Virus record (IMG/VR): IMGVR_UViG_3300030673_000004
Location: 186,001 to 250,000 of that record
Strand: one strand, 5' to 3'
Length of the DNA: 64,000 nt
Part shown: positions 1 through 64,000 of the stretch, piece after piece
Layout of the letters: every line of letters begins with the position of its first letter
How positions within the stretch are numbered: position 1 is the first letter of the stretch
Position numbers and translations under genes: made by a program
Notes under the pieces: generated by a model
Told to the model about the DNA's origin: nothing
Databases searched by the model: none
The model's input: the letters and a program-made list of their open reading frames with translations, nothing else

Positions 1-255
1 ATTAAATGTCACATGCTATAATGATTCATTTGATGGAATATCTGACGAATTAATGAACGACTATGAAGAATCTTTGAATGATAGGAATATCTTATTAGCT
101 AGGATTAATTCAAAAGGTTTTAAGTTACTAAACCAACAATGCTGAAGTTTATGTTAGATGACACACTAGGTCCATCAAGGGAGTCTTGGACGGCATCTTA
201 AGATATAGGAAGTAGATTTTCAACCCACTAATCTTTGAGACTTCTTGAAAGTACC

Positions 256-284
256 TTGACAAATATACACAAGTAGTGTATATT
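256..284 (+). promoter_or_regulatory. sigma70-like promoter
   Basis: TTGACA(256-261)-N17-TATATT(279-284). Confidence 0.75.
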
Positions 285-290
285 TTAAGT

Positions 291-665
291 ATGCCTGATA
301 CTGAAATTTTTAACGCTTTGCTTAACGAACAGCTCGCACGAATCATTGATGCTACGAAGGCTCATCGTCTTAGCTGGCAGCAGTCTGCTACAAGTAACAA
401 TACCTATAGGTTGGATTTTAAGGACATCTCTTTGCGCTTAGGGGATCTCCGTGCGTTTACGACAAATCGTGTCATTCTGGCAGTTAGGTATCGTGAACAA
501 AGTTCTACAGGCAGTTTTAGTAGGACTATCATTTATAGTAGTATTGAATATCCAAAAATTATTGAGCTGCTGAATGTCATTATGGTGTATCTACCCGTGT
601 TGGCTTCAGCGCCAGCTAATGTGTTTACCAGTGTTATCGACGCTCTAAGCTCTTTGTCAGACTAA
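291..665 (+). CDS. hypothetical protein, small paralog family A
   Basis: ORF; ATG at 291 lies 6 nt after a TATATT -10 box; shares L..I...T....I.W pattern with 669, 1916 and 3174. Confidence 0.7.
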   Translation: MPDTEIFNALLNEQLARIIDATKAHRLSWQQSATSNNTYRLDFKDISLRLGDLRAFTTNRVILAVRYREQSSTGSFSRTIIYSSIEYPKIIELLNVIMVYLPVLASAPANVFTSVIDALSSLSD

Positions 666-668
666 CCC

Positions 669-1064
669 ATGATGCCTCAAGATATTCGTTTAGCTCTATC
701 TGATATCATTTCTGGTACGTATAAGTATGATATCAAATGGTATAAGTCAGGTAATATCTATACTGCTAACAGGGGTGCTGTTAGGCTTGTACTTACAGAC
801 GCTAGAGAAGTTTGTACTGTTTGTGGTGCCTTTCTTCCCGATTACGGTTACTGTGGCGCTACTGAATCAGATCATGTTCCTGGCTCCGTTCAACTTGTTG
901 TGAAGTATCCGACGGAAGCCACACAATGTACTGTTGTTGTACCTGCCGATGACGAGCTAAAAGAAAGAGTTGCTGCTATAGTAACTCTACGTGCTCAAGA
1001 ATCTGTTAGGCACTGGCCTCCCTGCCGTTCCTTGACAGCAGCCCTCGCTCGTTTTCAATCTTAA
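669..1064 (+). CDS. hypothetical protein, family A, with CxxC insert
   Basis: ORF; LSDIISGTYKYDIKWY, CTVCG. Confidence 0.65.
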   Translation: MMPQDIRLALSDIISGTYKYDIKWYKSGNIYTANRGAVRLVLTDAREVCTVCGAFLPDYGYCGATESDHVPGSVQLVVKYPTEATQCTVVVPADDELKERVAAIVTLRAQESVRHWPPCRSLTAALARFQS

Positions 1065-1079
1065 GCAGAAAGTGTACTA

Positions 1080-1916
1080 ATGGAAATCCATAAGAATCGT
1101 GATCGTGCTCCTTACACGTTTGCCAACATCAATCTGTTGGGTCGCTGTAATGCTAATTGTTTTTTCTGCCTTGGAAAAGACATTGCAGACCAACTGGCTG
1201 GGTTGGATCAGATGTCTGTGCCATTCTCTGAGTGGGCAAACTTTGAGACATTTCTAACCCGCTGCACTGAATTGGGTGTGCATAAGCTGTACATGACTGG
1301 GCAGACGGCTGATGGTCTGCAATACAAGTACCTTGGGGAACTTGTGGATTATCTCCAGTCTCGTGACTTCACGGTGGGCTTGCGGTCTAACGGTCTTCTT
1401 GCTCTACAGAAGATGTCTATCATCAATAAGATGCAGGATGAGATTGCTTATTCCATTCATTCTCTGCGTCCGGAGGTGAACAAACTTATTGGTGCTCCCA
1501 TTCACCTGGACTGGGAGAAGATTATTCCTGCTAGTGGCGACAATGTTCGAGTGTCTATTGTGGTTAATAGGTATAATGCTGACGAGGTACTTGATGTCAT
1601 TAAGTATATCTCTCAGTTTAAGAATGTTCGCTACGTCCAAGTTCGTCGTATCTCGACGGATCTGCGGTTTGATCTTCTTAAGGAAGATGTTGAGGTCTAT
1701 GAGGGTTTGTATAACAACATTGCTACTCAGTATCCTAAGGTTGGTGAGTTTTACTTGTCTCAGGATCATATCATTCACGGTATGCACTGTTTCTTTTGGC
1801 GCACGGTGGAGACAAACATTAACAGTTTGAACTATTTTACCGATGGTACTTGCTCTGATGAATATTTTGTCGTAGAGGGCTATCTGAAGAACCGCGTACA
1901 GAAAGAAGTCATCTGA
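1080..1916 (+). CDS. radical SAM protein
   Basis: CNANCFFC (CxxxCxxC), later SNG motif. Confidence 0.85.
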   Translation: MEIHKNRDRAPYTFANINLLGRCNANCFFCLGKDIADQLAGLDQMSVPFSEWANFETFLTRCTELGVHKLYMTGQTADGLQYKYLGELVDYLQSRDFTVGLRSNGLLALQKMSIINKMQDEIAYSIHSLRPEVNKLIGAPIHLDWEKIIPASGDNVRVSIVVNRYNADEVLDVIKYISQFKNVRYVQVRRISTDLRFDLLKEDVEVYEGLYNNIATQYPKVGEFYLSQDHIIHGMHCFFWRTVETNINSLNYFTDGTCSDEYFVVEGYLKNRVQKEVI

Positions 1917-2320
1917 TGCCTATTGAAGATTATATCAAGCAACTACATGACTACACATTGTTCGGTCGCTATAATTGGAAGTTTGATGAGTCTGTGTTTA
2001 CTCTTGATTTGGGCGCGGTGTGCTTTTACGTTGCTCTTGGTCCTTTGGACACCCCTTACTTGACTGTGCATTTTGTGACGACTATTTCCCAAGCAGATTC
2101 TCTGGGAAAGCAACTTGTCGGGTATACCGTGTGTAAGTATACAGCAATGGATACTGTAGGTGTTGATTCTTTGTATGCTTTGCTTTGGTCTTTGCGCCCC
2201 ATTACTGTATCTCCTGATATTGGAATCAAGGAGCCTTTTACCTGTGTTGACGCTGCCTTTGACTATGCGTTCAAACAGGCAAGTCCGGAGTCATCTAACG
2301 AAAGTACTGATCATGCCTAA
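1916..2320 (+). CDS. hypothetical protein, family A
   Basis: ORF overlapping the previous stop; IKQLHDYTLFGRYNW. Confidence 0.6.
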   Translation: MPIEDYIKQLHDYTLFGRYNWKFDESVFTLDLGAVCFYVALGPLDTPYLTVHFVTTISQADSLGKQLVGYTVCKYTAMDTVGVDSLYALLWSLRPITVSPDIGIKEPFTCVDAAFDYAFKQASPESSNESTDHA

Positions 2321-2708
2321 GGCGCGTCTATTTGCTTTTTTCTGCTGTCTTTTTGCTCTGTGTAGCTGTAAGCCAGCTCCGATTGAGAATGATGTCCATA
2401 TGGCCAACATTACATACAGCACTGTTCAGTATGTGGCAGCATCCTCTTCAGAGCCTGCTCATGTTCGTGTTCTAAGCCAGGACAGTCCCAGTAAGAGCAC
2501 AGAATACTATGACTACGGCTCGTCTAGCTGTGATGCTCGGTGCCAGTTTGATGCTTTTTATATTAAGGCATATAATCAATCCGGTGTTGTTTCTTGGTGT
2601 AAACAAGGTGATATCCGTGTTATTGCTAGAGCTTGTGCCGCTTGCACGTCTATGCCTGATCCTCTCGACACACCTACTGATTCTACGGACTCAACAAGTC
2701 AGCCTTAA
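2313..2708 (+). CDS. putative lipoprotein/exported protein
   Basis: MPKARLFAFFCCLFALCSC signal/lipobox-like start; start moved from the ORF track to ATG 2313. Confidence 0.55.
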   Translation: MPKARLFAFFCCLFALCSCKPAPIENDVHMANITYSTVQYVAASSSEPAHVRVLSQDSPSKSTEYYDYGSSSCDARCQFDAFYIKAYNQSGVVSWCKQGDIRVIARACAACTSMPDPLDTPTDSTDSTSQP

Positions 2709-2763
2709 GATTTATATACATTGAACGTAAGTACCTCTTTATGTAATTTGGAGGTACTTTTCA

Positions 2764-3177
2764 ATGCCAAGCGTTCGTGAATATGTAGAATCTCGTGCTT
2801 CTCAGCTAGGAATGAACAAAACTAATGTTCAGTATATCCTAGGTAACTTAGCAACTGCATCTATTGCTGGTGAAGTATCTGCAAGTGACTTGTATCAGTC
2901 GATGGCTGATCGTGCTTTGCAGTCTTTAGCTAAGCGGCTCAAGCGTGATGCTGATACGGAAAAGAAGCATAAGGAAGAATTTGAAGCTAATCGTCCCGCA
3001 AAGCGTCCTTTTGGAACTAATGATTCAGCCTTGGAAGAGGCTAAGGATCCGTTCACGGGGGAGCGTTTGAAGAAGGTGTATCTCCTAGGTGATCGTGAGG
3101 CACTTATGAATGAACACTCTAAGGTTGTTTATCCTATTCCAGATCTATCCAAAGTAGAGGGGGAAGACAAGGCATGA
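2764..3177 (+). CDS. hypothetical protein
   Basis: ORF with GGAGGT RBS. Confidence 0.75.
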   Translation: MPSVREYVESRASQLGMNKTNVQYILGNLATASIAGEVSASDLYQSMADRALQSLAKRLKRDADTEKKHKEEFEANRPAKRPFGTNDSALEEAKDPFTGERLKKVYLLGDREALMNEHSKVVYPIPDLSKVEGEDKA

Positions 3178-3620
3178 GTGCTACTGACATGATATCTGCT
3201 ACATTAGCCACTACCGGAGTGCCCCATTTGGTCATTGCCGAAGACACCCGAATAGATGCCAAAGTTACTATTCGTATTAAGCGCTTGCTAGATTTGACGG
3301 AACGTGGTCAGATACGCTGGGTGGCTACAGGTAGAGGTGACATATTCACTACGTATAACAAAGATGTTCAGTGCTCTGTGGTAGCTGTTGGTTTTGGGGA
3401 AGTTCCTGATGAGTATGCTCTGACTGTTTCATTCATTGGCGGTTCCTTAGGGGATCCTGAATTTAAGTACGAGGAAGTTCACTCCCCTGAGTATCCTCTG
3501 ATTGTTAAGCTTTTTGACGCAGCTTCAAAGCACAATATCCCAGAGAGCACGAGTACCTGGCCCTATCCTAAGTACTCTAACATATCAGATGCTCTTTCTG
3601 GTTTGCTGTCTGGTATTTAG
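3174..3620 (+). CDS. hypothetical protein, family A, with shared N-terminal motif
   Basis: ATGA overlap; ISATLATTGVPHLVIA; IKRLLDLTERGQIRW. Confidence 0.7.
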   Translation: MSATDMISATLATTGVPHLVIAEDTRIDAKVTIRIKRLLDLTERGQIRWVATGRGDIFTTYNKDVQCSVVAVGFGEVPDEYALTVSFIGGSLGDPEFKYEEVHSPEYPLIVKLFDAASKHNIPESTSTWPYPKYSNISDALSGLLSGI

Positions 3621-3622
3621 TA

Positions 3623-3952
3623 ATGTATGTTGTATACGCATCACAGGTGCTAAAATCATTTAATATACCATATATTGTGGTATCCTCATTAGGTGTAGCA
3701 CTACCTAGGCATATACTGCAGTTTACTTTGAAGGATAAGCATCTTACAGGTGATGGTACCTCCTACTGGGTTTATACCGGAATTACGTCTGTCGGACATA
3801 CTATAATCTCTGTTAAGATGCAAGGTCCCATTATACACGCGGCTGTTTGGCATAGCGGCTTAGAAGTTGGCTCTGTTGAGCTGGACACTATTACCGAGCT
3901 TCCAGAATCTTTGATAAATAAAGTATCTGGTGTGCTTAATATAATATCTTGA
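3623..3952 (+). CDS. hypothetical protein
   Basis: ORF; SQVLKSFNIPYIVVS resembles the shared motif. Confidence 0.55.
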   Translation: MYVVYASQVLKSFNIPYIVVSSLGVALPRHILQFTLKDKHLTGDGTSYWVYTGITSVGHTIISVKMQGPIIHAAVWHSGLEVGSVELDTITELPESLINKVSGVLNIIS

Positions 3953-3985
3953 CATATATATATATATATATAATTAATGTATATT
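3949..3985 (+). promoter_or_regulatory. sigma70-like promoter with (TA)9 tract in the spacer
   Basis: TTGACA(3949-3954), (TA)9 (3955-3972), ATTAATG, TATATT(3980-3985); spacer 25 nt. Confidence 0.65.
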
Positions 3986-4005
3986 TGAGCTAAGGGGTAC
4001 TGCAA

Positions 4006-4623
4006 ATGTCTAACACTAACACTAACACTAACACTAACACTAATTTTGTCTCTAGCCTATTGGGTAGCGCACATGTGGCTCATATTGCAGTTGCTTCGGA
4101 ATCACAAAAGCCACGATCCTGTGTGTTTGTTGATGGCGCTACTCCTACTTTCGATTTTTCTGGCTTCTGTGATCGCGCAAAGGTTAATGCTGAGCAGGAA
4201 GCTGTAAAAGTTTTTCATGTGCAGAAAAGCTATGCTAGGTTTAATCTGACATTTGACTACAAGGGGGCGGATCATAAGGGCTTAGCCGGTGTCGTGATTT
4301 GTAGCATGGATAATGGAGAACATTTTCAAATTAGTCTTCGTCCATCCGGAAACAGCCCTTTTGAGCATCGTGTTGTAGTTGAGCACAATGCAGATCATAA
4401 AGTGTACGATGAATCTGGCAAGGTGCTTAAATGGGTAGATGAAGAAGCTGAACGTTCTCGTCAGATGACTTCTGTTGTTTTTACTGGTATTTTTGTTTCT
4501 AGCAACAATGCCGAGGACATTGGTAGTTCCGCATTCTTTAATAAGCTGTTTACTGCTGTTGCTGAGAATGCTCCATACACAGAACAGCAAGATTCTTTGA
4601 TTAAGCGTGTAAAGCGTATCTAG
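4006..4623 (+). CDS. hypothetical protein with (NT)n N-terminus
   Basis: ORF; (ACTAAC)n repeat at 4010-4044; VSSLLGSAHVAHIAVAS. Confidence 0.75.
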   Translation: MSNTNTNTNTNTNFVSSLLGSAHVAHIAVASESQKPRSCVFVDGATPTFDFSGFCDRAKVNAEQEAVKVFHVQKSYARFNLTFDYKGADHKGLAGVVICSMDNGEHFQISLRPSGNSPFEHRVVVEHNADHKVYDESGKVLKWVDEEAERSRQMTSVVFTGIFVSSNNAEDIGSSAFFNKLFTAVAENAPYTEQQDSLIKRVKRI

Positions 4624-4645
4624 TTCTTACTCACACCTTTTGAAT

Positions 4646-4688
4646 AAAAACACCTGTACTTCTTAAAGAGACACAGGTGTTTTTATTT
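4646..4688. terminator. intrinsic terminator, possibly bidirectional
   Basis: AAAAACACCTGT...ACAGGTGTTTTTA inverted repeat. Confidence 0.65.
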
Positions 4689-4700
4689 TAAGGATAGTGC

Positions 4701-6845
4701 ATGCCTTCATTTGTAAAAGTTGGAGACGCTCCTAGTCAGAATTACTTTGGCACCAATATGATGTCAACAGCCCCTATGGCTGTTGCTAAGTCTGGCAAGC
4801 GCTCTGCATCAAATCTTGGGTATACAGGCACAGCTCAAGCTGATGTCATGTTCAATACAGATAGATACGCACCAAACGTAGAGTCCTTGGAGCGTGAAAG
4901 TCTTTTAGATGATATTACACCTAAAACTGATTATGCCCAAGCACAGCTATTCAACAGAATCTATCGTGATGATTCTGTAGCGGGTCAGGGCACGGATATG
5001 ATTGCTACCCTTCCCTGGTCAGATATGACCTTGTCCGGTATTGATGATCCAGCAATCATGCGCATCTATGAAGAAACCGTAGAGCAGTTGGATCCTGTTC
5101 AGTTGATGCCTGAGATAACACGCGAGTTTCTTAAGTTTGGACGCCACTCATCTACTTTGCTATTTGATGAGGATAATGGAACATTCTTTGATATGTTCGC
5201 ACATGATCCGCAGTTCTTAGAGATCACTCCTATTCCTATTCGTGGCTGGGATCCTAAGATTGATTGGGTTTGTGCTCCTGATATGCGAAAGTTCCTTGAG
5301 TCCAAGGATGACCGTGATAAAGCCGCTAAAGGCAGCTTGCCAGATAACCTACGCAGGGCTCTTCTTACAGGTAAGGCTGCTTTAGATCCAGCAACAACCT
5401 TGTATGTACCTCGTCGTGTTAATACCTATGATCATAAAGGTACATCTATATATTTTCGTATCTTACCGTATTATGCTATTGAAAAGCATTTACAGGCAGG
5501 TACTATTACAATGGCCCGCCGTCGTATTCGTTCTATTCTGCACGCCTCTGTAGGTATTGATAACGTGTGGGAACCCACGATGGACGAGTTGGATGAAGTC
5601 CAACGTATTTTTGTTCAGACAGAAGAGGATCCCACTGGTGCTGTTGTTGTTACTCGTAATGGTATAACGGTATCCGAATACCGTAATGGTGGTGACTTTT
5701 GGAAGTTGTCGGAGGAACAAGATTCTCTGCGTGCTGCAAAGCTTGCCGCTATGGGCTTATCTGACACCTTCTTGACTGGGGAAGCTAGCTATACAACAAC
5801 GGAAGCTACACTGTCCGTGTTCATGGAGAGCATTAAAGTCATGCGCTCCTATATTGCACAGAAGGTCTGGGAGCATACGATCTTTGATAGATTAGCTCGT
5901 GCTCATCAGTTTCTGCGCCGTACACCTGCTGAACTATCACACCATGTTCGTACCACAGCATCCATGTCCTTTGAAGATGCTATGGATATTCCACGTAACA
6001 GTTTATTGCTGCCTACGATTCACTGGAACAAAAATCTATCGCCTGAGTCGGATACTTCTTACATTGATATTTTGGAGAAGATAGAGCAGCATGGGGTGCC
6101 TATTTCTCTGAAGACATGGGCATCTGCTGGTGGCTTAGACCTGTCTTCTTTGATGGAGCAGTTGCCAGAAGATGCTAAGCTTCGTGGGCAAATTGACAAG
6201 CTGCATCCTGAAGAGGGTGAGGGTGGCGAAGGCGGTGGGAGCGGAGGTGGCGACTTTGGTGGAGCATTTAGTTCTACTGTTGCTACGCCTTCTACATACT
6301 TCTGGCAGCCTGCTATTAGATCTGTAGCTTATGCCTCTGGGAATATGTCCGCTGATCAACCTGTCATGGATTTAACACCGTCTGAGTGGGCTTCTGTTGT
6401 CAGCTATGTAACCAAAGACAACCGTCGCATGGGCATCCTAAAGGATAACGCCGCATTGTCTCGGTACCTGGGTGAGCGGTTTTCTGAGGCTACAGCAAAG
6501 ATAGAAACATCAAAGTTTCTTTTGAATAGACTTGGTTTCGCTACTGTTCCTGTTGCTCGTGAGACTGTTGAACGTCTTGCGAATCTATATGAGACACAAT
6601 CAAAAGTAGCACAGGCTAGTCATAATAAGGATCTTATTAGATTGGTTCGTGCTGAGATTATCAAACTTACCGATATATACAACCGTTCTTCTCAACAGAC
6701 GAGTTTAGGGTCGTCTTCTTCGGGTCCCAGTGCTCGTATAACTGATGGTTTTGCTTCTGTGAGCAATAATATGGTTAGTGCTAGCCAGGGACCCAAGATC
6801 AAGGATGAGACCTCCAAGCTTACTATGTATTCCGGATTGGGCTAG
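4701..6845 (+). CDS. probable portal protein with C-terminal extension
   Basis: GTSIYFRIL..YAIEK......MARRR.RSILHASVG and AAMGLSDTFLTGEASY resemble T4 gp20-type portals; Gly-rich linker before the extension. Confidence 0.6.
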   Translation: MPSFVKVGDAPSQNYFGTNMMSTAPMAVAKSGKRSASNLGYTGTAQADVMFNTDRYAPNVESLERESLLDDITPKTDYAQAQLFNRIYRDDSVAGQGTDMIATLPWSDMTLSGIDDPAIMRIYEETVEQLDPVQLMPEITREFLKFGRHSSTLLFDEDNGTFFDMFAHDPQFLEITPIPIRGWDPKIDWVCAPDMRKFLESKDDRDKAAKGSLPDNLRRALLTGKAALDPATTLYVPRRVNTYDHKGTSIYFRILPYYAIEKHLQAGTITMARRRIRSILHASVGIDNVWEPTMDELDEVQRIFVQTEEDPTGAVVVTRNGITVSEYRNGGDFWKLSEEQDSLRAAKLAAMGLSDTFLTGEASYTTTEATLSVFMESIKVMRSYIAQKVWEHTIFDRLARAHQFLRRTPAELSHHVRTTASMSFEDAMDIPRNSLLLPTIHWNKNLSPESDTSYIDILEKIEQHGVPISLKTWASAGGLDLSSLMEQLPEDAKLRGQIDKLHPEEGEGGEGGGSGGGDFGGAFSSTVATPSTYFWQPAIRSVAYASGNMSADQPVMDLTPSEWASVVSYVTKDNRRMGILKDNAALSRYLGERFSEATAKIETSKFLLNRLGFATVPVARETVERLANLYETQSKVAQASHNKDLIRLVRAEIIKLTDIYNRSSQQTSLGSSSSGPSARITDGFASVSNNMVSASQGPKIKDETSKLTMYSGLG

Positions 6846-6850
6846 TTCTA

Positions 6851-7486
6851 ATGTCGCATAATGCCAATGATTATCGTGAGGCAGCAAATATCAGTCCCGT
6901 GGATCCTGATATTCGTGCTTATATGTTTCAAGATTTATCTAGGATCAAGGATGATATCGCTACTATTGATTCTAGAATAAATGAAGCTGTAAGAGAGGCG
7001 AATGACCGTACCGAGTACGCTCTTCAGCAGATTCGGACTCATTTTGAAGAAGAGATACGGCGTTTATCTAATATGTATTCAGCCGTTGCTGAGAAGTTAT
7101 CTGCCGCAGTAACTATTACTAATGCTAACGCGGAGGGTATTGCGGAGTTACGTAGCTTAGTTTCAAGTCTTAAAGATTCTATAGCTCGCTTGGAGGGTAT
7201 TGATGGTCGTGTTGATACTATCATTCAAGCAAAAGTTGCAGATACATTTAAGAATATAGAGTACTTGATAGATAATAAAATAATGAAGCAGCAGAATTTA
7301 GAGAATGCAGAGATGCCTAGAAGCGAGCTTCGTTCTGTTCCTACAAAGGTATCTGATATAGATAAACGATTAATCACATTAGAGCGTAAAATGTGGCTAA
7401 TCAATTTACTTGGTATAATAATCATGGGTATCGTTGCTTCTTTTGGCAAAGAATTAGCCCAACTGTTGTTTAAGTTCCCTCGTTGA
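6851..7486 (+). CDS. coiled-coil protein with C-terminal transmembrane helix
   Basis: heptad-rich body; MWLINLLGIIIMGIVASF. Confidence 0.65.
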   Translation: MSHNANDYREAANISPVDPDIRAYMFQDLSRIKDDIATIDSRINEAVREANDRTEYALQQIRTHFEEEIRRLSNMYSAVAEKLSAAVTITNANAEGIAELRSLVSSLKDSIARLEGIDGRVDTIIQAKVADTFKNIEYLIDNKIMKQQNLENAEMPRSELRSVPTKVSDIDKRLITLERKMWLINLLGIIIMGIVASFGKELAQLLFKFPR

Positions 7487-8232
7487 GTGCAGGATCTATC
7501 ATGGTAACACCGTTTCACGATCTTACAGTAGAAAACGTAGACAGATTGGATAACATACTGCATACGGCAGCATCGTTTTTTGTTCTGTGCGTTGGGTTCT
7601 CTAAAGAGCAAGCGTCCGCTTTTACAAAAGCATACCGACGAGAGTTTTCTGCTAACTGGTTATCGTTGCAGCATAATACCTGCCATGTAGAATCTACTGT
7701 TATTGCTTATGTTGATAAATCTTTATTTGATGCTGTTCTAGGTGAGTTACAATATATACCTGCTGTTATTATGTTGAATGAAGATGTAACATATACTAAG
7801 ATAACAAAACGATATGTTAGAAAAACTCATACTCCTCTGATACGTGTAACATCTGAGCCTAAGGCCGTTGTTGAGCTATGCCGGGATGACTATTATAATA
7901 ATGTTTGTGCTACTATAACAGCAACTGACTTAAGTAATTCTGAAGTTGTTTGTCCTACGTTAGATTATGCGCTGCTGGTTAGTTTACGCATGAATAAAGA
8001 TATAATACAGAGAGCTAAAGATGTATCCGGATCAGCTACAACGGCTATCCCTCTTGAAGCCTTAGATCTTGATGCAGAATCAGCCGTGGATGCCGTTCAG
8101 GAGAATCCACCTAAAGGGCATACTTACGGGTTATCTAAACTGAAATCTTTATGCACAAAAGGTAATGCTACAATAGCTGTTGCTCGTGCTGCTATTCTAT
8201 TGTTTTTACTTTGTGCCTCGGTGGCCCTATAA
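7483..8232 (+). CDS. hypothetical protein
   Basis: 249-aa ORF coupled to both neighbours. Confidence 0.6.
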   Translation: MSAGSIMVTPFHDLTVENVDRLDNILHTAASFFVLCVGFSKEQASAFTKAYRREFSANWLSLQHNTCHVESTVIAYVDKSLFDAVLGELQYIPAVIMLNEDVTYTKITKRYVRKTHTPLIRVTSEPKAVVELCRDDYYNNVCATITATDLSNSEVVCPTLDYALLVSLRMNKDIIQRAKDVSGSATTAIPLEALDLDAESAVDAVQENPPKGHTYGLSKLKSLCTKGNATIAVARAAILLFLLCASVAL

Positions 8233-9203
8233 TGGGAATACGATCAGTACGACAACCTGCCCCATCGCAGCAATGGAGAGATGACGGTAATAGTGTCATG
8301 TCTCGTACTGACGGTTTAGTGGGGCCTGGTCGTGAAATAGCTGAAGGTCTGATTAAACAGGTAGTCCAGTTAAATTCTAATGCCCTGAGTATAGATACTC
8401 GGTACTTTTACTACTACAAGCGTAAGTCCTCGGGGCGTACCTGCTCGTGCCTGTTAGCTGATCAGACTTCTCCTGATGGTACTTGTAATGTATGTTTTGG
8501 TACTGGTATTCCCGGTGGTTATGACAAGTTCGGTACCTACTCTGATATTTTAGATTATACGACACCTGAGATGAATATGTCGGGTGTTGTTCCTGACCTA
8601 GGTTCTCGTCCTGTCTTACTTGTTCTGGATCCTCAGAACCTATCTGGCTGGTTTGAGGCTACCTTTGCGACTCATCGTAATAAGGGTTATGTTGATTCTA
8701 TTAGATTTATCTACTCAAGCAAGAGTGGCTATTCTACGGTTACACCCACGATACGTGTCTCTGGGTCTTCGGTTAGTACCGCGATACCATTAACAGAAGC
8801 AAATTTAACATCTATAATTAGTACATCTACTGCGTTTACTATTCGTGTGACTATGACACGCACATCCTTAGATGTGATTTCTCCGGCTTTTTCAAATATC
8901 TATTTTAGATACGGGTTGTTGAATAAGAAGGATTTGATGATTCGCGGTGACATACCAACTAATACAGAAACCGTTAATCTACAAGAATACGGTTTTGAGG
9001 AACAGTTTGGCGTTACACAGATTGTGTTTGATAATAGGATAACGGCTTATACACAGGATGATTTCTTATACTACCCTGAGCAGGACAAAGTATATAAAAT
9101 TACAGAAGTAGCTCCTAAGTATGCTATAGGTCGTTATATGGGTTTTGATGTGAACTGTCGTGTTGCACAGCAGTTTGAGATATACCGTAAGTTTCCACTG
9201 TAA
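8232..9203 (+). CDS. probable virion head-completion/neck-like protein with Cys cluster
   Basis: CSC-x8-CNVCFGTGIPGGY; beta-rich C-terminus; near the portal-like gene. Confidence 0.45.
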   Translation: MGIRSVRQPAPSQQWRDDGNSVMSRTDGLVGPGREIAEGLIKQVVQLNSNALSIDTRYFYYYKRKSSGRTCSCLLADQTSPDGTCNVCFGTGIPGGYDKFGTYSDILDYTTPEMNMSGVVPDLGSRPVLLVLDPQNLSGWFEATFATHRNKGYVDSIRFIYSSKSGYSTVTPTIRVSGSSVSTAIPLTEANLTSIISTSTAFTIRVTMTRTSLDVISPAFSNIYFRYGLLNKKDLMIRGDIPTNTETVNLQEYGFEEQFGVTQIVFDNRITAYTQDDFLYYPEQDKVYKITEVAPKYAIGRYMGFDVNCRVAQQFEIYRKFPL

Positions 9204-9251
9204 CTACGTATTGATGTTTTATTTACCTTATTAACTGTTAGGAGATTACTC

Positions 9252-9698
9252 ATGACAACATCTACATATATCTACTACAAGTCTGTTCCAGAAAATGCAG
9301 AAGGTGACTCCCGTGGTTGTCTTCTATCTGGTATGATAACTAAAGATGATACTGTTGATCTATCTGAGTTCGGCTTTACCGAATCCTGTGGAAGAGTGTA
9401 TGTAAAATTTCTACATAATTCTAATTATGTATTTGTTCCTGGATCTTATTTGTATGATGTTCTCAATTCTGTCTACTACAGATGTTTGGAACTACATTCC
9501 GCAATGACTGAAGCTGAATTTGGTTTTAATATTCCTGCGTTTGCTACTATATTAATTTGTCGTGTCCTTGGTGACTTTGAAGTACCTGAGGGTATTGTTA
9601 TCGCAGCTACTTGTGATTCTGTAGAAGCTAAGCATGTGTTTGGTTCTGATTTATCGGGTGTTAGCTTAGATAATAATTCACCCGTTGTATTGATGTGA
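9252..9698 (+). CDS. hypothetical protein
   Basis: ORF with GGAG RBS. Confidence 0.65.
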   Translation: MTTSTYIYYKSVPENAEGDSRGCLLSGMITKDDTVDLSEFGFTESCGRVYVKFLHNSNYVFVPGSYLYDVLNSVYYRCLELHSAMTEAEFGFNIPAFATILICRVLGDFEVPEGIVIAATCDSVEAKHVFGSDLSGVSLDNNSPVVLM

Positions 9699-9714
9699 CA
9701 AAAGCTAAACACCT

Positions 9715-10014
9715 ATGACTATCTATCTACATTTTGTTGCATTAAGCTGGTTGGTAGCTCTTTTTGTTAAGACGCCTATAGCTTTTCATCTATCAAAAGT
9801 AATAGGACGTGCTGTTGCTTGTCCTCTTTGCTTAGGTTGGTATCTTGGTTTTGCCCTAGGTATTGTTCATCTATGTACAGGTTTAGTTACTTTTGATTGG
9901 TATTTCCCAGCTATTTCTGCCATGGTAACTAGTGGTTCAGCTTTCAGTATACGTGTACTACTAGATATTGTAGATGCTCTACATACACGTGTGCTTCTAT
10001 GGGAATCTAAATAA
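9715..10014 (+). CDS. small membrane protein, DUF1360-like
   Basis: hydrophobic segments around CPLCLGW. Confidence 0.5.
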   Translation: MTIYLHFVALSWLVALFVKTPIAFHLSKVIGRAVACPLCLGWYLGFALGIVHLCTGLVTFDWYFPAISAMVTSGSAFSIRVLLDIVDALHTRVLLWESK

Positions 10015-10166
10015 TGAGTTGCTGTAGTGGGAAATTGCAGCCCTTGACTACAAAAGCTACTGTATGTCCCCACTGTGGAAGATACTCTACTACTCGATCT
10101 GGCACCCAAATATGTCCGAAATGTAAGAACATCTTTTTAGTTCGGACACAGGCAAGGACTGCATGA
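10014..10166 (+). CDS. 50-aa zinc-ribbon protein (absent from the ORF track)
   Basis: MSCCSG...CPHCG...CPKCK; overlaps the upstream stop and the downstream ATGA. Confidence 0.65.
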   Translation: MSCCSGKLQPLTTKATVCPHCGRYSTTRSGTQICPKCKNIFLVRTQARTA

Positions 10167-11950
10167 ATAAGATCAAAGCTACCACAGGCGTTGCTCCTGA
10201 AGATTATCACGACACCGTGTTTCAAATAATCGACGGAGAAAGGCCGAAACATAAGTATGTACAAGCAATCAAGATCTACGGGGACGACGATGTCGCAGAT
10301 ACCCCTGAGAGACGAGGCTTGGTTCAAACTCGTGTGCTTCTTGATCTTGATGATCCACAGGCAGAAGGATCTGAAGTATGTCTCTCACCAAAAGATTTGA
10401 AGCGTCCTGATATCTTTCCAACTTTGATACACGACCCAAAGATGTGGCGTGCTTCCTATGATACACCTATTCCTGAATTAGCTGTTGCTGCTTGGGATAT
10501 GGTAGAGCGTAACATATTTAATATAGCTACTGCTGGTATCGGTCAGCAGTTTAATCTAGAACGTGATGCTAATAAAGTTCTGAATGCTATTAAAGTTATG
10601 CTTAGTGGTTACTTTGGTGGATTTGTTCTTATACAATTACTTGGGTGGATTAAGAAGAAGCTGTTTGAGCGTATTCATCAACTAAATCCGCCTACTCCTG
10701 TATCTGTTGATTCTAAATTAGCCGACATTCGTATACACGGTTTGAAAGGTGTATACGATTCACGGTCATTCAATCGTTTTTATACAGGAGCTTCTTCTGA
10801 TAATCCTGACGAGTTGGCTTCTGTTAATGTATTAGATGCTTTATCCAGAACATTTCCTCATAGACCTGTAGCGTTGGTATCTATACTTCGTGACGGTAAG
10901 ATTGAGCATCAGCCTCTCTTCCGACATGACTTCGAGATGGCTAAAGACGTGTTTGTTGATTCTCAGGTAAGTATTAAGTCTGTTGTTGCTTTAGCTATAT
11001 CTATGAACATGGATAAGGCTGATGATCACGATATTAAAGTTATACTTGAGTTTTGTGCAGATAAGTCGAAGTATACTGCCTCTGTGTCTGTAGGTGGTGG
11101 CAAGATTGATGTGTCTGATGTAAAATGTGAAAAGGCAGGTACCCTGTCACCTCACCCTGTTATTGAGACTCGTGGCACTCTGCGTGATGACTTGCTATCA
11201 AATTTTATTGGTAGTATTAAATCTCATGGGTTGTTTGCTCATAAAAGTCACACTAAGTCTGCTATTCTTCCTTTCCATGTCGCTCGTAGCCTTGTAGCGC
11301 ACCTAGATACCTGTGATTTGAAGTATAAGCTGCAGACAAATTCAGCTAGTGATACGGGGATTGAGATTATGGTGCTGGACCCTGCGGGCGAGCATCCACG
11401 TCTCATCGGGTACATAACAGATAAATCTATGGGTACTCCTGAGACTTTGGATAACTTCGCACCCTCTGATAAATTCAAGTCACTGGATGTTGATTCCATA
11501 TTACAAGGTGAGTCACCTGTGATTGTCTTGGGAACTAATCCGTTGACCTCCTTCGCCGCTGCAACAAAGCGGGACGAGTATCTGAGTCAGTTTATAAAAG
11601 ATAGTTTAGAACATAACCGTAGAGTTAAATATACATCTACCATATTTGGTGTTAAGGATATATTTATTACTACGGATGTATCAACATTAAGTGAACCTTT
11701 GTCTGATCGTAAAGTTGTTGTTGATTTCCCTATAGATCTACCTAAAGGGTATGACTTTGAGAACTTCAAAACAACTGCTGTTGGTACGTTTACATCAAGA
11801 ACTCCTTCTTCTATTCAAATGGCTCTTGTCGATGGCAAGAATGTTGGCGGAACACCAACAGTAAACATTGTGTATTCCTTTAAGGGTTCCGATGTTGACT
11901 TAGCTATTGAACTTCTTTATACAGTGCTTCAGCTTTCAATCCATCAATGA
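10163..11950 (+). CDS. hypothetical protein
   Basis: 595-aa ORF. Confidence 0.75.
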   Translation: MNKIKATTGVAPEDYHDTVFQIIDGERPKHKYVQAIKIYGDDDVADTPERRGLVQTRVLLDLDDPQAEGSEVCLSPKDLKRPDIFPTLIHDPKMWRASYDTPIPELAVAAWDMVERNIFNIATAGIGQQFNLERDANKVLNAIKVMLSGYFGGFVLIQLLGWIKKKLFERIHQLNPPTPVSVDSKLADIRIHGLKGVYDSRSFNRFYTGASSDNPDELASVNVLDALSRTFPHRPVALVSILRDGKIEHQPLFRHDFEMAKDVFVDSQVSIKSVVALAISMNMDKADDHDIKVILEFCADKSKYTASVSVGGGKIDVSDVKCEKAGTLSPHPVIETRGTLRDDLLSNFIGSIKSHGLFAHKSHTKSAILPFHVARSLVAHLDTCDLKYKLQTNSASDTGIEIMVLDPAGEHPRLIGYITDKSMGTPETLDNFAPSDKFKSLDVDSILQGESPVIVLGTNPLTSFAAATKRDEYLSQFIKDSLEHNRRVKYTSTIFGVKDIFITTDVSTLSEPLSDRKVVVDFPIDLPKGYDFENFKTTAVGTFTSRTPSSIQMALVDGKNVGGTPTVNIVYSFKGSDVDLAIELLYTVLQLSIHQ

Positions 11951-11960
11951 GGTAATTACG

Positions 11961-13931
11961 ATGTCCGGTGAACTTGATAACCTTGCTATTGCCCTAGCTT
12001 CTGCTGGTGTACAGCACACTTATGTAAAGTCGAAACCTGAAACTATGGCAGAGCTCTCACAGGCTCTAGCTTCTGCCGGCTTGAAGCATATGCTTGTTGG
12101 TGCTCCTAATGAAGCTATCGCGGCAGGTCCGGGAAAGCGCATCTCGATCACTTACGAGACCTGGGATGATGAGTCCTTGGGTGCTGGTGAGACAGATGAT
12201 AAGGGGTGGGAGAACGAAGAAGGTATAGAGTTCAGTGACGACGGTGATGAAACCGCTGTTGATCAAGCTGTTGACTTCCTGAAAAAGGAAAGCGCTACTG
12301 AATTCTCTGCTTCTTCTTTTACTCATGGTGGTTGGTATTCAACAAGTAGCAACGATAGTGATCGTGATCTACAGACAGGTGAATTGACTACTTACTCCTA
12401 TCATCTGAATGACGGATGGACTGATGAAGAGAAACAGGCTATCTATGATGGTGTTACAGGGGTAGGCTCTTCTAATGAAGCTGAAGCTTCCATTTCGGGT
12501 ATTAAATGGCGATCTGAGACAGTATACCCTAATGATGATGAGGGTGCTTTCCTTCGTGGTACTAGTCCGGCAGGGGAAGAAGTTGAAGCTTTACTTGGTA
12601 CTGACGCAGATAATGCTGCGATTCGTGCTAACAAGCAGAGAATCTTAAGTACAGGTGATACTACCGGATGTCCTATTCGTCTTGTTCATCCGCATTCTAA
12701 TGAAGCTGAAGCTGCTGCTTCTACAGTAATAACGGCTGCGGGCTATACGAACCTAGATGCCTCTACCGTAGCGAAGATTGGGCGTGATCTCCCCTTCAAA
12801 ATTAACAAGGGAAGCGTAAGCGGCTCACCTACCTTTAGCGGTTCGGGTTGGGCTCGTGAAGAAGCTACTAATGTAATTGAGAAGCTCAAGAGCGCTGGGG
12901 CGGATTACTGGATTTATAGTTATCAGACCCCTATTCTTGCTAGGCTGGACAATCAGTGGTATGATATTCCTGGTAAATACTCTCCAACAACAACTCGTCA
13001 TCAGGGTGGTCTCTCTCGCCAATTCGATGCTAAGGCATTTGATGCGTCTGTTACGGACTCAAATGTCCGTCGTCCCGTAGCTCCTGGTGGGCTGGATCTA
13101 GATGCAGAAGCGTCCTTCAACCTAGGTGCTCTATCTCATGCTCTGGCTACTGCTGGTGTTAAGCATACTATTGTAACTGCGTTTGAACCTTCAGCGCCTA
13201 TTGATGTTGTGATTACTTCGGGTACTGTAAAGAAGCAATTGACAATTAGACCTAATCGGTTTGCAGCAGATTATAATGTGAGTCAGTTGGTGGGTGCTAT
13301 TGAGGCGTGGTCTACTAAATACATGGGACCATCTGAAGCAACAGCAGCTACTGAAGATGCTACTGAGCCTTTCTTTATCACTATCAAGCATGGTGCTAAA
13401 GAAGTTACTGTTAAGTATGTTCAGTCTCCTTATGATCCTGAAGCTAAGACTATTCGTAGTTTTGTACAAGCACTACATACAGTAGGTGGTCGGTACAAGG
13501 GAACGCAGTTTGTTGAAGTTCCCCATAATGAAGCAACAGCAGCTACTGAAGTACTTGCTTTTGGTGCAACACATCTCCCTGAAGCCGCTAGGACGAAGAT
13601 TGAGCGCGGTCTTCCATTCAAAATTAATAAGGGCAGCGTTAGTGGCTCGCCAACTTTCCAAGGTGCTGGGTGGGCTGAAAATAACCAGGAAAGCATGCGT
13701 GTCATAGATAAGCTGCAGACTTTGGGTGCCGACTACTGGCTATATAGCTATGCAACTCCTATTGGAGCTCGTGTTAACGATCAGTGGTATATAATTCCTG
13801 GCAAGTACTCTCCAACAACAACTCGTCATCAGTATATCCTTTCTGATTTGAATGCACAAACGTTGGATGCCGGTACACCCTCTGCTAATGTCCGTCGTCC
13901 CGTAGCTCCTGGTGGATTGGATCTCGATTAA
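11961..13931 (+). CDS. modular polyprotein with duplicated ~110-aa domain, probable virion internal protein
   Basis: ATG 11961 after GAGGT; three ALA(S/T)AGxxH motifs; repeated (N/S)EAxA(A/S); two copies of LPFKINKG...YSYxTPI...YSPTTTRHQ...PGGLDLD. Confidence 0.75.
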   Translation: MSGELDNLAIALASAGVQHTYVKSKPETMAELSQALASAGLKHMLVGAPNEAIAAGPGKRISITYETWDDESLGAGETDDKGWENEEGIEFSDDGDETAVDQAVDFLKKESATEFSASSFTHGGWYSTSSNDSDRDLQTGELTTYSYHLNDGWTDEEKQAIYDGVTGVGSSNEAEASISGIKWRSETVYPNDDEGAFLRGTSPAGEEVEALLGTDADNAAIRANKQRILSTGDTTGCPIRLVHPHSNEAEAAASTVITAAGYTNLDASTVAKIGRDLPFKINKGSVSGSPTFSGSGWAREEATNVIEKLKSAGADYWIYSYQTPILARLDNQWYDIPGKYSPTTTRHQGGLSRQFDAKAFDASVTDSNVRRPVAPGGLDLDAEASFNLGALSHALATAGVKHTIVTAFEPSAPIDVVITSGTVKKQLTIRPNRFAADYNVSQLVGAIEAWSTKYMGPSEATAATEDATEPFFITIKHGAKEVTVKYVQSPYDPEAKTIRSFVQALHTVGGRYKGTQFVEVPHNEATAATEVLAFGATHLPEAARTKIERGLPFKINKGSVSGSPTFQGAGWAENNQESMRVIDKLQTLGADYWLYSYATPIGARVNDQWYIIPGKYSPTTTRHQYILSDLNAQTLDAGTPSANVRRPVAPGGLDLD

Positions 13932-14566
13932 TGCCCTCTTCCTATTACACCCCAGACAAGCATAACCCGTTTCTTCGCACTAGGAAGAAACGGTTATCTC
14001 ACTTGTCTACTCTGCGTGATGCTGAATCTCGTCAGACGAGTTGGATGGATCGTCCTACTCCTGGGAGATTTCTTGCGCAGAATTTGAAGGATGTTGGTGA
14101 TTTGCTTACGCATATCCAGATGCTTCAAGAAGAGGGATCTCTGGCTAATTCACCTAATTTGTTTAAGAATTACTTGGCTCGTGCGTCTAAAGAGCTTGTT
14201 GATCTGTGCAAGTTGATTACAGAGCGCATGAGAGGAGCACAGGATATGGAGATCTTAGAGGCTACAGCTTCTTTGATTAATGAGTTGGCACTATCTGAAA
14301 CAGATGATGCCAAGTTAGAGGCGCTAGCTGCTTCCTTGGATGAGATTCAGCCTACAGGGACAGCAATATCGGCAGCCCTGTCTACCGCCAATGAGATGAC
14401 TGTCACTGAAGATCGCTCTTCGTTAGACTTAGATCGGGGCAAGTTAGTTGTACACGCTGATTTTGATATATCTGTAGCTTTTGCTGGTAAACAGCCTATT
14501 GATTTTACAGTTAAAGCTGATCAGAAGATCGACTTTGATGACATCCAGCTTAAATCTGATTCGTGA
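13931..14566 (+). CDS. hypothetical protein
   Basis: coupled ORF; EATAS and EALAAS sites. Confidence 0.7.
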   Translation: MPSSYYTPDKHNPFLRTRKKRLSHLSTLRDAESRQTSWMDRPTPGRFLAQNLKDVGDLLTHIQMLQEEGSLANSPNLFKNYLARASKELVDLCKLITERMRGAQDMEILEATASLINELALSETDDAKLEALAASLDEIQPTGTAISAALSTANEMTVTEDRSSLDLDRGKLVVHADFDISVAFAGKQPIDFTVKADQKIDFDDIQLKSDS

Positions 14567-17211
14567 TTGGAAAGACAATGCTTCACTACGTAACTGCATC
14601 TCAAGTAACTAACCTAGGTAAATTCCGTGTCGTATCAAAGACACCTGCTGAGTGTTCTGCTGAAGAGATCAAGCAGTTTGCTACTTTGCTTGCTGAGGGT
14701 GGCCAAGTAGCATCTACGGGTATGGAGACGCGGATCAAGTTGGCTAAAGTTCTAGGTTTTGCTTATTCAGTAGACTCTAATGAACTTGTGGGTGTTTCAG
14801 CTCTAAAAGTACCGTTGGATTCATATCGCAAGTATGTTGAGAGGGGCGCGGGTGTTTCTCTACCTACTGAGGAATTTCCTTATGAGGTTGGCTGGTTGTA
14901 CGTAAAGCCAGAATACCGTGGTGCTCGTGCAGGTCAGATGCTTAGGTATCTGCTTGTTCAGCCTGTATTAGGTATTAGAGCCGGGGCTTTTGCTACTATT
15001 AGACATGATAACTTTATGCCCCAGAGAATCATATCTAAGTATGGTTTTGATCATGCTGGGCATGTTTGGACTTCTGAGCAGACAGGCAATGCTATTGACT
15101 TGTTTACTCGTTCTGCTGATAAGGGTATTCTTCAATCTGTTGCTTCTGCTCAGATTGAGTATGAAGCTATCTATATGTCATCTGCTCTATCTCGTGTTTT
15201 GAGTGATTCTCATATAGAGGCTGTATGCAAGCGTGTTCCTGCTCTGGCCAGTGTTGCCGTTAAGGCTTTGGCTCTGGGATATACTCAAGCAGGCTCGGAT
15301 CTGGCTGTCGCTATTGCAACAGAAGATGCAGACTTAGCAGCACATGCTCTGAATCTACTGAATACTGATGCTGAAGTAGATATGCACAAAGCTGATCCTG
15401 ATTTTAAGATTTTAGGCGATATTGAATCAGCCCCATTTTCTCATGAACCGCATCCGGAGTTTGTTCATGACGAAGCTGAACATAGTGATGGCTGTGCGTG
15501 TCCTGAATGCACAGGAGTACCCAGTGCCGAAGATGTTTCCTCTGAGATAGGCTTGATCTTTCAAGCAGCAATTTCAGAACCTAAGGAAGATATCCACCCG
15601 GTCAAGCAATTAATTGATTTGGTGTCTGGGCTTAAAGCTGCTCGTACTGATCTTCCTCAGGTTGAGCTCGGAGCCAATCCTTCCTATAATCAAGTATGTT
15701 TAGAGCACTTAGGTAAATTGGGCTGCCCGGAACTCGGTGCTGTTGAATCTATTGTGAAGACACCTGATGTTTCTTTGGATATGAATGAAGCTCACGAGAC
15801 ATTCTTACGTTTAGATAAGACAATCCGTGAGAAGCTGTCAGAGGCTGATGGGCCTGAGGCTGATCGACTGCAGCGTGTGCTGATTAACCTAGAGACGCTG
15901 ATGTCTGATATCTTTCAGTCTAATGTTGCGTTGGCTTCTGAGTATGTTCCGTTTGGTGGCGTGCTTCATCGGACAGGGGCCATCCGTGTTGTTGGTATAC
16001 GTCCATTAGCTAATCGTACTGGAGTGTGGGAAATTCTTACTCACTTCCAAGATGGGACGATCTTAAAGAGTGTCGCTTCTAATAAGAGAAGCTTGGGTCT
16101 ATGCATCAATATGCTTAAGCTAGATACCAAAGTTAATTTTAGGGGTACGTTAGGTCGTACTGTTAAAGACGGTATCCTTTTGCAAGATGGTCGTGAGTTA
16201 AAGCTTTTAGACAAGTCTTTTGTTAATGATAAAACTGCTGAAGTTGCTCATGAAGCTAAAGAGGGTTCACCTGTAAGCAGTGTAGCTTCTGTAGCTGTAG
16301 CAAGCACAGCAACAGACAGGCTGTACTCTAAGATTGAAGAGCGTCTAAAGTCCAGTAAGCCTGCTCTCAGATCCGCCTCTGTTACTATCTCTGAGCTAGC
16401 TGGGTCTGTTCTTGTTGTAATCCAGGATGTTGTTCTAAAGCCTGATGGTTTATCTAAGATTGTTGGGCGTGCTGTGACAGATAAGACTAAGAGCTTTACT
16501 CGTGCTTCTGGTACTGAGTTTGAGCTTGAGAAGTCTCCTGGTAAGTTTGGGCGTGTCGGGGATGTATCTATAAAGATCAACACAGGTAATGCTCGGCAGA
16601 CACAGGATGCTCTCGGACTGATACGTCGTTTATTTAGTAACGCTTTGAGCTACGGTGGGAATACAGTTGTCGAGGCTACTGCTTCTGTTAATGATGATTT
16701 GAAGTCACAAGCTATTCGCGAGATAGCATCTTCATTGACTCGCCTTGCTGATAGGTCTAGGAATACATATTCTGCCATTCAGATACTGGCTAAGCAGGAA
16801 TCTACCGGGAACGGTCTTGTAGACATCCCTGCCCAGGTTGAACAGGCTATAGCTAAGTGCTTTGAGTCGTTGTTCCATGTTGAGCAACTGGTCTTTCGTC
16901 AGTTGGCTCAGGATAAAGCTGTTATTGAACCTAGCTATAAGAGTCTAACTCCTGAAGAGAGCAAGGCTGTAGCATCCCTTTTCATACCTATCTACAGGAA
17001 CAAAAATGTATCGGCTTACCGTACTGCTTTGTTCACAGTTGCTGATGCTTTCGGCAATTCAAAGCCACGTGTTCCTGGTGATTTGATCAAGTTAGCTCAG
17101 ACACTGCCACCTGCTTGTGACTTCATTGAAGCTGCTGTGTCTGTGTGGGTACGTCTAATCACAAGATCTGTGCGACTTAGATCACCTTCAGTTTCCGAAC
17201 CCCATGCATAA
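14563..17211 (+). CDS. large multidomain protein with N-terminal GNAT-like acetyltransferase domain
   Basis: EVGWLYVKPEYRGARAG and N...RIISKYGF GNAT motifs; several AxAS sites. Confidence 0.7.
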   Translation: MIGKTMLHYVTASQVTNLGKFRVVSKTPAECSAEEIKQFATLLAEGGQVASTGMETRIKLAKVLGFAYSVDSNELVGVSALKVPLDSYRKYVERGAGVSLPTEEFPYEVGWLYVKPEYRGARAGQMLRYLLVQPVLGIRAGAFATIRHDNFMPQRIISKYGFDHAGHVWTSEQTGNAIDLFTRSADKGILQSVASAQIEYEAIYMSSALSRVLSDSHIEAVCKRVPALASVAVKALALGYTQAGSDLAVAIATEDADLAAHALNLLNTDAEVDMHKADPDFKILGDIESAPFSHEPHPEFVHDEAEHSDGCACPECTGVPSAEDVSSEIGLIFQAAISEPKEDIHPVKQLIDLVSGLKAARTDLPQVELGANPSYNQVCLEHLGKLGCPELGAVESIVKTPDVSLDMNEAHETFLRLDKTIREKLSEADGPEADRLQRVLINLETLMSDIFQSNVALASEYVPFGGVLHRTGAIRVVGIRPLANRTGVWEILTHFQDGTILKSVASNKRSLGLCINMLKLDTKVNFRGTLGRTVKDGILLQDGRELKLLDKSFVNDKTAEVAHEAKEGSPVSSVASVAVASTATDRLYSKIEERLKSSKPALRSASVTISELAGSVLVVIQDVVLKPDGLSKIVGRAVTDKTKSFTRASGTEFELEKSPGKFGRVGDVSIKINTGNARQTQDALGLIRRLFSNALSYGGNTVVEATASVNDDLKSQAIREIASSLTRLADRSRNTYSAIQILAKQESTGNGLVDIPAQVEQAIAKCFESLFHVEQLVFRQLAQDKAVIEPSYKSLTPEESKAVASLFIPIYRNKNVSAYRTALFTVADAFGNSKPRVPGDLIKLAQTLPPACDFIEAAVSVWVRLITRSVRLRSPSVSEPHA

Positions 17212-17543
17212 AATTTAAGAGTATAGTTCGCTTTTGACGCGGCAAGCAAACGATGCTGACCAGAAACTAAGGAGCCATAGCGATCATGTCCTTCAATAGC
17301 ATTGTAAACAATTGGTTCGCTTGTAAGTGGTTCCCACGTGCCTTCGCGCATGCGGCGTACAAATTCATTAACAACATTCACGTGTACCCGGCGATTTTTA
17401 TTTACACCTGTACTATCTTCTAGGTGTAGCTGGCTAATGAGTTCTGGAGATGCGCTGTAGACATTCAAGATACTCCCATCGGTCATCTCTTGTGGATTAA
17501 CGTCACATAGCCGCAGAAAGTCTTGCATGGTTGCGATTGGCAT
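17097..17543 (-). CDS. ParB/Srx-like N-terminal domain protein
   Basis: RMREGTW...EPI...LVSGQHRLLA; 3' end overlaps the convergent gene. Confidence 0.6.
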   Translation of the reverse strand: MPIATMQDFLRLCDVNPQEMTDGSILNVYSASPELISQLHLEDSTGVNKNRRVHVNVVNEFVRRMREGTWEPLTSEPIVYNAIEGHDRYGSLVSGQHRLLAASKANYTLKFYAWGSETEGDLSRTDLVIRRTHTDTAASMKSQAGGSV

Positions 17544-17623
17544 AGTATTATCCTTTTACTTGCTGTTGTGTGTATGGATTCCCGCCTATAAACTACTAAC
17601 ATTTTTTTGAATGTCAAGAGCTA

Positions 17624-18220
17624 TCAACTAATTTGTTTTGACATCCAAACATAGCCAGGCGTTTCATCCTGCTTAAGATCTGTGTAACCGCAGCGTTCAT
17701 ACCACTTGTGCATCCACGCTCTCTCTAGTACCTTTACGCATACCGTTGTAGCACCGTTTTCCCCGGCGTATGCTTCACCTAGCTTCAGGAGTTCTCTGCC
17801 GAGGCCCTGATGCCGAAGTCGGTCATGTACAAGTAGACTGGCAAGATATGCTGTACTTTCATCATCTGCGTATGTATAGACAATGATGCTTGCTTTGTCT
17901 ACTATGTTCTTTTTTGTGATTTTAAGCTGCTTACGATTATCTACTTCGCTTGCTTGTAGTGACAGAGTCAAAGGTAGTGTTTTGATATTACCTACGATTT
18001 CAAACTCAGTTACACCTTCTACCGGACAAGCCGCGAGTAGTTCTTCTTTGTTGTATTCGTACTTGTATCCTGGGTGTTCTGCATATTCAATATCTAACGG
18101 ATCTACGGTTACAGCAAGGAATAAGCTGCTACCGTTAACCGTCTGGTGGATATCAAAGATGTCTCCATCTTTCAGTTCAATATCATTTTTATCAAAATGC
18201 TTCATTGCGATTACATCCAC
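17624..18220 (-). CDS. GNAT acetyltransferase with YopX-like N-terminus
   Basis: DKNDIELKDGDI...EIVGNI; LLVHDRLRHQGLGRELL, WYERCGY. Confidence 0.75.
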   Translation of the reverse strand: MDVIAMKHFDKNDIELKDGDIFDIHQTVNGSSLFLAVTVDPLDIEYAEHPGYKYEYNKEELLAACPVEGVTEFEIVGNIKTLPLTLSLQASEVDNRKQLKITKKNIVDKASIIVYTYADDESTAYLASLLVHDRLRHQGLGRELLKLGEAYAGENGATTVCVKVLERAWMHKWYERCGYTDLKQDETPGYVWMSKQIS

Positions 18221-18540
18221 AACAAATCAAAAGCAGTATGATTTCGCGTTTGGTAGTTCATGTTATTCACGCACTCATAGTTTTCAACAATTAAGTCATA
18301 CTGCCTAGCTACACTAGCCAATTCACCTTTGTCCATGTCGGCAACGTCATGCTCGCAGGCCGTGCAGTTATCTGAATCTACGTGGATGTTAATATAGAGT
18401 CCGTTGTTTCCTAACAACGCGGCATCTTGCATAGCATTTATATAGATTTTCAGGAAAGCGTCAAAGCTAGCCAGCTTTTCCTGCATGTCCCTATGCTGTA
18501 ATGCCAGCTCTTTGAGACTAGTCCCTACGTCCCGAGTCAT
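18211..18540 (-). CDS. hypothetical protein, small paralog family B
   Basis: FL......M..AA..G...terminal F.L.W. Confidence 0.65.
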   Translation of the reverse strand: MTRDVGTSLKELALQHRDMQEKLASFDAFLKIYINAMQDAALLGNNGLYINIHVDSDNCTACEHDVADMDKGELASVARQYDLIVENYECVNNMNYQTRNHTAFDLLWM

Positions 18541-18606
18541 GATTTTGTCCTTTCTAAATTACAGTCCGTGTAGCTCAAGGGAGATATTCTGTCTCTCTTT
18601 ATTGCG

Positions 18607-18870
18607 TTATGAGTCTGTCCTATCAGCTCCGGGCCAGTAAAGGTTCGCAGTAGTTTTATGTGGCCTAGCCTCAAGATCTTTTACTCGCAGCTCAAAGGCA
18701 TTTTGAAAAAAGAGGCGCTTCTTGAAAAGATCGTGAACGGCTGCGGAGGCTTTGTCATCACATGCCAGAGTGCGCCAGTACCGATCACGGCAAGCCTTCA
18801 CTTCAACGTAGGCAAACGTAGAGATGTCAATTGCCGCCAAAATGTTCTTAAGTAGCTGCTGCTTGTCCAC
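18607..18870 (-). CDS. hypothetical protein
   Basis: GTG start with GGAGG RBS. Confidence 0.6.
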   Translation of the reverse strand: MDKQQLLKNILAAIDISTFAYVEVKACRDRYWRTLACDDKASAAVHDLFKKRLFFQNAFELRVKDLEARPHKTTANLYWPGADRTDS

Positions 18871-18921
18871 GTTGCGCCTCCGTTAGCGAAGATTGAATCA
18901 TGGTTTTGTTCCTTTGTTTGA

Positions 18922-19215
18922 TTATAGCCAGTGCAGAGTAAAGCTAAGGCTGCCCCAGCCCGAATAGAAGTCTGTGAGGAATAGCCCGTGACGAGCTACA
19001 GCACGAGTCAGGATACCTTCGTTATAGTCGAGAATGTCCAAGCCTATGTCAAAGTCCATCTCTGTGGAACCATGTGCCGCTTTGGCAAGCATCTCTTTCT
19101 TATGGAACGCCAGGAAAGCTGCAACATCGTCCAGTACCGTGGTCCCCATAGCACTGCGAAGTTCGTCCCCAATGTTCAGAGGGGTCTGTTCTGCGTTTTG
19201 CATGTTGTCTCCCAT
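18922..19215 (-). CDS. hypothetical protein, family B
   Basis: FLAFHKKEMLAKAAHG...FTLHW. Confidence 0.65.
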   Translation of the reverse strand: MGDNMQNAEQTPLNIGDELRSAMGTTVLDDVAAFLAFHKKEMLAKAAHGSTEMDFDIGLDILDYNEGILTRAVARHGLFLTDFYSGWGSLSFTLHWL

Positions 19216-19247
19216 AAAAGAAAAGCAGACCTTGATTGATCTGCTTA

Positions 19248-19276
19248 AATATACATTAATTTTGTATGTATGTCAA
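19248..19276 (-). promoter_or_regulatory. sigma70-like promoter, repeated cassette
   Basis: reverse complement TTGACA-tacatacaaaattaatg-TATATT. Confidence 0.75.
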
Positions 19277-19663
19277 CTAGAAATTACAAGTCAGGACTCT
19301 TTTTACGTTTTTATATAAACCGTAAACAGGGAGGAGATCAAGAGCTACTTGTTTATAGCTTTGGTAGCCGCCGATGACACCTGTAGCAATAACGCTAGCA
19401 GCATGTAGTGCTGCCCCTGTGAAAAGAACAAGTTGGAGAGCAGTGATTAGCCTAGGTGATCTTTCATATTTTACATTTTCATACAGTCATAGTGCAGAGA
19501 TGTGGAGCCCAAAGATGGAACTCTATCCTGGGTTATTTGCATCCAACGCTTACCAAAATCGACACATGATTGTGCCGTGGGGAATCCCTGAATAGCTGTT
19601 TGTGTCGTTGTCTTAGAGGCGTATGCGCCTGTTGATATGATTGTTGCAATGAGTACCCACATG

Positions 19664-20116
19664 TTATTTGCCTTCCTTAAAAGCTTTTTTTAGTTGTTCC
19701 TGCTGCCATTGGATCTTGTGTACTTTCTGCTGGTACAGATTATACAACCAGTGGCACCGGAACAGTCTATCTAGGCTCATTCTATCTGAGCAGTATTCCA
19801 CTTCAGAGTAGAACCAGTTGAGAACAAGTTCTGGTGATGCTTTCTCTTCAGCTTCATCCGGGTGTAGCTTTTTCCAGTTGTGCCCACTCTCGCCCCAGTT
19901 AAACATCACAGAGGCACCCGATAGTCCGAAACCCCACTGCTGTAGCTGGATTAGGTATAAAGGTTTCCAGTATTTGAGATCGGACTTATGTTTGGCAACG
20001 TGGATGTATGCGCTTACAGTATCAAATTTGCGGATTCGCTCAATGCTATATTTCTTCATTAACTGCCGTGACACATAGCGTTGTAGCTTATAGGGCATTT
20101 GTTTCTCGTTTCTCAC
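19664..20116 (-). CDS. hypothetical protein
   Basis: 150-aa ORF downstream of a promoter. Confidence 0.6.
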   Translation of the reverse strand: MRNEKQMPYKLQRYVSRQLMKKYSIERIRKFDTVSAYIHVAKHKSDLKYWKPLYLIQLQQWGFGLSGASVMFNWGESGHNWKKLHPDEAEEKASPELVLNWFYSEVEYCSDRMSLDRLFRCHWLYNLYQQKVHKIQWQQEQLKKAFKEGK

Positions 20117-20187
20117 GTTTATCTAACAAAATTCCACCAACATTGTTTCACACACTAGTGATCACCGTTGGTTCCGATCACAAGAAC

Positions 20188-20216
20188 AATATACATTAAT
20201 TTTGTATTATTGTCAA
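20188..20216 (-). promoter_or_regulatory. sigma70-like promoter, repeated cassette
   Basis: reverse complement TTGACA-ataatacaaaattaatg-TATATT-gttcttgt. Confidence 0.75.
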
Positions 20217-20538
20217 GCATTAACAGCTACTTTTGACGCATCACACAGTTCCTGATGTACTCAAGTATATCAAAGTATACCTAAAATGAGCTATACTTAG
20301 CTATACTTAGCTATACTTTGATACTATTTAAGTTTGATACCAAAATTTGTGGATACAAAGGCATCCATGCGTTCTTTGTTGCCATGTGCATTTCGCCAGT
20401 TATCCATGTGATCTGCTATTGTTTGCTTACCGTGCTGGCGATAGACAACAAAAGCCACGAGGAGCAAACCGATGGAAATTCCAAGGCTAGTGGGAGCATT
20501 AAGTTCAAGCATGCCTAATTTGTAAATCCGGGTGAGCA

Positions 20539-20781
20539 TTATTTGAATTGTCCTGCGCGTGTGATCTTCAAGCTGTGCGGGTGTAGCCATTTAGCAATAT
20601 CTCTAGGACGCACGCAGAACTGACGGTGCCATCGTGCCTTCTCAATGCTATCCCAATCCATATCTGCCACTTCTGTCAGCGCGGCTATGACTTTTGTACT
20701 TTCGTGCCACGCTACACAAGAAGCACGACCTACTTCATATGTCCACAGAACCGTATCAACAATGATGTGTCGTTTAGTCAT
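20539..20781 (-). CDS. hypothetical protein
   Basis: ORF coupled to 20778-20969. Confidence 0.55.
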   Translation of the reverse strand: MTKRHIIVDTVLWTYEVGRASCVAWHESTKVIAALTEVADMDWDSIEKARWHRQFCVRPRDIAKWLHPHSLKITRAGQFK

Positions 20782-20969
20782 AGGTGCTGCTGCTTGATGC
20801 GCTTTTCAAGTTGCTCTCGAAATTTGTTCACAATGTCATCTACGGACAGTTGCTGTGTTTTAACTAATTCTTCAATACGGCCAACAGGTAGCAAGTCATC
20901 TTCTTTTCTGTCGTAGTACAAGAAATCGGAAACAAGATCCTTAATTGTATTAAATACTTGATCACGCAT
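20778..20969 (-). CDS. hypothetical protein
   Basis: ORF with AAGGA RBS; DFLYYDRKEDDLLP. Confidence 0.6.
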   Translation of the reverse strand: MRDQVFNTIKDLVSDFLYYDRKEDDLLPVGRIEELVKTQQLSVDDIVNKFREQLEKRIKQQHL

Positions 20970-21150
20970 GTTGTATGCTTCCTTTAGTTTTTAACGTATT
21001 TATAGTTATGCCTGATGTACCTAGCGGCATTTTGTTTTCTTTGTTGGTCGTTTTCTAAAGCTATATGGGCTGTCAAATCCTTTTGATGCTGCGATAACTT
21101 TGTCTCTAAGTCATGCACGCTATTCCGTATAGATTATTTTTGTCTACATG

Positions 21151-21696
21151 TCAAGCTGAAATAGACATACGTGCCGAGTCCGTGCGGTATTCTTCGGCTA
21201 CGGGTAAACAGGAGACTATGATTTTGCGGGTTTCTCGTTCTTTGCTAATAATTCGTCCAGTAAGTAGCTGGCCAACGCGGAATGCATCTGCTGGTACTCG
21301 AATGTTACGTACAGGCAACTTAGATAGGGGAACAAAACATTCTAGGCCATCTGTTGTTTGGACGATTACACCACGATCTAAGAGACGCATGATGGGTACT
21401 GCTATTGTTTTTCCAATTGGGTAGTTTGCACCGATCACATCCCAGGGATCCTGTTGCATTGCTTTGAGCGATACTTGAATGCGACAGTTTTGGATATCAA
21501 TAACTGTTACTTTGCACCTAATTCTATCTCCTACCTGTAGGACAGTTGCTGGGTGCTTTACATTTCTAGACCAACTGATATCATGTAGATGTAGTAGGCA
21601 AATCACTTCTTCATCTGTTTCAACAAAAGCACCGAAAGTTGTAATTCCTGTAACAGTGCAGTCTACGATATCACCTACTTGCATTTTATTAGACAT
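21151..21696 (-). CDS. ribosomal protein S1-like protein with two S1 domains
   Basis: GDIVDCTVTGITTFGAFV...LLHLHDISWSRNVKHP...SLKAMQQDPW, then a second S1 repeat; GGAGG upstream of ATG 21696. Confidence 0.85.
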   Translation of the reverse strand: MSNKMQVGDIVDCTVTGITTFGAFVETDEEVICLLHLHDISWSRNVKHPATVLQVGDRIRCKVTVIDIQNCRIQVSLKAMQQDPWDVIGANYPIGKTIAVPIMRLLDRGVIVQTTDGLECFVPLSKLPVRNIRVPADAFRVGQLLTGRIISKERETRKIIVSCLPVAEEYRTDSARMSISA

Positions 21697-21764
21697 AATT
21701 AACGAAATTCCTCCAAGTGTTCCCATCAGTTGTTTTCCATAGGTCGCTCTGTTTGTGCCCTGGA

Positions 21765-22010
21765 TCATTGCCCTGGTTTATTCCTAGCAGGGCGACAAAC
21801 ATGTATATTATCATGTTCATCACATAGCCGCCATCGTTTTTCAGGCGTCCACGTACCATCCCAACCATTAACATTTTCCCAATGCAGTTTGTCTGCACCA
21901 CAATGATCGCACACCTTACCAAATACTTCTAGTACAGCATCTGCATCATCCCAGCCGGGGTCATCTTGGTCGGGCATGCAGTCGTGGCCCATGTCATGAG
22001 CGTAACTCAT
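21765..22010 (-). CDS. small Cys/His-rich hypothetical protein
   Basis: CDHCG...W...HVC. Confidence 0.55.
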   Translation of the reverse strand: MSYAHDMGHDCMPDQDDPGWDDADAVLEVFGKVCDHCGADKLHWENVNGWDGTWTPEKRWRLCDEHDNIHVCRPARNKPGQ

Positions 22011-22013
22011 CAG

Positions 22014-23078
22014 TTATATGTTTACTTTCCAAAGATCTTTGTGGTCCAGGAGATAGGAAAGTATTTGATCAAAGCCAATATCCCTCGTGAATAGAAAGAC
22101 TTGCATATTATCAGTAGGCACATGTTCTTTTGTTAAGCACTTTATTCTATAGTGGGTTGTTTCGTTTACTTCAGTCGGAATGTGTGCTATAGTTGTACGT
22201 TTATAGTCATCCTGCGTATCAATTTCAATATGGTACTTGTTGTTTTCTGCGTCTAAGAATTCAATAAGCGCTTTTGGTGTGTTCTGTTCTTCACAATCCC
22301 ATGAATTCAAATCTGTTCTGCTTAAGCTAAAGACGGCGAGCGTGGTGCTCCAGCTTTCTGGTAGTATATGCTTCAGATAGTTACATAGTGCCTCTTGCGT
22401 GTGATCAAAGAGTTGTGGGGTACCACGTAGATTAGCATAGATGTTGTCGTATGCCATTTTAGGGTACGCTAGAGGGTGGTGATAAATATATTGAAAGACA
22501 TAGTTATCAAATAAAGCTGCTGTTTTGTGTCTAAAGGCTGCTAGACATTTAGTACCAATAGCTATATACACATAGAAAAACAGACCACCGATTAGAAGGG
22601 CAGGCCAACCAGCAAAGGCTCGTGTTTTAACGCATATGATATGTGTTGTAGGCGCACTAAAATAAAATGCGCACACCGTAAAAATAGTTAGACTGACGAT
22701 AATTCCCATAGATAGAAGCAAGTCTTGTGCGTCACGTGACTTATATACGTAAAGCCTTTCAATCTTGTGGTAGAGTTTGTTATGCGTAGTGTTCTTCAAA
22801 TTTGGTTTGTATACATCATGTTTCTTAAGCTTATATGGTAGTATTCCAATTATAGCACCTATTGCTATACCTGGTGTGCTCATGAATAGAACTTGAGCTA
22901 GTAGCCAACTTACGGCACAGAGTCCGGCTGCTAATGTATTTGCTGTACCACAGGCGTCAAACCAGGTATGCCATGCATCTGCTGATACAATGTTTAGAGA
23001 GAAGCCTATAATTACGGAAATACTTCCGAAAAGGGCTGCTCCAACCTTCATAGCGGTTGACTGCTTCATGTTAATCAC
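22014..23078 (-). CDS. membrane protein
   Basis: about four hydrophobic segments in the N-terminal half. Confidence 0.65.
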   Translation of the reverse strand: MINMKQSTAMKVGAALFGSISVIIGFSLNIVSADAWHTWFDACGTANTLAAGLCAVSWLLAQVLFMSTPGIAIGAIIGILPYKLKKHDVYKPNLKNTTHNKLYHKIERLYVYKSRDAQDLLLSMGIIVSLTIFTVCAFYFSAPTTHIICVKTRAFAGWPALLIGGLFFYVYIAIGTKCLAAFRHKTAALFDNYVFQYIYHHPLAYPKMAYDNIYANLRGTPQLFDHTQEALCNYLKHILPESWSTTLAVFSLSRTDLNSWDCEEQNTPKALIEFLDAENNKYHIEIDTQDDYKRTTIAHIPTEVNETTHYRIKCLTKEHVPTDNMQVFLFTRDIGFDQILSYLLDHKDLWKVNI

Positions 23079-23080
23079 TT

Positions 23081-23404
23081 TTAGTCCTCAGTATGTATTG
23101 TTTGAGTAACAATCCGAAGCAATTCAGGTTCCCACGGAGTACAGAATGAGTGGTATCCTGAGCGTTCTACCCGAATACAATATCCTGGTTTACCTGGTTT
23201 CTTGTGAAGAATAGCATAAGACTCATCTTTAGCAAAGATTTGGCTCTGCGCATTAGCTTCTCTAAATATGAGTGTCTTTTTATGCTCCATAGCATCTTGC
23301 ACCAGACGCTGGATATTTCCAGCATCCTGGAAAATGCCGATGAAGTCTTCGCAACCTGCGGCTATGCTGTGTGATACTTCATACCTATAGTTGAGCAATA
23401 TCAT
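23081..23404 (-). CDS. hypothetical protein
   Basis: coupled ORF. Confidence 0.55.
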   Translation of the reverse strand: MILLNYRYEVSHSIAAGCEDFIGIFQDAGNIQRLVQDAMEHKKTLIFREANAQSQIFAKDESYAILHKKPGKPGYCIRVERSGYHSFCTPWEPELLRIVTQTIHTED

Positions 23405-23688
23405 TTATGCTCACTGCTGTCTATGGGTGAGAATAAGGTATCCGTGCGCGTTGTATCTGTCGTTTCGCTGTCTCTTGTCTCTACGTACAAGATATAGTTG
23501 TCAGATGTTTGGACAATAAACCGATATTTTTGATCGGGAATCGGAGTTACACGTCCTGTAGGGTAGTCTTTCTGGACAGACAATAGGCATTGTGTGTTGT
23601 CAAGTGGATCTACTTTGCTGCTTCTATGCTTGTTGCTGCATGCAGCAAGTGCAAGAACACTCAAGAGTACAAAAATCCTGTTTTTCAT
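23401..23688 (-). CDS. putative lipoprotein
   Basis: MKNRIFVLLSVLALAAC lipobox. Confidence 0.7.
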   Translation of the reverse strand: MKNRIFVLLSVLALAACSNKHRSSKVDPLDNTQCLLSVQKDYPTGRVTPIPDQKYRFIVQTSDNYILYVETRDSETTDTTRTDTLFSPIDSSEHK

Positions 23689-24231
23689 TTATGCCGCCCT
23701 CAACTCAGGTGCATAGGCAAAATCACGAAGCACTCGCTTCATAATGCGTTCATCAAACAAATCAATGAAGTCATCACAATGAAGCAGTAGTTCATTGGAA
23801 GTGCATGTAGAGGTGCCTACAAGCACTACCTGCTTCCCTAAGTCATCACGGATGTATTGAACAGCATCTACTAGATCACCATCACCGTTTGCCAGAATCA
23901 GCCGATCATAGGAATTGTTGTGGGCAAACTTGATAGCATCAGTAGCAATACCAACATCAATACCGCGCTCAACTGTGATATCACCGTTGCAGTGTCCACA
24001 AGTTTTGATTTTGGTGCTATAGGTAAATACCTGTGTGCGAATTTCTGTCGTAAGCCAAGTATGGAAGGCTGCTTGCTTTGGTTCATTGTGACAAGTAAAC
24101 CAATGAGATCGGTCAATCTTTCCGAATTTGGCCTCAAGCATAACACGGATCTTTTTCAAATCAATGCTGGGGGATGACATTTTAGCGAGGGCAATCATAA
24201 AGCCCCCATCCATGATAAGCATATTCTTCAT
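23689..24231 (-). CDS. NYN/LabA (PIN-fold) domain protein
   Basis: IMDGGF, ERGIDVGIATD, LILANGDGDLV, SNELLLHCDDFIDL. Confidence 0.85.
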   Translation of the reverse strand: MKNMLIMDGGFMIALAKMSSPSIDLKKIRVMLEAKFGKIDRSHWFTCHNEPKQAAFHTWLTTEIRTQVFTYSTKIKTCGHCNGDITVERGIDVGIATDAIKFAHNNSYDRLILANGDGDLVDAVQYIRDDLGKQVVLVGTSTCTSNELLLHCDDFIDLFDERIMKRVLRDFAYAPELRAA

Positions 24232-24318
24232 GGTATTAATCTTTCTTTATTACTATTATTGCATTTTATAGAAAGCAGGTACACTTATTTATGTATACCT
24301 GCTTAGTCATCGCTTAGG

Positions 24319-24741
24319 TTAGCGAGATACCTGATGATGCGTTCCACGACGGACACGCTCGGGATCAGCACGGAACTGTGGCTTGATCTTGCGCGTGCAA
24401 CTGTTCCTGTACGCATCCCACACACTGGTGCGCAGAGTAGATGACTCCACATCCATATTCCATGCAGCCTGAAGCAGGCTTACAAGGAGTCCGTCAGTGA
24501 GGCTACGCAAGGCAGCTTCCCGACCATGTACGCGATCAAAGCGCTCCGTGCTGTCGTTGATTGCACTGCCCACAATCTTAGCCTTGTGTGCCGTGCCGTT
24601 CTGATACAACTCCAGAACAGCCTCAGTCGTGCGACGACGGAAGCGAGATCCTTTAACTTCCTGCTTTCGCTCGGCAGGAATCTTCGTATAGTTGAAGAAC
24701 AGCTTCAACGTGGTGGCATCCGTCAGTTTGATCGTCAGCAT
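24319..24741 (-). CDS. hypothetical protein
   Basis: ORF with AAGGA RBS. Confidence 0.65.
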   Translation of the reverse strand: MLTIKLTDATTLKLFFNYTKIPAERKQEVKGSRFRRRTTEAVLELYQNGTAHKAKIVGSAINDSTERFDRVHGREAALRSLTDGLLVSLLQAAWNMDVESSTLRTSVWDAYRNSCTRKIKPQFRADPERVRRGTHHQVSR

Positions 24742-24757
24742 TTATGTTTCCTTTTGG

Positions 24758-25678
24758 TTAGATGTTCTCTGTTCCACTAGTAGCCCCTGCGATATCAACA
24801 GGTGGCTTTCCTTCAATTTCAACTTGCACATGTACCTCAACACCTTCAGGTGTTTTAACCACAGGTGCTGCTGTCTGTGGTGCTTCTACCATAGACGGGA
24901 GAATGAATCCAGGGATATCATTCTCCTTAAGCTTACTCGTATCCACTTGGACAACGATCAGAGAAATACCTGTGGGGATAGTCTGTGCTCGAAGTCCAAG
25001 ATGTCGCGAGTGCAGATCATATGTGCGTTCCAACTCATTGATCCGTGTGTTGATTTTCCGGAGACTCATGTGCTCTGTAGCAAGTGTTTTCAATCCAGCA
25101 TTTAGCTCTGGGGATCGCTTAGTGTCCTCTTTGGAATCCATTTTGTAAACATTTGCACGAAGCACACCCATACGAGTTGTGGAAAGATCTCGATACATCA
25201 GGTACATCCCGAGATCCGTTTGGATGCGGTTTAGCAGTTCATTATTGCCCATTTCCACTTCGGCACTGATGCGATGTCGTCCAAGAGCACCAAGCACCAG
25301 ATTGATGAGTTTCTTGTTCTGCGCTGCTGTGCTAGCTTCCCATACACCAACCACGGATGCGTCCGTTACGATCTCCTCATTGAAGAATGTTTCGGTTTTG
25401 TCCGGAAGTTGCGTGCGAGACAGAGTGACTGTGCTGCGATCAACATCAGGCCCAATGAGTGGCACCATATCTGTGTCCACAAAGGCAAATGCTGTCAGGT
25501 AGAACCGCTTCGGTGCTGACTCATGTCCCCAATCAGATGACGACTGGGTGACAGCGAATTTGATACCGATAAGAGCATCTGCTAGGGAGTGCTCTGAGAG
25601 TTGGCCAGCAAGCCCCAGGTTGATTCGGCATTCAGATGGGCGGAAGCGACGCATGCGTTCTCCATGACAAGGTTTCAA
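24758..25678 (-). CDS. hypothetical protein
   Basis: 306-aa ORF after a promoter at 25693-25721; start uncertain. Confidence 0.65.
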   Translation of the reverse strand: MKPCHGERMRRFRPSECRINLGLAGQLSEHSLADALIGIKFAVTQSSSDWGHESAPKRFYLTAFAFVDTDMVPLIGPDVDRSTVTLSRTQLPDKTETFFNEEIVTDASVVGVWEASTAAQNKKLINLVLGALGRHRISAEVEMGNNELLNRIQTDLGMYLMYRDLSTTRMGVLRANVYKMDSKEDTKRSPELNAGLKTLATEHMSLRKINTRINELERTYDLHSRHLGLRAQTIPTGISLIVVQVDTSKLKENDIPGFILPSMVEAPQTAAPVVKTPEGVEVHVQVEIEGKPPVDIAGATSGTENI

Positions 25679-25751
25679 GTTAGGTAGAGTTAAATATACT
25701 TTTAATACGTACCGTTGTCAAGGTGACAAGTGGTTAAACTTCTTATTAGCC

Positions 25752-27236
25752 ATGCCTACTACCCAAGAACAACAGTCTGATACTCAAGAGCGGCCTATCT
25801 GGGAGCGATATGGGCACTATCGCCCGTATGTAAGAAACTCCACAGAGTCAGCTCAAGATAAAGCTTTAACTAATTTTTTCTTTGCTGTGTCTGAGATAGA
25901 CAAGTATCTTGGTGGTGATGCTGCCGAGCTTGTCACACGAGAGCATACTTGGAGCGGTATAAAGCCATCCCCTGATGGTGAGATTCCTGTTTTTGTGTAT
26001 TATAACATAGATCGACGTAGACTACTTCAAACAGTAAAACAGTACTTTGAAGTAAAACTTCGTCTTCCTCTGTCTAGGATGGCTTCTAGCGTAGCTAATC
26101 GAATTAGATATGCGCGTGAGATAGAAAATCTAAAAGCTAAGAGTCTTGAGATTAATAAAGTTCTTACTCTGTTAAACGACAGGTATGTTTTTGCAGCTTT
26201 AGGTCAGCATATTCTAACAGTACCGGATCACACAGATAATAGGCTTGTACATGTATGGGAGTTCACTGAGTTGGGTTATGTCCGAGCTGCTGTGTACGCA
26301 CTAGCGACTGCTGGGCTGCCATTCAACGGCCCCTTAAATGCCCAGCAGGCACAAGAATCTAATGTTGCTACTTCGCCTATAGATACTCATGAGATCAGCC
26401 ATGCTCTGCAATTATTTTTCTCAGAAGCTACTAAGCAGAGAATTACTCTTCCAGCCATGCCTGAGGCTGAAGATTTTAATCGGGCTAATGATATATTTGC
26501 TTATGAGTTGTCTAATGCTACTACACCAACAGCATCAGATTATTTTAAGACGGTTTCAGAGATGTCGGGTGTTCCTTCTAAGTTTTTAGAGTCGGCTCAG
26601 TATTTGAGTGAGCATTTGGCTACTTCTTATAATCTTAAGCTGTATTTGATAGCAGTTGTACATGAGCAAGGATCGGCTGACTGGTCCTACTTCACAGATA
26701 AGCAAGCAGCTCAAATATACTTGGCGTATCGTGCCATTATATCTAATCCTATTGTTCGTTCACGTATAGATAAAGTTTTTGGTGAGAGTGAGTCGTTCAA
26801 GAGTTATAGTCAGTCTGACGATGTAGCTGACTTTGTATTCAATTTCCTCTTACATCCGGAAAAAGCTCATGTTAATATATTAACAGCTTTTTCTTTTGAC
26901 GAGAAAACACGATACAGATCAACAGCAGACATTAAATCAATAGTCGGTTTATATTTAGCACGTGAGCAAAACACTGTTGTATTTTCTGAATTTGACGCTA
27001 AAGCTGTGCTAGAAGAGCTTCTTAATAACCGAGATCACATGGATGCTCACGGTGATGAACTTATGGAAGCCTTAACAACTACAGGTAAGTGGGCTAACAT
27101 AATTGATTTAGCTTATTCTATATTTGGTGAGCAGAAGATGCTTCAGATAGGCAAAGCTCGTACTCTGGAGCTAGATGAAGATCCTGAAAAACGCATTATA
27201 AAATTTACCACCTTACTCAATATGTTGTTTACATGA
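25752..27236 (+). CDS. hypothetical protein
   Basis: 494-aa ORF. Confidence 0.75.
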   Translation: MPTTQEQQSDTQERPIWERYGHYRPYVRNSTESAQDKALTNFFFAVSEIDKYLGGDAAELVTREHTWSGIKPSPDGEIPVFVYYNIDRRRLLQTVKQYFEVKLRLPLSRMASSVANRIRYAREIENLKAKSLEINKVLTLLNDRYVFAALGQHILTVPDHTDNRLVHVWEFTELGYVRAAVYALATAGLPFNGPLNAQQAQESNVATSPIDTHEISHALQLFFSEATKQRITLPAMPEAEDFNRANDIFAYELSNATTPTASDYFKTVSEMSGVPSKFLESAQYLSEHLATSYNLKLYLIAVVHEQGSADWSYFTDKQAAQIYLAYRAIISNPIVRSRIDKVFGESESFKSYSQSDDVADFVFNFLLHPEKAHVNILTAFSFDEKTRYRSTADIKSIVGLYLAREQNTVVFSEFDAKAVLEELLNNRDHMDAHGDELMEALTTTGKWANIIDLAYSIFGEQKMLQIGKARTLELDEDPEKRIIKFTTLLNMLFT

Positions 27237-27946
27237 CACAAGATGAAACGTTCAATAAAGTTTATGATTTAGCTGCCGAGGGGCGCTCTGATGTTTTGAT
27301 TGCACGTGAGCTAAATATGACATTAGCTCAAGTTATGCGGATACGATCTAGTTTTACTCCCGGTGGAGCACAGGCACATGAAGTACGACAAGTTCAACAG
27401 ACAACTCAGTCTGTAAGCACTCCTCAAGGCAGTTTAACAGTAAGAGCAACTGCTATTTCTAACCAACAGCCTGCACCTGCTCAGAAAATTAAGCCTAAGG
27501 AGATGCTGGAGCGTCTCGCTATTGAGATAGATGAGTGTCTTGTCGTAGCCTTATCTGAGTATAAAGCAGATCCTACGTCGGAGACAGGTTATAATGCTTT
27601 ATCCAGCTTAGCGACTACTTTTAAGGAATTGATTAAATCACGTGAATCTCTAGATGATCCACAAGAGATTGCTGAGTCTGTTGTGCTGCAGATTTTACGT
27701 CCTATGATATATGCGGTATTGAAAAGCTTGATTACATCTTTTGATCATGTAAACAAAGAATTATCTCTAACATTTAATTCAGATAATCAGAGGCATAAGT
27801 TCAAAGAGGCAATTCAAGATATGTTGAAGTCTCTGACATCTGATATAAAAGTAGATTATAATAGAGGTGTTCATACATTAGAAGATGTTTATGGTGTAGA
27901 TTTATCCCATCTATTTTTGAAAAAGGCAGATTCTACTGATGTTTGA
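27233..27946 (+). CDS. helical protein with N-terminal HTH
   Basis: YDLAAEGRSDVLIARELNMTLAQVMRIR. Confidence 0.65.
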   Translation: MTQDETFNKVYDLAAEGRSDVLIARELNMTLAQVMRIRSSFTPGGAQAHEVRQVQQTTQSVSTPQGSLTVRATAISNQQPAPAQKIKPKEMLERLAIEIDECLVVALSEYKADPTSETGYNALSSLATTFKELIKSRESLDDPQEIAESVVLQILRPMIYAVLKSLITSFDHVNKELSLTFNSDNQRHKFKEAIQDMLKSLTSDIKVDYNRGVHTLEDVYGVDLSHLFLKKADSTDV

Positions 27947-30296
27947 AGTTGCTTTAGCTGCGGATCCTACCAAAGTTAAGTTTGTTGGTCAGGGTGACTT
28001 GTCATCTGTTACAGTTGGCTTTGAGTTTGAGTTTATTTGCAAGACTCGTATATGGCCTGAACTAGGTAAGCGGGTAAGAGAGCAGTTAGGTCCTGTTGGT
28101 GCCGTTACTAATTTATATGGTAAGCACCACGGCAGGGAAGATACTTTAACTGCTTGGCATATTACGGGTGACACATCTATTAAAGATTATAATCTGGGTG
28201 ATTCTGATGATGAGCCTCCTCGTGAGGCCGGTGAAACAGACGCTGCATATAATGCACGTATTGATAAAGCTCTGGGTGAGACAGGTGTAGAATTGGTATC
28301 TCCTGTGCTAAAAGCAACAGACGCGGTTGCCACGTTGAATAAAGCTCTAACGCTGCTTAAGAGTATCGACGCACGGACTAACAGCTCTTGCAGTATGCAC
28401 GTTACGTTAGGTCATCCTAAGATAAAGGACTACTTAGACCCAATTAAATTTGCCATATTTTTGGGTGATGATAAAATTCTACAGCGTTTTGAGCGAACAA
28501 GTAATGAGTATGCTCATAGTATATTAGATGCTGTCCGGGAGTCCTTGGCAGATGCTAGTTCTTTTCACGAGAAAGTTCAAGATGCTGATACAGAGCAGGA
28601 ATCTGATGATTCTTGGGATCCGGATCAGTTAGAACAGGAGATTGAACAGACACCTTTTGAAGTAATGAAGACCGAGTTGCTGTCGAAATCAGCTAAGGGC
28701 GCGGGCTTCATCCATGATGGTCGTAGGAAGCTACTGACATACTTGACCAAGTTTAATTCGGGTATCTATGATGATAGGTACCACTCGGTAAATTTGCAAA
28801 AAGTAAATTCAAATGTAGTGGAATATAGAGCTATTGGGTCTAATTATCTAGGCGAAAATCCGGCTGCTCTATCAGGCATGGTTCGTAGGATCATGTATGC
28901 GCTGCTCGTAGCTGTTGGCGACGTGTCTAGTCCTAAGCTAGATCAAGCCTATGCGGCTCTTCTAACTCGTAGATTTGGTTTGTCAGACCCCTCACGGGAG
29001 GACAAGTTGATAAAATCTGCGGGTGGGTCAGCAGGTTCTGTAACACCTTATGTGTTTACTAGAGCAATACCTATCGGTTCTGATTTGCACTTAGATGTGA
29101 CAATGCAGGTTATACCAGACTATGCATTAAATTGCATACGTTTTTCTGTTGTATTTGCTGTTATTCGTGATAATGCAAGTGTTTTAGGTCATTCTCATGA
29201 TTTGGTATCTCTTAAATATATAGGTAAAGTATCTTTTAACAGAGACGTTAAAACAGGAAAACTTACCTTCGGTGGTGCTAACCATACAGATGTTTCAATA
29301 GACCATCATACAAAAAGCGGATCTGCTGCCTATCTTACAAGGCAAGAGGTCGCTAAAATTTATGCAGAGATCAAAGCAATAATAGCAACGCCTACTAATC
29401 CTTATCTAAATAATGGCTGGAAAGCTCTTGCGATTACGTCACGTTCTTACGGTTTATCGCCTGCTGATGCCATTAATATTATCCGGGTTGGTCGTAGTTC
29501 CTTATTTTCTAAGGATAACAACGAAAGGCTTAAGGATTTAATGGCCTATTTAGTTGTCCAGCATATGAATCCTACTGATGTTCAATCAAAGTATGCTGAG
29601 AATAAAAATGAGCATGTTGATAGGGCTAGGACATTCCTAAAAGGAAATGCATTTGGTCAAGTAGTTAGTATGTATCATATGGATGTGGATGATCTAGTGG
29701 ATAACTTGGGTATTGTTTTATATAAGAAAGCTAAGCAGCGTATAGTAGATCCGTTTAATCTAGATCTTTCTGGATTTGTACCAAATATGACATTGTATAA
29801 TGTAGCTGGTAATTCGTTAGCTTTAGCTGGTATGGGTTACTTTACTAGTTATGCTGAGGTCGGTGATTTTATTGTTAATCACTTTGTAGCAAGTAACTCC
29901 GTAGTAGCTACGTTAGCAACACTCAGTTCTTATCTACTTAGTGCTGCGCTGAGGCTACGGGAGTATCTTCATGGCTTGACAGCTTACAATCTGTCACAGA
30001 TGGCTACTGATTATGCTCGTTATGCTGGTATCTTAACACAAGAGTATTCTGATAAGATTTCCGCGCAGTTTAGGCTTGGGTCAAATTTCTCTACAATGCT
30101 CTTTAATGCCTCCCGTGATACTATTTGTGTTCAAATTGTGTTGTACGTGTATAAGTACAAATTCAATAATGCACTGTTGGGTAGTTCTGAAAATCTAGAG
30201 GAAGCTCTAGGTTTTCTTTACTCTACAGACCCTCGTCTGGTACATTTCTGGCAGCGTACTGTAGTTCCTGCTTTGTTGCACCAATCACAGCAATAA
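27939..30296 (+). CDS. Amidoligase_2 (COOH-NH2 ligase) family protein, paralog 1
   Basis: VGFEFEF, WHITGDTSI, GVELVSP, TNSSCSMHVT, YHSVNL, VEYR. Confidence 0.85.
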   Translation: MFEVALAADPTKVKFVGQGDLSSVTVGFEFEFICKTRIWPELGKRVREQLGPVGAVTNLYGKHHGREDTLTAWHITGDTSIKDYNLGDSDDEPPREAGETDAAYNARIDKALGETGVELVSPVLKATDAVATLNKALTLLKSIDARTNSSCSMHVTLGHPKIKDYLDPIKFAIFLGDDKILQRFERTSNEYAHSILDAVRESLADASSFHEKVQDADTEQESDDSWDPDQLEQEIEQTPFEVMKTELLSKSAKGAGFIHDGRRKLLTYLTKFNSGIYDDRYHSVNLQKVNSNVVEYRAIGSNYLGENPAALSGMVRRIMYALLVAVGDVSSPKLDQAYAALLTRRFGLSDPSREDKLIKSAGGSAGSVTPYVFTRAIPIGSDLHLDVTMQVIPDYALNCIRFSVVFAVIRDNASVLGHSHDLVSLKYIGKVSFNRDVKTGKLTFGGANHTDVSIDHHTKSGSAAYLTRQEVAKIYAEIKAIIATPTNPYLNNGWKALAITSRSYGLSPADAINIIRVGRSSLFSKDNNERLKDLMAYLVVQHMNPTDVQSKYAENKNEHVDRARTFLKGNAFGQVVSMYHMDVDDLVDNLGIVLYKKAKQRIVDPFNLDLSGFVPNMTLYNVAGNSLALAGMGYFTSYAEVGDFIVNHFVASNSVVATLATLSSYLLSAALRLREYLHGLTAYNLSQMATDYARYAGILTQEYSDKISAQFRLGSNFSTMLFNASRDTICVQIVLYVYKYKFNNALLGSSENLEEALGFLYSTDPRLVHFWQRTVVPALLHQSQQ

Positions 30297-30419
30297 AAAA
30301 CCGCTGATGGGCGCTCCATCAACGGTTAGAGCAGGTACCAAAGTCATCCGATACAAACACTTCGTTCGCACCGTTTTCTTCTGCTCATAAAGAAAAGATA
30401 CAATTAATATGTGTCCCTG

Positions 30420-30704
30420 TCAACCTAATTTAGGTGGTTCCGGACACCAGTTGCTGATTAATGTATCCATCTCACCGTCTAAGAGCTTTCTGGGTAAGAG
30501 AGCCATAGGTCGTGTGTTCCAAGCACTTATTGCATCTTCTGTAGAGTATTTAGCTGGTCCCACACAGTAACAGTCGCAGCATCGTAGGTAAAACAGGTTG
30601 TTCTGCACGGCAAGTAGCCGTGCATGTAAAGATCCGCAGAACGGACATTCTGCAGGTATAACAGATCCTAGAGGCAACTCAGTGATCTCAGGCAACTCTG
30701 GCAT
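30420..30704 (-). CDS. Lar-like restriction-alleviation zinc-finger protein
   Basis: CPFCG...CCDC..VGP...AISAWNTR. Confidence 0.7.
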   Translation of the reverse strand: MPELPEITELPLGSVIPAECPFCGSLHARLLAVQNNLFYLRCCDCYCVGPAKYSTEDAISAWNTRPMALLPRKLLDGEMDTLISNWCPEPPKLG

Positions 30705-30881
30705 CAGAACTTCTTTCTGTGGGCACCGTAACAAAAAAATTTCAACGTTTAGCACGCAACCAAGAGCTTGAAAAAAGTTCTCAACTTTTTGGTGCTCTTC
30801 TTGATTGCTTGCCTGCTATAAGTTCCGGTGAGATGAGGCTGGATCCTCTCAAAGAAGTTTTCATATCCAATGACTTAAAAG

Positions 30882-32360
30882 ATGGTGATTGCCATGAGTG
30901 ACGCAGAAGATCTTGTCGTTCGGCTGCCTAAGGAGAGTACCTTTAAGCTATCTCCTACAGTTGTCAACATGTTAAGTGATGACAGCGAATACGGGTTGAT
31001 CTGTTTATTATCTGATCGTCAGTTATTCTTGAGCCGTCTGGATGAAGATGGCATAGATTTGCTGATTCACAGCATTGTTAAAAAGTTAGATCCTTTGCAT
31101 AATTGGAGAGTTATTGATCGCATATTTGATATGCCACCTATCTACCGAACACTACAAGATTCTACTAAGAACTCTGTTCTTCATTATCTAGCACAGCGCG
31201 GTGTGGATATCTTTAGGCATGGTAACGTAGATGATTTTGTCTATAGAAATATCTATGGTAATACACCCATACATTGGTTGGCTAAATACCCAGAGTTCCA
31301 TGAGCGCATAGCTGTGCTTCCCTATAGAGTAACGTCAGTCCCTAATGGCATGGGGTTAACAGCCCTGGATGTTATTGAAAAAATACGAGCAGATGCGGAA
31401 GCAGAGCAGATGCGCTTGTCTGTTGTAGCTAGAACAGAAGCTATTGCAAGCTTGCCTTTGAATTATAAATTATCTATAGATGATGGCTCCTTAACTGATT
31501 TTAGGGTTGGTTTTGAGTTTGAATTTGTGTCTGGGTTGAAGCATACACATATTGCTGAGTTGCTTCATTTATCTGGGCGTAAGGTTGGTGTTGTGCGAGA
31601 TGATTACGGTATTCCTAGAGATGTAGGTTATGATTCTTGGCATGTAACAGGAGACCCATCTATTGCTGCACATGACGGAGATGATGGCATAGAGTTGATA
31701 TCACCACCAATGATGTTTGGTGATATTCGTAAGACGCTTCAGTTTGTTTGGAAAATGCTTTCTGATATTAATGCCTATACAAATGAGTCTTGCGGATTAC
31801 ATATGACTATTAGTCATACGGGTAATGGCTTCAATACTCCTGGATTCAATCCTATTAAATTGGCGTTGTTTCTTGGTGATGATGATATATTAAAAACTAT
31901 GGATAGGGAAGATAACTATAATTGTAGGTCTTTTTTAGCTTATGTTCGTGGTATTATTCACGCAGATCTAAAAACAGGATTTAAGCATATTATCGGTCAG
32001 CGAAGTAACCCGGATAAGCCCGCACACCTGCGTGATCATGAGACGCTAGAGAAGATACCAACTACGTATGACGCGGTATCTGTTGTAGATAAGATTGCTT
32101 TAGATCCTCGAATGAAACTTAGGTTAGTTAATTCGTTTGATAGAAATCTAAGTATAAATTTGGTTAAGTTGCAGCCGGGATTCGGGTCAACACCCCTGCT
32201 GGAGTATCGTGCGCCAGGTAACGGATGGTCCTACAAGAAACCAGAGATGTTTGAAAACATTGCTCGTAGGCTGGCAGCGTCGGCACAGGTAGCTCTACAC
32301 CCGGAAGAAGCCTTAGACACGTACAAGGCTTTGATCGTCAGAGATATAATACACGGTTAG
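30882..32360 (+). CDS. ankyrin-repeat plus Amidoligase_2 fusion, paralog 2
   Basis: NSVLHYLA, GNTPIHWLA, GLTALD; then VGFEFEF, GIELISP, TNESCGLHMT, LEYR. Confidence 0.8.
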   Translation: MVIAMSDAEDLVVRLPKESTFKLSPTVVNMLSDDSEYGLICLLSDRQLFLSRLDEDGIDLLIHSIVKKLDPLHNWRVIDRIFDMPPIYRTLQDSTKNSVLHYLAQRGVDIFRHGNVDDFVYRNIYGNTPIHWLAKYPEFHERIAVLPYRVTSVPNGMGLTALDVIEKIRADAEAEQMRLSVVARTEAIASLPLNYKLSIDDGSLTDFRVGFEFEFVSGLKHTHIAELLHLSGRKVGVVRDDYGIPRDVGYDSWHVTGDPSIAAHDGDDGIELISPPMMFGDIRKTLQFVWKMLSDINAYTNESCGLHMTISHTGNGFNTPGFNPIKLALFLGDDDILKTMDREDNYNCRSFLAYVRGIIHADLKTGFKHIIGQRSNPDKPAHLRDHETLEKIPTTYDAVSVVDKIALDPRMKLRLVNSFDRNLSINLVKLQPGFGSTPLLEYRAPGNGWSYKKPEMFENIARRLAASAQVALHPEEALDTYKALIVRDIIHG

Positions 32361-32408
32361 TAGAAAACCGCCTTGACAGGCATACGACTTTTAGTTATTA
32401 TTGTCTGT

Positions 32409-34787
32409 ATGCCTCAAGCAACATCCTACCATGATTTAACTCTTGACGAACTCTCTAACCACCCTGTCAAACTCGGCTTTGAATTTGAATTTGCTAGCGC
32501 ACAGTCTCATCGACGTGTTGGTGAGGCTGTACGTGAGCTTTTCGGTGACGGCTCTGTTGGTGTTGTAGAAGATTGTTACAACGCACATCGCCATGGTGGC
32601 TACACGAAGTGGAACGTTACTGCCGATAGTTCCATCAACCCAACCCATGCTGCTGGTTATCGTGTGGAGTTGGTATCACCAATTCTCACGCCATCCGTGC
32701 TACATGACACATTGACGAAAGTTTTTGCGTATCTACGTGACGCACACGCTGTAACTAATTCGTCTACAGGTATGCATGTGACAGTATCACATCCTAATGT
32801 GAATGAAGAGTACAGCAGTTTTGATCCAATTAAGATGGGCATCTTTATGGATGACATCGGGATGACACTGAAGTATCGGGGTAATCTGAATACTCATTAT
32901 GCTCAGAGCACAATGGCTTTGTTTGCACAAGGACATCGTGAAGGTTTCAACAACCATCGCATTCAGGCACGGGACTTGAATGTTCCCTGGTCTGGTGATC
33001 CTGAGATTTTATTTTTGTTGGCAACTAAGGAGCCACGAATTCGTCGTGTCTTGATTGAGGCAGAGAAATATCGCTCTATCAACCTCAGCAAGATCTGTAA
33101 TCACTGTGTGGAGGTTCGTTCTCCTGGTGGTGACTACTTGGGTGCTGGTGCAGATGAAGCTATCGAAACGGCACGTAAGATCCTTTCGTCTCTTGTTTAC
33201 GCATGCATCCCTGATGCTGGTTTTGATGAGTATCATACTCGTTTCATGTCGTTTTTTGAGTCGCGCATCAAGCCTCGTCCTTGTCCTCAACTTGTTAATA
33301 GCGTTGACCACGTGACCTTTACGGTTCCTGGTTATGCTAATATGCATGTCTGTGTTACCTTTCGTCGCAAGGCTTTGAACCATGAGGTTGACGGGTGGAA
33401 CTTGATGCACAATCGTGCTGTCTTTATTCACAATATCAAAGTTAGTGCCATGTTGCCTGAATCCGAGGCCACTCGTAATGGTATCTTCAGCCCAGCTTCA
33501 TCAACAGCTTCTCGTCAATTTGATATTAACGTGCAGTTTAATTCTCTCTGTGCGGAAGACTCTCTGCTCGATGAGAACTACGAGGAGTTCCTTCGTAGGC
33601 ATGGCGATGTACTTCCTGTTACTCCTCAGAGTGTTAGCTTCTCAAGTACCCTGGTTGATGTAAACCAACACACGGCGGCTCTTGAGCTTGTATCCGCTAT
33701 TCGGACTATGCTCGGTTCGCCTGCATTTAAGCAGGCGTTGACTTCTAATGTAACCGCTGCTCTGCAGCGTTCTATTCTTGATACAGGAATTCAGCGTATC
33801 TTGTCGTTTGTTCAGGTTGGCGCGGATGCTCCTTCTATTTTGAACAATGACTTGTGGACACGTCCGTTGAGCGCTCTGAATGAATCGTTGCAAGCAACTC
33901 GCCGTGCGGCAGAGCGTGCTTCTCAGATTGTGAACCAGGATCAGTTCAGTACAAAGCTGGCTGCTCGCTTGGCTGCTCTTCGGACTGCTGCTACGTCTAG
34001 CTCTTGGACAGGTTCTGCACCTATTTCTGCCGTTACTTCGGAGTCGTCCGCTAATCACGAGGATATTTCGGCAGATGGAAATATCTGGAGTATGGTTCGC
34101 CCAATGTTTAGAAATACGCATTTTGGGAAGCGCCTATGTGACATTGCTCGTGGGATTGATGGCCCGGTAGAGGGAGATCCACTAGCATCACCTGCTACAG
34201 TTTTGCATGATACAGCAGTGGCACTAAAGATCCTGCTTGATGCACCACCTGTTATGGATCTTCTGCGTTGTCTGCAATCGTCTATGCATGTATCTCATCG
34301 TGTAGCTCAGGCGCTTACTCGTCTTGTGGCTAATTATGTTCAGCCCCTAAGCTCTGAGTATATGCAAGGTTTGCCTGTGGCTGCTCGTAGTGGTGTAATT
34401 GCTGATTGCTTTAGCATTGCTGTTACGGTCTCTCGTTTGAGTGACTATGTTACTCATCCCGCCCTTGGAACAGAGGCAGAGCGACAAGCCTTTACTTCTT
34501 GGTTGACTGCCATTAAGACTCGTGTAGCTTGTACGCTGACTCGATTGGATGATATACATGGTGTGGCAGCCTTGGTACATAGCCCTATTCGTTTGGCTCA
34601 TGCGATTGTCAATGTTGCTTCTGAGCATAGAATGACACCGATGTTGACGTTGCTCGCCCTTGAGACCGCTCATGTTGCTGATACGATTCTGCGTCCTACT
34701 CACGTTGGTCGTATCCGTACTGAGATTGCTCGTCTGACTTATGTAGCTGGGCCGGATGCTGATGATGGTGGTGACGAGGACGCATAA
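32409..34787 (+). CDS. Amidoligase_2 family protein, paralog 3
   Basis: LGFEFEF, VELVSP, TNSSTGMHVT, YRSINL, VEVRSPGG; ATG 7 nt after TTGACA(32373)-N17-TATTAT. Confidence 0.85.
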   Translation: MPQATSYHDLTLDELSNHPVKLGFEFEFASAQSHRRVGEAVRELFGDGSVGVVEDCYNAHRHGGYTKWNVTADSSINPTHAAGYRVELVSPILTPSVLHDTLTKVFAYLRDAHAVTNSSTGMHVTVSHPNVNEEYSSFDPIKMGIFMDDIGMTLKYRGNLNTHYAQSTMALFAQGHREGFNNHRIQARDLNVPWSGDPEILFLLATKEPRIRRVLIEAEKYRSINLSKICNHCVEVRSPGGDYLGAGADEAIETARKILSSLVYACIPDAGFDEYHTRFMSFFESRIKPRPCPQLVNSVDHVTFTVPGYANMHVCVTFRRKALNHEVDGWNLMHNRAVFIHNIKVSAMLPESEATRNGIFSPASSTASRQFDINVQFNSLCAEDSLLDENYEEFLRRHGDVLPVTPQSVSFSSTLVDVNQHTAALELVSAIRTMLGSPAFKQALTSNVTAALQRSILDTGIQRILSFVQVGADAPSILNNDLWTRPLSALNESLQATRRAAERASQIVNQDQFSTKLAARLAALRTAATSSSWTGSAPISAVTSESSANHEDISADGNIWSMVRPMFRNTHFGKRLCDIARGIDGPVEGDPLASPATVLHDTAVALKILLDAPPVMDLLRCLQSSMHVSHRVAQALTRLVANYVQPLSSEYMQGLPVAARSGVIADCFSIAVTVSRLSDYVTHPALGTEAERQAFTSWLTAIKTRVACTLTRLDDIHGVAALVHSPIRLAHAIVNVASEHRMTPMLTLLALETAHVADTILRPTHVGRIRTEIARLTYVAGPDADDGGDEDA

Positions 34788-34840
34788 ACCTCATAGGCTA
34801 CTTTTGTAGTGTTTGAGGCATTCATGGGAGTAGCCTTGGG

Positions 34841-34920
34841 AGCCTTGTCTTGAAAGAGACAGGGCTTTTTCGTGCTCTGCTCTATGAAACAAAAAGCCGC
34901 TTGTCATAAAGCGGCTTTTT
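34841..34920. terminator. two terminator hairpins between convergent genes
   Basis: AGCCTTGTCT...AGACAGGGCTTTTT and AAAAGCCGCTT...AAGCGGCTTTTT. Confidence 0.7.
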
Positions 34921-34941
34921 GTATTTGGATGCTCTTGCGGC

Positions 34942-35358
34942 TTACTTTATAACTTTGAGTCCCCATGGGCACTTGCACTGCATTCTAACGTTACGGGCCG
35001 CTATCCCAATAAGAGAAAATGGCAGTCTTGGGTGGCTGCATGGGTCTACAGAGCCACCCTTATGCACATAGCAGGGACAGTGGGTACATGTCGCAGGTTG
35101 TGGCCCGATATTGATGCGAGCTTCTCTAGCACGCTCTAACTCATCTAAATCTTGGTGCTTTATGTTCTCTTCAAACCTATCTCGACTGATAGCTTTTTTC
35201 TCTGCTACTGTTTGGCGACGATGCACCGTGTTTGATGGCCTCATGATACGAGAACATTTATCAGAGCAATACTTTTGCTTAGGTGAGTTGGGTACAAAAG
35301 TTTTGCAGCATACGGGGCAAGCTATAGCTTTTTTAGTTTTCCAAAGGGCTGTTGTCAT
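34942..35358 (-). CDS. zinc-binding hypothetical protein
   Basis: CPVC.KTF......QKYCSDKC; promoter TTGACT-N17-TATATT 8 nt upstream. Confidence 0.7.
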   Translation of the reverse strand: MTTALWKTKKAIACPVCCKTFVPNSPKQKYCSDKCSRIMRPSNTVHRRQTVAEKKAISRDRFEENIKHQDLDELERAREARINIGPQPATCTHCPCYVHKGGSVDPCSHPRLPFSLIGIAARNVRMQCKCPWGLKVIK

Positions 35359-35416
35359 ACATACTGAATATAGGGAAGAGTGCTCGTTTAGTCAATCAAA
35401 AAGATAACTTCTGAGT

Positions 35417-36886
35417 ATGGATACTGTAATATCTGCTGTTGTGCCCGGCGCAAAGTTAAATAATTTAGCTGTTGACCTCTCTAAGATAACGGTCGGCTTT
35501 GAATTTGAATTTATATCCCCAATTAGTCATCAGAGTTTTGCCGATGTTATGCGTGACACAGACCTAGATTATAAGATTGGTGCCGTAACAAAGGAATACG
35601 CTGGTCACAAAACTAAGTATCCCGGCAAAAATTTATATAGTTTCTGGCACATAACAGGTGATGATTCTATTGATACGGCTGCTGTGTCTGACGATACTAA
35701 GTCCCTTTACGGGATTGAAGTTATCTCACCTGTGTTACCGTTAGCTAAGGCTAAGAAGGCTCTTCTTGATATCGTAGCTATAATTAAACGTGCTGGTGGC
35801 ACTACGAATGAATCTTGTGGTTTGCATATTACTTTTGGACATCCTTTACTGACTACCGATCTGATAAACTTTGATCCTCTAAAGTTCGCTGTATTTATGC
35901 AGGAAGATAAGGTACTGGAACGGTTTGATAGAGAACGAAATGAGTATGCTCAAAATTTCTCATCTAGGATATTAAAGGCTATGTACGAAGAAATGCACGA
36001 GCTAAAGAATCGTGTGTTCCAGAGAGAGCAGCCGAATTTTGAAGAGACGGACGAGGCTAATTACCCTGAAAATTATTATACTATTTTACCTAATGAGGTT
36101 ACCGGGCCTGCTCTTACAGAGGAGAACTTACAAGAGTTCTTGACATCTCTACGAGTACGTCAGCGTTTTGCCCTGTACTCGCACTATCTGAGTATTAATT
36201 TGATAAAACTTCGTAACCACTGTGTGGAGGTTCGTTCTCCTGGTGGTGACTACTTGTCTCAAGATGCTCAAGGGCTTGCTCAGATGGTTCTACATATGGC
36301 TCGGTGCCTTGCAGTAGCTTTGGATCCAACCTTGCTTGAAACGCAATATGTATTAGCTGTTCGTAGAATGCTAAAACAGTATAATGCACCTAAGCAGGCT
36401 ACAGATGCCAAACGTGCCCAGCAAGAATTAAACGTTAATGAGGTGAGTAAAGCATCAGGCCAGACCTCAATCAGCGGTAAGGTTAAGATAGCTGGTCAGT
36501 CTGTACTTGTTACCATAACACATGGTGCTCCAGATAATCCTAGAGCTGATGCTAGTGTTGCTTGGGCTGTTATGGTAGAAGAGAAACATCGTATTGCTCT
36601 ACGCTTATATGTAGATAATTTTGGAATAACTGAAGTTGTGCTGCCCAGTAAGTATACTCTGCAGACATACCCTGTAGTAGCTGATGTCGCTCAAGAGGTA
36701 TCTAACCAGATTATCCGAGCAGCATCTAAAATGGGTCCTGTTCCGGGCTTGGTGAAGATATCACCTAGCATATCTGCTTATAAGAAACTTTTAGCACGTT
36801 TCCCTAAGCTAGCTGCTATAAAAATGAATGTATCTACGTTCCAGTCTCGTATGCGTGAAAGCGGCTTGACGCCTGTGGATGCTTGA
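35417..36886 (+). CDS. Amidoligase_2 family protein, paralog 4
   Basis: VGFEFEF, WHITGDDSI, GIEVISP, TNESCGLHIT, VEVRSPGG. Confidence 0.85.
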   Translation: MDTVISAVVPGAKLNNLAVDLSKITVGFEFEFISPISHQSFADVMRDTDLDYKIGAVTKEYAGHKTKYPGKNLYSFWHITGDDSIDTAAVSDDTKSLYGIEVISPVLPLAKAKKALLDIVAIIKRAGGTTNESCGLHITFGHPLLTTDLINFDPLKFAVFMQEDKVLERFDRERNEYAQNFSSRILKAMYEEMHELKNRVFQREQPNFEETDEANYPENYYTILPNEVTGPALTEENLQEFLTSLRVRQRFALYSHYLSINLIKLRNHCVEVRSPGGDYLSQDAQGLAQMVLHMARCLAVALDPTLLETQYVLAVRRMLKQYNAPKQATDAKRAQQELNVNEVSKASGQTSISGKVKIAGQSVLVTITHGAPDNPRADASVAWAVMVEEKHRIALRLYVDNFGITEVVLPSKYTLQTYPVVADVAQEVSNQIIRAASKMGPVPGLVKISPSISAYKKLLARFPKLAAIKMNVSTFQSRMRESGLTPVDA

Positions 36887-36931
36887 TTCTGGACATTACC
36901 AATATTATCAACATAGTAATTGGAGTTTTCA

Positions 36932-37693
36932 ATGAATCATGTATACGGTTGGAAAAAGGATACTAAGGATCCTCGGGATAAGATTTTTAGAGCTACTCCA
37001 CCAACTCAGGGATTACCTGCCTCGGTAGATTTGCGACCCACCTGTCCGCCTGTTTTGGACCAGGGTCAGTTGGGTGCCTGTACGAGTCATGCTTTAGCTA
37101 ATGCGCATTTGTTTGCTCAGATAAAAGAAACTGGTGGGCATGATGCCCTACCATCTAGGCTTTTTATTTATTACAAAGAACGTGAGCTAGAAAATACTAT
37201 TGCAGAAGATTCTGGTGCCCAGATACGCGATGGTGCTAAAGTTCTTGCTTCTTTTGGTGCTCCTCCAGAATCGGACTGGCCCTATGATGTAACTAAGTTT
37301 GCTGTTGCTCCACCTCAGGTGGCTGTAGCGGACGCCACATCGCATAAAGCGCTTCAGTATCATAGCGTGATTCAAACTGAAAATGATATCAAGACAGCTC
37401 TCGCTAGTGGTTTTCCTATTGTTTTCGGTATAATGTTATTTCAGTCGTTTGAATCAGATGTAGTAGCTAAGACAGGTTTGGTTCCTCTGCCAAATCAAGC
37501 AGTTGAACCGTGCCTTGGTGGCCATGCAATTTTGATGGTTGGTTATGATGATACGAAGCGTTTGTTCACTATAATGAACTCTTGGGGTCCTGCTTGGGGT
37601 GATAAGGGATTCTTTTATCTTCCTTATGACTATGTCCTTCGTGCTGACTTAGCTCAAGACTTTTGGGTTATTTCTGTAGTTCAAGAATCTTGA
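36932..37693 (+). CDS. papain-like (C1A) cysteine protease
   Basis: LPASVDLR, DQGQLGAC, GGHAILMVGY, IMNSWG..WGDKG. Confidence 0.92.
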   Translation: MNHVYGWKKDTKDPRDKIFRATPPTQGLPASVDLRPTCPPVLDQGQLGACTSHALANAHLFAQIKETGGHDALPSRLFIYYKERELENTIAEDSGAQIRDGAKVLASFGAPPESDWPYDVTKFAVAPPQVAVADATSHKALQYHSVIQTENDIKTALASGFPIVFGIMLFQSFESDVVAKTGLVPLPNQAVEPCLGGHAILMVGYDDTKRLFTIMNSWGPAWGDKGFFYLPYDYVLRADLAQDFWVISVVQES

Positions 37694-37719
37694 TCTGCCT
37701 TTAAGCTGCTCTGCGTGTG

Positions 37720-37747
37720 AACCTCTGGATGTAGTCCGGAGGTTTTT
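37720..37747 (+). terminator. intrinsic terminator
   Basis: AACCTCTGGA-tgtag-TCCGGAGGTTTTT. Confidence 0.65.
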
Positions 37748-38200
37748 ATGTTTCTTCTTACGCATGACTATGATTTTGGGGAGCGTGTAAAGCTCTGTCA
37801 TGATGTAGAAGACTATCAAATTTGGATGGTTGTAGCTATTCAAACATCCCTAGACGGTCATCAAGACTACACTTTGGCATCTGGTGACACTGAATACATA
37901 GCTGCTTGCGATGAGTTGGCTCCTATATCCTCGGCACATAAGCCACCCTATTCAACACTTGTTGAGTCTAACTATGAGCTTGGTGCCGCTGTCTATATTG
38001 TTCATGATGAAGAAGCTCATTTATGTACAATTATGCGTATTAACGTTTGTTGGGATAACAGTATCCTTTATCAGGTATTGTGTGGTGCTGATTTTATGTA
38101 TTGGGCAGTGAGTAATGAGCTGTCCGTAGATATGCCATCTGATCCTAGTATACTTGACGATGATAGTGCTTTTGATGACAGTCAAACAACCTCTGAATAA
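37748..38200 (+). CDS. hypothetical protein with two internal SH3/KOW-like repeats
   Basis: YDFGERVKLCHD...DEL and YELGAAVYIVHD...NEL. Confidence 0.55.
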   Translation: MFLLTHDYDFGERVKLCHDVEDYQIWMVVAIQTSLDGHQDYTLASGDTEYIAACDELAPISSAHKPPYSTLVESNYELGAAVYIVHDEEAHLCTIMRINVCWDNSILYQVLCGADFMYWAVSNELSVDMPSDPSILDDDSAFDDSQTTSE

Positions 38201-38227
38201 GGTACGTTTTATCTGATGGGGTGCTAG

Positions 38228-39244
38228 ATGTTCATTCCTAATCATACTGCACAGGATAGTGCAGTCGCTGCTGTTGTCCCAAAGTTGGACCTTTCTCAGG
38301 TTGACTTGTCTAAGTTGACTGTTGGTTTTGAGTTTGAATTTGTATCTCGGTTATCACATAAATCATTTGCTAAGTCTCTTCAGCTTGCTCAACCTACCTG
38401 GAAGATTGGCACTGTTCAAGATAAGCACGGACTTCCTAAGAATGTGAAGGACGTTGAGAAATACTCTGTTTGGAATGTAACTAGTGATGAGACTGTTCAG
38501 GAAGATGCTGAAGACCTTCTATCCTTGACACCTCATTATAGTATTGAGTTGATCTCTCCTGTACTTCAGTTGAATCAAGTTGGTGATATTCTTACACGTG
38601 TTTTTTCCTTGATTAAATCTACTGGTGGTAAAACTAACGAGAGTTGCGGTTTGCACGTTACATTCGGCCACCCCGACATTAATTCTGCGTTAACAAAGTT
38701 TGATCCGTTGAAACTTGGTATTTTTCTCAGAGAGGATAATTTGTTATCTAGATTCGGTAGAACGGATAATGCATTTGCTGATAATTTATCTAAGCGTATT
38801 GTTCAAGCGATCAATACTGAGATAGGATCGTCTGGGGATCAAGTTACTACACTAAAAGGATTGAATGTCTTTGATCATACACCAACATCCATACCCACGA
38901 CTGATAAAACAGGTCCGAAATTAACTGATGCTAATTTAGCTCAGATACTAGTAAGTCCGGCTTTCCGTAAGCGCATGGCTATGGTGGATCATTATACTAA
39001 TATCAGCTTACAATACTTGTCTAAGCATCGTGTAGAGATTCGGGGCATGGGCGGCGATTATTTGAATGTTTCAGTCAAAGAGCTTACAGGACGAGTACTT
39101 CACATGGCCCGCTGCGTGGCTATCGCTCTGATGCCTACGGCTTATGTTCCGCAGTATGTTGCAGCCGTCCGTAGAATGATGCCTGTGTACAAAGCACCTA
39201 AGAAGCCTATGTGGACACCTGCTAAGTCCGACGGGGATGAGTGA
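38228..39244 (+). CDS. Amidoligase_2 family protein, paralog 5 (catalytic domain only)
   Basis: VGFEFEF, IELISP, TNESCGLHVT, HYTNISL, VEIRGMGG. Confidence 0.85.
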   Translation: MFIPNHTAQDSAVAAVVPKLDLSQVDLSKLTVGFEFEFVSRLSHKSFAKSLQLAQPTWKIGTVQDKHGLPKNVKDVEKYSVWNVTSDETVQEDAEDLLSLTPHYSIELISPVLQLNQVGDILTRVFSLIKSTGGKTNESCGLHVTFGHPDINSALTKFDPLKLGIFLREDNLLSRFGRTDNAFADNLSKRIVQAINTEIGSSGDQVTTLKGLNVFDHTPTSIPTTDKTGPKLTDANLAQILVSPAFRKRMAMVDHYTNISLQYLSKHRVEIRGMGGDYLNVSVKELTGRVLHMARCVAIALMPTAYVPQYVAAVRRMMPVYKAPKKPMWTPAKSDGDE

Positions 39245-40704
39245 TGTTTATTCCTTTTGAAACTACCGCCGCAGTAGTTCCTGGTCTAGATTTTAGTGAT
39301 GTTAACATATCTAGACTTACTGTTGGTTTTGAATTTGAATTCATATCTCCTATTAGTCACAAAAAGTTTGCACAAGCTTTAAGTAAAAAGTACCCAAGTT
39401 GGAAAATTGGTGTGATTTCCAGTATTTACAATGCTCATGAGCAACTTGGTGCTGCTATGTATAATTCTTGGAATATAACAGGGGACGGTTCTATTGACGC
39501 TTCTCCTAATGAATTTGGGATAGAGCTTATTTCTCCTGTATTGAAATTATCCCAAGTATCAAAAATACTTGAATCTGTATTTTCTTTACTCAAGGCGCTT
39601 AAGTGTGAAACAAATGATAGTTGTGGCTTGCATGTTACCTTTGGTCATCCGAAGATTACAGCAAATTTAACATATTTTAATCCTCTTAAGTTCGGTGTAT
39701 TCTTGCAGGAGGATAAGTTATTAGCTCGTTTTGGTAGAACGGATAACGGTTTTTCCTTAAATACGTCAAAAGAGATATTGTATGAGTTACACGAAGAGAT
39801 GTTCCGAGATGACGTTACTAGAGTTGGTACGTCTATTATCTCACCCTGGTCACGAACACAATATGATAAAGAAACTAGCCGGACAGGTCCTAAGGCGACT
39901 GATGCGAACTTAGCTAAAGTTTTATTAGATCCTAGGCTGCGTCGTAGGTTAATCCCAATAGATCATTACCAAAACATAAGTTTATCTAAAATTAAAAATA
40001 ATCTAGTTGAAGTTCGTGGTATGGGTGGTAACTATTTAGCACAGAGTACTACAACACTTGTAAATATTGTTAAACACCTTGCTCGTTGTCTTGTGATCTC
40101 TTTATCGCCAACTGCATATCAGGCTCAATACATACTAGCTGTTAAACGGATGCTTAACGAGTACAACCCGAAAGACTCTGAGGTGGTTAAGCCGCAGGAT
40201 TTAATACCTGACGATATAGACGCAGAATATCCTACGTTGGATCTCTGGTCATCTGATGGTGGTCGTTTAATTCTATTTGGAACTAAGGAGACTCCCAGTA
40301 GAGGAGACTTCAAATTAAGTACAAATAACAACAGTAGTATTCATTTACATAATACTACTTTATATATAAAACTAAGCATAGATAGCATTAAAGACGGGGT
40401 ATCTTCTGATTTTGATTTTGAGCGTGTAGTTACTCAGGAGTTAGATTGGATCATAAGTATCTGTGTTAAGCTGAAAGCATCAATTAACAAACATACATCT
40501 ATTCCAAGTTTGACTAAATTTGCTATTACCACAGACAATATTAAGAAAATAGAACACTACTTTCCTTGGGCAGTGCATCTTGAATTGCCCCCAGATATCT
40601 TACAGATAGCTTATATAGGTTTTATACAGTCTTCTGATTTTCGTACCTGCTCCATTAAAAATCGACAATATTTTATGCGTGAGTGGAAAGCCAAAGTCCG
40701 GTAA
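39244..40704 (+). CDS. Amidoligase_2 family protein, paralog 6
   Basis: VGFEFEF, WNITGDGSI, GIELISP, TNDSCGLHVT, VEVRGMGG. Confidence 0.85.
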   Translation: MFIPFETTAAVVPGLDFSDVNISRLTVGFEFEFISPISHKKFAQALSKKYPSWKIGVISSIYNAHEQLGAAMYNSWNITGDGSIDASPNEFGIELISPVLKLSQVSKILESVFSLLKALKCETNDSCGLHVTFGHPKITANLTYFNPLKFGVFLQEDKLLARFGRTDNGFSLNTSKEILYELHEEMFRDDVTRVGTSIISPWSRTQYDKETSRTGPKATDANLAKVLLDPRLRRRLIPIDHYQNISLSKIKNNLVEVRGMGGNYLAQSTTTLVNIVKHLARCLVISLSPTAYQAQYILAVKRMLNEYNPKDSEVVKPQDLIPDDIDAEYPTLDLWSSDGGRLILFGTKETPSRGDFKLSTNNNSSIHLHNTTLYIKLSIDSIKDGVSSDFDFERVVTQELDWIISICVKLKASINKHTSIPSLTKFAITTDNIKKIEHYFPWAVHLELPPDILQIAYIGFIQSSDFRTCSIKNRQYFMREWKAKVR

Positions 40705-40713
40705 CTTCTTTGT

Positions 40714-43641
40714 ATGACTGACGCTAATTCATCTAGAGTTCGCCAAACATGGCAACGTGGGGAGCAGGCCGAGTTCCGTTTCTCTTTTGTTAACTCTTCC
40801 GGTGATGCTTTAGTTCCTTTGGATGCTAATAAATATCCGAATTATGCTTTTGTATCCCCATCGGGTCTTCAGATACAGACAGGGACAGCTCAAGCTTATG
40901 GCACTCCTGGGCAATATCGTGTTTTATGGACAATTCCTCAAGATAGTGAGTTATCTAATGATGAGATGTCCTGGCAGTTACAAGTAAACTTTGTTACGGC
41001 GCGCCGTTCTCAATTAACACATACCTTTGATTTCTTTGTTGTAGACAAGCAGGTAACAGCTACAGGTCGTAAAGATGTTGTAAACTTAGCTATTCAAGGA
41101 TCACCTCATCGTTTGTTTTGGCGTGGTGATTTTGATCCGGCGGAGATTACATTGGAGTGTTATGCCTCTCCCTACGCAGATAACTCTGATCTAGCCCCAA
41201 TTCCACATGCTGCTGCTCTAAATAAATCAGCTCTGACTAAAGTGATAGATGGTGATAGTATAGTTTACTATTATGAGATCCCCTCATCTGCGTTTACTTT
41301 ATGGGATCCTTTGAACAATCTGTATACTGGTCTGTGGTCTGTTCGTGAGACATCTGTATCTGAACTCCAAGTGGAGTATGATCAGTTTCGTGTCATCAAG
41401 AAGCAGATGGTTCAGTACATACAGTCTATTCGTTTCATGGTGGATAGATTCCAGCATAGGTTAGGTACCCCTCAGCATATTAGTGATGGAGATCTCTGCG
41501 AGGCTCTTACGGAGGGCTTGGGCCTGTTTAACGGTTGGTTCCCTGTATCTAACTACAACTGGACTGACTTTCCTATGCAGTGCTCTACATACTGGATTAT
41601 GCTTTCTACTTGGTGGATGCTGAATTCTCAACATATGCTCCAATCACAGCTCGCATTTTCTTTCTGTGTCACTGAGGATACTTATGTGTCTACAAATCGG
41701 GGTCTTGTGCAAGCTAAGTATTTGCGGCCAGGTGCCCTGGAGCATGATGTTCTAAAACTAGTAGCATCTATTGCTTTTCACCCAGATAGAGAAGCTGTTC
41801 TTACTGGTATTATAGCTAATTCTTCTGACATAAAAGACCAGAAATTAGGGTTATCTGAATTAGTTGCTTCTACAGCACCGGAAGTAGCAAGTAATTCAAT
41901 TTTGAGCATGTTTTCCAACTATGAGTTATCTCAGTTTGCCACTCATGATGAGTGGCGTCGTATCTTAATTGATTGTTCAGATGCTTTGTTTACATTTATT
42001 AATGAAACTCTTCTTGCAAATACCATAATCAGCACAAATGCTAAGTTTGACACAAAATTTAAGCTGCTTACACCTTATGGTAGAGATGTTCCTACTTGTG
42101 TTTGGGACCTTGGTGCAAAGCCTGTCTATAGATTAGAAACAGCGCACGGGTACTCTTTGAAAGCAACAGGAAATCACCCGGTATTAGTTTTAGATAAAGA
42201 ACTTAATGTACAAAACAAGAACTTAGCCGATATCTCTGTGGGTGATGTTGTCGCTATATCTAAGCGTCATGACAGTGCTGACGAGGATTGGGATATTGAT
42301 TTATCGTTTTTGGTGGATGCTGTTAATAGATACACAATTAAAGGTGCTAAAAATTACGAACTTCCCAGAAAAATGACTCCTGCCTTAGCTCGGGTACTCG
42401 GCTACATTACGAGTGAGGGCTATATAAATACTGAGGGGATTATATCTTTCTGTAATATAAATCAAATTTTATTAGATGACTACGTTAAAAACTTCACGGA
42501 ATGCTTTGGTGTTGCTCCGAAGTATAAAGGATTTCAGATAAGTAGTGCTGGAAATAAAGTACACTACTACGAAGAATCAAATCGTAAAATAGCCATGTTT
42601 TTGATTGGGTGCGGAGAGCAATTTAAGCAGGCACCTGACAAAGAAATTCCGTGGTCTATCATGGCAGCACCTCGTAGGTTAGCTCGTGAATTTATTCAAG
42701 CCTTTTTTGAGGGAGATGGGTCTTATACATCATATGATACGTCTAAGCAAAAAGGTAAAACTTTTATGAGCTTTGCATCCTCTAGTACAAAGATGCTAGA
42801 TCAATTTCAAAGCCTGCTGCTTAGATTTGGGATTATTACATCTAAGCATAGATATGCGTCAGCACAAGTTCCGCAAATACATGTACCAAGTTCTGCTATT
42901 GATATCTATGCAGATACCATAGGTTTTTGGTATAAGGGTAGAGATCATAAGCCGCGTGTTCGTTACTATGAGCAAGTAGAAGCATACCCTGAGTTTGTTG
43001 GTACTTATATTAAGTCTCTTTTTTCCGGAGCTAATAAGGGTTGGCATACAGATTCAGAAACAGGTAAAAAGTTTAGAGTGTATTCTGGTTTGACTTTGAA
43101 CGCAACTCAAGCTATTTTTGATAGCCGGTGTCCTACACAGAAAAATCTATTATTCTATTTAGAACAGCGTACAGAGTTGTTAGCTAAGTTAAAGCCTGAC
43201 GTTCTAAAGAAACTTAAGTATTTAGCTGATCTTGACTTTCAGTGGGAATCTGTACACAGTATAGATACACTGGAAACAGAAGAATGCGTTATAGACCCTA
43301 CTCTTCCAGATCGTGATACGGACTTAGCACACCACTTCTATGCTAATGGATTTGTTACCCATAACTCTGGCCAAGCCGTCACGCTAGATTATGATCAGAC
43401 AGGTGCAATTGACTCTGCTATTCAGCGTTTGAGCGAGTGGTTGAATGCACATATTACTCCACAAAAGATTATGATTAGCCGTCAGCGTTCTGGTGTGGGT
43501 AGTTTGGGCATTCGTACTCAGCGTGCTTTTGGTGCATACAACCGTGTTCTCCGGTATGACTCGGCTCGTGGTATTGATTCCAACGTTGGGTTTGAAGGTG
43601 TTCTTAATGCAGCCGCGACTTACGGTATCTTCCTGCCTTAA
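40714..43641 (+). CDS. intein-containing probable virion (neck/adaptor-like) protein; ~408 aa after splicing
   Basis: beta-sandwich-like N-terminus plus helical IRFMVDR...ISDGDL..AL..GL..FN region; exteins rejoin as AFSF/SGQAVTLDYD. Confidence 0.65.
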   Translation: MTDANSSRVRQTWQRGEQAEFRFSFVNSSGDALVPLDANKYPNYAFVSPSGLQIQTGTAQAYGTPGQYRVLWTIPQDSELSNDEMSWQLQVNFVTARRSQLTHTFDFFVVDKQVTATGRKDVVNLAIQGSPHRLFWRGDFDPAEITLECYASPYADNSDLAPIPHAAALNKSALTKVIDGDSIVYYYEIPSSAFTLWDPLNNLYTGLWSVRETSVSELQVEYDQFRVIKKQMVQYIQSIRFMVDRFQHRLGTPQHISDGDLCEALTEGLGLFNGWFPVSNYNWTDFPMQCSTYWIMLSTWWMLNSQHMLQSQLAFSFCVTEDTYVSTNRGLVQAKYLRPGALEHDVLKLVASIAFHPDREAVLTGIIANSSDIKDQKLGLSELVASTAPEVASNSILSMFSNYELSQFATHDEWRRILIDCSDALFTFINETLLANTIISTNAKFDTKFKLLTPYGRDVPTCVWDLGAKPVYRLETAHGYSLKATGNHPVLVLDKELNVQNKNLADISVGDVVAISKRHDSADEDWDIDLSFLVDAVNRYTIKGAKNYELPRKMTPALARVLGYITSEGYINTEGIISFCNINQILLDDYVKNFTECFGVAPKYKGFQISSAGNKVHYYEESNRKIAMFLIGCGEQFKQAPDKEIPWSIMAAPRRLAREFIQAFFEGDGSYTSYDTSKQKGKTFMSFASSSTKMLDQFQSLLLRFGIITSKHRYASAQVPQIHVPSSAIDIYADTIGFWYKGRDHKPRVRYYEQVEAYPEFVGTYIKSLFSGANKGWHTDSETGKKFRVYSGLTLNATQAIFDSRCPTQKNLLFYLEQRTELLAKLKPDVLKKLKYLADLDFQWESVHSIDTLETEECVIDPTLPDRDTDLAHHFYANGFVTHNSGQAVTLDYDQTGAIDSAIQRLSEWLNAHITPQKIMISRQRSGVGSLGIRTQRAFGAYNRVLRYDSARGIDSNVGFEGVLNAAATYGIFLP
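41665..43365 (+). mobile_element. intein with LAGLIDADG homing endonuclease (C318-N884, 567 aa)
   Basis: block A CVTEDTYV, block B LKATGNHPV, LARVLGYITSEG and FIQAFFEGDGS, block G FYANGFVTHN/S. Confidence 0.93.
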
Positions 43642-43646
43642 TACTA

Positions 43647-44095
43647 TGACAAATACAAATACCATATCTTCTGTTTTATCTTTGTTCGCTGTAGATCATG
43701 TTGTAATTGCTGCTGAACAAAAGCCTATAACAGAAGAGATATATGCACATTATTATAAGCTATCAGGACCGCAGAGAGATATTTTTGGCTGTAGACGACA
43801 GTTCTGGAATATAAAATTTCGGTTACCTAGCATAGGTGTATGCACAGTATCCGGTAGTTCATCGCCTATTAAATTTGAGGCTACACTAGCCTGTGATGGC
43901 GCACAGGATCGTCATTTTATACTTACAAATAAACAAATAATTAGACCATTTACAACAGATGTTCTTATTGTAAATGATGATGTAATAGCAAAGATCAAAG
44001 CTGTTATTGCTCACCCAAGTGAGCTTGCAAACGATATTCTAATAACACCTGGTGCTGAAGCACACTTTATACACGACTTAATAGAAAAGTTCTGA
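43647..44095 (+). CDS. hypothetical protein with shared N-terminal motif
   Basis: MTNTNTISSVLSLFAVDHVVIAAE; start moved to the ATG after the upstream stop. Confidence 0.65.
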
Positions 44096-44105
44096 GGAGT
44101 TACCT

Positions 44106-44540
44106 ATGATTCGCGTTCCAACTGATCTTCCATACCACAGTATCGCCATAGCCGATGCTAATGACCCTATGGCACCTGCTAAATCTGGTGAGCCGACACA
44201 GAGTGGTACAATGGCTGCTCCTGTTAAGGATGCTGCTCCTCCTGTTGATGAAAACGGCCCTGAGCCGCAGAGCGCACCTTTACCAAATGCTGATGCTCCT
44301 AGGGCGCAGGGGTTCGGTGTTCCTGATAGCCAAACGGCAGATACCGCTCCGGGACTTACTGATATTGAGTTTGCAGAACTCAAATCTATCTTTGAGAATC
44401 TACAGAAAACTTCGGTTACCCGAGGTAAAGACGCGAAACAAGTCTACAAAGAAGTCGCTAAAGCTATCTGGCAGAAGTATGCTAAAAAGATATCGGCATC
44501 ACAGCGTTCTGAGTTTAATAAACTGCCACCGATACGCTAG
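44106..44540 (+). CDS. Pro/Ala-rich hypothetical protein
   Basis: GAGGAG RBS; LPYHSIAIA. Confidence 0.7.
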   Translation: MIRVPTDLPYHSIAIADANDPMAPAKSGEPTQSGTMAAPVKDAAPPVDENGPEPQSAPLPNADAPRAQGFGVPDSQTADTAPGLTDIEFAELKSIFENLQKTSVTRGKDAKQVYKEVAKAIWQKYAKKISASQRSEFNKLPPIR

Positions 44541-44684
44541 CTAATATTTCTTTCAAGCATTCTTGAGCCTACCTGAACGTATGCAGTATTCTGTGTACGT
44601 TTTTCTTTTGGTTCCTGCTCATCCTCGGCTTGTTGTTCTTCGCGTTGTTCTGCTTTTTTAATTTTGATCAGTCGCATTTAATCT

Positions 44685-45287
44685 TTAGTTGATTAGATCA
44701 CATAACATGTTTTCATAATTTTCGTCTGTCTCATCCTGCGAAATGGCTCTATCATACTCCCTCAGTAACACATCAATGCCATTCAGGGCAAAGTTTACTT
44801 CTCTGGCCTTGCCATAGCGCAGGCAATCTAGTAGGCTTAACCATATATACAAATCAGGACTGCGCGTAGCTACGATTGGCACAGTTTTGAACAGAGGCTC
44901 AACGCTTATGCCTGTTATTCTTGCAGGTACTTCTGTTTCTACTGCATATTCCCACACAATAGGTGTGCCTGATACTATATGTGATAGATCTGCTATGGTG
45001 CTCTGTGACCATGCTGTAGGTAGGCCAAGAACTGAGTTCTCAGTGACCGCGCCAGGATAGACATAGGGAACAGCTCTTAGTACGTCTTTCGTGTTGCTTG
45101 AGAATACTCGTCCTGTTACTTTAGATACCAAGTGACCCGTAAGTAACCGTTCCAGGCTTTCAAGTAATTCTATTTCTGTTGTGGCACAGTAGTAGATAGC
45201 TTCTGCTTTATCGCCATGGCTTGTAGGCTCTGTTCCTCCTGACGTAATAAGGTAGCCCAAAAGCCCGAGGTCTTGAGGTTGCAGCAT
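44685..45287 (-). CDS. wHTH protein resembling type IV TA (AbiEi-like) antitoxins
   Basis: MLQPQD..LL, YVYP...GLPTA, VEPLFKTVP, LY.WLSLLDCLRYGKARE; ATG 6 nt after a -10 box. Confidence 0.55.
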   Translation of the reverse strand: MLQPQDLGLLGYLITSGGTEPTSHGDKAEAIYYCATTEIELLESLERLLTGHLVSKVTGRVFSSNTKDVLRAVPYVYPGAVTENSVLGLPTAWSQSTIADLSHIVSGTPIVWEYAVETEVPARITGISVEPLFKTVPIVATRSPDLYIWLSLLDCLRYGKAREVNFALNGIDVLLREYDRAISQDETDENYENMLCDLIN

Positions 45288-45335
45288 ACTTTGAATATAC
45301 AGTAAACAGAGCCTTTTGTCAATTAACTTCTTAGT

Positions 45336-45725
45336 ATGAAAGATGCAACACAGCTTACGCTTCGTATCACGAGCCGACTTCGTGTTAATCTTATGTTTTG
45401 GTGGGCTGGTCAATGTGTTATTACACCAACTATCATAGCTTTTTTAATAACACATACATTTATGCTTGCCTGGTTACGTTTTAGCGTATCTGTCACCTAT
45501 GATCCTGCTCGGGATAGTGTCCCAGCAGCTAAGAAAACATATGAAAAGCTTTTCATTCTAGGTAACAGACTTCGTGTTTTATTAGAACATCGCGGTGATT
45601 CAACCTATAGAACCGTGATACCCGCTTTGTTTTACATTCCTTTGGATACATATGCGCAAGATTGGACATTTAGCTGGTTGACATCCGGAATAACTCTACG
45701 AATTAGGTGTAAGTACCATGAGTAG
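45336..45725 (+). CDS. hypothetical membrane protein
   Basis: ORF with a hydrophobic segment, overlaps the next gene. Confidence 0.5.
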   Translation: MKDATQLTLRITSRLRVNLMFWWAGQCVITPTIIAFLITHTFMLAWLRFSVSVTYDPARDSVPAAKKTYEKLFILGNRLRVLLEHRGDSTYRTVIPALFYIPLDTYAQDWTFSWLTSGITLRIRCKYHE

Positions 45726-47340
45726 TACTGCTGCTGTGTCTAGTATTTTATCTAAGCATAATGTACCTTATATTGTTGCTTATGCCACTGAAATGTCTAA
45801 GATACGTGACATTTCGGTTGCTGGCCCTTCCGAGTATGCCTCCAATACAACATCCCTTATCTCTGTGCTGCATACTTGCTGTGTTCCTCATATTTGTGTT
45901 GAGGCTAAGTATAGTAGGGAGAATGATTTCCTTCGTGGTGCTTTGGCAGAGAGAGACCTAAAGCATGATGTATATCTTATTCATGAGTGGGGTCCTGCTG
46001 CTCTTTATTTTAAGTACTGTCAAGATAACAATAAAGCTGAGTATCAAAAACTTGTAGATGCTTCTGGTACTGCATCTCCAGATAGAAATGATCTGTTTGA
46101 TGCAATTTTAGAAGATAAGTATGTGCCTTCCCCTGGTGCTGTTGAGGAGTTTCTTAAGAATACATCGGAAGATCGCTTGCGGCAAGCGATCCGGGAAGAT
46201 GACGAAAGTGATTCATCTGTAAATTTTAGTTTGAATAATCACGGTAAGCTTCTCCCTAGAAACACATGGGTAGGTCACTTCTGCTCAGATGCTCGTTCTA
46301 TTGCATCTCATGGTTTTATGCATGGTGAACCTGACGCTTACTCCTTAGGATTAACAAGACTCAAGTCAGATGAGGCTCGATATGGACATACTGGGTATAA
46401 TTTTGGCTTTGATGTTAAGACTATGCGCAAGAATTGGCAGCGAGGTGTTGCAAAATATGGCAAGGAGCTTGTATTATTTCAAACTTCAGGTGTGTCTGCT
46501 TATCACTCTGGTGATGAGGAGGACCAAATCATATTCTGGGGTCCTCATATAGAGTGGGTTGTGCCTATTGTTCCAGCTCCTGTAGAGAATTACGAGTATC
46601 AGTCTGATGACGATTATGCCGTACTCGCAACTGATGGTTCGTATGCTTTTCGCACGTCATCCGAAGTGCCTAATTCTGCTACTTATGGATTTAATGCTGA
46701 AAAGAATTGCCGTGCTTGTGTCGAGTGGGTTGTTAAAAATATCAATGCTTATCGCAAGTCACTTATTTGGTACCTACCGAAGAATACTGCGAATACTGCG
46801 ACTGACTCAGGTTCTGCCCTGGCTTCTAACGATATGCTACATAATTCTATTGGGATTACTGCGGCTAATCACAGGATCCCCTCTTTAGAGGATCTAGACG
46901 AGGCAGAGCTGGCAGAGTTTGAACGGTGGTCGCTTGCTGGGTTGATTAGAGATGAAGTAGGAAAGCCGCTTTTACTGTTTCACGGTGGGGACGAAGAACT
47001 GCGCGACGATGATTGGTGGACACCGGATCTTAGAAATACTCGTGAGTTCGGACACATTACGCACTGTGCCTACTTGCGCATGAATAATCCCGCACATGAA
47101 GAAGACTTAGTTGCTATATACAATGAGTTGTTTGCTACAGAGTATGACTGGGACGATTTATTAGATGTGATGGATACAACGCCTGCCGATTTTCTAGAGC
47201 AGAATCAGTTATACTTTGAGGCTGTCCGCAAAAATCATGATGGCTTTATCATTTTTGATAATTCCCTAGAGCACCCAGGACTGGCATACCGTGTGTTTGA
47301 TGTAGACACAGATGCTTGGGTCTTGGGTACAGTTTCTTAG
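45718..47340 (+). CDS. polyprotein with putative ADP-ribosyltransferase-fold domain(s)
   Basis: two copies of the shared N-terminal motif; RDEVGKPLLLFHGG...WWT...AYLRMNNP...HDGFII resembles ART-PolyVal. Confidence 0.55.
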   Translation: MSSTAAVSSILSKHNVPYIVAYATEMSKIRDISVAGPSEYASNTTSLISVLHTCCVPHICVEAKYSRENDFLRGALAERDLKHDVYLIHEWGPAALYFKYCQDNNKAEYQKLVDASGTASPDRNDLFDAILEDKYVPSPGAVEEFLKNTSEDRLRQAIREDDESDSSVNFSLNNHGKLLPRNTWVGHFCSDARSIASHGFMHGEPDAYSLGLTRLKSDEARYGHTGYNFGFDVKTMRKNWQRGVAKYGKELVLFQTSGVSAYHSGDEEDQIIFWGPHIEWVVPIVPAPVENYEYQSDDDYAVLATDGSYAFRTSSEVPNSATYGFNAEKNCRACVEWVVKNINAYRKSLIWYLPKNTANTATDSGSALASNDMLHNSIGITAANHRIPSLEDLDEAELAEFERWSLAGLIRDEVGKPLLLFHGGDEELRDDDWWTPDLRNTREFGHITHCAYLRMNNPAHEEDLVAIYNELFATEYDWDDLLDVMDTTPADFLEQNQLYFEAVRKNHDGFIIFDNSLEHPGLAYRVFDVDTDAWVLGTVS

Positions 47341-47819
47341 CTAAGCAGTTCAGAGAGCAGCTTGTTGACAAACTTCATGTCGGCCTTGCCCTTGAGTTGC
47401 GGACCAAGTTCCTCCATGACAGCGCCCTTGAGTTGCGGACCAAGTTCCTTCATGACAGCACCCATCAGTTTCTTGTTCTTCTCCATTCCTGCGAACAGAT
47501 TGTCCACAGTAGCAACAACCAAAGCACGAACAGCTTCTTCAGACATCTGCTGAGGAAGAAATTCCTTGAGTACGCTGATCTGGTAAGCTTCCTGTTCTGC
47601 CAAATCAGTACGACCTGCAGCGGTGTACTGACTAAGAGAATCTTCGCGCTGCTTGACGCCCTTAATCAGGGCATTCATTACATCATCCCTGTTGACATCC
47701 TTGCGGCATATTCCCTTGATCTCGCTGATGAGTGTACGCAGAATAAGGACACGGGCTGTATCCTTATTCTTAGCCGCGTTGATCATTTCTTCATAGATAG
47801 TATTAAACAACGTCTTCAC
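47337..47819 (-). CDS. GatB/YqeY domain protein
   Basis: AAKNKD...LRTL, KQREDS..QY..AGRTDLAEQE, EFLPQQMSEE, MGAVM..L..QLKGKAD. Confidence 0.9.
   Translation of the reverse strand: MKTLFNTIYEEMINAAKNKDTARVLILRTLISEIKGICRKDVNRDDVMNALIKGVKQREDSLSQYTAAGRTDLAEQEAYQISVLKEFLPQQMSEEAVRALVVATVDNLFAGMEKNKKLMGAVMKELGPQLKGAVMEELGPQLKGKADMKFVNKLLSELLS
47388..47459. repeat. 36-bp in-frame tandem duplication in the YqeY gene
   Basis: GCCCTTGAGTTGCGGACCAAGTTCCT(C/T)CATGACAGC x2, one mismatch. Confidence 0.9.
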
Positions 47820-47871
47820 TTACTTTCTCCTTTGGCTCTGACTTGGTTTATTGATACAACTTGGCTAAACG

Positions 47872-48078
47872 TTAAATTCCGAAGGCGCTGATACATGCCT
47901 CGTCCCGTGTCGGGCTGATGTCACTACTCCGCACGTAAAGCTCACCGAAGTAACTGCACGAGCAGTTACCATAATCGTCAATGTGCATATGTGGGCACCC
48001 CATGCTACACTTGATGGGCTCTGTTTCGTGAACAAAGATGGTGACACTTAGCGTTCCTGTGATTTTGTGAGATGCCAT
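47872..48078 (-). CDS. small Cys-rich hypothetical protein
   Basis: ORF with GAGGA RBS. Confidence 0.5.
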   Translation of the reverse strand: MASHKITGTLSVTIFVHETEPIKCSMGCPHMHIDDYGNCSCSYFGELYVRSSDISPTRDEACISAFGI

Positions 48079-48514
48079 AGGTACTTCCTCTTCTATATAG
48101 GTGTTCTGCTTTTACAGATTGTTCCACTGCTTTTTGATCCTTTTCGTAGTTTTTCATGTATTCTTGAATACTCGGGTACTGTTTTACTACATCTTGAATA
48201 AAAGATAAGCTTCCATGGAGGTATAGATCATCTTCACTACAGTGAACATCACTCCTACCCACAATAGCATTGTAATAAGGCGTAGGTACCGGTGCCCAAT
48301 CAGTTCCTGGTAGAGTAATACCAAACAAAGTTTTTCGGCACTCATACTCAAGATGACAGTCAAAGTTAGGTCCAACTGTTCTGTACTTAGTTGGGCCTAG
48401 GATGATCTTGTCCTGCCCAAATAAGAGCAGTAACAGGATGAACAGAGCTGTTAAGCTGCCCAACGTCACACAGGCCGCAAGTACACCCAGGAAGACAAGT
48501 AGTACATTATGCAT
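48005..48514 (-). CDS. membrane-anchored hypothetical protein
   Basis: N-terminal hydrophobic helix; AAGGA RBS. Confidence 0.6.
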   Translation of the reverse strand: MHNVLLVFLGVLAACVTLGSLTALFILLLLLFGQDKIILGPTKYRTVGPNFDCHLEYECRKTLFGITLPGTDWAPVPTPYYNAIVGRSDVHCSEDDLYLHGSLSFIQDVVKQYPSIQEYMKNYEKDQKAVEQSVKAEHLYRRGSTYGISQNHRNAKCHHLCSRNRAHQV

Positions 48515-48536
48515 TATATTTCCTTTACTCTTACTT

Positions 48537-48746
48537 TTAGTCTAGCTTAGCTCCGCAAATTGGACAGAACTTGAACGGCATATAGATAGTGCTTGTCCAT
48601 CCATCACTTAAGGAAAGTTCTACCTTACCCGAGGAAGAATCTCGTCCAAAGCTGGCGGCTCCCGAAATTTCACCTTGCCCGATAGTGCCAAAGAATCTTT
48701 CTCTGACGCTATCCTCAAAAGTACAACCAAGTGTGTGCTGCATCAT
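48537..48746 (-). CDS. small zinc-ribbon hypothetical protein
   Basis: FKFCPICGAKL; promoter at 48790-48818. Confidence 0.6.
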   Translation of the reverse strand: MMQHTLGCTFEDSVRERFFGTIGQGEISGAASFGRDSSSGKVELSLSDGWTSTIYMPFKFCPICGAKLD

Positions 48747-48840
48747 ATTACTTCTCTCTGTTGCTATCTCTGTATGAAGACTTCTTGTAAATATACGTTA
48801 ACTTTGTAGTCTTGTCAACTTAAACCACGCAGTGTAAATT

Positions 48841-49308
48841 ATGCATATGCCAAAATATCTGACCATCTATATAGACATGGATGATACTCTGTTTGACTTT
48901 ACAGGGGCCTACCGTCAAGCTCTAGAGGATAATCCGGCACAACCCTTTCCTCAGTCACAGATAGGATTCTTTCTGGGACTTCGACCGATCACTGGAGCGC
49001 TACAGGCTTATGACACTCTTAGAGAGCAAGGCCACCGTGTCTTGTTCTTAACTGCTCCATCTGTGCGTAATCCCATGTGCTACACAGAAAAGCGGATGAG
49101 CATAGAGCGTCACTTCGGCTTTGATGCTTGTACAGACCTAATAATTGCTCACGACAAAAGCTTGTTACGCGGGGACATTCTTGTGGATGATAAATGCGAC
49201 TCTAATAAGCAGACCGAGTTCCATGGGTATCTCCTAAACTTCGGTTCGTTGCAGTACCCAGACTGGACTAGTGTACTGCGGGGGATCTCGGGGATCGCTA
49301 ACCTGTAG
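48841..49308 (+). CDS. HAD-family 5'(3')-deoxyribonucleotidase (NT5C-like)
   Basis: IYIDMDDTL, FLTAPS, EKR, DKSLLRGDILVDD. Confidence 0.9.
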   Translation: MHMPKYLTIYIDMDDTLFDFTGAYRQALEDNPAQPFPQSQIGFFLGLRPITGALQAYDTLREQGHRVLFLTAPSVRNPMCYTEKRMSIERHFGFDACTDLIIAHDKSLLRGDILVDDKCDSNKQTEFHGYLLNFGSLQYPDWTSVLRGISGIANL

Positions 49309-49347
49309 TTCCACGTCAATGCCGGTAGGTTAGCGATGACTATTTTT
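49294..49347 (+). terminator. hairpin insulating the CRISPR locus from the upstream gene
   Basis: ATCGCTAACCT(49294-49304) and AGGTTAGCGAT(49327-49337), then a T-rich run. Confidence 0.5.
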
Positions 49348-49366
49348 GGAAATTTTTGAGTTTATC

Positions 49367-49468
49367 TTGACATTTTTGGCTTTGCTTGTATATTTCGTAA
49401 TACGAAGCAGTTGGTTAGCGAATTACCTCCTGTTCGCTCTTTGACAGTGTGTGTTTGTACCTAGTGCG
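49367..49468 (+). promoter_or_regulatory. CRISPR promoter and leader
   Basis: TTGACA(49367-49372)-N16-TATATT(49389-49394), next to the most conserved repeats. Confidence 0.7.
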
Positions 49469-50013
49469 GTAGCACTTTGTACCCATGTGTGAATTGAAAC
49501 AAGTATGACCATGCATGCCGACAGCTTGAGGCGGGTAGCACTTTGTACCCATGTGTGAATTGAAACCGAGTATACCCTCGATCCCACCCAAGCTCCTTCG
49601 TAGCACTTTGTACCCATGTGTGAATTGAAACGAGGTATTGTCTTAATAAGGCATTAGCTAATGGGTAGCACTTTGTACCCATGTGTGAATTGAAACTCGC
49701 TGACAGGCTTAACGACGTTGGATCGCCCGTAGCATTTTGTACCCATGTGTGAATTGAAACTTCTCGACAGCCGCTCCGACAATTCCTGACAAGTAGCACT
49801 TTGCATCCCTGTGTGACTTGAAACAACGCTAGGTCGTGCGAGAGGCTTTGGCCAGAGTAGCATTTTGTACCCATGTGTGAATTGAAACATGGCGGCAGAT
49901 TAGTTGGCGGAGAAATTTGGGTAGTACTTTGTACCCCTGTGTGGATTGAAACTCTTACAGTTCGCATATCTGGATTGACATCCAGGAGCTTGTACCCATG
50001 TGTGAATTGAAAC
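49469..50013 (+). CRISPR. CRISPR array, 9 repeats and 8 spacers (32-34 bp)
   Basis: repeat GTAGCACTTTGTACCCATGTGTGAATTGAAAC at 49469, 49535, 49600, 49665 (identical), 49729, 49793, 49857, 49921 (variants) and 49985 (3-nt deletion). Confidence 0.97.
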
Positions 50014-50064
50014 CTTGTACCATTGGGCAGTCGCCGTGATTTTGTATTTGACTAAAATTTAAGC

Positions 50065-50092
50065 TTGACAAACAAATTTTTTGAACTATATT
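50065..50092 (+). promoter_or_regulatory. sigma70-like promoter for the ncRNA
   Basis: TTGACA(50065-50070)-N16-TATATT(50087-50092). Confidence 0.7.
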
Positions 50093-50098
50093 TTGTTC

Positions 50099-50280
50099 TA
50101 CAAGTCGAGCACAGCGACTCTAAATCAATGCCGGGGGGTATTTCAGGTCCTCGTTAACAGTCCGAAGAAGAACTCACTGGAGGGCTTCGCTGCTAGGGTA
50201 ACCTAGCGAAACGGCTGCCAAATTCACACACAAGTCCCTGCCTAGGTGCGAAATAAAACCTAGGCAGGGATCTTTTTGTT
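50099..50280 (+). ncRNA. putative tracrRNA/scaffold RNA
   Basis: non-coding stretch between promoter and terminator; AATTCACACA(50221-50230) complements repeat TGTGTGAATT; TTTCA(50141-50145) complements repeat TGAAA; internal GCTAGG-GTAA-CCTAGC hairpin. Confidence 0.7.
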
Positions 50281-50282
50281 TT
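50235..50282 (+). terminator. intrinsic terminator of the ncRNA
   Basis: perfect 13-bp stem TCCCTGCCTAGGT/ACCTAGGCAGGGA followed by TCTTTTTGTTTT. Confidence 0.85.
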
Positions 50283-50308
50283 ACCCTATTTGAACTTGGA
50301 GATGAACG

Positions 50309-52225
50309 TTGGCTATTCGCAAAAAGACTCCAATCTTGGGCGCTGCTCCGGGTGATGTGCGAACGACTAAGTCCTATAAGTTTGAGCTGTATCCAACAAA
50401 AGATCAGAGAGACAAGTTGTTTACTTTTCTTTGGGCAACTCGGTGCATGTACAATGATGCGCTTGAATGGTTGTTTACGGATAAGATGCTGTTTGATATG
50501 GGTGACATTGACGTGTGGCTAGAGCATCGCGTACTGGCTCTTCTTAGTGATACTGAGAAGAAACAAGCTATTCTTACTTTGGAGTTGGAAGAGCTGCAAA
50601 AACGGCCAGGCACACAATGTAAACAAAATAAGATTCTGGATAGCCTAGAGAAGATGCGTGGCAAACATGATACGTTTGTTTTAGGTTTAGCAAAAATGCG
50701 CACAGAATATGAGAAAAAGATCTGGCCACGTCTCTCTAGAGAGGACATGACTGTTCTTGCTGGTGCTATTCGGCGCTTGAATAAGTCACACCCTGCTTAT
50801 GACGCAAGTTTGGGAATTCCAGCGACTACATTTAATTCGACAGTAGCCAAACGCCTTAGCCAAGCACAGAAAAGCATTTACACGTCAGATCGTCTTTCTA
50901 AGAAAGACGGCAACTTTCTTGTTTCTCGTAGACGTGAATCTACTAAAACACACATTGTTACGTACACAGATCCGGAATCTGTTCAAAAGGTAGAGAACTT
51001 CCCGAATTTCAGATCTCGTACCTCTAGCTTTATTTTAGAGGCGCAGAAACCTTCCGCATTTATCAATGGTAAACTAGGTAATCTTAAGATTACCCCTGCA
51101 CTTACTGTTCAATTTTGTGCTTATGTTGACATTCTCACGGGATCAGCCAAAGAAATTACACAGGCTATCTCAGCTAGGCGTGTTATTGGGATGTCCGTAG
51201 GTCAACAGATTACTGTAGCAGTTGATGGTACTGGGCGTTGGTGGACTAGTATTACTATTGATACCAACCATAGTCCTGTGTTGTATCCTGTTGACATTAA
51301 TAAAACTATGGCACTTGATTTTCGTCCAGCCGCTATTACAACTAGTACCGGATTCCGGATGATGCGGAGTCTTGATGCTCTTCGTTCTGTAACTAGCTAT
51401 CCTAATTGTGCCGCTCTGGCTAAGAAGTATGAAAAGAATCAAAACGCTATTGTCATGAAGCAGCGTGAGGTTTCTCGTAAGTATGAGCTGCATAAGCGAG
51501 CTAGCCAGACGTTCAAGACTACACACGTTTGTCCTATTTGTGGCGCAGTTGCCTCAGACGAAGCTGTTGCTGATCTTAACACTTTTAAGTGTTCTTGTGG
51601 GTTCTCCGTGAGGATGAAATCTAAGAATCATCGTAAAGCCAAGTTTGAGCTATCTATGTTGCATGCTCGTAGTGCTGGTATACTGACAAACTTAAGACGG
51701 CACATTGTGCATTCCTGGGTAGCATCAGAAGCAACTACATTTGTCATTCAAGATATTCCTTTGAACGAAGGTTTCAAGGCAAAGGCAAAGACAAAGAAAG
51801 ATGGGGAGAAGGACAAAGATAAGAAGCCTCGCAGATGGCGTGGCTGCGCTATCCGACGGCGCAATATCAACAGGTTCACACATCAGCTAGCTGCTGGAAC
51901 ATTGCGTAGCATGCTTGTTGCGTCTGCTGCTACTATGCAGAAGAACGTGATCGTGGTCTCTTCTGACTATGATCCTCTGCACACCTGTAGCTGCGGTCAT
52001 GTTATTTCTACTGGTGCTACAATGTGTGATGATGTTGTTGCTAATGCACCTACCCGTCTACTGTATATTCCGTTTGATCACCCAAAACTTGTTCTTGGAG
52101 CTAAGTCAGGAACGGATGCTTTACGCAGATTTGGTGAAGCATTAACTCAGAAAGAAGCCCGTAAGCAAGCTAAGTTACTGCGAAAGGCTGCGTTGACTTC
52201 TGGCCAGGGGATTGCTGTTGATTAA
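50309..52225 (+). CDS. TnpB/Cas12f-like type V effector, RuvC-II Glu replaced by Gln
   Basis: KSYKFELYPTKDQ...TRCMYNDAL (IS605 OrfB-like N-terminus); RuvC-I MALD337; SKNHRKAK..L..LH helix; RuvC-II FVIQ481D; candidate RuvC-III D574/D575; GGAGA RBS. Confidence 0.85.
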   Translation: MAIRKKTPILGAAPGDVRTTKSYKFELYPTKDQRDKLFTFLWATRCMYNDALEWLFTDKMLFDMGDIDVWLEHRVLALLSDTEKKQAILTLELEELQKRPGTQCKQNKILDSLEKMRGKHDTFVLGLAKMRTEYEKKIWPRLSREDMTVLAGAIRRLNKSHPAYDASLGIPATTFNSTVAKRLSQAQKSIYTSDRLSKKDGNFLVSRRRESTKTHIVTYTDPESVQKVENFPNFRSRTSSFILEAQKPSAFINGKLGNLKITPALTVQFCAYVDILTGSAKEITQAISARRVIGMSVGQQITVAVDGTGRWWTSITIDTNHSPVLYPVDINKTMALDFRPAAITTSTGFRMMRSLDALRSVTSYPNCAALAKKYEKNQNAIVMKQREVSRKYELHKRASQTFKTTHVCPICGAVASDEAVADLNTFKCSCGFSVRMKSKNHRKAKFELSMLHARSAGILTNLRRHIVHSWVASEATTFVIQDIPLNEGFKAKAKTKKDGEKDKDKKPRRWRGCAIRRRNINRFTHQLAAGTLRSMLVASAATMQKNVIVVSSDYDPLHTCSCGHVISTGATMCDDVVANAPTRLLYIPFDHPKLVLGAKSGTDALRRFGEALTQKEARKQAKLLRKAALTSGQGIAVD

Positions 52226-52226
52226 A

Positions 52227-54399
52227 GTGAAAAAGCTTCGCAAGTATCAGGAAGAGACACTTACGTGGGCTTTCCATGTACTGGCTAATCCGCAGCGTCC
52301 ACATTTGTTGATTGGGCAGCCACCGGGTGCAGGAAAGTCTATGCAGGCCCATTTGATTAGTCGGTTTGCTCTGGAATGTCCTAGTCTAGGGATCAAGAAA
52401 ATTCTGGTACTGACACCATTGATAGCAATCCGTTTTGGGTTTGCACGTGATCGGGACTACGGCGTAACGTATACGTCTGACTCGTTTAGCTGGCTTCAGA
52501 ACGGTGGCGTTCGGCCACTAGACTTTCAGACAACAGATGGTGCTCTTCTAGCTATGCTGCAGACAGATCGTGTGGGTGCCTATATTGCATGTCACGCATC
52601 TTTGGCTAACGCAAAAGCTGAAGATGCTCATGCTTTTGAGCAGTTGGACGACTGCTCAGATTTACTTATTGTAGTTGATGAAGCACATCACCTTAATGCT
52701 GAATAACCTGACGAGTGTCGTACAGTGTGCTGTAGATAAAGGTGCTCGAATGCTGCTACTGACAGCAACGCCGTTTGTATCTACCGGTTCGTGGGAGTTC
52801 ATCTTAAAGAATAAGACAAAGTCTCGTATACGTCCGCTTAGTCAGCATATTGAAGAAGGCTTTGCACCTCGCCTGGAAAATGAGATCATCTATAGCGATA
52901 TCTGGCCTATGGAGAACGGACTCCCTTCGCCTGAGTTTGTGGCACGTAAAACGATTGAGACGTTTTTAGCAAATGATCGAGTCAAGAGTCTTGTTGTTGT
53001 ACCTGCTACACCGTCATGCCGGGCTTGCGGTACAACGGAGGAATACGTCGATAAGATCATAGACGAGTGCTACAAACTTGTGCCACGTACAGATATTTCT
53101 TTGTTGAATACTCTGGGCGATTCTAAGACAGATATTATCACCAAAGAGTGCCGTGGTGATACCTATCACGATATTCAATTCACGCCAACCACAGGCAAAT
53201 ACCGTGAGGGTGTGGATGATCCCAGGCTAGCCTGTATTCAATACTTTGTTCGTCCGAAGTCCTCTATTCTTAGCGTTCAGATTCCGGGTAGGACTCTTCG
53301 CGAGAAACCTGAAGGATATCTGCCTGTGCAGTTTAGATTTAAGTCTAAACAGATATTCCATACTTCTTCGGCTGCTGGCGCCCTGATAGAATTTTCCTGT
53401 GATGTTCTAAAGTACATTCTCCGAACAGAGAATCCTTTAGCTGCTGCTACTCTGCCACCAATCAAAGCTATGATCGGCGAACTGCGTATGCGCAGGCGGC
53501 AAGCAGACAATTCAGGTGATATTAAATTAGCACAAAGTTATGCTGAATTTGCGGATGCCTTGGAAGATGACGCTGAAACAACTATGTGTGAGGCTCTTGC
53601 CGACTTAGATGCTCAAGTTACGCTGGCCTATGAGACTCAGCAAGGAGTAACTCTTCCTAAGCTAATTCAGCAGTATGGAATGGACTCAAACGTTGTTAAA
53701 TTGGCTATGTATCAACAGCTTAAGAATCATCCTGATAAGTTATTGGAGCACATGGAGTCTATCATTGAACGGCGTACACGAAATCACAAAGGCGGAAAGC
53801 ATAAGCCGGGAAGTACGCCGTCATTTGAGATTGCCGACTTTTACCTTCATATGCTTGCAGAGCAGTATGCTGATGAAGAAATAGATCAGTTTGTGACAAC
53901 TATTGATAGTCGCGTTTTGACCGAGTGGTCTGATCGCTGGGAGAAACTTAGAGACAGGACAGATCTGGAAAAAGCTGACGGTCTAGTTCAGGCTTTCAGC
54001 ACGGGTAGCCTTCGTCGTGACGATCATATCAACTACCCATCGTTTGAAGAGTTTCGGCTGCGTAATCTGCTCAGTACGGTGCTGCCCGCAGTTAAACGTC
54101 CCAGTTTAGAGGCTCGTGCGCTGTTAGATGCTGCTGGGTTGTCTAGTCGCATTTTTGCTGATAACTGGAATGATCCTCTTGTTTGTAACAATGGTACCTT
54201 GCTAACTCTTCAGCGTTTTGTACCTTTGGCATCTTGGGTGAAGGCGCATGGAAGGCTACCCCAGATTTCTTCTGATCTAGAAGAGAGGTCCGCCTATAAA
54301 TTCTACAGAATCTATAAGGACAAAATGACTGTAGTTGCTTCTCAGCACACTGCTAGTATCATACAGGAACTACATATAGGAGAAGTCTTGGATGCCTAA
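52227..54399 (+). CDS. SF2 (DExH, Res-like) helicase split by a frameshift at ~52704
   Basis: LRKYQ, GQPPGAGKS, VLTP and IVVDEAHH in ORF 52212-52706; LTATP, EGVDDP, QIPGRTLR and HA-like HGRLP in ORF 52675-54399. Confidence 0.85.
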
Positions 54400-55039
54400 G
54401 ACTAAGACAACGTCACCTGAGTTTGTTTATGCTTCTCATGGCAAGCAGGAATACCGCAAGTATGTTCAGGGCCAATTCGATATTCATTCTCTTGGTGATT
54501 TCCATGGTAAGTGGCTTGAGCCCATTGGGGCAGGTGCTTTAACATTTGATTCATTACTAGCAACCGGGCGTATAGATGAAGCTAGCCTGATTGGGTTAGA
54601 CAAGAACCCTAGGGATATTGCAGGATCACGTCAGAACATCGAGCAGTGCCGCACTAAATTCCCAAAAGCTCAGTTCTTCTGTCAAGATTGGCGTGAGTTC
54701 TGTCTACAGTATCGCGATCCAATTAGGTACATCGTTTACGATTTGTATACATCTACTTTTGGGCCGGAGCTTCTAAGCAATTTGCAGGCTATTTTTAGTT
54801 TAGTGCAGCAGAGCTTGAAGTACCATGGTCAAGTTCTTCTCGCTGTAACGGCAGATTTGCAGGCAACTATGCGACATAAGAAAGACGTACAAGACTTTGA
54901 GCATCTGTTGAAACGTGTATTTGAATCACCTACTATTCGGCATAGCCGAATATCCTGTAAAGACATGTTTCTATATACCAGCAATCGCGATCAGATGGGT
55001 GTTTTGATCATTGAATTCTTTAACAATACTGTTCCTTAG
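54392..55039 (+). CDS. putative class I SAM-dependent methyltransferase-fold protein
   Basis: WLEPIGAG (motif I), LIGLDKN, FFCQDW, YIVYDLY; overlaps the helicase stop. Confidence 0.6.
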   Translation: MPKTKTTSPEFVYASHGKQEYRKYVQGQFDIHSLGDFHGKWLEPIGAGALTFDSLLATGRIDEASLIGLDKNPRDIAGSRQNIEQCRTKFPKAQFFCQDWREFCLQYRDPIRYIVYDLYTSTFGPELLSNLQAIFSLVQQSLKYHGQVLLAVTADLQATMRHKKDVQDFEHLLKRVFESPTIRHSRISCKDMFLYTSNRDQMGVLIIEFFNNTVP

Positions 55040-55054
55040 TTAAGGAGACACAAC

Positions 55055-55411
55055 ATGCATTCTCTGCTGACCGCGCTAACAACCTGGGATACGGCCGTAC
55101 TTGATAATTATACTTTAGCTCAGGAGGCACAGCAGCACTATATTAAATTGTTCCAGCAAGAAGGCATACAACGTCAGCTAAATCAATTCTCCGAAGAAGT
55201 TGCTGAATTAACCATTGAGCTGATGAAGCGTATGCGGGGACGAGTTACTGTAAATGCTGGCATTGCCGAAGAATTAGCTGATTGTCTAATTCTGTTTGAT
55301 CAAATGATGCGCTTTTATGGAATTTCTAAGTCTGATTTGGATATCGCATTGCATGAAAAGCTGTGTAAATTTAACGAGACTATGACTAAGATCCTAAAGG
55401 AGAACCCATGA
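55055..55411 (+). CDS. MazG-like NTP pyrophosphohydrolase
   Basis: SEEVAEL...IAEELADC. Confidence 0.75.
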   Translation: MHSLLTALTTWDTAVLDNYTLAQEAQQHYIKLFQQEGIQRQLNQFSEEVAELTIELMKRMRGRVTVNAGIAEELADCLILFDQMMRFYGISKSDLDIALHEKLCKFNETMTKILKENP

Positions 55412-55683
55412 GCTTAAGTTACGGTCAGTTGGTGGATTATGGAATTTCACGTGGTCTGTCTCGTGACAACGCTTGCAAGTTTGCAGATGATGTTACAAAG
55501 AAAGGCACTGTTTGTCCAGATACAAGTGCTGCTGAGCTTCTTTTAGTTCCTTTTGCAGTTACTGCTGGTATTGTGCTTGCTGTCGATGATGCTCTTGGTG
55601 GCATACCTAGTACGCTGGTTGCTGGCGCTGCTGGAATTGCTCTGGGGGGTCTCGGTCTTCTGTTTGACGTGTTTGACTTCTAA
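55408..55683 (+). CDS. small membrane protein
   Basis: Gly/Ala-rich hydrophobic segments; ATGA overlap. Confidence 0.6.
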   Translation: MSLSYGQLVDYGISRGLSRDNACKFADDVTKKGTVCPDTSAAELLLVPFAVTAGIVLAVDDALGGIPSTLVAGAAGIALGGLGLLFDVFDF

Positions 55684-55693
55684 AGGACAGGCT

Positions 55694-55993
55694 ATGTACC
55701 GTACTATTTTTGGCAGTGTAATCTTTGCGTTTGCTCTGGTACACGCCGCAGATAATAAGCCATGGGATTCACAAAATATAGATCCGGTTGCTGTCCAAGC
55801 ATCTGCGAGTTCTTCTTGCTCTGACAGCGCTAAACGAGCATTCAGTCAAGCAATTCAATCTTCCCTGACGAAGAATAACAAGTTCAGTGTTCATCTATTG
55901 ATTCAAAATGGTAAGAAGTACGGTGTGCTTCGTGAAGTTCTGGACTATGTCCAATACTGGAAGCGACAAGATATTGGGATGTTGGAGCAATAA
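55694..55993 (+). CDS. exported hypothetical protein
   Basis: MYRTIFGSVIFAFALVHA signal peptide; AAGGA RBS. Confidence 0.6.
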   Translation: MYRTIFGSVIFAFALVHAADNKPWDSQNIDPVAVQASASSSCSDSAKRAFSQAIQSSLTKNNKFSVHLLIQNGKKYGVLREVLDYVQYWKRQDIGMLEQ

Positions 55994-56532
55994 TGTTTCA
56001 AGTCAAAAAGACAATACAGGCATTGTCTTATTTTTGTAGAGAATCTAATAGTTCTGTCAAGATATCTACGGCTTTAGCTTGGTTGTTTCTTGCCGATGTG
56101 TCACATTTGCGAGAATACGGAAGAACCATATCGGAAGATACTTATATCCGAACAGCTACTGGATTTGAGCCGGTGAGTACTCGTGACCTACTTACTAGGC
56201 ACATCAAGGCATATGTAACTACGCCGGATGTGGTTTACTGTCGTCTGTGTTTGGATGTAACGCCTAATGATGTGGATATACGCAAGGGAGCTATTTGGGA
56301 TACCGATGAGATGTCTGATTCCGATACTCAAGTTCTAGCAACTACTTATTCCGCATATCATAGATTTAGTCGTAGTCAGCTTAGAGCCATTGTTAGGACA
56401 TTTCCAGAATGGCAAGCAGCGCACTTAAAATCTGTAGTATCTGCTGAATTGTTCCTAACAGGTGCTACTGACATAGCAAAAATTCATTTCTATCTAAGTC
56501 TTAGATTTCCTTCTCGACTGGAAATTGTATGA
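55993..56532 (+). CDS. Panacea/SocA-like (DUF4065) antitoxin-domain protein
   Basis: LFLADVSHLREYGRTISEDTY, DEMSDSD...L, FPEW. Confidence 0.7.
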   Translation: MFQVKKTIQALSYFCRESNSSVKISTALAWLFLADVSHLREYGRTISEDTYIRTATGFEPVSTRDLLTRHIKAYVTTPDVVYCRLCLDVTPNDVDIRKGAIWDTDEMSDSDTQVLATTYSAYHRFSRSQLRAIVRTFPEWQAAHLKSVVSAELFLTGATDIAKIHFYLSLRFPSRLEIV

Positions 56533-56813
56533 CAGAGTTTGCTGATTTTACACCGGAAATACGAACCGCAGAAAATTTGCATAAGATTGCAAAGGGGATG
56601 GATGTATCTTTAGGAACTTTCATTGATTATGTTTTGTCCTGCTGTAATACTGCTGCTAAATCAGGTCTGTACTCTGTAAAAATCCTATGTACTTGCCACG
56701 ATCCTGCTCGATCAGATATAAACGCTGCTTTAGAAAAATTAGGTTACCGTGTAGGATATACTCAAGGTGGCTCCGGTAGTTGGGCTCTTGGCGTTTATTG
56801 GGATCTGACATGA
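56529..56813 (+). CDS. hypothetical protein, family B
   Basis: FI......CNTAAKSG...LEKLGYRV...LGVYW. Confidence 0.65.
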   Translation: MTEFADFTPEIRTAENLHKIAKGMDVSLGTFIDYVLSCCNTAAKSGLYSVKILCTCHDPARSDINAALEKLGYRVGYTQGGSGSWALGVYWDLT

Positions 56814-57109
56814 GATATCCTGCAAGTTTTTTGCGTACTGTGACGAACAATGATAATGCTACTGAGTTGCTAGCTACCTACATGGATACTATTCATGGTA
56901 TGATGTACGAGCGTGCAGAAGCACGAGAAGATCATATTAGCCTGCCATGTAATGCGCAAACACCTCCTATTTCTGATGTACCGGCCTCACTTCATGCCGA
57001 TGGCTATAGTGCTGATGTATCACGCAGCGGTATTCACGGGCAATTATGGCTAAACATTGGATGGGGATCCGGCTATGTTATTGGCGGTGATCGGCCTCTA
57101 TTGAATTAG
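56810..57109 (+). CDS. hypothetical protein, family B
   Basis: ATGA overlap; LHADGYSA...LNIGW. Confidence 0.6.
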   Translation: MRYPASFLRTVTNNDNATELLATYMDTIHGMMYERAEAREDHISLPCNAQTPPISDVPASLHADGYSADVSRSGIHGQLWLNIGWGSGYVIGGDRPLLN

Positions 57110-57163
57110 ACTTTCATTTGATTGTGCTTGACAAAAGTGCAAAAATAATGTATATTTTGATTT

Positions 57164-57562
57164 ATGAAGAACAACATTGAGTACTATGGACTTGTTCTTG
57201 AACCTTCTACCCATGAACGTCTTGTGCGGATCTACGCCAACTACATCCCCACAGGTTGGCGTTTGTTTTGCCATCACATGACAATCGTACATGCCGCAGA
57301 CAGGCGTAAAGATCTGCAGGCGGATGCTTTCTTCATGCTGGGTGAAAATCACTCTATGATCATTCATGCAATCGGTATTTCAGATCGAGCTGTTGCTCTT
57401 CGTGTTGTTACCGATGTGCATAGTGCTAAAGAGATCAAGCACATTACTCTGGCTGTGGCTCCTGGTGCAAAACCTGTGGAATCAAATCAGATCACTCATT
57501 GGGAACGTATTCCCTATGAAACTGTGTTTGGTGTGGTAACGGCTGTTCCGTTTAATGCTTAA
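57164..57562 (+). CDS. 2H phosphoesterase (cyclic phosphodiesterase-like)
   Basis: HHMTI and HITLA motifs; leaderless after promoter 57128-57156. Confidence 0.75.
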   Translation: MKNNIEYYGLVLEPSTHERLVRIYANYIPTGWRLFCHHMTIVHAADRRKDLQADAFFMLGENHSMIIHAIGISDRAVALRVVTDVHSAKEIKHITLAVAPGAKPVESNQITHWERIPYETVFGVVTAVPFNA

Positions 57563-57600
57563 AGCTTAAAGCTTAAAATTTAATCCAAGGGAGGTGTTCT

Positions 57601-57834
57601 ATGTTTTTGAGTTTTACTGCGACTGCTTATCGTATGTTTAAGGCGGTAAGCGAGATTGCTTTTGTCGCCTGTATGCTCCTGATTGCTCTCAGTCCTTTGA
57701 ACTGGCTTCTTGGCTTGCACGAACCGCACATTTTTTATTATCTGTTGCTTACTGCTAAAATCTGCGGCGCGGGTTGTGCTTGTGCGTTTCTGACTTTTCT
57801 GGTAAATCGCTTTGTTGCTATGATTAAATATTGA
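57601..57834 (+). CDS. small membrane protein
   Basis: GGAGGT RBS; two hydrophobic helices. Confidence 0.6.
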   Translation: MFLSFTATAYRMFKAVSEIAFVACMLLIALSPLNWLLGLHEPHIFYYLLLTAKICGAGCACAFLTFLVNRFVAMIKY

Positions 57835-57878
57835 AATTTAGCCTTGACAAGTTAACAGAACTGATGTAGATAATGCTT

Positions 57879-58019
57879 ATGCTGGAGCTTGTTCTGAAAA
57901 TCAAATCTTTGGACTATGTTGAGTGGCTTTTACTCGGAGCTATTGGTACCATTTTGGGTATTACTCTTGTACTAGTTGCTGGCGTAGCCATTTGCTTTTC
58001 TATAGCGATGATCGTCTGA
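57879..58019 (+). CDS. 46-aa single-TM protein (absent from the ORF track)
   Basis: MLELVLKIKSLDYVEWLLLGAIGTILGITLVLVAG...; TTGACA upstream at 57844. Confidence 0.5.
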   Translation: MLELVLKIKSLDYVEWLLLGAIGTILGITLVLVAGVAICFSIAMIV

Positions 58020-58020
58020 T

Positions 58021-58323
58021 ATGTTGGGTACTGATCCTACGCTGCGTTATTTAGTCTACTCTTTGGAGTCTGATTTTCCACCATGGGATCCATATTCCCG
58101 CTCAGATAATCACGACGAGGCTATTGCTGTTGCTCGTGCTTTCAGTTTGAAGGCGCAGACAACTGTATATGTTGTTGATGCTCAGCAGAGTCATTCGTTG
58201 TTCGGGGGTGAGATCTATGTTCATTTAGGTCCATTCTACAAAGACTACCTAACAGCTATGCGAAAGAAACGAGCTCACCTTTTAGAAGATTTTGTGCCTG
58301 TCATTCCGCAAACAATCAATTGA
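58021..58323 (+). CDS. hypothetical protein
   Basis: ORF. Confidence 0.6.
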   Translation: MLGTDPTLRYLVYSLESDFPPWDPYSRSDNHDEAIAVARAFSLKAQTTVYVVDAQQSHSLFGGEIYVHLGPFYKDYLTAMRKKRAHLLEDFVPVIPQTIN

Positions 58324-58336
58324 GAGGAATTGATTA

Positions 58337-58561
58337 ATGGCTATTCACATACTGGCATTTGACTGTACCGCTAAAGCAGAGCGTAGCATTCTAGGTATTA
58401 TGGCACGATACAATTGTGACCATGCCGCAGCTATGCGCTTTGCTCTTGACACGGGTCTTCAAATTCTGGAACAGGTGAATGACGTTACTGGAGTAGGCTT
58501 CATTTCTAAAGCTTCCGGTGAAGTTCTTCATCCTATCTCCTTGGTTAATGCTCCGTCGTAG
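58337..58561 (+). CDS. hypothetical protein
   Basis: GAGGA RBS. Confidence 0.6.
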   Translation: MAIHILAFDCTAKAERSILGIMARYNCDHAAAMRFALDTGLQILEQVNDVTGVGFISKASGEVLHPISLVNAPS

Positions 58562-58694
58562 CCCTATTCGCCGCACATCTTGCGGTGATTAGAGCTGCTA
58601 TTCACCGCACATCTCGTACAGTCTAAGTTTTAAGGAATAATTATTACTTGGCTTGTATGTTGACAAAATTACATATGTGAAGTATATTTGTACT

Positions 58695-59660
58695 ATGAAA
58701 CTTGAAGACATTGGCTTTTACACTCTATCTGATGATCGTTGCGCTGCAGCGTCGGCTACATCTCGTATGATGCGGGGTGAGTTGATTTTGACCAGTGCTT
58801 ATAATTTCAAGTGTCCTTATTGTCGGGGGCAGCGTAAGGATCTCAAAAAGCATCTTACCTATGAAGAGGCTGCTCGCGTAGTTGATTTGTGGGCGGCGGA
58901 TAATTTGAAAAGTATTCGTTTCTCTGGTGGAGAACCAACTGTGTGGAAAGACCTCACAGCATTGGTCGCACATGCTAAAGAAGTTGGAATTGAGAATATT
59001 GCCATCTCTACAAATGGATCATCTTCTTACGAAACTTACGTTGAATTGATCGCTGCTGGAGTTAATGACTTTAGTATCTCCCTAGATGCTTGCTGTGCTG
59101 CTTATGGTGACAAGATGGCCGGTGGCATTGAAGGTGCTTGGGAACATGTCATTGAAAACATTAAAGCTTTAGCCAAGCTCACTTACGTTACTGTTGGAGT
59201 TGTAGTAACAGAAGAAACAGTAACTGAACTTAAGTCCACTGTTGAATTTGCTGACTCTCTAGGGGTGGCAGATATTCGAATCATTTCTGCAGCACAATAT
59301 AACGAGTTGTTGGAGGTATCAAAAACAGTACCTGTTGAAATTCGTGATCGTCATAAAATTCTCAAATATCGTATTGAAAATGCGATTAACGGAATCAATG
59401 TCCGGGGTATTGGTGAACACGATTCACATAAATGCTGGATTGCCTTGGATGACATGGTTGTCATGGGTAATCATCATTTCCCTTGTGTGATTCACATGCG
59501 AGAACTGGGTGATCCTATTGGGGAAGTAGGACCACATATGCGCAAAGAGCGTGAGGAGTGGGTTGCTCGGCATGATACGCACAAAGATCCTATCTGCCAA
59601 AAGAATTGCTTGGACTGTATTGTGATGTACAATAACAAGTATGAGCAGACGCACAGATAA
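58695..59660 (+). CDS. radical SAM protein with YxxxCxxC in place of CxxxCxxC
   Basis: AYNFKCPYC, FSGGEPT, ISTNG, SISLD; C-terminal Cys cluster; leaderless after promoter 58660-58688. Confidence 0.85.
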   Translation: MKLEDIGFYTLSDDRCAAASATSRMMRGELILTSAYNFKCPYCRGQRKDLKKHLTYEEAARVVDLWAADNLKSIRFSGGEPTVWKDLTALVAHAKEVGIENIAISTNGSSSYETYVELIAAGVNDFSISLDACCAAYGDKMAGGIEGAWEHVIENIKALAKLTYVTVGVVVTEETVTELKSTVEFADSLGVADIRIISAAQYNELLEVSKTVPVEIRDRHKILKYRIENAINGINVRGIGEHDSHKCWIALDDMVVMGNHHFPCVIHMRELGDPIGEVGPHMRKEREEWVARHDTHKDPICQKNCLDCIVMYNNKYEQTHR

Positions 59661-59704
59661 ACTGCTCACGTTTAACATTTGTTTAACAGACAGGTTTGTT
59701 TAAC

Positions 59705-59875
59705 ATGGAAGCTTTGACTACCATTTGGTACTTCAATGACACTATCAGCAAATGGCTGCGTGTTAAAGACACAGTTATTTCCACGTCTGATACTAAGTTG
59801 GCAGAACTGCAGGCTGCTGATCCGAGTAAGTTCTATCAGATCTCAAATAAGCATCCCACGAAAAAGCCCGTATGA
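59705..59875 (+). CDS. 56-aa hypothetical protein (absent from the ORF track)
   Basis: ORF ending in an ATGA overlap with the next gene. Confidence 0.5.
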   Translation: MEALTTIWYFNDTISKWLRVKDTVISTSDTKLAELQAADPSKFYQISNKHPTKKPV

Positions 59876-60381
59876 CGAAGATCAAATCCCAAGATACTAA
59901 GGATCGAGCTCTGTTCCTGGATATTGATGGTGTCCTAAATAGTCACGACTGGACTGTGCTTGAATACAAGAAACGTCTCCTTCAGGGCATCAAAAAGCCT
60001 ATCTATGCTGAGTGCGATCCTTTGGCTGTTGCTTTGCTGAGTGACTTAGTCGTGTTGTCGCACGCAACGATAATCATATCTAGCGCTTGGCGGCAGTTTA
60101 TGTCCATTCATAAAATTAGTGAGTATCTGGAGACACTGGGTTTTAATCATGCTGCATGTATTGTTGATGCAACGCCCGTAATCACCGGCTGCATACGTGG
60201 TGCTGAGATTGATCAATATCTACAAGAGCATCCCGAGATTAAGCACTATTGCATATTAGATGATGACTCAGATATGTTAGCTAAACAGAGAGCTCACTTT
60301 GTTCGTGTTTCTGGCTCTGTTGGTTTAACTCAGGCAAACGTTCTTCAGTGCCTGACTGTTCTTGACCGGGATATACTATGA
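59872..60381 (+). CDS. HAD-family phosphatase (Swiss Army Knife RNA-repair HAD-like)
   Basis: LFLDIDGVLN, IISSAWR, RGAEI, ILDDDSDM. Confidence 0.85.
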   Translation: MTKIKSQDTKDRALFLDIDGVLNSHDWTVLEYKKRLLQGIKKPIYAECDPLAVALLSDLVVLSHATIIISSAWRQFMSIHKISEYLETLGFNHAACIVDATPVITGCIRGAEIDQYLQEHPEIKHYCILDDDSDMLAKQRAHFVRVSGSVGLTQANVLQCLTVLDRDIL

Positions 60382-61361
60382 GAGTTATGCTGGCTGATCA
60401 AGTAGCCGATCTAAACTACTCTCAGGGCAAGGAGGCTGGCCTACAGCACTATTGGGAACAGATTCAAACTGTTCTTGACCGAGTTGGTCCTATGTACATC
60501 TCTACAAAGCTAGACGGTGTGCGTGGCGCTATAGACACTCATGTGATGTCTCGTACATGGAAAGAAATCAGAAGTGCTAAGATTCAAGAAGTCTTTGCTC
60601 ATACATTTCTAAGTGGGCTGGACGGCGAGTTTATTGCAGGTGAGTCTACTGACCCTAATGCTATGCAGGCTGCCAATTCAGCCACATCTAAAGCTGATAG
60701 TCAAGTCATCCCACACTACTACGCTTTTGATGCTTACTCTCAAGGCAGTGAGCCCTTTAGTCAACGCTATGAATACTTGAAATCCTTTGAAAGCGCGCTT
60801 GCTGGTCTGCCTGATACAGAGCTTAGTCTTCTGTGGAAGTCGCATGTGCATGTAGTAGAACAGACGCTGATTCGCACAAGCAAGGAGGTGCAGGAGCATG
60901 TAGGTCGCTTCCTTGCTCTGGGATATGAGGGAGGCATGCTGCGACTTCCTACTAGTCCGTATAAGCAAGGACGATCCACCCGGAATGAAGCATTTCTTCT
61001 TAAAGTGAAGATCTGGGAAGATGCTGAAGCTGAAATCATATCTGCGTATGAGGCTATGCACAATACAAATGCAAGGGATGTTGATGATCGTGGCTACGCT
61101 AAGCGCAGTAGTGCTAAGGCTGGATTAGTGCCTGCTGGGTATCTCGGGGGACTTCATGTTAGGGATATCAAGAGCGGCGTTGAGTTTGATATAGGTATCG
61201 CAGTACGTGGTGTTTGGACATTGCAGGATAGAAAAGCCCTATGGTCCGCAAGTGCTACTCTGCCAGGAAAGATACTAACATATCGTCATTTCCCCAGCGG
61301 TATTGTAGAGAAGCCAAGGTTTCCTAAGTTTGTTTCATGGCGCAGTTTGGAGGATATATGA
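60378..61361 (+). CDS. ATP-dependent DNA ligase
   Basis: KLDGVR, LDGE, YAFD, EGGMLR, LLKVK, PRFP. Confidence 0.92.
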   Translation: MRVMLADQVADLNYSQGKEAGLQHYWEQIQTVLDRVGPMYISTKLDGVRGAIDTHVMSRTWKEIRSAKIQEVFAHTFLSGLDGEFIAGESTDPNAMQAANSATSKADSQVIPHYYAFDAYSQGSEPFSQRYEYLKSFESALAGLPDTELSLLWKSHVHVVEQTLIRTSKEVQEHVGRFLALGYEGGMLRLPTSPYKQGRSTRNEAFLLKVKIWEDAEAEIISAYEAMHNTNARDVDDRGYAKRSSAKAGLVPAGYLGGLHVRDIKSGVEFDIGIAVRGVWTLQDRKALWSASATLPGKILTYRHFPSGIVEKPRFPKFVSWRSLEDI

Positions 61362-61651
61362 ACATCATTGCAGTTTCAACTGCTCTATTTCCTCTTGGTA
61401 CTCTAGAGGCAATTATACAGATGTGCGCTTGCGCTCATTTCGGAATGGTTGCCCTTCTGTTATTTCCCGTACTGATATACTGTGGAACCGGATTGCTCTT
61501 CTACATAGGTTTAGCCTGGGAGTCTGATTCTGATATGTCCTTGTTAGGACTGCCAATTCTCGTATTTCTTTGGGGATACTTAATAGCAGTTGGTTCTGAG
61601 AAACTTGTGCTGCTATGCCATAAGAAGGATACTCTCAATGTCTCAAAGTAA
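61358..61651 (+). CDS. membrane protein
   Basis: ATGA overlap; hydrophobic segments. Confidence 0.55.
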   Translation: MNIIAVSTALFPLGTLEAIIQMCACAHFGMVALLLFPVLIYCGTGLLFYIGLAWESDSDMSLLGLPILVFLWGYLIAVGSEKLVLLCHKKDTLNVSK

Positions 61652-61711
61652 GCAAGAACTCTCATTGACGCGCAAATATGATGAAAATAATGAGAATTAG
61701 TTGATGTCAGC

Positions 61712-61773
61712 CTGACAAACATACAAAATTAATGTATATTTGTTCTTGTCACCTCAACAAGGAGTTCTCAATG
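61712..61773 (+). repeat. promoter-leader-RBS cassette, copy 1
   Basis: CTGACA-aacatacaaaattaatg-TATATT-tgttcttgtcacctcaacaaggagttctcaATG; near-identical to 62722-62784. Confidence 0.85.
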
Positions 61774-61971
61774 TCTCAAAGTAAGCAAGAAACTCTCATT
61801 AACGCATATATGTCGGTGGTGTTGCCGGCTTTGCAGGATCTGTACATTGAGTGCGAAAAGCAGCGTGGTCTTCCTGGGTCAAAACGTAACTGGAACCAGG
61901 CTATTGTACTTACCGACATTTGCGAGCGGAAGAAGATAGAATTTCACCAACTATCCGATGTTATTGGATAA
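61771..61971 (+). CDS. hypothetical protein
   Basis: AAGGAG RBS before ATG 61771. Confidence 0.65.
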   Translation: MSQSKQETLINAYMSVVLPALQDLYIECEKQRGLPGSKRNWNQAIVLTDICERKKIEFHQLSDVIG

Positions 61972-62029
61972 GTCTGCGTGTAAATAGTTCCCATATGAAG
62001 CATGTGCCTCATAGTAAAAAGGAACTAGC

Positions 62030-62669
62030 TATGTTTGAATGGCCTGAACTTATTGCTAACATCTATGATTTGTTAAATTCTAAACCGTCTGAGTTTATTG
62101 AGCGAGCACCCGGTGAATCTGCTTACATAGCATTTTCAGATGCTGTGCTGATGTACTCTCCAGAGTACGAAGATCTTAACCAGCAAATTTTGACAGTTCT
62201 CTATGGTGTTTTCGGTAATCTACCGGCAGCAACATGTGATGTTTGGAAGTTTGAACTTACTAACATACGCCGTGGGTGCCTAATAAAAACAGATTTAGGC
62301 AAAACATCCCCACCTGTGACAGACAATGATTCTGTGTGCGTGGCTGTTTGCCTTGTTAATAGGTACAAGCGTGAAATTGATGCTATCCTTAGGTCTGTAC
62401 CTAAACCAAGTCTAACAGATCTTGTGTTTTCTTTGACTGATTCCTGTCCTCGGCCCTATTGTAATCTAGCGGATGCTTCGGTCACACTTAATTTTCGTCC
62501 TATACCAGCTAGATCTCTGGCAGATATATACCAGGAGCTTCCATCTGCGTGGCGTAAGGTACTGCTTCAACAACTTAGGCGCATAAGTAAAGAATATAGT
62601 CTGTCTGTGTATCCGACGGATCATCCTCAGGAGTTACGGTTAGTCTGTAACAGTACACCTGAAGAATAG
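62030..62669 (+). CDS. hypothetical protein
   Basis: ORF; probable start MFEWP after AAGGA (start approximate). Confidence 0.6.
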
Positions 62670-62721
62670 AGCGCATGGAAGGCACACTTGTTACTAGGTG
62701 TGCTTTTTTGTATGCTATCTA

Positions 62722-62784
62722 TTGACAAAGATACAAAATTAATGTATATTTGTTCTTGTCACCCCAACAAGGAGTTCTCAAATG
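62722..62784 (+). repeat. promoter-leader-RBS cassette, copy 2
   Basis: TTGACA-aagatacaaaattaatg-TATATT-tgttcttgtcaccccaacaaggagttctcaaATG. Confidence 0.85.
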
Positions 62785-63342
62785 GCTACGACGATCAAGT
62801 TTATGAAGTTCTTTGTCACCGATGGAACCAACCGCGTGAAGGTGTACTACTCCTTGGACAATCGTGGTGACAAGCGCCCCTGTGTTACTCTGTACGAGAA
62901 GGACTACGGGCAGGATTTGGGTAAGTTATTCCCGGATAACTACAAGAATGATACCGACATCATGACGGACTATTTTGATACTGGCCGTGTGACCCTGTTT
63001 GCTGATCATCCGTTGTATACGGCTGCTCGTGCTCGTGCTGAGCAGAATGTTGTAGAGCAGTCCGCGCCTAAGAAGGCGTCTGTGCTGGCTGATTCCGTAA
63101 AGCAGATCTCCGAGAATATCTGGGAAGTTGAGTCTCGTGGGATGCATTTTCAGCTTCAGTATAGGTTCAAGCCTGGGTATAAGTCTTGGTTGGTTACGGC
63201 TACGAGTCACATGTCTCGCGTTCCCAAGATCAAGTGGTTCTCTACTCTGGAAGACGTGGAACGCAGCTATGTTAGCCTTCGCGGCGTTGGCGTGCAGGTT
63301 GCTCCTCCAGAAAACTGCGTTAAGTTTCCTGCTCAGGCGTAA
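62782..63342 (+). CDS. hypothetical early protein
   Basis: strong promoter and RBS; NDTDIMTDYFD motif. Confidence 0.75.
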   Translation: MATTIKFMKFFVTDGTNRVKVYYSLDNRGDKRPCVTLYEKDYGQDLGKLFPDNYKNDTDIMTDYFDTGRVTLFADHPLYTAARARAEQNVVEQSAPKKASVLADSVKQISENIWEVESRGMHFQLQYRFKPGYKSWLVTATSHMSRVPKIKWFSTLEDVERSYVSLRGVGVQVAPPENCVKFPAQA

Positions 63343-63356
63343 GATTGATTAATAAC

Positions 63357-63391
63357 AAAACGCCGAGATCTATAAAAGGTCTCGGCGTTTT
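63357..63391. terminator. bidirectional intrinsic terminator
   Basis: AAAACGCCGAGA...TCTCGGCGTTTT between convergent genes. Confidence 0.8.
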
Positions 63392-63439
63392 CTAGTTTAG
63401 TAAGTAATCGTTATGGGAGCCTACGGTTTGAATCGTAGT

Positions 63440-63967
63440 TTAATCATCTACCGTGAGATCTTGGTGTAATTGGACTAGTTCATCCTTGACTATGCGTGCG
63501 GCGGTTTTCCAGTTATCCAATGTTACTGGCCGATGTGCGCCTGCAACAGGCTCAATGAAATCATCAACATTTACTTTGAACGGTGATGTTTCTGCAATAG
63601 CATCTTGTTCTTCTAACTTGACTTCTTCTGGCTTAGTTGGTTCCGGGTATTTGTCTGCTCGGATACGGATGTTAAGCAGTTTCTCTAGATGTGCTGTTAT
63701 GCGTGAGTACGTAAGCGCATAGGTTCGCACAAAAACAGCTTGAAGGAATTTTTGGTCAATTGGATCAAGTCCCGAAAGTAGGCTAAAGGAACCGGATATA
63801 AATAAGTTGATTGAGCCCTCACGATCATCAACTACGTTACTTGGTACTTTTAGCAGCAAGCTTTTGGTTATGGTATTACGGCTAAAGAGTGCGTGCTTTG
63901 TTACCTCAGGGATGAGACTTTTACTGAATTGCTCATCTTGTAATACTCTAGACTTATAGCTTGTCAT
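63440..63967 (-). CDS. hypothetical protein
   Basis: 175-aa ORF. Confidence 0.6.
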   Translation of the reverse strand: MTSYKSRVLQDEQFSKSLIPEVTKHALFSRNTITKSLLLKVPSNVVDDREGSINLFISGSFSLLSGLDPIDQKFLQAVFVRTYALTYSRITAHLEKLLNIRIRADKYPEPTKPEEVKLEEQDAIAETSPFKVNVDDFIEPVAGAHRPVTLDNWKTAARIVKDELVQLHQDLTVDD

Positions 63968-64000
63968 ATTATGCTCAAAAGCATATAGAAAAGCGGCTAA

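Follow-up and report, generated by a model that had tools for sequence, protein, structure and literature searches.

A TnpB/Cas12f-like effector with a probably inactive RuvC site in a conserved CRISPR-containing module of a huge peat phage

The window analyzed here, a 64,000-nucleotide stretch (positions 186,001 to 250,000) of the viral record IMGVR_UViG_3300030673_000004, belongs to a complete 375,537-bp phage genome from peat. It contains a compact module, all on the plus strand, in the order promoter, CRISPR array, near-identical second promoter, tracrRNA-like RNA, an apparently dead effector, SF2 helicase, and methyltransferase-fold protein. The module is common to five divergent phage loci, one of which is without the helicase, and the effector gene is single-copy in the carrier genome.

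The array (49469..50013) consists of nine 32-nt repeats (GTAGCACTTTGTACCCATGTGTGAATTGAAAC) with unique spacers of 29 to 34 nt, giving a period of 64 to 66 nt, and is the sole array in the genome; the 5' half of its final repeat is degenerate. It lies 296 nt upstream of the effector gene and on the same strand, an adjacency typical of type V systems in general that we found in the window and in four other loci. Homologous arrays precede the effector in the loci L001, L007, L003/L004, and L005, and their repeats end in TTGAAAC, TTGTAAC, or TTGAAGG. A predicted sigma-70-like promoter of the array, TTGACA-16-TATATT (49367..49394), matches the consensus at 11 of 12 positions, and the tracrRNA-like gene has a second, near-identical predicted promoter of the same form (50065..50092), likewise recognized by its consensus match. 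The sequence that follows the array (50014..50047) contains, at 50015-50026, the 12-nt motif T(A/T)GTACCATTG(G/A), which is conserved across loci and also occurs after a degenerate repeat in L001 (873-884) and L007 (347-358). This motif was considered as a self-targeting guide and rejected, as its only match in the phage's own genome spans 11 nt, which is at chance level.

The tracrRNA-like noncoding RNA is predicted to comprise about 185 nt (50099..50283; fold z-score, -3.7), including an anti-repeat, AATTCACACA (50221-50230), and an intrinsic terminator hairpin (50236-50269) with a T-run to 50282. A search of this region against Rfam returned no meaningful family match. Its scaffold has homologous counterparts in L001, L007, and L005, with double changes in 7 of 26 pairs, and the anti-repeat covaries with the repeat of its own locus, pairing over 24 bp in L001 (-46 kcal/mol) and at -34 kcal/mol in L007. 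The anti-repeat of the window covers just 10 bp, with a duplex energy no better than that obtained with shuffled repeats.

Downstream of the effector, the SF2 (ResIII/DEAD) helicase gene (52212..54399) overlaps the effector stop codon. It is frameshifted right after motif II (DEAHHL), yielding the open reading frames 52212-52706 and 52675-54399, and the frameshift is present in all three run assemblies; the helicase is intact, at 705 to 731 aa, in L001, L007, and L003. Its best PADLOC matches are weak and mixed (DpdF, DinG, and Cas3). The last gene (54392..55039) overlaps the helicase stop codon and encodes a 215-aa protein with a class I SAM-methyltransferase fold (AF2 pLDDT, 83), the fold matches of the model being generic for methyltransferases. 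Across five loci, this methyltransferase-like protein shows 36 to 45% identity and retains LEPIG, D70, and D117; in L005 its gene directly follows the effector. A predicted complex of effector and methyltransferase-like protein scored 0.26, to be compared with a mark of 0.32. Scans of the neighbors between 40.7 and 59.7 kb (Pfam, PHROG) revealed no tnsB, tnsC, or tniQ, which were likewise missing from the homologous loci; the same neighbor scans found no transposase near the effector, and a search of the complete 375,537-bp genome for Cas1 (PF01867) as a sign of an adaptation module found none.

The effector gene itself (50309..52225) starts with TTG after GGAG and encodes a TnpB/Cas12f-like protein of 638 aa, with a Pfam HTH_OrfB_IS605 domain at residues 20 to 53. 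Its scores fall below the curated cutoffs of Pfam and of the NCBIfam models guided_TnpB (26 bits; cutoff, 100) and C2c8 (15 bits; cutoff, 350), while PADLOC Cas12f gives a partial match only (27.9 bits; E, 3e-7), placing the protein outside the curated Cas12f (V-F) family models. A profile of the effector family matched solved TnpBs (E, 1e-15) and, far more weakly, Cas12m2 (E, 0.005) and GoCas12m (E, 0.13), and the protein does not belong to V-U1/V-M (Cas12m) by sequence. The AF2 model is modest (pLDDT, 64.7; pTM, 0.43; alignment of 8 sequences); its structural matches (Foldseek, VIA) are the ISDra2 and ISFba1 TnpBs at Z 13 to 13.7, Cas12m at Z 11.5 to 12, and Cas12f at Z 11.7. One large effector whose RuvC-like fold derives from TnpB is a general feature of type V systems, and the locus has it.

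The original prediction had read the RuvC triad of this protein as D337, Q481, and D574-575 and had proposed a nuclease-dead or attenuated enzyme. A script-based check of the codons confirmed all motif strings quoted for these residues, and profile alignment to solved TnpBs upheld the first two assignments. D337 (GAT; 51317..51319) is the retained RuvC-I Asp in TMALDFRP and aligns with D191 of ISDra2 TnpB. Q481 (CAA; 51749..51751), in TTFVIQDIPL, replaces the RuvC-II Glu according to both the profile alignment and the codon check and is aligned to the Glu of I-E-D-L in ISFba1 TnpB (8iaz) and in 9yyg; the ISDra2 alignment is two residues off at RuvC-II because of gap placement. The RuvC-III assignment has to be moved. 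D574 and D575 (GAT GAT; 52028-52033) lie within CSCGHVISTGATMCDDVVANAP, and anchoring on N579-A580, which correspond to N363-A364 of ISDra2, sets the catalytic D361 opposite V577 (52037..52039), while D575 comes to lie opposite D359, the noncatalytic Asp of the D-R-D motif. The triad is D337/Q481/V577, with one of the three canonical carboxylates left, and the effector lacks the catalytic D-E-D triad of type V proteins, although D337, D482, and D574/575 still provide acidic residues near the active site. The comparison supports the nuclease-dead prediction, and more strongly than it was argued; we infer from the aligned residues that RuvC catalysis has been lost through Glu-to-Gln replacement at RuvC-II and Asp-to-Val replacement at RuvC-III.

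The degeneration noticed in the C-terminal zinc finger is real. In comparison with a 75%-identical homologue, the TNB zinc ribbon (C560, C562 ... C573; 51986..52027) is a remnant that misses three residues and the fourth Cys, which is gone because of a 3-residue deletion (VCG) relative to the CDVCGD of that homologue. A further zinc ribbon, CxxC...CxC (C408, C411, C428, and C430; 51530..51598), is inserted into the helix that lies between RuvC-I and RuvC-II and is missing from L002 and L003. The Pfam TNB match at residues 400 to 433 was discarded as a true TNB, since it corresponds to this inserted ribbon.

An exhaustive HMMER search for relatives of the effector gave 9 matches, 7 of which were usable. 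A word-indexed protein search, with the single sequence and then with a profile, recovered only the effector itself and one partial homologue. No relatives were found in IMG/VR or in GTDB genomes, the JGI metagenome contigs yielded the phage's own contig only, and blastn of the locus against phage GenBank entries gave no match. Likewise, the array spacers matched nothing beyond chance in the phage's own genome, exact 22- to 24-mers of spacers S1, S2, and S6 had no match in IMG/VR, and those of spacer S4 had none in GTDB genomes.

At the triad positions, the array-linked relatives read H/Q/T (L001), H/T/Q (L003), D/Q/S (L007), D/Q/A (L006), and D/K/deleted (L005), the L005 effector having lost TNB and RuvC-III altogether. 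The position of D337 is Asp in the window, L006, L007, and L005 and His in L001 and L003, and the RuvC-III column reads V/A/T/S/V/Q across the family, with Asp in L002 only. Because these readings vary among array-linked relatives, the family appears to need none of the three carboxylates. Only L002/P0007, about 21 to 24% identical and without an array, has kept D/E/D, and L002 has neither the methyltransferase nor the helicase partner. In the tree, L002 groups with canonical TnpB and the array-linked members are found on the opposite side (support, 94/92). The L007 effector is split over frames, and the L007 array is degenerate.

The Gln at position 481 is invariant in five homologues of 28 to 75% identity, so that close homologues carry Gln and not Glu. 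Against the closest homologue, with dS saturated, omega is about 0.06 overall, about 0.07 around RuvC-II, and 0.09 around TNB/RuvC-III; because of this low ratio and the TnpB-like fold, we regard the open reading frame as a real gene. Although selection on catalysis has been lost, the relaxed selection suggested earlier does not hold for the protein as a whole, which is under strong purifying selection. Because Q481 is old and shared and the protein is under such selection, the inactivation is best viewed as ancient and family-wide rather than as decay. Judged from these sequences, the effector is maintained although its family was, it would seem, inactivated long ago.

We consider it probable that the locus encodes a minimal type V-like CRISPR effector of the phage that is RuvC-dead and binds DNA under RNA guidance without cutting it, in the manner of Cas12m; under this explanation, the effector is a descendant of a phage-borne TnpB. 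Binding without cutting is the most likely activity because two catalytic residues have been lost and yet the protein is strongly conserved. There is precedent for this in Cas12m, where variants whose triads have changed bind DNA that remains uncut and still interfere (PMC11013384), and inactivated Cas12 and TnpB branches have been catalogued (PMC10691335). The array and the tracrRNA-like gene would each be transcribed from their own predicted promoter, crRNA and tracrRNA would pair via the anti-repeat and be loaded onto the effector, and the complex would form an R-loop on complementary DNA and leave it uncut. Conceivably, its occupancy blocks transcription or replication of a target in the host or in a rival element, as with Cas12m. 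Alternatively or in addition, the effect might come from the SF2 helicase and the SAM-methyltransferase-like protein of the same operon.

Other explanations have to be weighed against this one. The suspicion that Q481 is recent, or a Glu misread in sequencing or assembly, starts from the single base that separates CAA from GAA. To the extent that assemblies can decide, it is refuted and has a negligible chance: Logan contigs from three peat runs, at 18 to 92x word depth, show zero differences over 49859-54500, the closest homologue (75% identity) uses CAG where the window has CAA, and Gln recurs in four further homologues. Hardly more credible is a functionless, decaying remnant in which the motif losses reflect pseudogene-like drift. 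The frameshifted helicase, the fragmented effector and degenerate array of L007, the missing fourth Cys of the window's zinc ribbon, and the great rarity of the family would fit such a history, but the 638-codon reading frame is intact and under the purifying selection described above, the identical Gln is kept across 28 to 75% identity, tracr scaffold and anti-repeat covary, and both promoters and the terminator are predicted to be intact. We also think it improbable, if less so, that the effector is attenuated and that its rearranged site, relying perhaps on D337 together with D482 or D574/D575 or else on the Gln and a second metal ligand, still nicks or cuts DNA or processes RNA. Retention of D337 in four of the proteins is consistent with this idea, as is position 482, which is acidic in six of the eight sequences, and rearranged, presumably active RuvC-II sites are known in TnpB branches (PMC10691335). 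However, D482 corresponds to the Asp that regularly comes right after the catalytic Glu in canonical TnpBs (IEDL in 8iaz, VEDL in 9yyg, FEDL in 9j09, and LEDL in P0010) and, if located on a beta strand, should face away from the site. Moreover, D575 is unconserved (L008 has Ser there and L003 has Asn), L001 and L003 carry His in place of D337, and L005 is without the entire RuvC-III region.

A possible but on balance unlikely alternative is that the effector acts mainly as a targeting subunit and that the spacers define the sites to which it recruits the SF2 helicase and the SAM-methyltransferase-like enzyme. The system would then perform RNA-guided methylation or remodeling, and cleavage might have been dropped since the output would be that of the other enzyme, as with Cas12k and Tn7 proteins. 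All five array-linked loci have the methyltransferase-like gene downstream of the effector, and its product is better conserved than the effector (36 to 45% versus 22 to 31% identity). Throughout the module, start codons overlap the preceding stop codons or come very close to them, and the block stays together while its flanks vary between loci. The same coupling is suggested by L005, where an effector without TNB and RuvC-III is directly joined to the methyltransferase-like gene, by the D/E/D relative L002, which has neither partner, and by the helicase, whose specific subfamily was found only with the effector, its relatives in IMG/VR being just 23 to 31% identical. On the other hand, a distant helicase-methyltransferase-like pair without effector or array is present in another huge phage (L010), and because of it the pair may be an independent module beside the CRISPR unit. 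The loci may also all stem from one phage clade in which local synteny has persisted. In addition, the phage of the window itself has a frameshifted helicase, and the methyltransferase fold is generic. The most specific form of this explanation, in which a huge phage would possess a natural "dCas12 plus effector enzyme" and a tracrRNA-dependent, dead Cas12-like protein would guide a SAM methyltransferase, usually with a helicase, is more doubtful; spacer-defined DNA of the host or of a rival may in that case be methylated or remodeled, rather than cleaved or merely roadblocked.

To our knowledge, naturally dead Cas12 effectors are few, comprising Cas12k, Cas12m, some Cas12c, and the sigma factor-linked dCas12f. 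Each known one has uncovered a new use of RNA guidance. If RNA-guided binding without cutting is indeed its function, the present family would be an independent, phage-borne addition to this set and would exemplify nondestructive CRISPR targeting by a lytic huge phage. It also offers a clear before-and-after series, with a lone, active-looking phage TnpB to be compared with another branch in which array and tracrRNA are present and catalytic residues have been lost. The conserved partner set in the operon, a helicase and a methyltransferase-fold protein, is unusual and, if functionally coupled to the effector, would make this the first RNA-guided system of the methyltransferase type in nature. 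Without such coupling, there would still be a compact, 638-aa natural Cas12-like protein that presumably binds DNA, with a defined guide pair.

In sequence and fold, the effector is closest to Cas12f (V-F) and to the IS200/IS605 TnpBs (ISDra2 and ISFba1), with which it shares the N-terminal HTH_OrfB_IS605 and the WED-REC-RuvC-TNB order, and it differs from them in having a conserved C-terminal tail and an additional zinc ribbon, the one inserted between RuvC-I and RuvC-II. Cas12f depends on a tracrRNA, and the window locus has a predicted tracrRNA-like gene with an anti-repeat. Cas12f and TnpB are, however, active D/E/D nucleases, TnpB operating with an omega RNA in a transposon; in the window the triad is lost, a CRISPR array is found where the omega RNA would be expected, and the single-copy gene has no transposase among its scanned neighbors. 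The Cas12r of Thermus phages was considered as the same system and rejected, since it is active and lacks a tracrRNA, and its array is located downstream. With Cas12m (MmCas12m and GoCas12m), the effector has in common that it is a compact, TnpB-derived protein of about 600 aa encoded beside an array on a mobile element. Cas12m triads read H-D-D or N-D-D and interference is achieved by occupancy without cutting (PMC11013384; PMC11656645), compared with D/Q/V in the window effector. Cas12m is guided by crRNA alone, without a tracrRNA (PMC11013384), whereas the tracrRNA-like gene described here is conserved in five loci; moreover, the carrier here is a huge phage of the lytic type and the operon includes the helicase and the methyltransferase-like gene. 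TldR and the dCas12f associated with sigma factors are domesticated, nuclease-dead members of the TnpB lineage that selection maintains for RNA-guided DNA binding (PMC10705468; PMC10691335), and the effector probably resembles them in this. Those proteins use a single fused guide, have no true multispacer array, and are linked to fliC/oppF or RpoE, in contrast to the 9-repeat array with unique spacers and the different neighbors of the window locus. The Cas12m-Cas3 hybrid loci (Altae-Tran et al. 2023) also combine a noncutting Cas12 with an adjacent SF2 helicase as a possible output (PMC10910872), but the helicase of the window has no HD or other recognizable nuclease domain, and its profile matches do not identify it as Cas3. 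Finally, Cas12k of the type V-K CAST elements and CasMu-V resemble the present system in having a naturally inactivated RuvC, a tracrRNA, and short arrays, and in their case targeting serves other enzymes (PMC11656645; PMC10910872). Where those systems are accompanied by Tn7 or Mu genes, which we did not see among the scanned neighbors, the phage effector is accompanied by an SF2 helicase and a protein with a methyltransferase fold.

The effector is encoded on the plus strand at 50309..52225 (638 aa), from a TTG start with GGAG seven bases before it. Its N terminus matches HTH_OrfB_IS605 in Pfam (residues 20-53), its similarity to TnpB and C2c8 falls below threshold in NCBIfam, and its similarity to Cas12f in PADLOC is weak. 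The AlphaFold2 model, of modest quality (pLDDT 64.7) and built on an 8-sequence alignment, has ISDra2 and ISFba1 TnpB as its top structural matches (Z 13-13.7), followed by Cas12m, Cas12f, Cas12p, and Cas12k. Together, the sequence matches and the modeled fold bear out the assumed TnpB/Cas12f-like protein, with a predicted RNA-guided-nuclease fold. This is a tiny family, with nine matches among 1.8 billion representatives searched exhaustively with HMMER.

Catalytic positions were placed by aligning the family profile to solved structures, and codons, all on the plus strand, were checked by script. In RuvC-I, D337 (GAT, 51317-51319, within TMALDFRP) lies opposite D191 of ISDra2 TnpB (GVDVG). 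A canonical TnpB pattern, SKNHRKAKFELSMLHAR...NLRRHIVHSW...TTFVIQDI, leads up to Q481 (CAA, 51749-51751, within TTFVIQDIPL), which stands opposite the RuvC-II Glu of two solved TnpBs, ISFba1 (ITIEDLN) and 9yyg (AVEDLN); the ISDra2 alignment is shifted here by two residues through gap placement. At RuvC-III, the N-A anchor (N579-A580 in the window, N363-A364 in ISDra2) sets V577 opposite D361, the catalytic residue and second Asp in D-R-D-E-N-A-A. Read from these alignments, the triad is D/Q/V. The original prediction quoted motif strings that are all present in the ORF, and its D337 and Q481 stand, but D574 and D575 (GAT GAT, 52028-52033, within CSCGHVISTGATMCDDVVANAP), which it took as the third position, do not: D575 pairs only with the noncatalytic D359 of ISDra2. 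Correcting this error reinforces its conclusion that the protein is probably nuclease-dead or attenuated.

We rejected D482 as a sign of a shifted active site because canonical TnpBs ordinarily have this Asp right after their catalytic Glu (IEDL, VEDL, FEDL, LEDL). Three residues kept in the closest homologue, VCG, are missing from the window effector, and with them the fourth Cys of the TNB zinc ribbon by RuvC-III. The Pfam "TNB" match at residues 400-433 is not this ribbon and was discarded; it reflects a separate inserted CxxC...CxC zinc ribbon (C408-C430, 51530-51598, plus strand) in the long helix between RuvC-I and RuvC-II, which is found in the window, L006, L001, L007, and L005 and not in L002 or L003. 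RuvC-II is followed by a Lys/Asp-rich low-complexity loop, KAKAKTKKDGEKDKDKKPRRWRG (51764-51853, residues 486-515), at the site of Cas12 "lid" elements; the window and L006 have the longest version of this loop, where the model pLDDT is <50. Downstream of RuvC-III, a C-terminal motif, vLGAxSGxxALRxFG (52091-52138, residues ~595-610), is kept by every family member, including the active-looking L002.

Across the homologous loci, the residues at RuvC-I, RuvC-II, and RuvC-III are D/Q/V in the window, D/Q/A in L006, D/Q/S in L007, H/Q/T in L001, Q and V at the latter two positions in the partial L008, H/T/Q in L003, and D/E/D in L002, while L005 has D and K with TNB and RuvC-III deleted. We looked for Glu at RuvC-II in close homologues and found that the closest clade, five members at 28-75% identity, has Gln throughout, encoded by CAG in L006 (75% identical) versus CAA in the window. 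Three peat metagenome runs (Logan; word depths of 18, 28, and 92) each gave an 11,884-nt contig identical to the window over 49859-54500, although the source sample may be among these runs and rare variants do not show in contigs. The identical assemblies, the clade-wide Gln, and the differing codons exclude the earlier suggestion that the Gln is recent or a sequencing error. The dN/dS between the window and L006 effector genes is ~0.06, with synonymous sites saturated, and reaches 0.07 around RuvC-II and 0.09 around TNB/RuvC-III. Relaxed selection, as originally proposed, thus applies to catalysis and not to the protein as a whole.

The L002 effector has no array, helicase, or methyltransferase at its locus. 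In a maximum-likelihood tree of only nine rows with long branches, it clusters with the canonical TnpB P0010, opposite the array-linked members (support, 94/92). In the simplest history, domestication turned an active phage-borne TnpB into a CRISPR effector, with loss of catalysis. At L005 (240-2224), the effector has 464 aa and stops short of TNB and RuvC-III; upstream of it are a repeat and a terminator-bearing tracr-like RNA. At L007 (530-2357), three frames share the effector coding sequence, with tblastn matching pieces in frames 2 and 3; either decay or an assembly error would account for this. The array there is degenerate, yet the helicase and methyltransferase-like genes are intact.

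A predicted sigma-70-like promoter (49367-49394) precedes the CRISPR array (49469-50013), which has nine 32-nt repeats and unique 29-34-nt spacers, and a second, near-identical one (50065-50092) precedes the tracr-like gene, all on the plus strand. Both promoter-like sites read TTGACA-16-TATATT, and the pair suggests that array and tracr-like gene may be co-regulated as separate transcripts. The noncoding stretch after the second promoter (~185 nt, plus strand; z, -3.7) ends with a strong hairpin and T-run. At 50221-50230 it carries AATTCACACA, complementary to TGTGTGAATT of the repeat; by our estimate, ~0.004 chance 10-mer matches between two such short sequences are expected. The order of array, promoter, homologous RNA, and effector recurs in L001, L007, L003/L004, and L005. 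The RNAs share the scaffold motifs AGTCGAGCAC, GCCGGGG, CCTCGTTAACAG, and ACGGCTGC, double changes occur in 7 of 26 pairs of the consensus structure, and the 3' segment varies together with the repeat of each locus. Repeat and anti-repeat pair as a perfect 24-bp duplex in L001 (-46 kcal/mol) and as one of -34 kcal/mol in L007, whereas in the window and L003 shuffled repeats pair at least as well as the real ones. The comparison points to a tracrRNA-like partner whose pairing is short in the window. Neither Cas1, a second array, nor an effector paralogue occurs in the 375,537-bp genome.

Three divergent loci carry a 12-nt motif, T(A/T)GTACCATTG(G/A), immediately behind a terminal or degenerate repeat (50015-50026; L001, 873-884; L007, 347-358), and its copies resemble each other more than they do the repeats of their respective loci. 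The motif may be an element of the array end or a conserved guide whose target is shared; in the phage's own genome, it has one 11-nt match only, at chance level.

Next comes an SF2 (ResIII/DEAD) helicase gene, whose start is overlapped by the stop codon of the effector; the helicase stop in turn overlaps the start of a methyltransferase-like gene (~215-224 aa). The helicase has 705-731 aa in L001, L007, and L003, where the gene is intact. In the window, it is split into plus-strand ORFs at 52212-52706 and 52675-54399 by a frameshift at 52675-52706, just after motif II (DEAHHL), which has no homopolymer or obvious slippery site and could reflect a pseudogene, a split gene, or recoding. The methyltransferase-like protein has a confident predicted class I SAM-methyltransferase fold (pLDDT 83) with conserved LEPIG, D70, and D117; its gene occurs in 5/5 array-linked loci and is more conserved than the effector. 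In L005 it directly follows the truncated effector with a 4-nt overlap and no helicase. Flanks of this conserved block vary from locus to locus. In L010, a 223-kb IMG/VR phage, a 958-aa helicase gene overlaps a 230-aa methyltransferase-like gene (3842-7407). Neither an array nor a Cas12-like gene accompanies them, suggesting that the pair is older than its CRISPR link.

The virus record is complete (375,537 bp, direct terminal repeats, 42.8% GC, from peat), and its phage genes include one for a portal protein. The module neighbors an NT5C-type 5'-deoxynucleotidase just 5' of the array (48841-49308) and, downstream, a SocA/Panacea-domain (antitoxin-like) protein (55993-56532) and a radical-SAM protein (58653-59660). 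A 975-aa protein weakly similar to head-tail connectors and carrying an intein with a LAGLIDADG homing-endonuclease domain (40714-43641) also occurs in L001 (6596-end) and L007 (6179-end), at differing positions relative to the CRISPR block.

In our analysis, the most likely and best-supported mechanism is DNA binding without cleavage. Loaded with crRNA:tracrRNA, the effector would recognize complementary DNA and form an R-loop, acting by occupancy without a cut; Cas12m variants with H-D-D or N-D-D triads bind DNA without cutting and act in this way (PMC11013384). The spacers do not match the phage's own genome, and we infer external targets. Exact-match searches of public collections returned no protospacers for the four spacers scanned; host genes and rival elements are both possible targets. 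Residual or rearranged nuclease activity is unlikely, judging from the sequences, because D337 itself, or RuvC-III as a whole, is missing from some members of the family. As a distinct mechanism, a dead effector might deliver the helicase and methyltransferase-like enzyme of its operon, which the linkage of the three genes makes attractive. However, the distant pair in the huge phage L010 does without effector or array, the window helicase is split in all three run assemblies, and a complex prediction of effector and methyltransferase gave no answer either way. We consider delivery improbable, and its specific version, RNA-guided methylation, a shade more doubtful still.

Surveys have recorded several inactivated V-U branches, as well as Cas12 genes of Cas12f/TnpB-like type in huge phages from soil (PMC10691335; PMC11748809). 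Our nonexhaustive literature search found no earlier description of this module, and we class the family, on present sequences, as a probable naturally nuclease-dead type V effector and a variant for which no earlier description was found. Its interest lies in how cleanly the evolutionary series reads and in partners that are conserved and unusual. Judged by defining features, it is not Cas12m, which has no tracrRNA, whereas a tracr-like gene is present here, and to which its sequence relationship is weak. Nor does it belong with Cas12k or CasMu-V, whose transposition genes are absent from the neighbors scanned here, with Cas12f, which is active and whose curated thresholds the window effector does not reach, or with Cas12r of Thermus phages, which is active, lacks a tracrRNA, and has its array downstream. 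From TldR and sigma-linked dCas12f, finally, the family is set apart by its true multi-spacer array.

Follow-up and report, generated by a model that had tools for sequence, protein, structure and literature searches.

A helicase gene split after its DEAH box in a CRISPR and Cas12-like module of a peat jumbo phage

Introduction

Why does a phage gene for a superfamily 2 (SF2) helicase stop directly after the DEAH box, with the remainder of the enzyme continuing in the +1 frame? The gene lies in a window of 64,000 nucleotides, which corresponds to bases 186001–250000 of virus record IMGVR_UViG_3300030673_000004. The record comprises 375,537 bp with direct terminal repeats and is a complete jumbo phage genome. 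The sequencing runs that hold the phage sequence are peat metagenomes, and the overall G+C content is 42.8%.

A preliminary description of this DNA considered three options for the break: an assembly error, a recent inactivation, and programmed +1 frameshifting at a stop codon. The last of these has well-known precedents. The prfB gene, encoding release factor RF2, undergoes a +1 frameshift at CUU UGA C with an upstream Shine-Dalgarno (SD)-like element, and Listeria phage PSA has +1 sites at CCC-UGA. Conservation of the frame break is a hallmark of such genes. We compared the helicase with its homologues, with other assemblies and with known recoding sites, and describe the module in which it resides.

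Results

Two halves of one helicase

The first half, ORF1 (52218–52706, plus strand), encodes an N-terminal SF2 helicase fragment of 162–164 amino acids. Its start is uncertain, with candidates at TTG 52212, TTG 52218 (6 nt past a GGGGA sequence), and GTG 52227. The fragment carries a Q-like motif (KYQ), the Walker A sequence GAGKS (motif I), and the DEAH box (motif II), and both motif I and motif II are invariant columns in the alignment of homologues. Frame 0 reads ...LLIVVDEAHHLNAE at its C-terminal end and is closed by TAA 52704–52706 directly after DEAHHLNAE. The +1 frame stays open from a TTG codon at 52675 to 54399, reads ...NNLTSVVQCAVDKGARMLLLTATPF, and has ATG codons at 52678 and 52696. 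From the second ATG, ORF2 (52696–54399, plus strand) encodes the remaining 567 amino acids of the helicase in a protein that begins with MLNNLTSVVQCAVDKGARMLLLTATPF. It contains motif III (TATP), followed by motifs V (EGVDDP) and VI (QIPGRTLR) in a second RecA lobe (RecA2) and by a helical C-terminal region of ~300 residues. The preliminary description, which placed a +1 frame change right after the DEAH box and motif III about 20 codons farther on, agrees with the coordinates and the sequence; the T of TATP lies ~19–20 codons past the frame 0 stop.

ORF2 has no stop in its 567 codons, compared with 30 and 59 in the other two frames and an average of 31.7 in shuffled sequences. Past TAA 52704–52706, frame 0 contains 58 more stops, and stop read-through is therefore unable to rescue the helicase gene. 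Across the genome, ORFs of at least 200 amino acids end in TAA (99), TGA (70), or TAG (32), which indicates that the standard code applies. Stop-codon reassignment is ruled out by this use of all three stops and by the 58 further stops in frame 0. When one base is skipped at the break (written as TAAC = N, which is only a reading device and makes no claim on the genetic code), the read-through from TTG 52218 is 726 amino acids long. It has 23 residues between DEAHH and TATP, compared with 23–24 in the homologues, in agreement with the helicase of ~725 residues and normal motif spacing that had been proposed.

The Pfam profile ResIII (PF04851) matches ORF1 alone at profile positions 3–139 of 164 (E = 9.5e-7, above the cut-off) and the 726-residue read-through at positions 3–163 of 164 (E = 2.8e-9). 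No Pfam, PHROG, or NCBIfam profile matched ORF2; distant relatives of the helicase match Helicase_C at the corresponding place of the second lobe. Apart from motifs I and II in ORF1, the features expected of an SF2 enzyme include motif III at normal spacing and motifs V and VI in the second RecA lobe (invariant as EG.D and Q..GR..R), all of which are present in ORF2. The feature that is absent is a single continuous frame through both lobes. A search of the 375-kb phage genome with the homologous helicase P0003 returned two pieces, matching P0003 residues 4–170 and 167–686, and no second helicase copy. ORF1 and ORF2 are two halves of one helicase.

Profile comparison with the PDB and Foldseek searches gave the Type ISP enzymes LlaBIII/LlaGI, RadD, XPB, HsdR, and Snf2/Chd1 as the nearest known proteins. 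The likeness consists of a ResIII/DEAH N-lobe and a RecA2 lobe with motifs V and VI, and the searches place the helicase among the SF2 dsDNA translocases. In contrast to those enzymes, with which it shares 10–19% identity and TM scores of ~0.3–0.4, the phage helicase has an unmatched helical C-terminal region, carries no fused nuclease or methylase domain, and is encoded in two frames. A single-sequence AlphaFold model of ORF2 was unusable (pLDDT 38).

Homologues and the ancestral gene

An exhaustive HMMER protein search with the helicase found nine other proteins. The closest full-length ones are P0002 (705 amino acids, E = 2.6e-60), P0003 (713 amino acids, E = 2.2e-55), and P0005 (731 amino acids, E = 1.7e-20), each of which is ~30% identical to the phage protein. 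All three are single ORFs that are colinear with it across the break, their residues 168–173 aligning to residue 3 of ORF2. The more distant P0006 is also a single ORF, and P0004 (~30% identical) is a C-terminal fragment. In a five-sequence alignment, all 51 invariant columns, among them Walker A, DEAHH, TATP, EG.D, and Q..GR..R, are kept in the two pieces of the phage protein. Together with the stop-free ORF2, this bears out the view that both halves are otherwise intact.

Because the homologues are single ORFs, the ancestral gene was one ORF of ~705–731 codons, and because the full-length close relatives found, all ~30% identical, are unbroken at this site, the break is specific to the lineage of this phage. 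The preliminary description had suggested a comparison of homologues as a check, and the intact, colinear full-length proteins favour ordinary inactivation over recoding.

Close relatives that cover the junction at 50–99% identity were sought by several routes, and none was found. Megablast and tblastn searches against phage records gave nothing beyond the phage itself, nor did scans of IMG/VR by protein and by profile, and a JGI metagenome scan gave only its own contig. When ORF2 or a junction-spanning piece of the read-through served as the query, word searches returned only the phage's own proteins, and a CRISPR repeat-pattern scan for relatives yielded one chance match inside an ORF. Among bacteria, the proteins nearest to the helicase core (27% identity) come from an Isosphaeraceae MAG and a Paludisphaera sp. 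MAG (L010 and L011). Both are peat-type Planctomycetota, which may give a hint of the host lineage.

Position of the lesion

The alignment of ORF1 with the N-termini of the homologues extends to DEAHHL, and that of the +1 frame begins at NN(S)LT. Frame 0 matches through DEAHH and probably also through the following L, and in the +1 frame AAT AAC CTG ACG (NNLT) agrees with NNSLT in the two closest homologues. Therefore, the indel, either one extra nucleotide or two missing ones, should lie in a break zone at ~52692–52707 (plus strand). The break had been assigned to GAA-TAA-C. Frame 0 does end there, but the homologue alignment bounds the indel only to this wider zone. Similarly, a loss of AA from GAA AAT AAC had been offered as an example of the lesion. 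Restoring the two bases gives 24 residues from DEAHH to TATP and an ungapped alignment, as in P0002, P0003, and P0005, but skipping one base gives 23 residues, as in P0006, and a 1-nt insertion fits equally well. Judged from the alignment, a 1-nt insertion and a 2-nt deletion are equally possible.

An AlphaFold model of P0003 built with an alignment has a mean pLDDT of 65, with values of 70–95 in the core. In this model, the position equivalent to the break falls inside the first RecA lobe (RecA1), in a loop between the strand of motif II (residues 159–164) and a helix (174–184) that precedes the motif III strand (188–193).

The predicted loop position is consistent with a functional helicase made of two separate chains, in which ORF1 (motifs Q, I, and II) and ORF2 (motif III onward) would reassemble RecA1 non-covalently. 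ORF2 would then start at ATG 52696, where the gene callers also place its start. The overlap between this ATG and the ORF1 stop is 11 nt, close to the 8 nt by which ORF2 overlaps the next gene of the operon, so that termination-reinitiation at the overlapping TAA is conceivable. The fully open ORF2 with all its invariant residues would suit such an arrangement. On the other hand, there is no SD sequence ahead of either ATG (52678 or 52696), and by a rough estimate a start codon would occur by chance within a 10-codon overlap in ~4 of 10 cases. None of the relatives found is split at this point, and we know of no precedent for separating motifs II and III by a cut within the RecA1 core. We consider a two-chain enzyme unlikely, with a modest chance of being correct.

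Reality of the break

The frameshift is real DNA. The 2,188-nt helicase region is 100% identical in an ENA megahit assembly (L002), a Logan assembly of another run (L003), and JGI contig Ga0302286_10000002 (L009); the first two are also identical to the window over 8.5–9.7 kb around the helicase. The exact ORF2 protein occurs on 10 contigs, nine of which exceed 200 kb, and each of four peat runs holds all of the sampled sequence words. An 11.9-kb Logan contig passes unbroken through the site, at which there is no homopolymer.

A sequencing or assembly artefact that hides a continuous ORF in the true genome deserves mention because the record is a metagenome assembly and the comparison was made with assembled contigs. 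However, the identical sequence comes from three assembly pipelines and several peat samples. Given these identical independent assemblies and the lack of a homopolymer, we regard the assembly error suggested earlier as extremely improbable. As the comparison concerned assembled contigs, a minority intact allele may be present in the samples.

All Logan contigs that overlap the site are identical to the window, and X5–X7 contributed identical low-coverage fragments. One of these, X7, is a wastewater run, whose fragments within window positions 51200–54400 are identical to the peat phage. In the same interval, a freshwater run (X9) holds a strain at 97–100% identity and a relative at ~85%, and none of its diverged Logan contigs covers 52608–53100. 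The listed differences of the ~85% relative are mostly at third codon positions, and in the strain at 97–100% identity 9 nt are inserted after 52024, within the Cas12-like gene described below.

Recoding signals at the site

Programmed +1 frameshifting at GAA-TAA-C, or nearby (for example at CTT-A), would produce a low, regulated amount of full-length helicase, with the 164-residue stub as the main product. The site resembles those of prfB and Listeria phage PSA in that frame 0 is closed by an in-frame stop followed by C, which provides a slow A site, and in that the protein continues in the +1 frame, here open and conserved. The stop followed by C is the only recoding-typical feature at the site.

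In clear contrast to prfB, the helicase site lacks a P-site codon that allows re-pairing, since tRNA-Glu moving from GAA to AAU keeps one of three base pairs; the alternative slip at CTT-A keeps two of three. A purine-rich SD-like stimulator is absent from the 20 nt upstream, including the interval 3–6 nt before the site, and several neighbouring genes have clear GGAG sites. The 141 nt around the site fold no better than shuffled sequences (z = +0.94). Furthermore, the break is not conserved, as P0002, P0003, P0005, and P0006 are all single ORFs in this comparison among distant relatives.

An 8-nt anticodon loop for quadruplet reading was found in none of the 34 phage tRNAs, whose genes are clustered at G000:C1:91533–117819 of the phage genome, outside the window. 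An odd 96-nt tRNA-like gene at 92265–92360 combines a long variable arm with an anticodon loop of 6 nt (Lys/Stop, 'tt', according to ARAGORN); an alternative reading is Pro(cgg) with an intron of 7 nt. Its possible four-base readings mismatch the site, and we rejected quadruplet decoding. Translational bypass (hopping) was also rejected, since residues conserved in the homologues would be lost from the product and there is no matching landing codon leading into the open frame. Transcriptional slippage is ruled out because the site has no homopolymer in the form of an A or T run. With continuous homologues and neither re-pairing, an SD-like stimulator, nor RNA structure, the frameshifting option finds no positive support, and we judge it very unlikely.

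The helicase belongs to a CRISPR and Cas12-like module

The preliminary description had not recognized that the helicase gene is part of a CRISPR/Cas12-like module. The CRISPR array (49469–50013, plus strand) consists of nine 32-nt repeats ending in ...GAATTGAAAC, the last of which is degenerate, and eight spacers of 29–34 nt. A 168-residue minus-strand ORF in the ENA annotation (49461–49967) lies wholly over the array and is probably spurious. The Cas12/TnpB-like gene (50309–52225, plus strand) encodes 638 amino acids, and its stop overlaps the helicase start. Downstream of the helicase, a third gene (54392–55039, plus strand) overlaps the ORF2 stop by the 8 nt mentioned above and encodes a conserved protein of 215 amino acids that shows only a weak methyltransferase-like signal. 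A 179-residue SocA/Panacea antitoxin-like protein is encoded 1 kb downstream of the module, at window positions 55993–56532, and a Panacea-domain gene is also found near the distant helicase homologue P0006.

The array adjoining the effector gene is as expected of a type V locus. The Cas12-like protein has an HTH_OrfB_IS605 N-terminus and a putative TNB zinc-finger region, and in these features, in its weak matches to Cas12f, Cas12u, and TnpB, and in the adjacent array, it resembles TnpB and the effectors of types V-F and V-U. It differs from them in that all of these matches fall below the curated cut-offs and in that the position of the RuvC-II glutamate is occupied by Q (T in L007) in all four proteins of a shallow alignment. 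In the same shallow alignment, the RuvC-I and RuvC-III positions vary between D and H and between D and N, respectively. Because these RuvC positions are non-canonical, nuclease competence is uncertain; a nuclease-dead effector and one with a shifted triad are both conceivable.

The order of array, Cas12-like gene, helicase gene, and ~215-residue gene recurs at the loci of P0002 (L004 and L005), P0003 (L006), and P0005 (L007 and L008). In these loci, the Cas12-like gene encodes 589–621 amino acids and the third gene ~220. In L004, L006, L007, and L008, the module is preceded by a related array, which has 16 repeats in L006, and the related repeats of these loci end in ...GGATTGAAAC, ...GAATTGTAAC, and ...GAGTTGAAGG. 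The module proteins of the four lineages are only 23–46% identical. The distant P0006 locus keeps the helicase gene and a gene for 214 amino acids and has no Cas12-like gene. Two of these loci also contain an intein-containing gene (Intein_splicing, LAGLIDADG_3; 975–979 amino acids) ~1.3–1.7 kb downstream of the module (L004:6179–9106 and L006:6596–9535), and the window has a 975-residue ORF upstream of the module, at 40714–43641.

The module is similar to the type I system with Cas3 and the type IV-A system with CasDinG in combining an array, an RNA-guided effector gene, and a dedicated SF2 motor in one operon, and in having no adaptation genes; no Cas1 was found in the phage genome. In contrast to those systems, the phage effector is a single Cas12/TnpB-like protein (class 2) and not a Cascade-like complex, and the helicase matches Cas3 and DinG models only marginally (E = 3e-4 to 1.5e-3). 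The literature that we searched describes helicases with type I, type IV, and a huge-phage type I-C variant, and contains no description of a helicase with a type V effector. The operon of array, Cas12-like gene, helicase, and ~215-residue gene is conserved and apparently undescribed. For the two spacers that were searched, no protospacers were found, and there were no self-matches.

Breaks in other lineages

Module genes are also disrupted elsewhere. In L004, where the helicase (P0002) is intact, the Cas12-like gene is split over two frames (L004:936–1066), with a run of six G at 1017–1022 within the frame overlap. In L019, a 1.2-kb contig seen in two samples that encodes P0004, an in-frame TGA (L019:41–43) occurs just past motif VI of the helicase, after QLVGRILRPKPI, and the remaining frame is open. 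Thus, three of five lineages, including that of the window, have a disrupted module gene, two of these three cases resting on single short contigs. Different breaks in several lineages are most simply read as frequent knock-outs of a dispensable accessory locus, and the pattern suggests that the module decays sporadically.

In four-taxon trees, the terminal branch of the helicase is 1.32 for the window, compared with 0.78 for L004 and 0.60 for L006. The corresponding values are 0.69, 0.72, and 0.90 for the Cas12-like protein and 0.73, 0.59, and 0.50 for the third gene. Relative to the neighbouring genes, the helicase branch of the window is ~1.5–2 times longer than those of L004 and L006, which is a weak hint of faster helicase evolution, drawn from four highly diverged taxa.

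Discussion

The evidence favours recent inactivation among the options first considered, as the homologues are intact, the break is present in real DNA, and recoding signals are missing. We think it probable that a recent 1-nt insertion or 2-nt deletion within 52692–52707 inactivated the helicase gene. A small, lineage-specific indel would have broken a formerly continuous ORF for an SF2 (ResIII/DEAH) ATPase-translocase of ~725 amino acids, presumably in the RecA1 loop that comes after the strand of motif II. Ribosomes initiating at the helicase start would terminate at TAA 52704–52706 and yield a stub of 162–164 residues that has neither motif III nor RecA2, so that the helicase is most likely inactive and its gene a young pseudogene. 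The event would be recent, as the downstream frame of 567 codons and every family-invariant residue are still intact. We infer both the loss of function and the recency of the break. A likely consequence would be a loss of, or a change in, the contribution of this motor to the RNA-guided system.

Two observations count against inactivation. A wholly open ORF2 with all 51 invariant positions kept would also be expected of a gene still in use, and the overlap of ATG 52696 with the ORF1 stop, like that of coupled genes of the operon, means that ORF2 could be translated. It is conceivable, and in our opinion rather improbable, that the helicase serves as the motor of a so far undescribed, helicase-associated type V-like CRISPR module of huge phages, whose Cas12-like protein has a non-canonical RuvC, and is still made despite the break, either as two chains with a restart at ATG 52696 or through low-level +1 frameshifting at GAA-TAA-C, with the break tuning the system instead of abolishing it.

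On the preferred reading of a recent inactivation, nothing about the frameshift is unusual: an accessory locus has suffered a young gene break, which should not be catalogued as recoding. The broken helicase is of interest as a pointer to a rare, conserved phage operon that joins a CRISPR array, a Cas12/TnpB-like protein, and an SF2 translocase. Should the module prove functional, it would represent a class 2 counterpart to interference assisted by Cas3 or DinG, and the phage with the broken helicase and L004 with the broken effector gene would provide natural loss-of-function comparisons.
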